A stretch of DNA of 64,000 nucleotides, from assembly GCA_963514005.1 (NCBI GenBank), contig OY740795.1, forward strand, positions 58,404,001-58,468,000, given 5' to 3'. Under the pieces are notes generated by a model, which did not search any database, was not told the DNA's origin, and saw nothing but the letters and a program-made list of their open reading frames with translations. This DNA is from Raja brachyura (taxonomy: Eukaryota). The position numbers and the translations under genes are program-made. Numbering within the stretch: position 1 is the stretch's first letter; each line of letters opens with the position of its first letter. Shown here piece by piece: positions 1 to 64,000 of this stretch.

Positions 1-2
1 GT

Positions 3-1178
3 CCCACTCGCATGCGGAGGTGCGGTAACCTCCATAAGGGAAGGGTCATCCGCCTCCACATTACCCCCATCCACTTTGCCACCCACACGTTTAGGCTTCT
101 TTACCCCCTTCCGAGCCACCACAACTCCCCCCTGAGCCCCAGCAGGTGCAGTCTGCACCACACTGGAGCTAAACTCACCCGATTGCACTTTCTTCGCTCG
201 GGCGGCCCTATCCCTCTCCTTCTTCTTATTATGCTTCCCCTGCTTCTCCCAAAACCCCCCCTCAACACTCCCCTCCTCCTGCGCCCCACCTCCATCCACC
301 GCCACAGGCGCAAGACGTAGGGGACGTGGGGGGCTTGGGCTCTCACTGCCCAGGGTCCCCAAAGCGGAACCTCTGGACCCAGAAGGCTTAGCACTGCCGC
401 CCCGGGTCACCAAGGCAGAACTGGCAACCTCAGCCGGGTCAGCAGTACCACCCCGCGCCGCTGAGGTTTGACCAGCCACCCCAGATGGGCCAGCAGCGCT
501 TTCCTGGGCCACTGCACTAGAACCTCTAGCAGTGCCCCCGCGAAAAAGACACTCCCTACGGAGATGTCCAAATTCGCCGCACGCATGACACCGTGCCTTG
601 CCCCAACTCCAACGCACGGTTCTGGGTACACCCTTATGCACCACCTCAAAACTCCCCTCGGCACCATCCCCCTCACCCACCTTCATGAACACCCTCCTCT
701 TGAAACTGAAGACCCCTTTTTCCTCCGGGTCCCCCCCGGGATGCAAGAGACGAAAACATTTAGACCGCACCTCCCCGAACTTGGACAGGTGTGGAATAAG
801 CACTGCATCCGAAAAATAAGTGGGGCAGCTCCGCAGGAGAACCGGTCTCACCCTGGATACCCACGGATCCACCTGTACGTGGACCCCCCCCACTGAGATC
901 CCCTCCTCCAACGCTCGGGCCACACACTCCCGGGTCTTAAGTATCATCTCCACCTTTCCCCTTTCGAGCTCAGAAGAGACAATAGCCCCCCTCCCAAGAA
1001 GTTCATTCATGGCCTTCGTAATTACCCCCCTCGACATCATAGGCCCAGTTTGAACAGAAATACCAAAACTGTCCCCATCCAAGTCAACATGAGGCTCAAG
1101 CTCAGATGGCCTCGCACCCGCCACTGATGCCGTCGCTGCGTAGGTCCGGACCTTCGGCCGCGCCCCTTCCATCGCCAT
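3..1178 (-). CDS. ORF1 of a Tx1-clade (L1 group) non-LTR retrotransposon, running off the window start
   Basis: Manual translation from ATG 1178 gives MAMEGARPKVRTYAATAS...RALEEGISVGGVHVQVDP...VFSFKRRVFM...ARCHACGEFGHLRREC (CCHC knuckle at ~551-590). There is no in-frame stop to the window edge, which is why the ORF track omits it. Confidence 0.8.
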   Translation of the reverse strand, partial: MAMEGARPKVRTYAATASVAGARPSELEPHVDLDGDSFGISVQTGPMMSRGVITKAMNELLGRGAIVSSELERGKVEMILKTRECVARALEEGISVGGVHVQVDPWVSRVRPVLLRSCPTYFSDAVLIPHLSKFGEVRSKCFRLLHPGGDPEEKGVFSFKRRVFMKVGEGDGAEGSFEVVHKGVPRTVRWSWGKARCHACGEFGHLRRECLFRGGTARGSSAVAQESAAGPSGVAGQTSAARGGTADPAEVASSALVTRGGSAKPSGSRGSALGTLGSESPSPPRPLRLAPVAVDGGGAQEEGSVEGGFWEKQGKHNKKKERDRAARAKKVQSGEFSSSVVQTAPAGAQGGVVVARKGVKKPKRVGGKVDGGNVEADDPSLMEVTAPPHASG

Positions 1179-1702
1179 CCTCACAGAGGCACAAACCAGC
1201 TCCAAGCCCCTCAGCAGCACAGCTCCAAGTTAAGTCCCAGAGACAGTCACAGTCAAAGACAGGCAGCAGAAAACAGAAACCTCCAGCTGAAGCAGGAAAG
1301 TCCCCAGGTTCGTCCACAGCCAAGAGCAGCTTACGGGAAACTCGATCCCAGTCGCGCTGGACGCAAAAGTACCTTCTTCACATTAAGCCAGGCAGCCGCA
1401 CTGAGCAAAATGACTTTAGGGCAGAGAAGCGGAGCCAAAAACGACAAAGACACCGCACAACTTCAGCCCACTGAGATCACAGGCACTCTTGGCAATCCGC
1501 CAACGCCAACCGCACCCTCGACAATGTGGAGAAACTCAGGAATCTTCACACAGATGGAGGCTCCCCAGACCAGAGAAAAGCTTCAACAGCCCAACAATAA
1601 GTTGAACTATGAAGCCCCCCTGGGTCTGTGCCCTCTCCAACGGCAAAATCCTGGAAAGGCTGCTCCAATCCTTCTCAACTGCAGAGCTGAGAAGAAAACA
1701 CG

Positions 1703-1704
<2 letters not shown>

Positions 1705-1747
<43 letters not shown>

Positions 1748-1772
1748 GCTCTCCCTCTCTCTCCCCCCCTCT
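1705..1772. repeat. (CT)n microsatellite
   Basis: Direct observation. Confidence 0.95.
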
Positions 1773-1970
1773 CTCCAAACCCCCCGCCCAACTTCACCCC
1801 CCCCTCCTGCTCTCTCTTTTTGGGGAAACATAATTAGAGGTAAACAAACAAATAAAGCGAGTGAGATTGAGAGCAAGAGTACACGACTTCTGATGGTGAA
1901 TGAAAGTCTCCGGCACCTGGTATTCCAGGCAGTCTCCCATCCGAGTACTAATTAAGCCTGAGTCTGCTTA

Positions 1971-2260
1971 TGCCCCTGTCCCACTTAGGAAGCCTGAAGC
2001 GAAACCTCTGGAGACTTTGCGCCCCACCCAAGGTTTCCGTGTGGTCCCCGGAGGTTCCCGGAGGTTTTCTTCAGTCTCCCTAATGGTCGAAAGTGGTTTC
2101 CGCTTCTTCTATGCTCCTTACAATTATTTCAAAAAATTAAAAAGCGGCTGCGACTAAAAATAGTTTGCCGTTTAAAAAATCGGTAATTTTTCTGTAGAAG
2201 CCGGATGCGATGCTAGTTGAAGGTGGTTGCCGGAGGTTGCAGCTAGTGGAAGTTAAGACC
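1971..2260 (+). mobile_element. Probable non-autonomous DNA transposon fragment (Harbinger-like terminus)
   Basis: Starts GCCCCTGTCCCACTTAGG and has internal short repeats (ggttcccgga). No second terminus seen. Confidence 0.35.
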
Positions 2261-2507
2261 TCCCTGGTGCAATGAAACTGGGTGAAAAAAAGGTTTGTGT
2301 TTGTGAAATTCTGTCTCCGCAGAAGCTGCCTGATGTGCCGAGTGTCTGCACATTATCTGATTTATTTATGACATGCAGCATCTACAGCAGGTTGCTTTTT
2401 GATCGCAGCTTTAGGTAAACAACCCTCGATTACTCGTATTTCCGTGTATGTGTGTGTTACACTGGTCCAGCCCGATGTGAAGGATGTGATTTAAGGATAA
2501 TGGGGAA

Positions 2508-2710
2508 TGTAGATGGTTTTGCATGCAACCAATAACATAGTTACCTCAGTACCATTAACCCCGCCTAGTTAACATCAATCATAACGCCCTCCCCTTCCTG
2601 GATACGGTTCACTAGAAGAATGTAGCCAGTATTTGAGGATGTATGTAATACCTTGTGCTATCATTAAAATGTGTTGAACACTTTTAGAGTTTGTAAATTG
2701 CTTATTTACA
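2508..2710 (+). repeat. 5' LTR of the Gypsy element
   Basis: 202/203 identical to 7001-7203. Confidence 0.97.
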
Positions 2711-2804
2711 TGGTGTCGGAGCTGGAAGATACTTGCGCCTACCTGTCCATCGGGTTTTATTTCTTTTATTTGATTTGTGCCTTTTGTGCTTTATCTCTCT
2801 GACC

Positions 2805-5800
2805 ATGGCATCCTCGTGCAGAAAGCCCGCGCAGCTTGTCTTTGATGCTGATATTTCTGAGCGCTGGGCTACGTTTGAAATTGATTTCACCCACTTTGTC
2901 AACGTCGCTCACCGCAATGATCCTGACTCCCTCAAAGCCTCCCTCCTACTCAACCTTGTCGGACCTGATGCCATGAAGAGAGCCAGAACTTTCGTCTATG
3001 CTCCAGCGGTCCTGGACGACAACAACGTGGTGGTTACCCCTGCAGAATCTGCCAGTGACCCTGCTTGCCTGCTACGTAAGTTCAGGGAGATTTGTGACCT
3101 GCCCTCGAACCGCATTCTAGAGAGGGCACGGTTCTTTACAAGGAGACAGCTGCCGGAGGAACCTGTTGAATGTTTTATTGCCGATTTGCGTTATCTCGCC
3201 CAGCGGTGTCGTTTCGGTGACATGACAGACCAGCTCACTAGAGACATTTTAGTAACTGGCATGCGTGACCAGAAGCTGCGATGTGAGCTTCTTAGGGATC
3301 CAGATCTAACGTTAGCAAAAGCCATGCATGCCTGCAGATTGTCTGAGGTCGTTGTATTGCCAGATGATCACCGGGACTTGGGAGATAAGTCTGTTCACCA
3401 GGCTGGATTTAGTAGAGCCCTGCCTCAGAGGGGAAACAATGCTTTTCTGCCGCGTGCCAACCCTGGTCCTGCTGATGTGCCCCCAAAAAGGTGCCCTAAC
3501 TGTAACTACATGCACCACAGACGGTCGACGTGCCCTGCCTATGGCAAGGCTTGTAATTTTTGTAACAAACTGAATCATTTCGCTTCTGCCTGCCGCTCAT
3601 TCCGTTCTCGTGGGAGACAGGTACAGATTTCCAGACCCAGTCTAAACATGCTTAAACAATCTGATAGCTGTTCCAACCCACAGCCCGATGTTGCTGAATT
3701 CTATGATGCAGATCCAATTAATTCTCCCGAGGATTCGAATGTGTTTACCCTCCTCCAGGCACCTGGCCAACGTCTTGATCCCTCCGTGTCTGTGACTGTC
3801 AACAATGTAACCTTCCTTGCGAAGTTAGATACTGGGGCAAAGGTCAATGTTTTGTCAATAAATCTTTTCAACAAGATAAGGACTAATGAGGCCTTGGTCG
3901 CTGACAATGCTACACTGCATGCCTATGGTGGAGAAATTCTCAGGCCTGTGGGGAGGGCCACTTTAACTTGCAGGCTACAGAAGGCCACGAGAAACTTGAT
4001 TTTTTATGTTTTGAACTCTGACTGTGTTACCCTGCTGGGAAACCGTGCGTGCCAAGATCTTGGCCTGGTGTCCTTCGACCACATGGTCCACAAAGTGCAA
4101 CTGTCATTTAACCCGATTGCAGAATACCAGGACCTGTTCAACGATGACCTGGGAAAGTTACCACTGACATACCATATTTCCATTGACCCAAATGTACAAC
4201 CCGTGGTCCGCGCACCTCACAGGGTGTCCCACGCCATGAAAGACAGGGTCGAGGCGATGCTTAACAACATGGTCGACAAGGGGGTGCTAGAAGCGGTCAG
4301 CGAGCCCACCGATTGGGTCTCCACCATGGTTGCCACGATAAAGAAAGACAAGAATGAAATACGTGTGTGTATCAACCCCAAGGACTTAAACCTTGCCATC
4401 AGGCGACCACACTACCCCATGCGGTCCGTTGAGGACGTGGCAGCTCAGGTCGGGCAAGCCACCGTCTTTTCGGTCCTAGACGCTAAGAACTCGTTCTGGC
4501 AGATCCCGTTACAAAGCATCTTCCGACCTGACAACCTTCGCCACACCATTCGGCAGATTCAAATTCCTGCGAATGCCATTCGGCATCAATTCCGCTAGTG
4601 AGGTGTTCCAGCGAACGATGGAGCAGATATTCTCGGGCCTGCCATGTGCCATCATCATCATCTTAGTCTATGGGAAGGACATTGCCGAACATGACCAGAA
4701 CCTCCGCCGCGTCCTGGATCGGGCGCGAAAGGCCAACCTGAAGCTGAACCCAAAGAAGTGCCGGTTTCGTGTCTCAGAAGTCACGTATGTTGGACACGTT
4801 TTCACCTCTAACGGACTAAAACCCGACCCTTTGAAGGCAGCGGCCATCTCTGAGATGGCAGCCCCCACCGACGTGCCAGGTCTACAACGTTTCTTGGGCA
4901 TGGTGAACTACCTTGGGAAGTTTGTACCACATCTCAGTGAGCTGAGTGCTCCCCTGCGGCAGCTGACAAAAAAGGATATCGCCTGGGTCTGGCTCCCACA
5001 GCACCAGCAGGCGTTTGACTGTCTCAAGTCGAAACTGATTAACACTCCGACGTTGCGATTTTTTGATGCGAGTCGCCCCATCACCGTCACAAATGACGCT
5101 TCTAAGTTCGGCCTGGGCGCGGCATGCCTCCAATCTGTCGATGGATCGTTACATCCTGTCTCCTATGCCTCCCGCACCATGACGGACACCGAGCAGCGGT
5201 ACGCTCAGATCGAGAAGGAGCTACTTGCGGTGGTGTTTGCCTGCTCCAAGTTCAGAGACTTCCTGTTTGGCAGCAGATTTACAGTCGAAACCGACCACCA
5301 GCCACTGGTGACAATCCTGAACAAGCCGATTCATGCTGCCCCTGCCAGGCTGCAGCGTATGATGCTGCAGCTCCAGCGCTTTGATTTCGACATCGTCTAC
5401 AAGAAAGGCACCGAGATGCACATCGCGGACACGTTATCACGCGCCCCGCGGGCCTCCTGTGCTCGCCACCCCTACGAAACAGAGGACTTGCTCGTACTGG
5501 GCGTCAATTTTATTCCCACCAAGCAGCTGCAGCTTTTGGCCGAGCACACCGCTGCCGATCCAGTTTTGCAACGGCTTGCGTCTGTGATTAAATCAGGGTG
5601 GCCAACAAAGCGCTCCGCTGCACCGCCTGAAACACAGCCCTTCTTCCTGGTCCGTGACGAACTGGTGCTCCAGAATGGCGTTATCGTTAAGGGACATAAA
5701 GTGGTGGTCCCGTCCTCCCTGTTCGATTCTTACTACTGCGCAGCCCACAGCGGACACCCCGGGGTCGATGCAACACTCGCCCACGCTCATTGCCAATTCT

Positions 5801-6948
5801 ACTGGCCTGGAATGGCCAAATATATTCGAGACCGTGTTTCTGCCTGCTCCACGTGCAACAGTCTTGCTCCACATCAGCAGCGACAGCCCCTGCTGCAACA
5901 GCCCGCTCCTGCCTTGGCCTGGTCCTCGCTGGCTGCCGACATCTTCGAGTGGCGTGGTAACCACTACCTTGTCCTGGTCGACTCGTACTCAAACTGGTTC
6001 GAGGTGGATTTGCTGACATCCCTCACGTCGGAGATGGTGATCCGGAAGCTGCGGAAACACTTCTCCACGTTTGGGTCCCCTGTCAGGCTGCAGACTGACA
6101 ATGGCAGGCAGTTTACCAGCCGTGAGTTCAAAAGTTTTGCTGACAAATGGAATTTTGTGCATTTCACCAGCAGCCCGGAGTACCCACAGAGCAACAGCCT
6201 TGCTGAACGGGCCGTCCGCAGCGCCAAGCTTCTGATGGAACAAGCGAGACTGTCTAACTCTGATTTGTATTTGGATCTCCTGAACCTCAGGAATGTTTCC
6301 AGAGATCCGGCCATGGGGTCCCCTGCTCAGCGTCTGATGTCCAGAACAACCAGATCTACCATCCCGATTGCCCAGCGCCAGCTGAAACCTCGGGTGCTGG
6401 AGCCTGCCTCTGTGCAGAGGCGCATTCAAGAGAAACATGACAGCCAGCGGCGTTCCCACGATCGGTCGTGCAGACCACTCGATCCTCTGTTGCCTGGACA
6501 GGTTGTTCGATTGCAAACCGCCAGTGGTCACTCCCGTCTGGCTACTGTGGTTGGGGTGGCCGACTCACCTCGTTCGTATCTGGTCGACTATGAGGGAACC
6601 ATCTACCGTAGAAGCCGACAACACCTGCTTGCGGTTAATGAGCCGAAGCCGCAGGCCCCGGGCCCCTATGCCCCGCCGCTCTCATACCAGCAGCCGGCTC
6701 CTGTCCCAGCCAGCGTTCCCTGCATGCCTCGGTCCCCATATCGAGCGCCCGGTTCCCCTCTGCGCGGGTCGCCTGTTGGCGGTCGTGGTTCTCCCTCTCC
6801 TGTTCCTCCAACCCCACCGCCCTTCCCTGGTTCCCCTGCTGTCTCGGGTCCCCCTGTTTTTTCTGCTCCTCTGGGGGAAGGGGGAGGCATCCGTACGCGC
6901 TCGGGCCGGATCAGCAAGCCACCTGTTCGTTATGGCGATTCTGTTTAA
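2805..6948 (+). pseudogene. Gypsy gag-pol polyprotein, frameshifted in RT (ORFs 2733..4598 and 4573..6948)
   Basis: CCHC knuckle CNFCNKLNHFASAC; protease LDTGA; RT VLDAKNSFWQIPL, frameshift near 4512, then KASSDLTTFATPFGRFKFLRMPFG; RNase H DASKFGLGA...YAQIEKELLA...TDH; integrase HSGH...CSTC with D-D-E. The RT xxDD aspartates are missing (CAIIIILVYG). Confidence 0.92.
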
Positions 6949-7000
6949 TTCTGTTGTAGTGACAACGGTCTGTTTCTTTTAAATTTTCTAAGGGGAAGGA

Positions 7001-7203
7001 TGTAGATGGTTTTGCATGCAACCAATAACATAGTTACCTCAGTACCATTAACCCCGCCTAGTTAACATCAATCATAACGCCCTCCCCTTCCTGGATACGG
7101 TTCACTAGAAGAATGTAGCCAGTTTTTGAGGATGTATGTAATACCTTGTGCTATCATTAAAATGTGTTGAACACTTTTAGAGTTTGTAAATTGCTTATTT
7201 ACA
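7001..7203 (+). repeat. 3' LTR of the Gypsy element
   Basis: 202/203 identical to 2508-2710; preceded by the PPT. Confidence 0.97.
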
Positions 7204-8054
7204 GGGAAGTCTTTTAGGACCGAGATGAGAAGATCTTTGTTCACACAGAGAGTAGTGAGTCTGTGGAATTCTCTGCCACAAAAGGTAGTTGAAGCCAGTC
7301 CATTGGCTATATTTAAGAGGGAGTTAGATGTGGCCCTTGTGGCTAAAGGGATCAGGGGGTATGGAGAGAAGGCAGGTACAGGATACTGAGTTGGATGATC
7401 AGCAATGATCATATTGAATGGCGGTGGAGGCTCGAAGGGCCGAATGGCCTACTTCTGCACCTATTTTCTATGATTCTATGATTCTGTGATGTGAAGGAAG
7501 TCAAGATTTCACCTGGGTTATTCACTCATGCGTTATATTTGCAACGGAAAATGACGTGTCTACATCGCTAATGCGTCCAGACTTTGTACTGTTTACACAG
7601 GACATCATAACGCTAGGCCCAGTGCCTGTTCACACCACACCTCCCATTACACCAACTGGAAAGCTGCTTGCAATCCAACCGCACCTCTGCATTGGATGAC
7701 GTATTTGCTGCTATTGAATGGACTCCGGAACATCTCCCCTGATCAGAGTACAGATCACGCTAACCTTATTACACCAAATCCAGTTGCTCTTTATTTCCCA
7801 GTGTATTCAATAGATCAGGTCTGCAGCCTGTTCAGTTTACATTCGACCTCATTGTAACGGTCTGGTCACTAATTACATTACTCCAGCGCGGATAAACACT
7901 GAATCATTGTTCATCTAAAACTATATTCCACAGCTATAACACAAGTGACTACACAGTACCGAGGACCATGCATTATCAGGTCCGACCATTCCTTGATATT
8001 GCACTCAACGCCATGAAGTCATTGCTCAGCATACAGTGCGATATATACAGTGCG

Positions 8055-9245
8055 ACCAAGGCTTTAGACAAGGTCACACACAAGCGATTTGTATACAAAC
8101 CTAAAGCACACAGTATTGGGGGTTCAGTATTGATGTGGATAGAGAACTGGCTGGCAGGCAGGAAGCAAAGAGTAGGAGTAAATGGGTCATTTTCAGAATG
8201 GCAGGCAGTGACTAGTGGAGTACCGCAAGGCTCGGTGCTGGGATCCCAGCTATTTACAATATATATCAATGATTTGGACGAGGGAATTGAATGCAACATC
8301 TCGAAGTTTGCGGATGACACGAAGCTGGGGGGCAGTGTTAGCTGTGAGGAGGATGCTAGGAGGCTGCAAGGTGACTTGGATAGACTGGGTGAGTGGGCAA
8401 ATGCATGGCAGATGCAGTATAATGTGGATAAATGTGAGGTTATCCACTTTGGTGGCAAAAACAGGAAAGTTGACTATTATCTGAATGGTGGTCAATTAGG
8501 AAAAGGGGAGATGCAACATGACCTGGGTGTCATGGTACACCAGTCATTGAAAGTAGGCATGCAGGTGCAGCAGGCAGTGAAGAAAGCGAATAGTATGTTA
8601 GCATTCATAGCAAAAAGATTTGAGTATAGGATTAGGGAGGTTCTACTGCAGTTGTACAGGGTCTTGGTGAGACCACATCTGGAGTATTGCGTACAGTTTT
8701 GGTCTCCAAATCTGAGGAAATACATTCTTGCGATAGATGGAGTACAGAGAAGGTTCTCCAGACTGATTCCTGGGATGTCAGGACTTTCATATGAAGAAGG
8801 ACTGGATAGACTCGGCTTGTACTTGCTAGAATTTAGAAGATTGAGGGGGGATCTTATAGAACCTTACAAAATCCTTAAGGGGTTGGACAGGCTAGATGCA
8901 GGAAGATTGTTCCCGATGTTGGGGAAGTCCAGGACAAGGGGTCACAGTTTAAGGATAAGGGGGAAATCTTTTAAGACCGAGATGAGAAAAACATTTTTCA
9001 CACAGAGAGTGGTGAATCTCTTGAATTCTCTGCCACGGAAGGTAGTTGAGGCCAGTTTGTTGGCTACATTTAAGAGGGAGTTAGATGTGGCCCTTGTGGC
9101 TAAAGGGATGAGGGGGTATGGAGAGAAGGCAGGTACAGGATACTGAGTTGGATGATCAGCCATGATCATATTGAATGGCGGTGTAGGCTCGAAGGGCCGA
9201 ATGGCCTACTCCTGTACCTGTTTTCTATCTTTCTATGTTTCTATA
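8055..9245 (+). mobile_element. 5'-truncated CR1 LINE with an open C-terminal RT frame (ORF 7968..9146)
   Basis: [10 protein letters not shown]...FADDTKL...[13 protein letters not shown] motifs; CR1 3' UTR with TTCTATG tail. Confidence 0.92.
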
Positions 9246-10109
9246 CCACAAATCCACTTCAGTGCTCATTTCACATCAGACTAGTTACAATCACTTTATA
9301 TTTCACTTGTACCACCAGGCTAAGTCACAGCTCATATTACACTTGATGCTTTCATAAGAATCCCTGTCACTGTTCGTGTTACAGTTGACCATATAATTCC
9401 AAGACCAGGCACTGTCAATCTTCATGTTACACTGATTCCCATCAGAGCCGGAGAATTCACTGATAATTTACAACAGATCTACCTACTGTTTAAATTGCAC
9501 TAGGCCCTATTACAACGAGCTCTGTCATCATTTTTACTACAGAGGTCCCCAGAACACCATGCCGTTTTGCTGTGCATTGGAATTAAAATACAAAATATTT
9601 ATGTTATAACTCCAGGATATAAGAAAACCAAGCCCGGGGCTAAAGTATGATCTAATGATCTAACTGAATATATCAACATATGCCAAGGTCAATAAATTAC
9701 TCAATTGAAAAATAACAGCTACCTGCATGTTAACTAGCTCTGAACATAAACTAGTCATATAGATGCAAGTATATCATTAATGTTATCAAGCGGGCACCTC
9801 CCTTCACTGGTGTTTCATTGCGATAGGCCCGAGAAACCGAGGAAAAGCTCAACATCTGGTTCTGGCATCCCGGAACAACCCCCCTCAATACCTGCTCTCA
9901 CCACCTATGCTACCGGTATCTACTAAATAAATGATGCAACAGCCAATAAGCTCACTCTAACAAATGCTCAGCACCTGCATCCTTTCTTCCACTAATCCTA
10001 GCCATCATTAAACTTGTAACACCACAAATATCACTCTTGTATAATACCGGGATACACTTACTAAGACATCAATTACAAAGAAATACACATATTGCATGTC
10101 ATGCGTTTT

Positions 10110-11950
10110 CTTTCTGTCCACAACTGACACAATTTCTTCTCCATCAAATTCCCCTACTGGCTTGCTCTGCGGCCTCTGATGTCTGATTTACTGCCTGACG
10201 CAAACTTTGTCCACAAATTCCCAGCTCTCCAAATAGCGACGTGAGCGATCTAATTTTGAAACTTCTGCAACCTACCTCTACCGGACGCAGTCTTGCTCTC
10301 CATCCTCGCTGCTCAAACTCAGCTGCCAAGTCTACATATCTAAGCCTTTTCCTTGCATAAGCCTCATCCACTACATTTTCCCAAGGCACTGTCATGTCTA
10401 TGACAGACACTATCTGTTGACGAACTGACCATAACACTATATCAGGCCTCAAACCAGTAATCATTTTTCCAGCGGAACAACAAGCTTTCCTCCCAAATCT
10501 GCCTGCATCCCCCAATCATTGGCTCCTCATAACTGGCCTGTGTCATACCTGTCTGAAAACTTCCCTCCTCTACCTTTCTCTCTCTCACGAACAAAATGAA
10601 TCGCTGCCATCTCAGTCCTGATGCCTACAGCATTCACTTGTGCTCTTCTCCTCTCAATTGCCGCAGCTATGCACTTCAAGACCTGGTTATGCCGCCAAAT
10701 ATATCGATCCTGAGAAAGACTAGTTCCACATTCTGACAAAAGATGCCTCAACGTTGTCACCTCTGAACACAAGGGACATGCCGAGTCCCCACCTACCGAT
10801 TGTTTGAGGTTCTGCGGTGATGGCAGCACCCCATAGATATGTACCTGCTCCACAACCAATTTCCTCCTCTCTGTTGGACCTGCCTTTCTCCACATTGGTC
10901 TCAATGTGTTGAGCCCTAACCCTCCCATCCCTTGCTGCACCCTACCAACAATGTCCGTATGCCTCAGAGTTGCTTGTGCTTCTTCTACTGCCTGCTTTGA
11001 GTTCCACATCTTCCCACTGGTTATACTTGGCACCACATTACTAACAAAGCCATCCTTGCTCCCTGATAATTACAACGATAGCTGCACCTTAGCACACTTA
11101 AACTTCTCTGTTAGGAGAGACAATGGCAAATGGAGAATACCTTTCCCATATAAAGCCACATTACTCAGACACCGTGGAACTCCTAACCATTTCTTAATAT
11201 ATGAACTAATCAATCTCTCTGACCTTTTCCCTTAGGGAATTGGCACCTCATATGCTGTCAATGGCCACATCAACTGAGGAAATAACCCAAACTGCAAATG
11301 CCACAACTTCAACTAGCCTGGAAGCCCTGACATCTCTATCCTTTCCAACCCGTCAGTAACATATTTTGTCAGTTGCTGAACCTGTTCAGTGTCATCCAAT
11401 TTCCTACTATACCTCCTACCCAAACTTCTAACTGGTTTCTCCATTATAAAAACTTTTTCTCTACTACCTTCCCACTTGCCAAATAAATATTCCGTGACAT
11501 ACTGGGTTTAATCTTCATTCTAGCCAATTTAAGATTGTAATTTATCTTCTCCAATAACATTCTTGTACAAGCTACTATTGTGGTCACCATGGTCATATCA
11601 CCCATATAGGCCCAGATTGTAGTGCGGCCTGCCGACTCTCCCCCCAATGACCCACCATGGTGCTCTAATCACTAGCTCCATCGTCACTGTAAAAACTAAT
11701 GGGCATATAGCACACCCTTATATCATGCCCACCTGTGGTCTCTGCCATGCTGTCAGAAGGTTTGCTGTACTAAAACACATTCAGACATCTTGGAAAAATG
11801 CTTTCACTAAATTTACTAGCGACCCTTGAACTCGAAAGAAATCAAAAGCACTCCAAATATGTGGTACAAATCCATACGCATTTTCCATGTCCAAAAACGC
11901 CACATTCAAACATTTTCTCTCGAGCTTGGCAGTCTGAATCTGGTGCCATA
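10110..11950 (-). mobile_element. Degenerate HERO/R2-group LINE with restriction-like endonuclease, 3' part
   Basis: LWHQIQTAK..FLDMENAYGFVPH, AYMGDMT (RT), CPLC..HLLSEC knuckle, RHN, and RPDIVLWS..IDMTVPWE..K..RY.DL..PVEVGCR (RLE). Confidence 0.85.
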
Positions 11951-24100: not shown

Positions 24101-27100
24101 GAAAAGTCTATGCTTGTATTCACTGGAGTTTAGAAGGATGAGGGGGAATCTTATAGAAACATTTAAAATTTTAAAAGGACTGGACAAGCTAGATGCAGGA
24201 AAAATGTTACCAATGTTGGGCAAGTCCAGAACCAGGGACCACAGTCTCAGAATAAAGGGGAGGCTATTTAAGACTGAGGTGAGAAAAAACTTTTTCACCC
24301 AGAGAGTTGTGAAATTCCCTGACACAGAGGGCAGTGGAGGCCAAATCACCGGATGGATTTAAGGGAGAGTTAGAGCTATAGGGGGTAGTGGAATCAAGGG
24401 ATATGGGGACAAGGCAGGCACGGGTTATTGATTGGGGACGATCAGATTACAATGAATGGCGGTGCTGGCTCGAAGGGCGGAATGGCCCCCTCCTGCACCT
24501 ATTTTTTCCAATGAGTAGTCAGGGAATCTCTGTGTCAGGGAATCGCTCTTAAACACCACAACACAAGATCAAGTCTTTCGACCTCTCTGATCTGTGTTAT
24601 ATCTGATGACCATGGTTGTCGCCTGCTCCTTTTGTCATTTATTGCTAACTGCAGTTCTACATTGGTTAATCTGTCTCATTCAATTCCCAAGAGCAACTGA
24701 ATGAAACTTTATCAAACCAACGTCAGAGTAGTCAGTGGATGCCAGCAGAGAATGTGCAGCATACAAAGTGGTGCCTTTAGAAGTGTATTTTCGAAAACGA
24801 TACCAATGATGGGATCCCAAACTGAATTCGGGGATCGCAGGAAAGAATCAGCACGTTAGACAGTGTGTGCGCAGGGACAGTATGAGATGCTTTTGTATGA
24901 CAAGTGGGAAAAAGGACTCATTCCTAAGTTAGAGATGATGTTGGAGGGACTTGAGAGGGGAAAGGGAATTTCGAAATGGGCATTTTGAGCTGGACAATAC
25001 AAGCAAAATGGAAAACAAAACACTCCTAAGCACTTTGTTTGTGGCCTTCCTCTGCGTTATACCTAATCCCTATGGCAAGCTTTCAGAATCGCATTCCTCC
25101 GACAGTCTGTGTAGATGTAAACCATTGGAGTCAATATTAATGATCTACATTAAGGTGACGTCTTTCCGAAATTCGGCATCTGGAGGTTATTTGTTTTTAA
25201 TTTCAAGTAAGTCGTTCCATGTGCCTATCCCAGAAACTGACATTTCTGCTGCAAGTGAGAGTATCTGCGATTTACTCCCACATGGTAAGTTTGTTAGGCA
25301 AACCCATATGCCTGCAGGTTACAACACCGTACGCTTAAAAAAAAACGCTGCAATGCTCTTAATACCCTCATTGTACCATAGACCAGAGACAACGTGTCCG
25401 CACGTTGACTCTCGCCACAAATTATCGATGTTTCCAGTAACCTGTCCGCACCTCATATTCATCGCCAACTCATCTCGTATTCTCTCTTTTCCAGCTCTGA
25501 CCAATGACTCAGTGAAGTCTTAGCACTATTTCATTTTACATAGATATTGCTTCGCCGACGGAGTGATCTCAATCGTTAATTTTAGCTTTATCTCAGAAGA
25601 AAAGTGCACCAGTCACCTCTGGCCCACAGAGCATCGCTGCAGCTACCCCGGCTCACCTTTCCTCCAGTTGATTCGTTCAGTTTTTGGAGTCGGCATATCA
25701 TCATGGCTCACCACGCATTCGAAATAATCCCCACTCAGCCAGTCATGAGTCGAAATGTTGACTTTGCTCTCTACGATATCCCCGTGTTCTGTGGACTGGA
25801 CCTCTGATGCCAAAGGCACCTTTACGCGGTTCCAGGATACTGTGATACTGTAAGGTGCATTGGATACCAGACAGGTTAACGTTACGGTCATCTCCATTAA
25901 CTCTTGTTCAACAGGCGGTGGAAGGATTGTAATCTTTGTATCGTCGCAGGAACTATCATCTGTGGTACAATAATTAATGTGAACATAAGCATTTCCAGGA
26001 GTAACTGGGATCGAAGGTTTACACCAATCATCTGCCCCCAGAACTTTAATGTGTACATGATCGCTTCCGAGTTGTGATTCTAGGAACTGTGGTCCTAAAT
26101 CGTCTTGAACTGACTTTTGACTCAGTGCAGAGAACTACACAATGAATTAAATGAGAGATTGCACCATGGGCTATACCACGATAGACACGTAATGCTGGAG
26201 TACAGTAACTCAGCGGGTCAGGCACCACCTCTGCAGAAAATTAATACGAGACGTTTCGGGTCGAGGCCGCCCTTTAGATTGAGAGTCGGGGGGGGGGGGG
26301 GGGGGGGGGTAGGGGTATTAATAGGTACAAATAAAAAAAACAAGGATATTCGCCTCCTTGCCAGTGATGACCCACTTATACCGTCTGCACTGGCTTCCTC
26401 CTCTTGGACTTCAGCAGATGACCTTCTACCCTCCTGGACATTTCTATTCCTAAATGTTAGCGTGGCATCGGCAGTTGTAACCGTTCCAGTCCCCTTACCC
26501 ACACTGCAGCACTCTGACATTAGCATCAAACCCGCCGACAAGGGAGGTGCCTTGATCGTCTGGCGTGCTGCTCTCTACCGGCTCAGCCCAGATCCCAAAA
26601 CTTGGACACCTCCTACTTAACCCTGGACCATGGCTCCACAGACCAGGCCATTATCTCACAGACCATCATTAATGTTATCACTTCCGGCTGTCTGCCCTCC
26701 AAAGCAACTGTACCTTAACGTTCCTCGGCCGCATGTTCTCCAAAATCCATTAATTATTTTTGCCAGCTCGTGTCCCCCTGAAATCATTTCCATGCACCGC
26801 GGCTCCATCCTACCTCCTCTGATCCAACCCCTCCCGACCTATAACCATATAACAATTACAGCACAGAAACAGGCCATCTCGGCCCTTCCAGTCCGTGCCG
26901 AACAACTTTTTTCCCTTAGTCCCACCTGCCTGCACTCATACCATAACCCTCCATACCCTTCTCATCCATATGCCTATCCAATTTATTTTTAAATGATACC
27001 AACGAACCTGCCGCCACCACTTCCACTGGAAGCTCATTCCACACAGCTACCACTCTCTGAGTAAAGAAGTTCCCCCTCATGTTACCCCTAAATCTCTGTC

Positions 27101-30100
27101 CCTTAATTCTAAAGTCATGTCCTCGTGTTTGAATCTTCCCTATTCTCATAGGGAAAAGCTTGTCCACATCAACTCTGTCTATCCCTCTCATCATTTTAAA
27201 GACCTCTATCAAGTCCCCCCTTAATCTTCTGCGCTCCAGAGAATAAAGACCTAACTTATTCAACCTATCTCTGTAACTTAGCTGTTGAAACCCAGGCAAC
27301 ATTCTAGTAAATCTCCTCTGTACCCTCTCTATTTTGTTGACATCCTTCCTATAATTTGGCGACCAAAATTGTACACCATACTCCAGATTTGGTCTCACCA
27401 ATGCCTTGTACAATTTTAACATTACATCCCAGCTTCTATACTCAATGCTCTGATTTATAAAGGCTAGCATACCAAAAGCTTTCTTTACCTCCCTATCTAT
27501 ATGAGATTCCACCTTCAAGGAACTATGCACAGAGATCCCTCTGTTCAACTGTATTCAGCAAGACACGTCACACTTCCTTCGTTTCTTCAATTACTTCCAT
27601 TCTCCAGCCGCCAGTGCCCTCAACTTTACTATGGGGGTTCAGTCACTCTGCACCTCCAACCCCCATCAGGGAGGGCTTAATGCCCTACGTTTCTTCAAGG
27701 ACCGCTGAACCAAACAATTTCCCCCTCTAACCCGTTTAAAGGAACTGCTCCTCACTCTCATCAATGTCTCGTTAGAATCCTCCCAATTCCTCCAAAGCAG
27801 AGGTGTAGCATGGGCCCATGGGCTCGTATTGGCCCCAGCTACGGCTGCCTCTTTCTCCGCTACATTGACGACTCCAAATAGGCTACTTCCTGCATCCATG
27901 CAGAACTCACGGACATCATTGTCATCATTTCCAATTCCCACCCTGCACTCATGTTCACTTGGTCAATCTCTGACCTCCCTCCACTTTCTTGATCTCACCG
28001 TCTCCATCACAGGAGAAAGCTATCGTCAAACGTATATTACAAACCAACGGACAACCACAGCTTGCTGGGCGACACTTCTCATCCTGCCCCCTGCAAAGAC
28101 TCTAACCCTTGGTCACTTATCCTCTCTCTCCATCGTATCTGTGGTACTGCACCTAAGATGAGCTGTTCCATCCCAGGCCATCCGGGATGTCTTCATTCCT
28201 TAGGGAATGGGGGTTCCCCTCTACTATCATAGATGATGCCCTCACCCACGTCTCCTCAATATCCCACAGCTCCGCTCTTTCTCCCCCCCCCCCCCCCCGT
28301 GTTAACAGGGACGGAGTCCCCATAGTCCTCACCTTTCACCCTATCAACCTTCGCATACTGCACTTAATCCTCCGGTGTTTTCGCCTCCTCCAATGGGATT
28401 CCACCATCGGTCACATCTTTCCATCTCCACCACCTTTCCACCTTTCTCAGAGAACATTTCCTCGGCAAATCCCTGTTTAATTCATCCCTTCCTACAGCAG
28501 CCATCCCATCCGTTGCAACTGCAGGAGACGCAACAATTACCCAGATACCTCCTCACTCGACTTCATCCAGGGACCCCAACAGTCCTTTCAGATGAGGCAG
28601 AGGTTCACTTGCACCTCCATCAACCACTGTATCCGATGTGGGTTCCTGTACATCGGTGAACCAATGCCCAGACTGTCGCTGTCGTTTCACTGAACACCTT
28701 TGCTCTGTCCGCCTTGTCCTAGGCGATCACCAGCTTCCCAAACACATTAAAACCCCATCCAATTCCCACACTGTCCGTTCTGTCCTGGGTTTCCTCCACT
28801 GTCAGAGTGAAGCTAAACACAAATAGGAGGAACAACACCTCAAATTTCGCTTTGGGAACCTAAAACTCAGCGGTATGAATACTGACTTCTCTAATTTCAA
28901 GTAACCCTTACATTCCATCTCTCTTGGTCAACCTCCCACCCTAATCAACCTACTAGTTTCTCTGCGGTCCTGTTTCGTTTCACTCTTTGTATCTACTCGT
29001 TATCGCCATTTCCACAGCAACAATGGACCAATGTGGCCGCGACCTTTCCTTGTTCATTGTTGCTGCCTTTGATTTGTTCTTTTCATACCTTTCATTAATT
29101 TGCTTTTTTGTACATTCTCAGACCTTTAGTTTCCCTCTCCACTGATCCTACCCGGAAGAAGAGTCTCGACCTGAATCGTCACCTGTTCCCTTTCTCCAGA
29201 GATGCTGTTACTCCGGCATTTTGTGTCTACTTTCGGTGTAAACCAGCATCAGCACTTCCTTCCTACACATGGACTTTCACAATGTTAGCGAAGTTCTACC
29301 ACCGTGAGCGCTAATGTTCACACTAATACCCGAGACACACCACGGATGCATTTCTTACCTGGCAACCTACTGATATTTTGGCTTTTTATATCTTTTTCAT
29401 GGTTGACTTGGCAGGTATAGACGGAACCTCCGATCCACTCTCCAGCTGGGAATGTCAACTGGCTGGTCGCCGAGAAGTTACCATTCACCTGGAAGGCGGG
29501 AGAGGTGACGATGCCAGAATCCAATCGCTTGCCATTTTTCAGCCAGTTCACAGTAAATCTCGCTGGGGTGAAATCGTTGACCAAACACACGGCGATCACT
29601 TTTTTGCTGCGCCTCATTTCATCAAGGGCAGTTATGGTAATGGTGATGGATGGATGATATACCACCCGATCTGAAAGAAAATAAACGTCATTGGATTTGC
29701 TCTTAAACAATCGTCGATTAATATTGACACACATTATTTTGACAAAATTAAAATCACTTTCTCCGATTAAACGTAGCAACCTGGACTTGCAGAGATGTTG
29801 CTATATTCGTTGTTTATCATGGTACATCGCGTGCTCGTAAATGGGGAACTTATAGCTCGGTAAGTACTTGTCACAGGGATGGAATGGGCCGACTGTTCTG
29901 CTTTTGTCCTCTATGACAGTGGCTGTGTTTTAATACTCTAGATAATGTTCTCAACATGATGCACTCAGCCGCTTCCATTGTTCGCGAGTTAAAATGTAAC
30001 TCATCTACGGATAGATCAGTTCCTCGCGAATTATATGAATGTGCTAGTGATGATGATAAATGTATGTGCACTCTTTTCAAGCTCTCTTCCAAGTCAAATT

Positions 30101-30895
30101 TTTGTTTTTTATGATTTTGTAAATGGTGAATTGCCTCGCTATTTGAAGCACCGCCTTTCATTCTATCACAAGAACGAACGACAGTGCTTCGGTATTATGA
30201 ATATCGCTCTCGCCCCTCGGTGCTAGGAAACAAAAATCACCATTTTACCGAAACAACAACAGCAGATTTGTTTGATTTATTTTTTAAGCAAAGGGCTGGA
30301 ATAATTTGGCGGGAATGGCATATTGTCAATTTCAGTTGAGACATTAGTGGATAAGTTGAGAATGAAGTTTTATCAGTGTTCCAGATGTTACATGGCATCT
30401 GTGGATGCAGCCGCACTTCCACATCACTATACAGACATGAATTGTCAGTCTTTGACTTGGTGGGTCGTGGAGCCCAGGTGAGCGTTCTACACGTCAGTCT
30501 GACATGAAGAATAAAAACGAACAGGGCACATTAAGTCAAGTACTTATCTTCAATTGTCAAATCCCGTGAATTATATGCATTGCATCATGGACTGATTCGG
30601 CAACTTGAAAGTCCAGGAGCGGAAAATACTGCAAAAAGTTGTAATCACTGCCCAGTCTATAACCGGCGCTGACCTATACATCATCAAAGGGATGTATGGA
30701 AGTCGCTGTCTCAAAAAGGCAGCCAACATAATCAGAGACCCACACCATACGGGCCACACACTCATCTCACCACTGCCATCGCGAAGGAGGTACCAGAGCC
30801 TGAGCACTGTAATGTCCAGGCTATTAAACACTACAACCCCATAAGCTCTGATCTACAATAGACTATTATTATTACACTGTTATTATTTGTTGTCG

Positions 30896-30929
<34 letters not shown>

Positions 30930-30945
30930 ACATATATATATAGAT

Positions 30946-30977
<32 letters not shown>

Positions 30978-33900
30978 GTGAATATGTGTGTACATACACA
31001 CACACTGAACTTGTTTTCTCACTCTCGTTTACCATATTATTTATTATGATTACATATTATGTTGTGCTGCAGCAAGCAATAATTTAATTGTTCTATCTGG
31101 GACACTCTGGACTCTCAACTCCACCCTCGGCCTCGTGGTGCACCCCAACACGAACCTGGTACTTTCACTTTATACTCTTTTTGGTGGTGTTGAACCAGGC
31201 AGAAGATGTCGCCTCCCCCTGCCTCTGCCTCCGCCTTGGCGATGGTTAACTCGCTGCTCCGGGTGTAAGTTCCCATCTTATTGAACACTGCCGGGTAGGT
31301 CTTCACTCCGGTGATCAGGTCCGTCTCATCTTTCTTCCAAGAAACACTGGCGCCCGCAGGGGAAAAGCCCAACGCCAAACAACCGTAGGTGAACGAACCA
31401 CTGGAGCCGTGATCCTCGCAGGTGAAGAGGATGAAGGGGCTGGGGGCGGAATTAGCCGCTGCAAGTCAAAGGTCACATGAATGTTAAACTCTCTTTCTTG
31501 CTCGTTTTGCAAAATATTCAGTGCAACGAATCATTATACAGCAATTTGTTACGCAATATTCTATGTCATGAAACTTCACCCGAGTGTCATAAACTATTTG
31601 TTCAACTTCCCGCCTTGATCCCACCTTGGCTGAAAACTTCTTGTGGTGCCAATAACTGGCAGTTACTGGCAAATATATGCACAATCTCGAGTTAACCATA
31701 TAACCATGTAACAATTACAGCACGGAAACAGGCCTTCTCGGCCCTTCCAGTCCGTGCCGACCATTTATTTTCCCCTAGTCCCATCTACCTGCATTAGTGG
31801 GCGGGCGGGCGGGCGTGACTCACATTGCAGCGGTCTATACAGCCTGTCTGTCTTTTCTTTTGTCTAGTTAAAAGTAGTTGTTCGTGTTTTTTGTGTGTAT
31901 TGTCTCTAATTGTGTATATGTGGGGGGGGGTGGGGGACTTTTAAATCTCTTCCCTGCACGGGAGACCCGACTTTTTCCCTGTCGGGTCTCCGTTGTCGTT
32001 GGGGCCCAGCACCGAGGAGCGGCCTCCGACCGGGACGACCTGGGGGCTCCAGTCGCTGAACCTGCGGAGCTGCGGGGCTCACCGTCGTGGGGCAGGCCGG
32101 CCTCGGAGCGTGGGGAGCGGTGGGGCTCGCTCCAGCTCCAGCTCCAGACCGGTGGACTTATTCCTTATTCTTAAACTGTGGCCCCTGGTTCTGGACTCCC
32201 CCAAAATCGGGAACATGTTTCCTGCCTCTAGCGTGTCCAAGCCCTTAACAATCTTATACGTTCAATGAGATCCCCTCTCATCCTACTAAACTTCAGAGTG
32301 TACAAGCCCAGATGCTCCATTCTCTCACCATATGACAGTCCCGCCATCCCGGGAATTAACCATGTAAACCTGAGCTGCACTCCCTCAATAGCAAGAATGT
32401 CCTTCCTCAAATTAGGGGACCAAAACTGCACACAATGCTCCAAAAGGGGTCTCACAAGGGTTCTGTACAACTGCAGAAGGACCTCTTTGCTCCCATGTAT
32501 GATTCCTCTTGTTATAAAGGCCAACATGCCATTCGCTTTAGTCACTGCCTGCTGTAGCTGCATGCTTACGTCCATAGACTGACGTACAAGGGCCCCCAGA
32601 TTCCATTGCACTTCCCCTTTTCCCAACGTGATGCCATTCAAATAGTAATCTGCCTTCCTGTCTTTGCTACCAAAGTGGATAACCTAACATTTTTTACGCA
32701 TTAAACTTCATCTGCCCACTCCCCCAACCTGTCCAAGTCACCCTGCATTCTCATAGCATCCTCCTCACAGTTCACACTGCCACCCAGCTTTGTGTCATCT
32801 GCAAATTTGCTAATGTTACTTTGAACCCCTTCATCCAAATCATTCATGTATATTGTAAATAGCTGTGGTCCCAGGACAGAGCCTTGCGGTACCCCACTAG
32901 AATGGCGGTCCTGGCTCGAAGGGCCGAACGGCCTCCTCCTGCACCTATTTACTATGTTTCTATGTTAAATGGGCTCTCCTTATTCTTAAACTGTGGCCCC
33001 TGGTTCTGGACTCCCCCAACATCGGGAACATGTTTCCTGCATCGACCGTGTCCAATCCCTTAATAATTTTATATGGGTTTTTTTGAGATTCCCTCTCATC
33101 CTTCTAAATTCCAGTGAATACAAGCTGAGGCGCTCCATTCTTTCTCCATGTCAGTCCCGCCATCCCGGTATTAACCTGGTGAACCTTTGCTACACTCCCT
33201 CAATAGCAAGAATGTCCTGCCTCAAATTAGGAGAGCAACACTGCACACATTACTCCAGCTGTGGTCTCACCAGGGGCTTATACAACTACAGAAGGACCAC
33301 TTTGCTCCAAAACTCAATGCCTCTCTTTATGAAGGCCAAAATGCCATTAGGTTTCTTCACTGCCTGTTGTACCTGTATGCTTCATTTCAGTGACTGATGT
33401 ACTAGGATACCCAGGTCTTGTTGTACTTCCCCTTTTCCTAACCTGACACAATTCAGATAATAATCTGCCTTTCCGTTCTTGCCTCCAAAGTGGATAACCT
33501 CACATTTATCCACATTATACTGCATCTTCCATGCATCTGCCCACTCACCCAACCTGTCCAAGTCACCCTGAATTCTCATAGCATTTTCTTCACAGTTCGC
33601 ACTGCCACCCAGCTTTGTGTCATCTGCAAATGTGCGCATGTTACTTTTAATTCCTTCATCTAAATCAGGAATATATATTGTAAATTGCTGCGGTCCCAGC
33701 AACGAGCCTTGCGGCACCCTGTTTTGAAAAGGCCCCGTTAATTCCTACCCTTTGTTTCCTGTCTGTCAACCAATTTTCTATTCATGTCAATACCGACCCT
33801 CAATACCATGTGCTCTAATTTTGCTCACTAATCCCGTGTGGGACCTTGTCAAAGGCTTTCTGAAAGTTCTGGTACACTACATCCACTGGCTCTCCCTTGT

Positions 33901-36900
33901 CCATTTTACTTGTTACATTCTCAAAAACCTCCAAAAGATTTGTTATGCATGATTTCCCCTTCGTAAATCCATGCTGACTTGGACCGACTCTGTTACTGCT
34001 AACCAAATGCGCCACTGTTACATATTTGATAATCGACTCCAGCATCTTCCCCAATACGGATATCAGGCCAACTGGTCTATCATTCCCTGCATTCTCTCTC
34101 CCTCCTTTCTTGAAAAGTGTTATAACATTATCTACCCTCCAATCCACAGGAACTGATCCAGAATCTAAAGGGCATTCGAAAGTGATTACCAATGCTTCCA
34201 CGATTTGGAGAGGCACCGCCTTGAGTACTCTGAAAGAACTTTGCACTTCTGTGTTTTGCTGCAAGAAAATGTTACTTCCTCAATCCAAGATTTGTTAGCA
34301 ATTGGATTAAAGGTGGCAATGCGATTCCACCAATTAATACATACACTTCTTAAATACAAAGCGTGAACATTTTACACCCAGGATTTATCCCTTTCTATCG
34401 TTTGTTTCATATGCGCCGAGGATAAACAAACTGAGACAAAGTACCTGCTGTCGATCAGAAAACACAGTTAGATGCACCGCTGATCTAGGACCACAAAAAT
34501 CTCAAACAATTTGAAAGCATAGTAAAGGCATATTTTTTCGAATAAGGAACTAAATCACATCCGTTGCACCGTCAAAGGGTCGAAAGTCATAGCACATAAG
34601 GCAAGTTTAATTCGGGAATCTCACTGCAGCGACATCACATAACATTCTAAAGCAACATCAATCCAACATTGCAATGAATGGGTAATTAATCCAGAACAAC
34701 TATTTAATACAATTATTGGAAATATGATTTCTAATCCATTCAGCCAGCGGTTCTATCATAAGCGCAAATAGCAATGGTAATAAGGCACAACCCTGCCTAT
34801 TACCCCTTGATAAATAAAATTTTGGAGATAACATATTATTAGTTAATATTCTTGCCATAGGTTTATCATAAAGTAGTTTAACCCATCTAATAAAATTCTC
34901 TCCCGTTATAAATTTTTGGAGTACCTTATATAAATACTGCCATTCTACCTGATCAAATGCCTTCACTGCATCCAACGTAACGACTGCAATATCTTCAATG
35001 TCCTCTTTGTGAGAGTACATTATATTGAAAATCCTTCTCAAGTTATTAAATGATTGTCTTTTGGGTATAAATCCCGTTTGATCCGGGTTTACCAACTTGT
35101 TAGTATAATTATTCAGTCTTCTTGCTAGAATCCTTGCTAAGATTTTCTGATCCGTATTTAGAAGTGATACAGCTCTGTAAGAACCCGGTTCCTCTAAGTC
35201 TTTATCTTTTTTTGGTATAAGCATTATTGTTGATTCTGCCAAAGTTTCTGGTAGTTTATTTTCAGTATAAGCCTGTGTGTATAAGTTGAGGAATCTTGGT
35301 ACAATTGACTCCTGAAATTGTTTATAAAATTCATTGCTAAAACTATCTGGTCCTGGGGTCTTCCCATTTTTCAATTAGTTTATTGTTTGTTTTATTTCTT
35401 CACTAGTAATCCGTGCTCCTAATTCCTCTTGTTCTAAACTATCCAATTTAGGGAGATTGCAATTATCTTTAAAAAATGTAATTTTACTATCATCTGTATT
35501 TATTTTAGTTGTTTATAAATTATGATAAAATTGGGCAAACCTTTTATTAATGTCCTTCGGTAGTGTTAGAAGCTCACCCTTATCAGATTTAATTTTAGTG
35601 ATAGTATTTTCCTTTTCTTGTTGCTTCAGTTGCCTCGCTAATAATTTATGTTGCTTATCCCCAAATTCTGAGTGTGCCTGTTTTGTAATTTGGAATAGTC
35701 TTATTACTCTTGACAATAATATTCTATTAAGTTTGTATTTCAATAAGGTTATCTTATTATGTCTATCTATGGTTGGGTCACTTGCATTGTCCAATTCTAG
35801 TAATTTTATTTCCTTTTCAATCCTCTGAAGTTCTCTTTTATTTTCTTTATTTTGAAAACTTTGATAAGAGATTATAGCACCACGAATGTATGCCTTAAAG
35901 GTTTCCCATAATAGCGATACAGAAATATCATGCGGGTTATTTAATATTTGTGTGTTGAATCTCCAAAAAGGTTTTATACCCTGCATTCCCTCGATGTTAA
36001 GTATAAATGTCAGAGGTGAATGATCATAAATAATACTATTATGGTATGATGGTTTAGTCGTATACGGGATTAATTGTATCCAATAAGAAATAGTCAATTC
36101 ATTAATAAGTTTTATGAACCGATGAGTAAAACAAACATTCCCTTACAATTGGGTTTGCTATTCTACAAACATCAGTTATGTTATTATTTTTTGTATAAGT
36201 ATTTAAAAATTCCCAGGTCTTCGTTTTAACAAGATGCTTCTCTACCTTTATTTATTTATCTAAATATGGGCCTATAACACAATTAAAATCTCCCCCCATT
36301 ATTATATTTTGATAATTATGCTCATCCGAATATTCACAGATATAATACTAAGGATTCAAAGAATAAAACTTAATTATATGCTGATGGTATTCTTTTATAT
36401 ATTACTAATACACAAACGAGTATCCCCACCTCATTAACACTAATCGAGGAATTTGGTTCTTTTTCAGGATACGGAATAAATTGGAATAAAACCAAAATTA
36501 TGTCTTTGAAACCACAGGATGCGAGACACTTATTGAAATTCCCTTTCAAAATTACAACAGAAAAATTCAAGTATTTGGGTATTCAAATTACGAGAAGACA
36601 CAAATCATTATTTAGTGCCAATTTTATGCCACTATTAAATAAACTGAATGTTATGATCAAATTTTGGAAAACGCTACCGCTTATTGATAGGTAGAATTAA
36701 CGCTATAAAAAAGACTTTACCACAATTGATATATTTGTTTCATACGATCGCAATATATATTCCAAAATATTCTAGATTCTAATGTCAATAATTTTATATG
36801 GGATTATAGAGCACACATAATTCAACAATAGCATCTGTGTAAACCTAAAGAAGTTGGGGGTTTATCATTACCTAACTTTACGTATTACTACTGGGCAGTC

Positions 36901-39900
36901 AGTGCATATTAAGAACATAATGTATGGTTGGATAGTCCCACTCACCAGTCGGAGTGGATAAGGATGGAGAAAGAGGAGTCTTTCCCGTACGATATAGGAA
37001 CGATCTTGTTCTCACCGATATAATTGAATAGTATAATATAAGAAGAACCCAATTATTCACAATACGAGTTTGGAAACAAATAAAATTATCCTTGAAATTA
37101 AATAATCTATCAGTACTAACCCCAATATTGAATAATCCTGCATTCAAACCATCTCTTATCGACAAAACATATAAACAATGGGATAGACTGGGAATTAGGA
37201 AAGTAGGAGATATGTATGAATTGGGCAAATTGTTATCATTTCAACAATTAAAATCAAAATTTAAACTGAATGATAATCAATATTTTAAATGTATACAAAT
37301 ATGTGAATTTATGAAGAAATATATACATAGATTTCAAACTATATTTTAGACCCTTTAGAAGCAATGAATATTAAGGCTCATTTACAAAAAATTACATCAT
37401 ATTTTTATAATAGTATGTTAAATAGAGAATTACCCTCAACAGAGGCACTAAGAGAAGATTGGGAACATGAACTAATGATAAAGATTCCGAAAGATAAATG
37501 GGAAAAGTATCTGATGAACACACATAATTGTTACATTAATGCAAGACGTAATCTAATTCAATTTAAATTATTACCTTTATCTTTAATAAAAAAATATTAT
37601 CTTTAATAAAAAAATATTACAAAAAAAAAAAAAAAAAATTATTACAGCGACTATATTATTGAAAAACGAGGTTGAATAACTTCTACCCAAACGTCTCTCC
37701 TAGATGCGATAAATGTTTGTTTCAAAATGCCAATATAACACATTCATTTGTAGGATGTATAAAGTAGAATACATTTTGGACCAATATATTTGATATATTT
37801 ACAAAGCTCTTCAAGTCAAGAATAGAACCTAATACAGAATGAATTATATTTGGAATAATAGCAGACAATATCAATTTAAACAAAGACCAAAAAGTATTCT
37901 TTAATTATGGGTTAATAATTGGAAAGAAATTGATACTTACATTTTGAAAAAATACAGTTATACCAATTATTAAAATGTGGATTAGTAATATGATGGACAT
38001 AGCTCACCTTGAAGAAATGAGACTCCGCCTAATAGATAAATATGACCAATTCTTAAGGAGTTGGTCCCCTTTCATTGACTTTTTGGAATCATGTGATGCA
38101 GCAGTGCCGTAAAGATTTCTGATTTCAGGTCAGGTCGTGGATAGATTTACATCTCCAAACAAAGATTTGAAATTTTCCTTTTTAAGGGTCTTTTTCTCCT
38201 ATTTCTACTTTTTCTTTTCTTATATACACACCTCGCGTTTTTCTATTTTCTACTATCTATTTATCTTCTTTTTCTTCTCTCTATTTGTTGTCTTTTTTTT
38301 TACTTCCTTTTCAAAAACATAAAACTAGAGGTTGTACATAGAATGTATTACGTTATGAGATAGTTGGCACCTAAAATTAGGTGCCACTGTATTGTTTTGT
38401 ACTGTATTAGCTTCTAATAAAATAAACAAAAGTTAAAAAAAATTTTTTTTGGAAATATAGAATAAAATTACAACTGGATACATCTAGAGACTGGATAGCA
38501 TTAAGTTTCTTACCGTTGGTTACCATTAACATGGTGCCTCCTCCCCAGTAGTCAAGTCCAGTGTACACAGTGAAACGCATCATGTCAAATACTTTGCTCT
38601 CCAAAAACTAATGCATGCACTGCTCACAGTGGATATGTCCCGGGCTACTCTCCGCTGTTATTTTTAAAGCTGAACAGTGTTCTTCCAAATCTCATGTAAA
38701 ATAACGTTAATTGGCCAGAATGGACATTTACATAGAAAATAGTTGCAGGAGGAGGCCATTTGGCCCTTCGAGCCAGCACGCCATTCATTGAGATCATGGC
38801 TGATCGTCCCCTGTCAATAACCCATGCCTGCCACAAATTAGGAGACCAAAACTGTACACAATACTCCAGATGTGGCCTAACCAGAGCCCTATACAACTGC
38901 AGAAGAACCTCTTTACTCCTATACTGAAATGCTCTTGTTATGAAGGCCAACATTCCATTAGCTTTCTTCACTGACTGCTGTACCTGCACGCCACCTTTCA
39001 GTGACCGGTGTACAAGGATGCCCAGGTCTCGCTGCACCTCCCCCTTACCTAACCTAACCCCTTTGAGATAATAACCTGCCCCCTTGTTTTTGCCACCAAA
39101 GTGGGTAACCTCACATTTATCTATATTATACTGCATCTGCCATGCGGCATTCCACTCGCCACTGCCTGCCATTCTGAAAAGGACCCGTTCATTCCTACTC
39201 TTTGCTTTCGGTCTGCCAGCCAATTTTCTATCCATGTCAACACCCTACCCCCAATACCATGCGGTCTAATTTTAGTCACCAGTCTCCCATGTGGGACCTT
39301 ATCAAAGGCAATTTTTTCAAAACAATCCATGTAACTTTAAGCAGTGAACTTTCATTTGAATTTGCTTCATTCAGCTCTCCTGCTGTGCTTGTAGGTTCAA
39401 ACTGGAGAAAACTAGGTGTGCGCGTTTTTGTACGGGGGAGTCGCTGTTTGCAGCACGGTGACCCCCTGTAGTATCTGTCGCACAGTAATAGACAGCGGTG
39501 TCTTCGATCCTCAGGTTCCTGGCGGTCACAGTGAACATATTATTTGAATTGTCTTTGGACGGAGTAAATCGTCTCTCTATCCCCGGAGCGAAGTACTTGT
39601 TAGAAGAATCGTAGCAGCTAAGCAGCCACTCCAGCCCCTGCCCGGGGACTTGACGGACCAAATACATATAGCGGCTGCTAAAATCGAACCCGCTGGTTTT
39701 GCAGGTCAGTGTGATGGAGCCTCCATGAATGGCGGTCTCTGTCTTGGGCTGTGTTAGAACGACATCGGAATGGACACCTGCAAGTTAAAAAAAGGCATGA
39801 ATGGTGAGGACAAATTATTGACAATTGATCGCCGACTTTAATTATCAAGAGGGAATAAATTGGGAGCCTGCAAGAGTGGGTAGAACGGGAATGGCGTAGT

Positions 39901-39991
39901 GGATATACCACTGAGAAACTTGCGTGAGGAATCTGTCCAACTCACGGACTATTAACGCCAGGAACAGACTCAGTGAAACTGCCGACCTCAT
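18757..39991 (-). CDS. IGHM: Immunoglobulin mu heavy-chain gene cluster (L-VD...DJ-CH1-CH2-CH3-CH4/sec-TM1-TM2), cartilaginous-fish type
   Basis: Nine coding segments, all stop-free, with GT-AG boundaries in compatible phases and Ig-domain Cys/Trp motifs; see the individual exons. Confidence 0.95.
18887..19014 (-). CDS. IGHM: IgM TM1 exon
   Basis: ctttctgtag|(D)[42 protein letters not shown]|gtgagt; acidic spacer plus antigen-receptor TM motif; too short for the ORF track. Confidence 0.93.
19777..20360. other. Assembly gap (584 N), flanked by a (GT/GC)n repeat, in the CH4-TM1 intron
   Basis: Run of N. Confidence 0.99.
21685..21700 (-). terminator. Tandem AATAAA polyadenylation signals of the secretory mu transcript
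   Basis: TTTATT on + at 21685-21690 and 21695-21700, ~30-40 bp after the tailpiece stop. Confidence 0.8.
21728..22119 (-). CDS. IGHM: IgM CH4 exon with secretory tailpiece; internal donor for the membrane form at 21790/21789
   Basis: ccgtag|(G)[56 protein letters not shown]|[19 protein letters not shown]; NVS sequon and penultimate Cys; G|GTAAA internal donor. Confidence 0.96.
22300..24510 (+). mobile_element. Degenerate CR1 LINE in the CH3-CH4 intron
   Basis: [13 protein letters not shown] and VPQGSVLGP motifs; CR1 3' UTR. Confidence 0.9.
25657..25959 (-). CDS. IGHM: IgM CH3 exon
   Basis: ccacag|(D)[76 protein letters not shown]|gtgagc; 303 nt. Confidence 0.95.
26200..29270 (+). mobile_element. 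Degenerate Penelope-like (RT plus GIY-YIG) element in the CH2-CH3 intron, split by a CR1
   Basis: [17 protein letters not shown] (ctccgctacattgacgac ~27855), [14 protein letters not shown] and RFTEHL remnants. Confidence 0.75.
26840..27550 (-). mobile_element. Young 5'-truncated CR1 LINE
   Basis: Open frame 26916..27548; C-terminal 128 aa identical to ORF 58127..58513. Confidence 0.92.
29359..29670 (-). CDS. IGHM: IgM CH2 exon
   Basis: ctttcag|(D)[58 protein letters not shown]|gtaag; 312 nt. Confidence 0.95.
30575..31100 (+). mobile_element. Rex1/Babar-like LINE 3' fragment with (TG)n/(TA)n microsatellites
   Basis: [34 protein letters not shown], similar to the ORF at 55404. Confidence 0.7.
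31156..31458 (-). CDS. IGHM: IgM CH1 exon
   Basis: cttgcag|(A)[84 protein letters not shown]|gttcgt; 303 nt; light-chain-linking Cys retained. Confidence 0.93.
31694..34230 (-). mobile_element. Cluster of CR1 fragments (31694-31790, 32160-32900, 32965-34230) plus a GC-rich repeat (~31800-32160)
   Basis: Minus-strand CR1 RT ORFs 32228..32641, 33382..33717 and 33815..34264. Confidence 0.85.
34726..38448 (+). mobile_element. L1 LINE with 5' inversion (inverted part ~34726-36320 on -, direct part ~36321-38448 on +)
   Basis: The minus part encodes [35 protein letters not shown]. The plus part resumes [20 protein letters not shown] and ends in AATAAA plus an A-rich tail. Flanking repeat TTGGAAATAT at 34716-34725 and 38449-38458. 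Confidence 0.88.
38514..38565 (-). CDS. IGHJ: Germline-joined D2-JH segment
   Basis: TACACTGGA CTTGACTACTGGGGAGGAGGCACCATGTTAATGGTAACCAACG|gtaag = [17 protein letters not shown]; WGxG motif; preceded by a 12-spacer RSS. Confidence 0.9.
38566..38593 (+). promoter_or_regulatory. Recombination signal sequence, 12-bp spacer (5' of D2)
   Basis: CACAGTG (38566-38572), 12 bp, TCAAATACT (38585-38593; 6/9 match to ACAAAAACC). Confidence 0.8.
38730..39310 (-). mobile_element. Internally deleted CR1 fragment between the two RSS
   Basis: ORFs 38645..39235 and 39121..39330 are discontinuous CR1 RT pieces, with a 3' tail. Confidence 0.88.
39423..39460 (-). promoter_or_regulatory. Recombination signal sequence, 22-bp spacer (3' of D1)
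   Basis: CACCGTG (39460-39454), 22 bp, ACAAAAACG (39431-39423). Confidence 0.9.
39461..39777 (-). CDS. IGHV: VH exon germline-joined to D1
   Basis: cttgcag|(R)[100 protein letters not shown] followed by the D-like ATACTACAGGGGGT (39474-39461); open frame. Confidence 0.95.
39946..39991 (-). CDS. IGHV: VH leader (signal peptide) exon
   Basis: [19 protein letters not shown]|gtgagt; 46 nt, phase 1, with a 168-bp intron to the V exon. Confidence 0.93.
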
Positions 39992-40049
39992 CCCGCTGGG
40001 AAGTGTGACCCGGTTTGTTTCTGTACAGAACCTTGCAACAAACCAACTG

Positions 40050-40240
40050 CAAGGAAGTTGGATTTCGGACCCTCTTAGAGAGAATTAAATACCCGGCAAA
40101 AGAGGGTGTAGTTGTGGGCGGGATTTGTAAACCGAGTGGTGCAGCGGGCGGAGCTGGCACACGGCTCCCAACTTCAACAACAAGATGCACTCACAGATGC
40201 ACAAGAGGTTAATAAAACAGCGTGCTACTCCGCCCCTTAC
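40050..40240 (-). promoter_or_regulatory. Putative VH promoter
   Basis: TATA-like TATTTAA at 40091-40085; GC boxes at 40116, 40146 and 40230; GGAAGT at ~40053; no consensus octamer. Confidence 0.5.
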
Positions 40241-40959
40241 ACAATGTAAATAAGATGGTTTAAAGGTCGGTTCCATTGTGTAATTCTGTTAAAATGCGGC
40301 AGACCTTATAATCGTTATCGCGTATTAAAATGCCACTAAATAAAATAAACACTATGGCGTTAAAATATCCTTCCAAGGTTCCAAAAAGCCTCACTGGATA
40401 ATCAGCAATGACGAGAATGACATCGGCTCAAGAAACGACCATGCGTCGCAGGACCTACATGGAGTCCACTGGGAAAAAATAAATGTTTCATCAGAGATAG
40501 CTACTAGAGGCAACGAAGGTTGAAACCTTCCCATGTGATTCAGCGCGGTCTAATTTAAAACAGACTGACAAGGCAACAGTTTGGGAGATTGTTTTTCATT
40601 GCACCGCTGTGTTCTGTAGTTTCGAAATGGCAGGATGCAAAAGCAGGGCCCATGCATTGACACTTGACCACATTAACTGAAGGGTGAAAACCATAGATTC
40701 AGGCTGAACAAAAGGGACATAAAATGAAAAGAGATGTGTGTATGTGTGCAATATTTGAGCAAGGAAGACAGGCAGATAGACAGACGGGCAGACGGACAGA
40801 CGGAGAGACAGAGAGACAGAGAGACTGTTGTTTGTTGTTTGTTGTTTGTTGTTTTCAAAGGTAGACACAAAATCATGGAGTAACTCAGTGGGACAGGCAG
40901 CCTCTCTGGAGAGAAGGAATGGGTGAAGTTTCTGGTCGAGACCTTTCTTCAGACTTATC

Positions 40960-41645
40960 AGAGATCCCTGAAGGTGGAATCGCATGTAGATAGGGTGGTA
41001 AAGAAAACTTTTGGTGTGCTGGCCTTTATAAATCAGAGCATTGAATATAGGAGTAGGGAAGTAATGTTAAAATTGTACAAGGCATTGGTGAGACCAATTC
41101 TGGAGTATGGTGTACAATTTTGGTTGCCTAATTATAGGAAGGATGTCAACAAAATAGAGAGTACAGAGGAGATTTACTAGAATGTTGCCTGGGTTCCAGC
41201 AACTAAGTTACAGAGAAAGGTTGAACAAGTTAGGTCTTTATTCTTTGGAGCACAGAAGGTTAAGGGGGGACTTGATTGAGGTCTTTAAAATGATGAAAGG
41301 GATAGACAGAGTTGACGTGGATAAGCTTTTCCCATTGAGGGTAGGGAAGATTCAAACAAGAGGGCATGACATGAGAAATAAGGGACAGAAGTTTAGGGGT
41401 AACATGAGGGGGAACTTCTTTACTCAGAGAGTGGTGGCTTTGTGGAATGATCTTCCTGCAGTAGTGATGGAGGCAGGATCGATTTTAACATTTAAAAGTA
41501 AAGTGGATAGGTATATGGATGGGAAGGGAATGGAGGGGTATGGTCTGAGTGCAGGTAGATGGGACTAGGGGAAAATAAATGGTCGGCACAGACTGGAAGG
41601 GCCGAGAAGGCCTGTTTCCGTGCTGTAATTGTTATATGGTTATTA
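40960..41645 (+). mobile_element. 5'-truncated CR1 LINE
   Basis: ORFs 40923..41180 and 41182..41568; same subfamily as the 26840 and 57180 copies. Confidence 0.9.
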
Positions 41646-42888
41646 TATGAGATACTGTCTGTCCCGCTGAGTTACTCCAGCATTTTGTGTCTGCCTTCGA
41701 TTTAAACCAGCATCTGCAGTTCTTTCAAACTTATTCGTTGTCAATATCGAATAATAATAGGACTGTCCATTCCAATTTCGAGATTAGTTACATCGAAGAC
41801 AGTGGGGAGAAATGATAATAAATCAAACACATAGTTATATTAAAATGTCATCAAGAGATCCAAATGAAATTAATCGATGTAATGGTGCAGGAGTGGAATT
41901 GTAGATCAGTCGTGTGATTGGAGAAATTATCGGCATTAGGGATGATTCCAGTGGTGTTGATATTCCAAAGAGCAAAGTTCCAAACAATCAATCAATGAGC
42001 ATATTTGTTGGACAGTGTTTCATTGATCCAGACTGCACTGGTTGGGCAGAAGTTGTCTAATAGAGATATCTAATAGAGATATCTGAAGAAGAATCCACCA
42101 GTGTTATCTGAGGAGATAGATAGAAACAGTAGTAAACCGATTTGTGAGGAAAACACGAAGAATGTCGAAAATTTAAGGTGCAGTCAGGCAAATAATTGTT
42201 CCTGCGTTCCAACATACTATTCTTCTAAACTTGAATTTGAACTATCTATGCATCTGTGAATTTGTTGCGCGTGGCATTCAAATGTATGCAGAGAATGCTA
42301 TTGATCCCAGCCATTGTTGGAAAATAAGGGATATGATACATGTTCTTAGTTAACCTAGCTTTGTAGGAAATATTATTGACTACCATCATCCATATGCACT
42401 TCAACTTTGTTTATTTTATCTACAAGAGGGAACGTTGACAACTTAAAATAAAGGTCTCTGAGGTAATCTGTTCGGATATTTGCATTTCTTTCTCACTTAT
42501 CTGTTTTGCGCCTCTGGGGAAACATTGATTCTGTTTCTGTCCTCTAGTAAACACACTTAGCTCTGGGGCTGTTGAAATCAGCGTTTATTTTAATCAGCTC
42601 ATCACTGTTTCCAGACACTTTTAGAGCAACACAAACAAGGCAATGAATATATCATTCTCGACCGCGATTATATGTTTTAAGGATAATGGCAGTTGGCGCG
42701 AATCAACTAAATTCTCTGAGGGGGTCTATTTTATCATATCTCGTTCAAATAAATTAATGTGATTTTAAATTATGGATTCACCAGAATATTTTTTGCGGTC
42801 CACTTGAATCTCCACTTGCAGAAATGTTTAAGCAAACGAGGTCAATGGAGGAATCGAGTTATTTCCACACCTCCACTGTAGGTTTTGC

Positions 42889-43071
42889 NNNNNNNNNNNN
42901 NNNNNNNNNNNNNNNNNNNNNNNNNNNNNNNNNNNNNNNNNNNNNNNNNNNNNNNNNNNNNNNNNNNNNNNNNNNNNNNNNNNNNNNNNNNNNNNNNNNN
43001 NNNNNNNNNNNNNNNNNNNNNNNNNNNNNNNNNNNNNNNNNNNNNNNNNNNNNNNNNNNNNNNNNNNNNNN
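42889..43071. other. Assembly gap (183 N)
   Basis: Run of N. Confidence 0.99.
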
Positions 43072-43179
43072 TCAAGCAAGATCCACTACCATGTACGTCC
43101 AAGCCCAAGTAAGAATTTAATTGTACCGCTCTCGGCACTCATGAAAATTATACATTCTTGATACATGACGCGTCATGTG

Positions 43180-46100
43180 TTAGAAACATAAAAGAAACAC
43201 ATAAAAATAGGTGCAGGAGTAGGCCATTCCTCCCTTCGAATAGGAACCACCATTCAATGTGATCATGGCTGATCATCTAAATTCTGTATCCCGTTCCTGC
43301 GTTTTCCCCATATCCCATGATGCCTTTAGTCCTAAAAACTACATCTAACTCTCTCTTGAAAAGATCCAGTGAATTTGCCTCCGCTGCCTTCTGTGGTAGA
43401 GAATTCCACAGATTCACAACTCTGGGTGAAATTTTTTATCGTCATCTCAGCCCTAAATGGCCTGCCCCTTATTCTTAAACTGTGATCCCGGCCCTGGTTC
43501 TGGACTCCCCCACCATCGGGAACATTTTTCCTGCATCCAGCCTCTCAGTCCCGCCATCCCGGGAATAAACCTGGTGAAATTGATAGAAGTTTTCGTCCAC
43601 TGCACTCCCTCAATAGCAATAATGTCCTCCCTCAAATTAGGAGAGCAAAATTGCACACAATACTACAAGTGCGATGTCACCAGGGGCCTGTACAACTGCC
43701 AGTAGGACCTGCTTGCTCCTAAACTCAAATCCTCTCGCAATGAAGGCCAACATGCCATTGGATTTCTTCTCTGTCTGCTGTACCTGCAAGCTTATTTTCA
43801 GTGACTGATGTACAAGTACACACAGGGCTCAATGCACCTCCCCTTTTCCAAATCTGACACCATTCAGATAATAAACTGCCTTTCTGTTCTTACCACCAAA
43901 ATGGATAACATCACGTGTATCCACATTATACTGCATCTGCCATGCATCTGCCTTATTTTAAGTCACCATGCAGCCTCATAGCATCCTCATCGCAGCTCAC
44001 ACCGCCACCCAGCTTTACAAACACAGAAACATAGAAAATAGGTGCAGGAGGAGGCCCTTCGAGCCGGCAACGCCATTCATTGTGATCATGGCTGATCGTC
44101 CCCAATCAATATCCCGTGCCTGCCTTCTCCCCATATCCCTTGATTCCACTAGCCCCTAGAGCTCTATCTAACTCTCTTCAATCCATCCAGTGATTTTGCC
44201 TCCACTGCCCTCTGTGGCAGGGAATTCCACAAATTCACAACTCTCTGGGTGAAAAAGTTTTTTTTCATGTCAGTCTTAAATGGCCTCCCCTTTATTCTAA
44301 GACTGTGGCCCCTGGTTCTGGACTTGCCCAACATTGGGACCATTTTTCCTGCATCTAGCTTGTCGAGTCCTTTTATAATTGTATATGTTTCTATAATCTC
44401 CCTCATCCTTCTAAACTCAAGTGAATACAAGCCTAGCCTTTTCAATCTTTCCTCATATGACAGTCCCACCATCCCCGGAATCAATCTTGTGAACCTACGC
44501 TGCACTGCCTCAATCACACGGATGTCCTTCCTCAAATTAGGAGACCAAAACTGCACACAATACTTCAGATGTGGTCTTATCAGGGTCCTATACAACTGCA
44601 GAAGTACCTCTTTACTCCTACACTGAAATCCTCTTGTTATGTGCCCTCTGTAAACTTAACTTGGAAATGTCACATTTAATTCCTAAATTGTTAATGTACA
44701 GTATATTGTAAATAACTGGGGTCCCAGCACCGAGCCTTGCCGCACCCCATTAATCATTGCCTGCCATTCCGAAAAGGACCAGTTAATTCCTACTCTTTGC
44801 TTCCTGTCTGCCAACCAATCCTCTAATCATGTCAATACCTTACCTCCAATACCATGTGATCTAATTTTGCACACTAATCTCTTGTGTGGGACCTTGTCAA
44901 AGGCTTTTTGAAAGTCCAGATACACCACATCCACTGGCTCTCCCTTATACTTTTTACTTGTTACATCCTCAAAAATTTCCAGAAGATTAGTCAGGCATGA
45001 TTTCTCCTTTGTAGATCCATGCTGACTTTGACTGTTCCTGTCACTGCTTTCCAAATGTGCCGCAGTAACATCTCTAATACCGACTCAAGCATCTTCCCCA
45101 CTACCGATGTCAGGCTAACTGGTCTACAATTTCCAGTATTCTCTCTCCCTCCTTTCTAAAAAAGTGGAGTTACATTGGCTACCCTCCAGTGCACAGGAAT
45201 GGATCCAGAGTCGGGAGAACATTGGAAAATGATTACCATTGCATCAACGATTTCTAGGGCCACCTGCTTGAGTACTCTTGGACGCAGACCATCAGGCCCT
45301 GCGGATGTATCTATCTTCAGTCCCAACAGTTTACATCACACCATTTCCTCGTTAATGTGCATTTCCTTCAGTCCCTCCCTCCCACTAGATCCTCTGTCAC
45401 GCATTATCTCTGGGAGATTGTTTATGTCTTCCTTAGTGAATACTGAACCAAAGTACTTGTTTAACTGTTCTGCTATTTCCTTGCTTCCCATTAGAAATTC
45501 ACCTGTCTCTGATTGTAAGTGACCTAAATTCTCTTCACTGATCTTTTCCATTTTACACATCAAAATAAGCCAGTTTTTATATTCCTCGCAAGGTTTCTTT
45601 CATGCCTTTTCCCCGCTGCTAATTAACCCTTTTGTCCTCCTGTTGAGTTCTAAATTTCTCCCAATACTCTGACCAATTCATGTGCCTCTTCCTTGGATTT
45701 AACGCTATCCTTGATTTCCCTCGTTAGCCACGTTGAGCCACCTTCCCCATTTTATATTTTGTCCAGACAGGGATGAACAATTTTTGCAGATCATCCATGC
45801 GGTCTTTAAATCTTTGCCAGTGCATCTCCACCATCAACTCTTTAAGTATAATTTGCCAGTCTATCCTAGCCAATTCCTATCTCATACATTCAGAGTCTCT
45901 TAATAGTTACTTATTAACATTTTGCTTGGACTGTATATAAAATAAGCTTCATTCCCTTTTACTATTACATATGGTCTTAGGAACCACATATAATTCCTCC
46001 ACAGTGAACATATTATAATCTAATCAGTTTCCATTTAAAACGGATAAAAGCGTTTCCGTCACATTTGATCCTCTCTTACCATTTTAAATCCATTTCAATT

Positions 46101-48455
46101 TACGTGAAGCCGCCACCATTCCGTTGTAATCATCATAATTAGGCTGTCTTTACACAGTATATTGCTGGGGTCTTGAGAATATGGATGCGCTAGGGGATCT
46201 TGGAGTCCAAGTTCATAGCTCACTGCAGTTGGCAGCACATGTAGATGGTAAAGTGGGTGTATGGTATGCTTGCGTTCTTTGTTCGGGGCATTGACCATAA
46301 GGGTCAGGAACTCATGGTGCAGTTCTATGATGAGTTTGATGAGGCCACAATTGGAGTATTGAGTAGAGTTCTGATCGCCCCATGACAGGGGTGATATGGA
46401 GGTTTTGGAGAGGGAACAAAGCAGGTTAACCAGAATGCTGCCTGGATCAGCTACAGGGAGAGATAGGATAACCTTGGACTGTTTTCTGTGGAACATAGGA
46501 GGTTCGTGGGAGACTTGATAGAATTATATAAAATAATGAGATGCATTGATAGGGCAGACAGTCAGAATCATTTTCCAGGATGGAAATGCCCAACACGGGA
46601 GTTCATAGCTAAAAGGTGGGAGGGGGGAACATTTAATGCAGATGGGCGAGGCAAGATTTTTTACACAGAGTGTGGTACGGACCTGGAACTTATGATGGTT
46701 GTGTGGGTGGATATGATAACAGTGTTTAAGAGGCTCTATTTAGGCACAGGGAAGTATAAAGAATACAGGGATGTGGATCAGGACAGAGAGATCAGTTTAA
46801 TTGGGCATAATGTTCGCTACAAACATTGAGGTCCTAAGGTTCCGTTACAGCCAATATTCAATAAATATCTGCACCTGTGTATATATTGTTAGTCTGTTTT
46901 CTGTATTCACGGAGATCAGAGGCGACATGTATTTTACCTGTTTACATTATGTTGTTTATTTAATAGACAATAATAGACAATAGGTGCAGTAGGCCATTCG
47001 GCCCTTCGGACCAGCACCGCCATTCAATGTGATCATGGCTGAGCATCCCCAATCAGTACCTCGTTCCTGCCTTCTCCCCTGACTCCGCTATCTTTAAGAT
47101 ACCTATCTAGCTCTCTCTTGAAAGTATCCAGAGATCCGGCCTCCAACACCAGGCGAAGAATTCCACAAACTCACAACTCTCTGTGTGAAAAAATGTTTCA
47201 TCATCTCCGTTATAAATGGCTTACCCCTTATTGTTAAACTGTGGCCCCTGGTTCCGGACTCCCACAACATCGGGAACATGTTTCCTGCCTGCAGCGTGTA
47301 ATCTCTTAATAATCTTATATGTTTCAATAAGATTGCCTCTCATCCTTCTGAACTCCAGAGTATACAAGCTCAGCCGCTCCATTCTCTCAGCATATGACAT
47401 CCCGGGAATTAACCTTGTAAACCTACGCTGCACTCCCTCTACAGCAAGGATTTCATTAGGAGACCAAAACTGCAGACAATACTCCAGGTGTGGTCTCAAT
47501 AATCTGTAAAACTGCGGAAGGATGTATTTGCTCCTATACTCAACTCATCTTGTTATGGAGGCCAACACGCCATTCGCTCCCTTCACTGCCTGCTATACCT
47601 GCATGCTTACTTTCATTGTTATAGAAGGAACTGCAGATGCTGGAAAATCGAGGGTACACAAAGTCTGAAGAAGGGTTTTGTCCGAAATGTTGCCTATCTC
47701 CTTCGCTTCATAGATGCTGCTGCACCTGCTGAGTTTCTCCAGCATTTATTGTACCCCTGCTTACTTTCATTGACTGATGAACAAGGACCCGCAGATCCCG
47801 TTGTACTTCCCCTTTTCCCTACATGACATCATTTAGATAATAATTTGCCTTCCTGTGTTTGCTTTCAAAGTGGATAACCTCACATTTATCCACATTAAAC
47901 TGCATCTGCCATGCATCTGCCCACTCACCCAAACTGGCCAAGTCACCCTGCATTCTCATAGCATCCTCCTCACAGTTCACACTACCACCCAGCTTTGTGT
48001 CATCTGCAAATTTGCTAATGTTACTTTGAATCCCTTCATCTAAATCATTGATGTATATTGTAAATATCTGTGGTCCCAGCACCGAAACTCGAGGTATCCC
48101 ACTAGTCACTGCCTGCCATTCTGAAAGGGACCTGTTAATCCCTACTCTTTGTTTCATGTCTGCCAACAAATTTACTATCCATGTCAGCATTCTACCCCCA
48201 ATACCATGCTCCCTAATTTTGCCCACTATTCTCCTATGTGGGACCTTATCAAATGCTTTGCGAAAGTTCAGGTACACTAAATCCACTGGCTCTCCCTTTC
48301 CATTTTCCTAGTTACATCCTTAAAAAATTCCAGAAGATTAGTCAAGCATGATTTTCCATTCGTAAATCCATGCTGACTCGGACCGATCCTGTTACTGCTA
48401 TCCAAATATGCCGCTATTTCATCTTTTATAATTGACTCCAACATCTTCCCCACTA
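43180..48455 (-). mobile_element. Array of degenerate CR1 copies (43180-44010 -, 44015-45900 -, 46140-46830 +, 46960-48455 -)
   Basis: Repeated CR1 RT motifs and 3' tails. Confidence 0.85.
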
Positions 48456-48459
48456 ATAG

Positions 48460-49005
48460 GGATAGAACACAGGCCCTTCAGACCTCCGAGTCCACACCGA
48501 CCAGTGGTCCCTGTACACTACCACTACCCTAGGGACCATTTACTTTTTTTTTAAAAGCCATTTAGCCTACAAAGCTATACCATATAACAATTACAGCACG
48601 GAAACAGGCCATCTCGGCCCTTCAAGTCCGTGCCGAACAACTTTTTTCCCTTAGTCCCACCTGCCTGCACTCATACCATAACCCTCCATACCCTTCTCAT
48701 CCATATGCCTATCCAATTTAGTTTTAAATGATACCAACGAACCTGCCGCCACCACTTCCACTGGAAGCTCATTCCACACCGCTACCACTCTCTGAGTAAA
48801 GAAGTTCCCCCTCATGTTACCCCTAAACATCTTTGGAATGTGGGAGGAAACCTGAGCACCCGGAGGAAACACATGCGGTCACATGGAGAACGGACAAACA
48901 CCGTACAGACAGCATCCAGTCAGGGTTGAATCTGGGTCTCTGGTGCTGTAAGGCATCAGCTCTACCACTGTGCCAGCCTTTCGCTCCATATGCCACTGTG
49001 CCGCC
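48460..49005 (-). mobile_element. tRNA-derived V-SINE (HE1-like), interrupted by a short young CR1 3' end (~48580-48830)
   Basis: Minus-strand head GGCACAGTGGTAGAGCTG..GATTCAACCC (A/B boxes) and core CCTCCGGGTGCTCAGGTTTCCTCCCACATTCCAAAGA. Confidence 0.7.
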
Positions 49006-51589
49006 CTATATCTACTATAATTCACACCGTCCTTGTTTAAGGGCTGAATTTATTGAAATAACCTTTTGAATGCCTAAACTAAAACAAATATGTATAGTAC
49101 CATGTTCTGAAGCACAATTCCATGTCACATTAGGCGTTACGGCTGGATAATTTACACTTAAACATGCACCCATCTGTGAAGCCCAATGTCTGTCTATGCT
49201 TACATCACAATCTGCCTCTACCTTCTGTATCTTACACTGAGCACACTCCCTAATATTCTTGCAAAGACACTGCATAGAACATAGAAACGTACAGCACAGT
49301 TTCATGCCTTTTGACTCACAATCTCTGTGCTAAATATAATGCCAAGATAAACTAATCTCACCTACGTGCAAATGATTCACATCCCGCCACTCTCTGCATA
49401 TCCATATGTCTGTCTAAATGCTTTTTGTGCATTACACAATGCACCTATCAACATCATGTACTGCACTCCCTCTGCAATAATTACACCCCAAAATGCCTCC
49501 ATCTGTAAAGCACGAGGCTACGTCTATGTTTATTTCACACTTCACCAAAAACTGCATTAATCCTACAGAGACTGTAGCAGTCTGGAATACAGTTATCTGT
49601 GTTGGAAAATTTGGTCATGGTCCATTATGTTCTCAGTTCCATTACCGGGCCTGGGGGTGTGCCCCTTTTTGTATGACAAATATACAACAGATACAACAAG
49701 TATTTGAAAGTTCTGAATAAACATTATCAACTGACTTGTTTTCTGGTAAAAAAAAAACCAATGGAAAATAGCAATGATTGCATCTCTTTTAACGTCACTC
49801 TAAATTATCTATGTTTACAGTTGCAGAAAATCGTAAAGCATTTGACTTTGTGGTCAAGTTTGGAGATGATATGGACATAAGTAGAGGGACAGGTAGTGTA
49901 GAGGAAGCAGGCAGCCTGTAGATGAACTGGACAGGTTGATAGAATGGGCCAACAAGGATATGGAAAATGTTGAGTCGTTTTGGGGCCTATATCTGAGGAG
50001 GGATATGCTGGACTTGGAGAGGGTTCCGATAATAACAGATTGTTCAGTATTTTTTGAACAGGCAGCGGTATTTGTAAAAATTGTTGTAAGTCTTTGAAGA
50101 TGGAGTCTTTGTCCTGGTTTGTTTTTGGATGAGGTACTTGCAAAGATCAGCGATAATATGTTAATTGTTTACAATGCATATTAATAACTTCAATAAATGC
50201 ACTGATTACCATGTTTAGGCTTTTTGACGGCACCCATAGAGTTCCGGTGAGAAGAGTCAGGTTAACACAAAGAACCTGCAGTATGATGTGTACAACGGGT
50301 ACCAAATTGGACGATATTTGAACTGAAGAAGGAAAGCAAGTACTGACCATATTATTTTAGTGGGGTGTACCTTCAAAATTTCTGAGCAACCAGAATATGA
50401 CACAAAATATTAACGGGAGGTTCAGCAGCTGTCTTGGGAGGCTAATGGGATAAAGCCTGTATTGAAGTGGTATAAATAAGTAGTATGCAGTTACTGCTGA
50501 GATTGTCACATCCAGCAACTGGTGAATAGAGGTGGGGACTGGATAAAGCCTGGGACGTGATGAGTGGAGGAAATGTGTAGAAAGGATCTGGAATTGCTGG
50601 TTTACACCAATGATAAACACAAATGGCGGAGCAACGTGGCGGCTCAGATAGCATCTCTGGTGAAAGGGCATCGGTGACTTTCAAATCCTGACCCTTCTTC
50701 TTCAGACTGACAGTCTGGAGAGAGGGGCGATAGTAGACATTCTAATATTGGTAACATACTTACCTTTTGGCTTAAATATCAAGGGGGAGGGAAACTAGAG
50801 GCATGCAAGGGTACAAATAACAAATGAATGAAAGGTATGAAAAGAACAAATCAAAGGCAGCCACAATGATCAAGGAACGGTGGAGCCCACACTGGCCTCT
50901 TGTCGGCTGTGGAAAAGGTGACAACGAGTCACCCAAACGGTAAAACTAAGCAGGACGTTTTATAGGTTTCTAATGAGATCATGTCTGGAGACATCTCTAA
51001 TGCAACAACACAATGCTTAGGACTTTTGTAAGGGCGGTAGTGCAAGGTTCAGTGATGATATGTCAATTATTTACAATGCGTATTAACAACCTCAGTAAAC
51101 GCACCGATTACCGTAGTGCTAAGTGCTAAAGGCTAGCGGTAGTGCTCAGCTGATTCTTGCATAACAATATGGCGTAGAGAGACAGATGAGCAGAATGAGG
51201 CCACTGCATAAAAATCTCAAAGACTTTGAGATGACCTTACTATTGTTAATATTCTGAGCTGGGTTGATGGGCTAGCTGATGAGATTAATTTTTCTGCAGT
51301 GTTGTTCAGGACTAAGATGCATGGCCACCCAACGTAATCGGAGATTAAGAGTAATTTGTGTCAGGGAATTGTGGCACTTTGGAATTCTCTATTCCTGAAA
51401 TCAATGGATATGAATATATTGAGAATATTTAAATTGGACGCTGGTGGTGTTTAAAATCACAAATAAGGCAAGGGATATGTGGAATGAGAGGAAAGTTGAT
51501 GAGGATTCATAAGCGTCGTCCGACGTGATCTTATGGAAGAGTGAAGCGACCCCGAATGATGGGTCAGCATATTTCTGCAAGGTTTCTCA

Positions 51590-52120
51590 ATTGACAATAG
51601 ACAATAGACAATAGTTGCAGGAACAGGCCATTCGGCCCTTTGAGCCAGCACAGCCATTCACTGTGATCATGGCTTATCATCCACAATCAGTACCCCGTTC
51701 CTGCCTTCTCCCCATATCCCTTGTCTCCGCTATCTTTAAGAGCTATCTAATCTCTCTTGAAAGCATCTGGATAATTGGCCTCCACTGCCTTTTGAGGCAG
51801 AGAATTCCACAGATTCACAACTCTCTGGGTGAAATTTTTTTTCCTCATCTCCACTCTAAATGGCCTACACCTTATTCTTAATCCATGGCCCCTGGTTCTA
51901 GACTCCCCAAACATCGGGAACATGTTTCCTGCCTCAAGTGTATCCAATCCCTTAATAATCTTAAATATTTAAATAAGATCCTCTCTCATCATTCTAAATT
52001 CCAGTGTATACAAGCCCAGTCACTCCATTCTTTCAACATCGGACAGTCCCGCCATCCCGAGAATGGCGATCCCGATAACCTCGTGAACCTCCGCCGCACT
52101 CCCTCAATAGCAAGAATCTA
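51590..52120 (-). mobile_element. 5'-truncated CR1 LINE
   Basis: ORF 51747..51947; (CTATTGT)n tail. Confidence 0.88.
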
Positions 52121-52438
52121 CACTGCACTCCCTCAATAGCAAGAATCTATGCTGCACTCCCTCAATCGCAAGAATCTACACTGCACTCCCTCAATAGCAA
52201 GAATCTATGCTGCACTCCCTCAATAGCAAGAATCTATGCTGCACTCCCTCAATAGCAAGAATCTACACTGCACTCCCTCAATAGCAAGAATCTATGCTGC
52301 ACTCCCTCAATAGCAAGAATCTACACTGCACTCCCTCAATAGCAAGAATCTACACTGCACTCCCTCAATAGCAAGAATCTACACTGCACTCCCTCAATAG
52401 CAAGAATCTATGCTGCACTCCCTCAATAGCAAGAATCT
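52096..52438. repeat. 29-bp minisatellite, ~12 copies, derived from CR1 sequence
   Basis: Unit GCACTCCCTCAATAGCAAGAATCTA(CA/TG)CT. Confidence 0.95.
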
Positions 52439-52479
52439 CCTCATTTCAAGCAATATACAAACTGATGTAGCGTTTCAAC

Positions 52480-55150
52480 GAGCCAATGAACATCTGTGGA
52501 GGGGCTGGACAGATGACGTGTCCTAACGGGATTCTTTTTTCTGTTTAATTGTCGTCGGGGTGGGGAGAAACCTGGGAAAGAGTGGGTGTGGCAGGATAAA
52601 GCTTGACCAACAATAAGCGGAAGATAGACACAAAATGCTGGAGTAATTCAGTGGGACAGGTAGAATCTCGTGAGAGAAAGGATGGGTGACGTTTCGGGTC
52701 GAGACCCTTCTTCAGACTGATGTCAGTGGTGTGGGTGGTACAAAGTTAAAATGTAGTTGGAGCCAGCACGACTGGTGGGAGAACTGGGAAGGGGAGGCGA
52801 TGTCGAACAGGAAAAGCAAGGGCTGCTTGAAGTTAGAGAAGTCAATGTTTATACTGTTGGGGTGACAGCTACCCAAGCGAAATATGAAGTAATGTTCCTC
52901 CAATTTGCGATGGGTCCCACTCTGTCAATGGAGGAGGCCCAGGACAGAAAGGCAAATGTGGGAATGGGAGGGTGAGTTAAGATGTTGTGCAACCGGGAGA
53001 TCAAATACGTTTCGGAGAACTGAGCGGAGGTGTTCTTCGAAATGATCACCGACACTTGGTCTCGCCGACATACAAGAGTCCACACCTGGAACAGCGGATA
53101 CAGTAGGTGAGGTTGGAGGAGGTGCAAGTGAACCTCTGCCTCACCTAAACAAATCTGTTGGGGTCATGGATGGAGTTGATGGGGAGGAATAGGGACAGGT
53201 GTTGCATATCTATAGGTTGCAGGGGAAAGTACCTAGAGAGGGGTGAGTTGGGTGGGAGGGACGAGTTCACCAAAGATTTGCGTTGGGAGAAGTCTCTGCG
53301 GAAAGTAAAAAGGAGTGGAGATGGGAAGATGTGGCTAGCAGTGGGATCCTGTTGAAGATGGGGAAAATGTTGGATTATGTGCTATATGCGGCAGCTGATG
53401 GGGTGGAAGCTGAGGACAAGGGGGACTCTGTCCTTGTTATGAATGGGGAGAGGGAGAGCAAGAGAGGAGCTACAGGATATCGACGAGACCCTAGTGAGAG
53501 CCTCATCTGTAATGCAAGAGGGGATCCCCCATTCACTGAAGAATGAGGACATCTCAGGTAGCAAAAACAGGAAGGCAGATTACTATTTAGAATGGTGCCA
53601 AGTTGGGAAAAGGGGACGTACAACGGGATCTGGGGGTCCTTGTTCATCAGTCAATGAAATAAGCATACAGGTACAGCAGGCAGTGAAGAAAGCGAATGGC
53701 ATGTTGGCCTTTCTAACACGAGGAGTTGAGTATAGGAGCAAATAAGTCCTTCTGCAATTGCATAGGGCCCGAGTGAGACCACACCTGGAGTATTGTGTGC
53801 AGTTTTGGCCCATAATTTTGAGGAAGGACATTCTTGCTATTTAGGGAGTGCAACGTAGGTTCACAGGTTAATTCCCGGGATGGTGGGACTGTCATATGCT
53901 CAGAGAATGGAGAGGCTGTGCTTGTATACTCTGGAGTTTAGAAGGGTGAGAGGGGATCTTATTGAAACATAAAAGTTATTAAGGGTTTGGACACGCTAGA
54001 GGCAGGAAACATGTTCCCGATTTTCGGGTGGCCCAGAACCAGGGGCTACAGTTTAAAAATAAGGGGTAAGCCATTCAGAACGGAGAGGAGGAAACTCTTT
54101 TTCTCACAGAGAGTTGTGAGTCTGTGGAATTCTCTGTCTCAGACGGCGGTGGAGGTTGGTTCCCTGGATACTTTCAAGAGAGAGCTAGATAGTGCTCTTA
54201 AAGATAGCGTAGTCAGGAGATATGGGGAAAAGGCAGGAACGGGGAACTGATTGGGGATGGTCAGCCATGATCATATTGAATGGCGGTGCCGAATGGGCTA
54301 CTTCTGCACCTATTGTCTATTGTCCATACCTATTGACCTGGTATGGACCATTTCATCGTGGGCGTAGATGCGGCATAGTCGGAGGAATTGGGAGAGGGGG
54401 AGAATCTTTACAGGAAACAGGCTGGGAAGAAGTATAGTCTTGATAGCAATGAGAGTCAGTGGGTTTGTCATAGATGTCAGTCGATAGCCTGTCTCCTGTG
54501 ATGGTGACGGTCAGATCTGGAAACGGCATGGAGATGTCAGAGATGGTCCAAGTGAATTTCAGTGCCGGATGGGAATTTGGTCGTGTAGTTAATGGCCAGT
54601 GAGTTCTACATCGATACAGGAGGTGACATCGATGCAGTCGCTTATGTAGCGGAGGTACCGGTTTTTAAATTTAGATGACGAAGGTGACTTTAGATCTGGG
54701 TGATGGGAAGAAAAATATGTGCACAAGAATGAGAAAGAGAGCGTGTGCAGGGTACTATGATTCGAAATTGGAGAAATCGGTGTTTATACTGTTCCATTGT
54801 AAGATATCCAAGCGGATCATGGGATGCTGCTTGTGGCAAAGGTTGACAATGGAGGAGGCTCGGTGTGGGAATGGGAAGGAGACCGAAACTGGCTGTGAAC
54901 CGTTAACGACAGAGCATAAATGATCGTCAAAACGGTTGCCTGGTGTATGCTTGGTCTCACCAATGTACACGAATGAGCATCATGGGAAACAGATGCTGCA
55001 CACATGATCTCCATGAGGTGGATGTGAATCTCAGTCTGACCTGGTACGACTGCCTGCGTGGCCGGTGGAAGTGAAACAGGAGCTGTCGGTCCAGGCGTTA
55101 CATCCCATGCGGATGCAGGGAGAATGCTGGGGAATGGAGCGGTTTTGGTG
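52480..55150 (-). mobile_element. Penelope-like element remnants split by a plus-strand CR1 (~53555-54325)
   Basis: DRVPLVLSFHP, EEHYFIFRLG and YIGETK..RFDDHL (GIY-YIG) motifs. Confidence 0.75.
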
Positions 55151-55980
55151 GGGAGTATTCAGCATTCAGTATTTACTTTAATGTCATTTTAACTGAGTAC
55201 TTACATACACAGAAGAAACAAAAAAATGTTCCTCAATCAGTTCACCTCAGTGCAGTTAATAAAAACAGAATAGATACATACAACTTAAAAAAATTAAAAT
55301 GAATATATCTAAAAGTAGGCCTGAAATTTGAACTAAAAACTGACATTCAGACCGAACAGTAGCATGCTTTGACAGGTGCCTAGCTTTCAAAGTAAGGGCA
55401 AGGTTAGATGATTTGGTGTGTGATGTATGGGGAGGGGACATCGTTAACCAGTCTTATTGCCTGTGGGAAGAAGCTGTGTAGCATCCTGCTGGTTTTGCAG
55501 CTGATGCTCCTGTACCTCTTCCCAGATGGCAGAATGGAGAAGATGTTATGTGATGGGTGATGTGGGTCCTTAATAATGGAGATGGCTTTACGGATGCTAC
55601 GCTTCTGATAGATCTCCAACAGGAAAGGGAGTGGAGCACCGATGATCCTACAGGCTGTCTTCACTATCCTGTTAAGTTGTGTTTGTTCATAAGCCTTGCA
55701 GCTCCCAAACCAGGAAGTGATGCCGTAGGTCAATGTACTCTCAATGGTGCCCCTGTAGAAGGTCGTTAGGACTACAGTAGGGAGACCTGCTTTTCTTAGT
55801 CTCCGGAGAGGGTGAAGCCGCTGCTGTGCTTTTTTGATGACTGCTGTGGTGTTGGTCGTGGATGTCAGGTTGTCCGCCAGGTGAAGTCCCCAGAACTTCA
55901 CACTGCTGACCCTCTCCACAGCAGCACCATCAATATGCAGCGGTGTGTGATGGTGTTTCCCAGCCCTCCTGGGCAGAACA
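55150..55980 (-). mobile_element. Rex1/Babar-like LINE 3' fragment
   Basis: ORF 55404..56111: HTPLHIDGAAVERVSSVKF..KKAQQRL..FYRGTIESTLTYGITSWFG..LPSGKRYRS..SFFPQAIRL. Confidence 0.8.
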
Positions 55981-55989
55981 AGCAACTTC

Positions 55990-57030
55990 GGACAATGTGG
56001 TCTCTGCGGAAAGTGGAAGGGGGTATGGAAACATGCCCTTCGGCCCAACTCGCCCACACCGAGCAACAATGTCCCAGCTACACTTGTGCCACTTGCCTGC
56101 GCTTGGTCCATAACCCTCCAATCCTGTCCTATCCATGTACCTGCCCAAATGTTTCTTTAACGATGGGATAGCCCAAGCCTCAATTTCTTCCTCTGGCAGC
56201 TTGTTCCATACACCTACCACTCTTTGTGTGAAAAAGTTACCCCTCGGATTCCTATGAAATCTTATCCCCTTTAGCTTGAACCTACGTCCTCTGGTCCTCG
56301 ATTCCCATATTCTCATGATTTTGTATACCTCGATAAGATCTCCCCTCATCATCCTACGCTGCATGGAACAGAGACCCAGCCTACTTAACCTCTCCCTATG
56401 CCTCACACGCTCTAGTCCTGGCAACTTCCTCGTAAATCTTTTCTGAACTCCTTCAAGCTTGAAAATATCTTTCCTACAACATGGTGCCCAGAACTGAACA
56501 CAAAACTCTAAATGTGGTCTCACCAACGTTTTATACAACTGTAACATGACCTCCCAACTTCTATACTCAATACTCAGACTGATGAAGGCCAATGTGCCAA
56601 AAGCCATTTTGACCACCTTATCTACCTGCGACTCGACCTTCAAGGAGCCATGCACTTGTACTCCTAGATCCCTCTGCTCTACAACACTACCCAGATGCCT
56701 ACCATTTACTGTGTATGTCCTGCCCTTGTTCGACAACCCAAAAGGCAACACCTCAGACTTCCCTGTATTAAATTCCACCAACCAATCCTCCACCCACCTG
56801 GCCAATCGATCCAGATCCTGCTGTAATCATTCACAACCATTTCACTATCTGTTGTATAATCAGCAAACTAACTAATCTTGCCCTGTATGTTCTCATTCAA
56901 ATCATTGATGTAGATCAAAAACAGTAACGAGCCCAGCACCGAACCCTATGGCACACCACTAGTCACAGGCCTCCATTCTGAGAAGCAACCTTCCACCATC
57001 CCCCTCTATTTCAGTACTTCCTCGACAGTA
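55990..57030 (-). mobile_element. CR1 LINE fragment
   Basis: ORF 55930..56805, CR1 C-terminal region. Confidence 0.88.
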
Positions 57031-57179
57031 ACCCTGACTGTTGTCATGACACATCCAATGACTGGATGCGACTGGAGATGAGATCACGTTGAAGATATTG
57101 GAAATGTCGGAGAATAATATATTATATGTGCAGGCTGGTGTGGTGAAAAACAAGGTCCACAGGAACATTATCCTTGTTT

Positions 57180-58592
57180 CTAAAAGTAAACCTAGCAATT
57201 ATAGACCGGTTAGTTTGACTTCAGTGGTGGGCAAATTAATGGAAAAGATACTTAGAGATAATATATATAAGTATCTGGATAAAGAGGGTCTAATTAGGAA
57301 CAGTCAACATGGATTTATGCCTGGAAGGTCATGTTTGACTAATCTTCTTGAATTTTTTGAAGAGGTTACTAGGGAAATTGACGAGGGTAAAGCAGTGGGT
57401 GTTGTCTATATGGACTTCAGTAAGGCCTTTGACAAGGTTCCTCATGGAAGGTTGGTTAAGATGGTTCAACTGTTGGGTATAAATGCAGGAATAGCAAGAT
57501 GGATTCAACAGTGGCTGAATGGGAGAAGCCAGAGGGTAATGGTGGATGGCTGTTTGTCGGGTTGGAGGCAGGTAACTAGTGGGGTGCCTCAGGGATCTGT
57601 GTTGGGTCCTTTGTTGTTTGCCATGTACACCAATGATCTGGATGAAGGGGTGATAAATTGGATTAGTAAGTATGCAGATGATACCAAGATAGGGGGTGTT
57701 GTGGATAATGAAGAGGATTTCCAAAGTCTACAGAGTGATTTAGGCCAGTTGGAAAAATGGGCTGAAAGATGGCAGATGGAGTTTAATGCTGATAAATGTG
57801 AGGTGCTACACCTTGGCAGGACAAATCAAAATAGGACATACATGGTAAATGGTAGGGAATTGAAGAATACAGTTGAACAGAGGGATCTGGGAATAACCGT
57901 GCATAGTTCCTTGAAGGTGGAATCTCATATAGATAGGGTGGTAAAGAAAGCTTTTGGTATGCTAGCCTTTATAAATCAGAGCATTGAGTATAGAAGCTGG
58001 GATGTAATGTTAAAATTGTACAAGGCATTGGTGAGACCAAATCTGGAGTATGGTGTACAATTTTAGTCGCCCAATTATAGGAAGGATGTCAACAAAATAG
58101 AGAAGGTACAGAGGAGATTTACTAGAATGTTGCCTGGGTTTCAACAGCTAAGTTACAGAGATAGGTTGAATAAGTTAGGTCTTTATTCTCTGGAGCGCAG
58201 AAGGTTAAGGGGGGACTTGATAGAGGTCTTTAAAATGATGAGAGGGATAGACAGAGTTGATGTGGACAAGCTTTTCCCTATGAGAATAGGGAAGATTCAA
58301 ACAAGAGGGCATGACTTTAGAATTAAGGGACAGAGGTTTAGGGGTAACATGAGGGGGAACTTCTTTACTCAGAGAGTGGTAGCGGTGTGGAATGAGCTTC
58401 CAGTGGAAGTGGTGGCGGCAGGTTCGTTGGTATCATTTAAAAATAAATTGGATAGGCATATGGATGAGAAGGGTATGGAGGGTTATGGTATGAGTGCAGG
58501 CAGGTGGGACTAAGGGAAAAAGGTTGTTCGGCATGGACTTGAAGGGGCGAGATGGCCTGTTTCCGTGCTGTAATTGTTATATGGTTATATGG
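57180..58592 (+). mobile_element. Young 5'-truncated CR1 LINE with a near-intact RT
   Basis: [32 protein letters not shown]; single TGG>TAG stop at 58064-58066. Confidence 0.93.
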
Positions 58593-59789
58593 TTTCGTCT
58601 GAGGAAGGGCGAGCGAGATCAGAACTGCGAGACACAGGGAAGATATGGATGAAGGTGAAATCCACAACTGCAAGGCTAAACCATGGCTACTGAAATTAAA
58701 GGAAGGTTCGCATGTCACTGGGTGAAAAGCGTTTTCTTGGAAGTAGAAATAGCTGAGACCGAGAAATCGAGAGTAAGGGATGGCATCCTTGCAAGAGGCA
58801 GATTGGAAGGATGTAGTCAAAGTAACTGAGAGTCAGCACGTATTAATGGACGTCTGTGCGTAGTCTATCTTTTGTGATGGAGACAGAGAGATCCTGAAAG
58901 TGGAGTTCAGTCACAGAGATTGTCCTCGTGAATTTCCGTTGTTCTATTTCATTTCTCCATGTCAGTAAAACTCTCTGTAGACATGAAGCTAGTCAAGCTC
59001 TTAACTCAGGGTGAATTATCATCATCTATTTACATTTAAACTCCTTGACACGTCATTTTTACCATGTTATTCCGCATGGTACATGCTCCAGGGAAATATT
59101 TGTTACACGATTTCATGAACAACAGTGTTGTACACTAAATAATATTTATAGTAACGGATCACCACTCGAAAAGAACATTAAAGATTGGAGCAGGGGAGGC
59201 CATTTGGCTCTTAAAACTGGTTCAGACTTCAACCTGATCATCTCTGATCGTTATGTGCCTGATTATACAAAATATTATTAGGTCCCTCCAACTCCCAGAA
59301 CTCTATCTAGTAAATTTGTGAATGGATGTAATGAACATCCATTCTATCTTTTAATCAATTGCGCTTCTCGCTTTCAGTCCAGAGTGGCTTTGGGTCCTAA
59401 TTATCAGAAGAGCACAATTAAATTATGAATCCTAATGACCCGTTGGTTATCCAATTGCCTCGCCAGTTGAGGGTACGAGACACGTGTTGCTGAGCAGATC
59501 TTGGAGTTGTTAGTTCGCAGTCAGCAGCTCCGTCCATCAGGCTGGAATCATCTAAATATTTATTTATCTAAATAATCCACAGTTGCTTCTGTTCAGTTAC
59601 TTCCTGCTCTTTGCTAACGCCGGAGTGTTGGACTCCAGCCACATATAAATGCGGGGAAAGGTGAAATCAATTGGAATCAGAATGAATATGAATAAATATG
59701 AAATGCCATGCATTTAAAAAATGAAGCTTTAAAGGCGCGTTCTGAGGCTAATAAAATTAAGTGAGACACAGGTGCGGCAGGGACAACGT

Positions 59790-61960
59790 AACATTTGGAC
59801 GATCATTCATGATCAAGTTGAACGACCAATAAGCAATAATGCAATAGCAAAGAGATACATTAGTTTGGATGCTGTAAAATTGGTATGGGTGGAACTGCGA
59901 GATAGTCAAGGGCAGGAAAGGCTTGTTGGAGTGGTACACAGACCACCAAACAGCAGGAGGCAGGTTTGGAAGAGCATGAATCAGGAAATTAGGGATGCGT
60001 GCAGCAAAGTTACAGCGGGACTGGGAAAAATTTGGAACTCAACAGAGCAGGACAATGGGGTTATTTTAGATGGGGGGAGAGCATAAAAGAAAGCTTGCGG
60101 GGAATACAGAAACTGACTGTAAAAGTTTATTTAGGTATGTAAAAAGAAAAAGATTAGCGAAGCCATATGTAGGCCCCTTACAGTCAGAGACCATTGAATT
60201 TATAATTGAAAACTAGAAAATCGTAGAACAGTTAAACGAGTACTTTGATTCTGTCTTCACCAAGGAAGACACAAACAATCTCCCATAAATACTATGGGAT
60301 CGGGGATCTAGTGGGAGAGAGGAACTGGAATCCACATTAGTCAGAAAATGGTGTTAGGTAAACTGAAGGTTGGGACTGAAGGCAGATAAATCCACAGGGC
60401 CTGATGGTCTGCATCCCAGAGTCCTCAAGGAAGTGGCACTACAAATCTTGGATGGAATAGTGATAATTTTTCACTGTTCTCTTGAATCTGGGTCCGTTTC
60501 TGTGGACTGGAGAGAAGCCTACGTAACTGCACTTTTTAAGAAAGGAGGGAGAGAGAAAACAGGGAATTATCGACCAGTTGGTAGTGGGGAAGATGCTTGA
60601 GTCGATTATGAAAGATGTAAAGCAGCGGATTTGGAAAGCAGTGATGGGATCGGTCAAAGTCAGCATGGATTTAAGAAGGGGAAATCATGCTTGACTAATC
60701 TTTTGGAATTTTTTGACGATGTAACAAGTCGAATGGATAAAGGAGAGCCAGTGGATGTGGTGTATCAAGACTTGCAGAAAGACTTTGACAATGTCCCACA
60801 CAAGAGATTAGTGTGCAAAATTAGAGCACTTGGTATTGGGGATAGGGTATTCACATGGATAGAGAACTGTTTGGTAGACAGGAAGCAAAGAATAGCAATT
60901 AACGGGTCGTTTTCAGGCAGTGACTCTTGGCATGTCGAGAGGCTCGGTGTTGGGACCCCAGTTGTTTACAATATATATTAACGATTTAGACAAGGGAATT
61001 AAATAAATGAAACATCTCTACGTTTACAGGTGATACATATTTGGGTGGCAGTGTGGGATGCGAGAAAGATGCTATGCGGCTGCAGGGCTCATAGCATCTT
61101 GTATAGGTTGGGTGAGTGGGAAGAAGCACGGCAGATGCAGTATAATGTGGATAAATGTGAAGTTATCCACTTTGGTGGCAAGAACAGGAAGGTAGATTAT
61201 TATCTGAATGGTATCAGGTTAGGAGAAGGGGGGGTGCAACGAGAACTGGCTCTGCTTGTACATCAGTCACAGAAAGTAAGCATGCAGGTACGGCAGACAG
61301 TGAAGAAAGCAAATGGCATGTTGGCCTTCATAGCAAGAGGATTTGAGTTTAGGAGCAAGGAGGTCCTACTGCAGTTGTACAGAGCCCTAGTGAGAATGCA
61401 CCTGGAGTATTGTGTACAATTTTCATCTCCTAATTTGAGGAAGGACATTATTGCTATTGAGGGGTGCACCATAGGTTCAGCCTGTTAATTCCCGGGATGT
61501 TGGATACGTCAATATGATGAAAGAATGAGTCTACTGGGCTTGTATTAGCTGTAATTTAGAAGGATAAGAGGGGATAATGTAGAAACATAAAATTCTTAGA
61601 GGTGTGGACAGGGTAGATGTAAGCATAATGGTCCAGATGTTGGGGGAGTCCAGAGGCAGGGGTCACAGTTTAAGATTAAGGGATAGGCCATTTCAGACTG
61701 AGATGAGGCAAAACCTTTTCACCCGGAGAGATGTGAATCTGTAGAATTCTCTGCCACAGAAAGCAGTGGAGACAGGTTCACTGGATGTTTTCAAGAGTGA
61801 GTTAGATTTAGCTCATAGGGCTAAAGGAATCAATGGAGGTGGGGAAAAAGCTAGAAGGGGCTACTGATTTAGGATGATCAGCAATGATCATATTGAATGC
61901 GGTGTAGGCTACAAGGCCAGAATGGCCTACTCCTGCACCTATTTTCTATATTTCTATGTT
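59790..61960 (+). mobile_element. Degenerate CR1 LINE
   Basis: ORFs 60370, 60631 and 61030; 3' tail. Confidence 0.88.
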
Positions 61961-63181
61961 TCAAACCTGTAATCTGAGATCGAACAGCCCACTCATGCGA
62001 TTTATCTGTTACCTTTTGTCTGCCTATGTTATTGCAAATTCATTTTAATTCGCTGACCTATCGAGCAGGGTCCCCGTGTCTTCTACAAGCTTACTGTAGT
62101 CCATTAAATCGGTGGGGAAAACTAAATTAACTTTATTAACGCCTCATACGTCCCTCTAATTGTTTGTTTTCATGTGGCTCTGCACAGATGGTCTTTATTA
62201 TCATAAGAGTGCGCATGGAATAAATGATAAATTGACTAATAGCATAAGGAAGGAAAGCACATAAGATTCTGCTGAACCAGATTAACCCCCCTCTTTTATA
62301 TTATCTGTGGTGATATTGTGAACGATGGGCAAGAGCTCACCATGTAACTGAAAGGAAACACCTGTGTCGACTGTGCTGCTAAATTAATAAAACGCTTTCG
62401 GTCTGCTGCTCAAACACTGAAAACTCCCGATGATGGTGAATTACAACTAACAAAATAAAAAACTACCTCGCAATCTATATCTAGCAAACTTCCAGTTACC
62501 AATCTTATTGGTCACATGCTGCATCATTTTGATTAAATTGTCAAGGGTATCAATACTGATCATGTATATCCCGGGTACTGTGTTTGATTGGGATTCGTTT
62601 TCACGTCTACAGTGGGCATCAATGTCTCTTAGATTCTGTATGGAATCTGTTTAGAGATTATCCAACACAGAGTTTTAAGGTCGTTTATATAGTGGGTATG
62701 ATTGCTAGTCACACACCACACAGATAGTGATCTGAGTAAAAATGAGTAAAATACCGAATGGATGCTCATTATCTTCCAGCTCAGCGAAGGCCAGAGGTGT
62801 CCACATTGTATCCCTTTGCACACTGAAGCAAAACATATGAAGTGAACACTTCTGCGTGAAGGTCACTGGGTGATATAATGTAGGCGTGTGTGAAAATGTA
62901 AAACATATCTGGGATGATCAGTGGGGTCTGAATTCCATGTTGCTTAGCCAGAGCACACAGACATTTAACAAATCGACCAATGCTGCGATCCATGTGTACC
63001 CCCGCTTATTTTCCTGCACCAGTCATCACTTTCTGACTATTGTGTGCGGTAGAAATACTCCTTTGGCGCATGCACTGCCATGCGCTTATGTTAAACCTAT
63101 CAATCTCTATGATTTAATTGTCAATTAATTGTGTATTTTGCTTTGTTTTAGAAATTTAATGCACTGCAATACACCAAAACT

Positions 63182-63470
63182 GTAAGATTAAATGAGAACT
63201 TACCAGTTTGAAGTTTGATCTTTATTTTATGAGGAGTTGCGATGAGGGACTACGTGAAGAACCCCGTACAGCCGTTGGTGCGGCAATCTTCAAAGCAGTG
63301 GAGTGAAATGACAGGAAACAATTACTGAAGTATAATGGTAAGATAACAAAGACTAGCACTACCAGATGAGATCTATGAGGGTCGGGAGCGGAGGGCACGT
63401 AGTCCCTCATCGCAACGCCTCATAAAATAAAGATCAAACTTCAAACTGGTAAGTTCTCTTTTAATCTTAC
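63182..63470. repeat. 75-bp inverted repeat pair (73/75 identical), probable DIRS-like non-autonomous element terminus
   Basis: 63182-63256 is the reverse complement of 63396-63470; a partial third copy GACTACGTGAAGA lies at ~63496. Confidence 0.7.
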
Positions 63471-63659
63471 TATTTTACTTCGGAGTTACATGAGTGACTA
63501 CGTGAAGACTTCAAAGCACTGTGATTTCATGCCACACCCAAATCTGGCGTTCACACTGCATTGATTGACTCAAAAGTCGTTAACAATCAATAATGCATCA
63601 ATAATAACATTTTTCGGTTTAACCTGCAAACCCACATGTCCCGTTTATATGTTCCGGTC

Positions 63660-64000
63660 CCGATAGTGGCGGCGCTGCCCTAGCAGCTGCGGCTCGCCTG
63701 CAGTCCGTCTGCTTTTGTTTTTGTTTTTTTTGTCCTTGTCCTGTTTGGTCAGTTGATTTGAGTTGTTAGTTTGCGTGGGGGGGGGGGGGGGGGTGGAGAA
63801 ACTTGTTTTTAGTCTCTTCCTTCAGGGGGGATGCAACCTTTTTTTTCTTGTATCCCCCGTCTCCGTCTGCACTGAGGCCTAATGGCGGAGCTGGCGGCCT
63901 CCAACTGCGACCGACCCGAGACTCCGGAGGCAGAGCCAGCCAGGACTTCCCAGCACGAGGCTGGCCGATTTCAGGGCTGTGGCGGCATTCTGGCGGCGGT
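63660..64000 (+). repeat. GC-rich interspersed repeat related to ~31800-32160
   Basis: Similar layout: GC-rich head, T-rich tract, poly-G, GC-rich body. Confidence 0.45.

What the first reader, a model, noticed from the sequence alone, without database searches (positions are those of the whole stretch)
38514..39777. IgM variable region half pre-assembled in the germline (VD1 - D2J), leaving a single RAG joint
Seen: VH runs past YYCAT directly into ATACTACAGGGGGT and then a 22-spacer RSS. JH is preceded by TACACTGGA and a 12-spacer RSS. No free D segments lie between them. Established: unrearranged elasmobranch IgM clusters are V(23)-(12)D1(22/23)-(12)D2(12)-(23)J, with D1 resembling TACTACAGTGGGT and D2 resembling TATACTGGA, and germline-joined clusters occur in sharks and skates. 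Inference: two of the three joints were made in germ cells and fixed, so B cells make only the D1-D2 joint, giving a semi-hardwired, low-diversity antibody on an otherwise complete gene. The VD-DJ class is known in general; whether this locus has been described cannot be judged here.
Basis: partly seen in the sequence, partly recalled or inferred. Interest (0 to 1): 0.85.

Follow-up and report, generated by a model that had tools for sequence, protein, structure and literature searches.

The report
Half pre-joined skate IgM gene
This intact IgM antibody gene, likely from a skate, already carries its V-to-D1 and D2-to-J joints in genomic DNA, and matching joints occur in other organisms' sequencing runs, so B cells would likely need just one RAG join to finish it; half-joined genes of this type are already known in sharks and skates.

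Summary
On the minus strand the V exon runs into D1 and a 22-spacer RSS, and a 12-spacer RSS leads into D2 fused to J. The DNA between the signals is the D1-D2 spacer of unjoined paralogues plus a 580-bp LINE-like insert. None of 15 unjoined V ends or 15 J starts carries these bases. Contigs from runs of other organisms bridge the joints: both in organism A, D2-J in B, a same-length V-D1 joint in C. So it is inherited, not a somatic product. Leader, Cmu1-4, secretory tail and TM exons are open. Whether B cells complete and express it is unshown. The Cmu constraint signal (pN/pS 0.24-0.29) also appears in two out-of-frame clusters, so it does not prove present function. 'Low diversity' is relative: one trimmed, N-filled joint still allows many CDR3s. 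VD-DJ germline clusters are a named class (PMC5192425). It is 1 of 27 such VH here, in a genome holding four joined states. New member of a known kind, useful as a barcoded test locus.

The parts
39946..39991 (-). Leader exon ([15 protein letters not shown]); the 90 bp upstream match paralogue promoters
   Evidence: 86 of 90 upstream bases identical to L005 and to L018
39474..39777 (-). VH exon up to the untrimmed V end (GCGACAGA, the same end as unjoined L006); has an extra Cys at the start of CDR2
39461..39473 (-). D1 fused to V; 0-1 non-templated bases by comparison with paralogue D1 alleles
39423..39460 (-). D1 3' RSS, 22-nt spacer; heptamer CACCGTG and nonamer ACAAAAACG each differ by one base from the paralogues
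38733..39312 (-). 580-bp internally deleted LINE-like insert in the D1-D2 spacer; best other copies 95-96% identical over 319 bp. The label CR1-type LINE is recalled
38566..38593 (+). D2 5' RSS, 12-nt spacer; heptamer and nonamer identical to the commonest paralogue form
38514..38565 (-). D2 (TACACTGGA) fused to JH ([14 protein letters not shown]), no N bases, GT donor
31156..31458 (-). Cmu1 exon, open
29359..29670 (-). Cmu2 exon, open
25657..25959 (-). Cmu3 exon, open
21728..22119 (-). Cmu4 exon with secretory tail ending in Cys-Gln-stop
18887..19014 (-). Transmembrane exon 1
18757..18765 (-). Transmembrane exon 2 (VK stop)

Best explanation
This is an intact IgM heavy-chain cluster whose V-D1 and D2-J joints are present in genomic DNA of several organisms, likely made by RAG in germ cells of an ancestral skate, and B cells would likely finish it with one D1-D2 join across the remaining 22/12 signal pair. 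That join would delete the 895-bp spacer with its LINE insert. The V-side frame (ATDTTGG) and J-side frame (YTGLDY) are fixed, so about a third of joins would be in frame and only the centre of CDR3 would vary; a flush join gives a 13-residue loop. Shown: anatomy, derivation from an ordinary cluster, presence in other organisms' runs, open exons. Inferred: RAG in germ cells as the cause, somatic completion, expression. It is most likely a still-competent but minor contributor, one step of a one-way process that has also left VD-D-J, V-DDJ and VDDJ clusters in this genome.
For: Anatomy and homology to the D1-D2 spacer. None of 15 unjoined V ends and 15 J starts carries the fused bases. laid 4 of 21 listed runs. 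Organism A: a contig at 38458-38757 (1 difference) bridges D2-J and one at 39332-39505 (3 differences) bridges V-D1, at depth 10.2 and 9.9 against 215 for the collapsed J contig. Organism B: 38464-38757 (1 difference, depth 6.6) bridges D2-J. Organism C: 39313-39507 (13 differences, its one gap outside the joint) bridges V-D1. All ten coding pieces are open with GT-AG borders. The joints show trimming or microhomology and 0-1 added bases, as reported for shark germline joints (PMC2193156, passages). Nurse shark segments join in no fixed order and VD-DJ is a somatic intermediate there (PMC2435157). Opossum VH3.1, a germline VD, is completed and transcribed but rarely used (PMC3454362, passage).
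Against: No transcript or somatic D1-D2 joint was seen. The D1 heptamer change is private, and signal bases are not clearly better kept than the spacer (2 of 32 against 26 of 242 private letters; no test run, too few sites). The Cmu constraint signal does not separate this gene from two out-of-frame clusters (0.29 against 0.40 and 0.28). Expression of germline-joined H chains was not detected in horn shark (PMC2193156, passage). Of the 4 other partly joined clusters here, 3 are visibly damaged. In one search the listed pieces showed no V-D1 bridge for B, no D2-J bridge for C and neither for D; those tables are cut.
Confidence: 0.55

Rival explanations
1. Inherited but effectively silent relic: the joints are germline accidents, and the solitary cluster is rarely or never completed or expressed although its exons are still open.
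For: Private heptamer change, LINE insert and no clear conservation of the signals. All 10 solitary clusters are joined and 6 of them are out of frame or broken. Out-of-frame clusters show a similar low pN/pS. Extra CDR2 cysteine. Horn shark joined H genes were not found expressed (PMC2193156).
Against: No stop, frameshift or splice defect in leader to TM2 although the gene is 87-93% identical to its paralogues over promoter, V and J. Private Cmu changes are 6 of 147 synonymous against 5 of 516 nonsynonymous sites, p=0.018, while two broken-V clusters give 1.95 and 2.68. The promoter is kept.
Confidence: 0.27
2. A selected semi-invariant antibody: the single-joint design is kept because it gives a fast, restricted early-life IgM with fixed CDR3 flanks.
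For: The V-D1 joint seems shared with organism C at about 93% identity, so it is old. Other solitary clusters with similarly long branches are fully joined, while this one keeps a matched RSS pair. Germline-joined genes are reported to be favoured early in development (PMC4279169, passage).
Against: No expression data. The V shows no constraint signal (pairwise dN/dS 0.68-1.92). The in-frame register of the two halves has a 1 in 3 chance. One gene among 27.
Confidence: 0.15
3. A somatic lymphocyte rearrangement or an assembly artefact captured in the assembly.
For: VD-DJ intermediates occur in nurse shark thymocytes (PMC2435157). The best-matching run could be the window's own sample.
Against: Matching joints in runs of three different organism labels and studies, in A and B at about a twentieth of the collapsed-J depth. 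Somatic joints are each unique, with trimming and N/P addition (PMC2435157). No unjoined twin exists: the closest paralogue is 92.5% identical.
Confidence: 0.02

Closest known systems
Partly germline-joined elasmobranch IgM clusters (VD-J, VD-DJ)
   Same: Same configuration. PMC5192425 (passage) lists VD-J and VD-DJ as germline forms. I recall that Harding, Cohen and Litman 1990 reported VD-DJ in non-lymphoid DNA of the little skate; I saw only its title in a reference list.
   Different: Here the whole gene to TM2, the paralogue set and cross-organism sharing are resolved. Whether this is the orthologue of the 1990 clone is unknown.
Nurse shark IgM1gj
   Same: Germline-joined IgM heavy chain (PMC4279169, passage).
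   Different: IgM1gj is fully joined, needs no RAG and lacks Cmu2; this gene keeps one joint open and has four Cmu exons.
Opossum VH3.1 (germline VD)
   Same: A partly joined heavy-chain gene completed by one somatic join, transcribed but rarely used (PMC3454362, passage).
   Different: Mammalian translocon with a choice of J; here one fixed D2-J partner inside one cluster.
Somatic VD-DJ intermediates of nurse shark thymocytes
   Same: Same two joints made, same signal pair left (PMC2435157).
   Different: Those are cell-specific and N-diversified; this one recurs across organisms.

Membership tests
Elasmobranch IgM heavy-chain cluster | Split leader, one VH, two D, one JH in one cluster | tested here: met
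   both D are present in fused form
Elasmobranch IgM heavy-chain cluster | Four Cmu exons, secretory tail with penultimate Cys, TM1 and TM2 | tested here: met
Elasmobranch IgM heavy-chain cluster | Constant region most like named IgM | tested here: met
   Cmu4: 91% to an Amblyraja radiata locus, 69-70% to named shark IgM
Partly germline-joined VD-DJ cluster | V-D1 and D2-J signals and spacers are gone, and unjoined segments do not natively carry the fused bases | tested here: met
   0 of 15 V ends and 0 of 15 J starts
Partly germline-joined VD-DJ cluster | Inherited: the same joints in other individuals or species | tested here: met
   V-D1 bridged in A and C, D2-J in A and B; tissue and library type not on record
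Partly germline-joined VD-DJ cluster | Remaining signals face each other and obey the 12/23 rule | tested here: met
   22- and 12-nt spacers as in 15 of 15 paralogues
Partly germline-joined VD-DJ cluster | Completed by RAG in B cells and expressed (function, not needed for the structural class) | not testable with these tools
   no repertoire data laid
IgM1gj | Fully joined VDJ | tested here: not met
   895-bp spacer with two RSS remains
IgM1gj | Lacks Cmu2 | tested here: not met
   open Cmu2 at 29670-29359

The most novel reading that the evidence does not exclude
A single-joint IgM kept by selection across several skate lineages: fixed CDR3 flanks, one variable centre and an extra CDR2 cysteine make a semi-invariant, quickly completed early-life antibody, a halfway state between IgM1gj and ordinary IgM.
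Probability: 0.15. Interest if true: 0.65.

Novelty: new member of a known kind. Interest (0 to 1): 0.35.

Why it matters
Whether partly joined elasmobranch heavy-chain genes are used or are dead ends has been doubted since joined horn shark genes were not found expressed (PMC2193156, passage). This gene is intact, 7% or more away from every paralogue and has fixed flanks on both sides of one joint, so any repertoire read from it is unmistakable. That makes the question directly testable, and isolates the trimming and N addition of one D-D join. The configuration itself would not surprise a specialist.

Tried and rejected
No RNA holder listed for 38450-40000; this says nothing on expression. 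Run X9 (organism D) showed no listed piece over either joint, and stretches without cover in the other runs are uninformative. The contigs of A and B reach only 25 letters into the LINE, under the 31 needed to count as a bridge, so sharing of the insert is only hinted. A protein search with V-D1 found no close record (26 hits, best 63% over most of the query), so no annotation of this locus was found. Conservation of the RSS as proof of function: inconclusive. Cmu pN/pS as proof of present function: rejected, since out-of-frame controls score alike; a branch-specific dN/dS remains open. 'N-less joints mark germline events': not general here, as L011, L023, L026 and L027 appear to carry added bases. 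Descent of the fully joined clusters from this gene: their joints differ and the trees give no supported sister pair. The Cmu match 0.6 Mb away is not a second copy: no V, J or Cmu1 in the 50 kb fetched. The toy junction simulation (33% in frame, 8,223 peptides in 200,000 draws) rests on my own trimming and N ranges and is illustrative only. Six paper searches found no description of this locus; the library lacks most subscription and old papers. Two look-ups in earlier scan findings returned nothing.

Full report
Observation. The gene lies on the minus strand. The V exon (from 39777) passes its Cys codon and continues for 21 nt into a 22-spacer RSS at 39460-39423. A 12-spacer RSS at 38593-38566 abuts TACACTGGA, which runs into a J ending at a GT donor at 38514. 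A looser scan found no other RSS between them. A strict scan of the whole window gave 3 hits, one of them this 22-spacer signal.

Comparison with paralogues. A search of the own genome with the V gave 107 matches (150 of 235 candidates scored); 27, including this gene, are 71% or more identical and form this VH family. Their states: 13 unjoined V(23)-(12)D1(22)-(12)D2(12)-(23)J; 2 VD-D-J (L002, L003); 2 V-DDJ (L011, L012); 9 fully fused, 3 of them in frame (L014, L023, L026); and this one VD-DJ. The V end equals that of L006. The next 13 nt match D1 alleles with 0-1 extra base. D2 equals the L005 allele less 3 nt and J lacks 5 nt with no added bases; with the J allele of L002 and L003 the join would use a 3-nt overlap. 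The interval between the signals is the D1-D2 spacer (148 and 167 bp flanks) with a 580-bp insert, 895 bp in all against 303-316 bp in 15 paralogues. The insert is three pieces of an abundant repeat whose best other copies are 95-96% identical; LINE is my label from its likeness to repeats in the window and from recall.

Is it inherited? Of 21 listed runs I laid 4, one each from organisms A, B, C and D. All are contigs with no library record; their repeat content points to genomic DNA. In A one contig covers 38458-38757 with 1 difference and bridges D2-J; another covers 39332-39505 with 3 differences and bridges V-D1, with 32 letters on the V side. Their depths are 10.2 and 9.9, against 215 for the collapsed J contig. 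A has the paralogue nonamer and shares the unusual heptamer. In B a contig at 38464-38757 (1 difference, depth 6.6) bridges D2-J. In C a contig at 39313-39507 (13 differences, one gap outside the joint, depth 117) bridges a V-D1 joint of the same length; its differences are not all listed, so identity of the event is likely, not proven. D showed no listed bridge. One run could be the window's own sample, but each joint is seen in two organism labels, so at least one holder of each is independent. A somatic product is therefore very unlikely.

Is the gene intact? Leader, V, J, Cmu1-4, secretory tail, TM1 and TM2 are open with GT-AG borders, and the splice contexts match paralogues. The 90 bp before the ATG match L005 and L018 at 86 positions; a third comparison, L016, gave 44 of 90 in an ungapped count, as expected from an upstream indel seen. 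Cmu4 is 91% identical to an Amblyraja radiata locus and 69-70% to named shark IgM, so the host is likely a skate. The V has one extra Cys at the start of CDR2.

Is it under selection? The evidence is weak. In a 20-cluster alignment (L002 dropped for a Cmu2 frameshift) pairwise Cmu dN/dS is 0.43-0.80, against 0.85 between the two unjoined arrays, and V gives 0.68-1.92. At otherwise invariant Cmu codons the gene has 6 synonymous changes at 147 sites and 5 nonsynonymous at 516, p=0.018; a second count gave 6 and 6, p=0.030. Two broken-V clusters give pN/pS 1.95 and 2.68, but two out-of-frame clusters give 0.40 and 0.28 and two orphan fragments 0.56 and 0.75. The test shows constraint over the lineage's history, not present use. 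Heptamers and nonamers carry 2 private letters in 32, the spacer 26 in 242: no clear signal. In the trees the gene is a long lone branch near the C3 array, and the VD joint of L002/L003 arose separately inside the C2 array (one search held 25 of 27 rows).

How it most likely works. RAG active in germ cells made two of three joints in an ordinary cluster (inferred; the model of PMC2193156, which also reports little TdT activity in such joints, passages). The remaining signals face each other and obey the 12/23 rule. That tolerance rests on the first three heptamer bases is recalled, not tested. Nurse shark segments join in no fixed order (PMC2435157, passages and section 8 part 1), so one join should be feasible. 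Both flanking frames are fixed, and a flush join gives a 13-residue loop. Diversity would fall from three variable joints to one, but trimming and N addition would still give many loops. I put completion and expression at about 0.55 as a minor contributor, 0.15 as a selected semi-invariant antibody, and 0.27 as a silent relic.

What is known. PMC5192425 (passages) names VD-J and VD-DJ as germline forms of elasmobranch IgM. PMC4279169 (passages) and PMC8355894 (passages) mention VD-J forms and early expression of joined genes. PMC3454362 (passages) describes the opossum germline VD that is completed but rarely used. I recall that the 1990 little skate paper by Harding, Cohen and Litman reported VD-DJ in non-lymphoid DNA; I saw only its title. 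PMC12227049 (passages), PMC2191167 (one reference hit) and PMC12269197 (one reference hit) added nothing. No supplements were read; those of PMC2435157 hold junction sequences that could refine the somatic comparison. Searches found no description of this locus, but the library lacks most older and subscription papers.

Verdict. A real, inherited, intact VD1-D2J IgM gene: a new member of a known kind. Its value is as a uniquely barcoded test of whether partly joined clusters are used. Interest 0.35.

Noticed in passing
G000, L001-L027: All 10 solitary clusters of this VH family are germline-joined, against 4 of 17 in the two tandem arrays (C2:150.3-151.1 Mb, C3:5.2-6.3 Mb). Fisher p=0.00015, but the copies are not independent. 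9 of the 10 lie within 2.7 Mb of a contig end. This suggests a one-way process in which old lone clusters get joined while arrays are renewed from unjoined copies.
   Followed up: partly
L011, L012 (C3:5653756, C3:6126788): V-DDJ clusters whose V signal spacer is shortened from 23 to 13 nt, so it faces a 12-spacer signal and likely cannot join.
   Followed up: partly
L002, L003 (C2:150811020, C2:150362949): VD-D-J pair with a short V-D1 joint; L002 has a Cmu2 frameshift, L003 is open in V and Cmu1-4.
   Followed up: partly
L014, L023, L026: Three fully joined, in-frame VDJ genes with open Cmu1-4, candidates for RAG-independent four-domain IgM.
   Followed up: partly
window 34463-34501 (+): A J-type 23-spacer RSS look-alike in the J-Cmu1 intron, in a stretch shared by 10 other IgM clusters held, with no J motif after it; possibly a vestige.
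   Followed up: partly
G000:C15:59036449-59044136: Orphan Cmu2(part)-Cmu3-Cmu4-TM fragment 0.6 Mb away in the opposite orientation; Cmu4 protein 99% identical while introns are 83-94%, hinting at gene conversion.
   Followed up: partly
G000:C35:31561352-31566669: A divergent Cmu1-4 set (55-83% identity) with no V of this family in the 10 kb upstream.
   Followed up: partly
L015, L021, L022, L025: A clade of fused pseudogenes that lost the second V cysteine, copied to four contig ends; L022 has a tandem expansion at the junction.
   Followed up: no
window 52096-52438: 29-bp tandem array, 11.8 copies, 94% matches.
   Followed up: no
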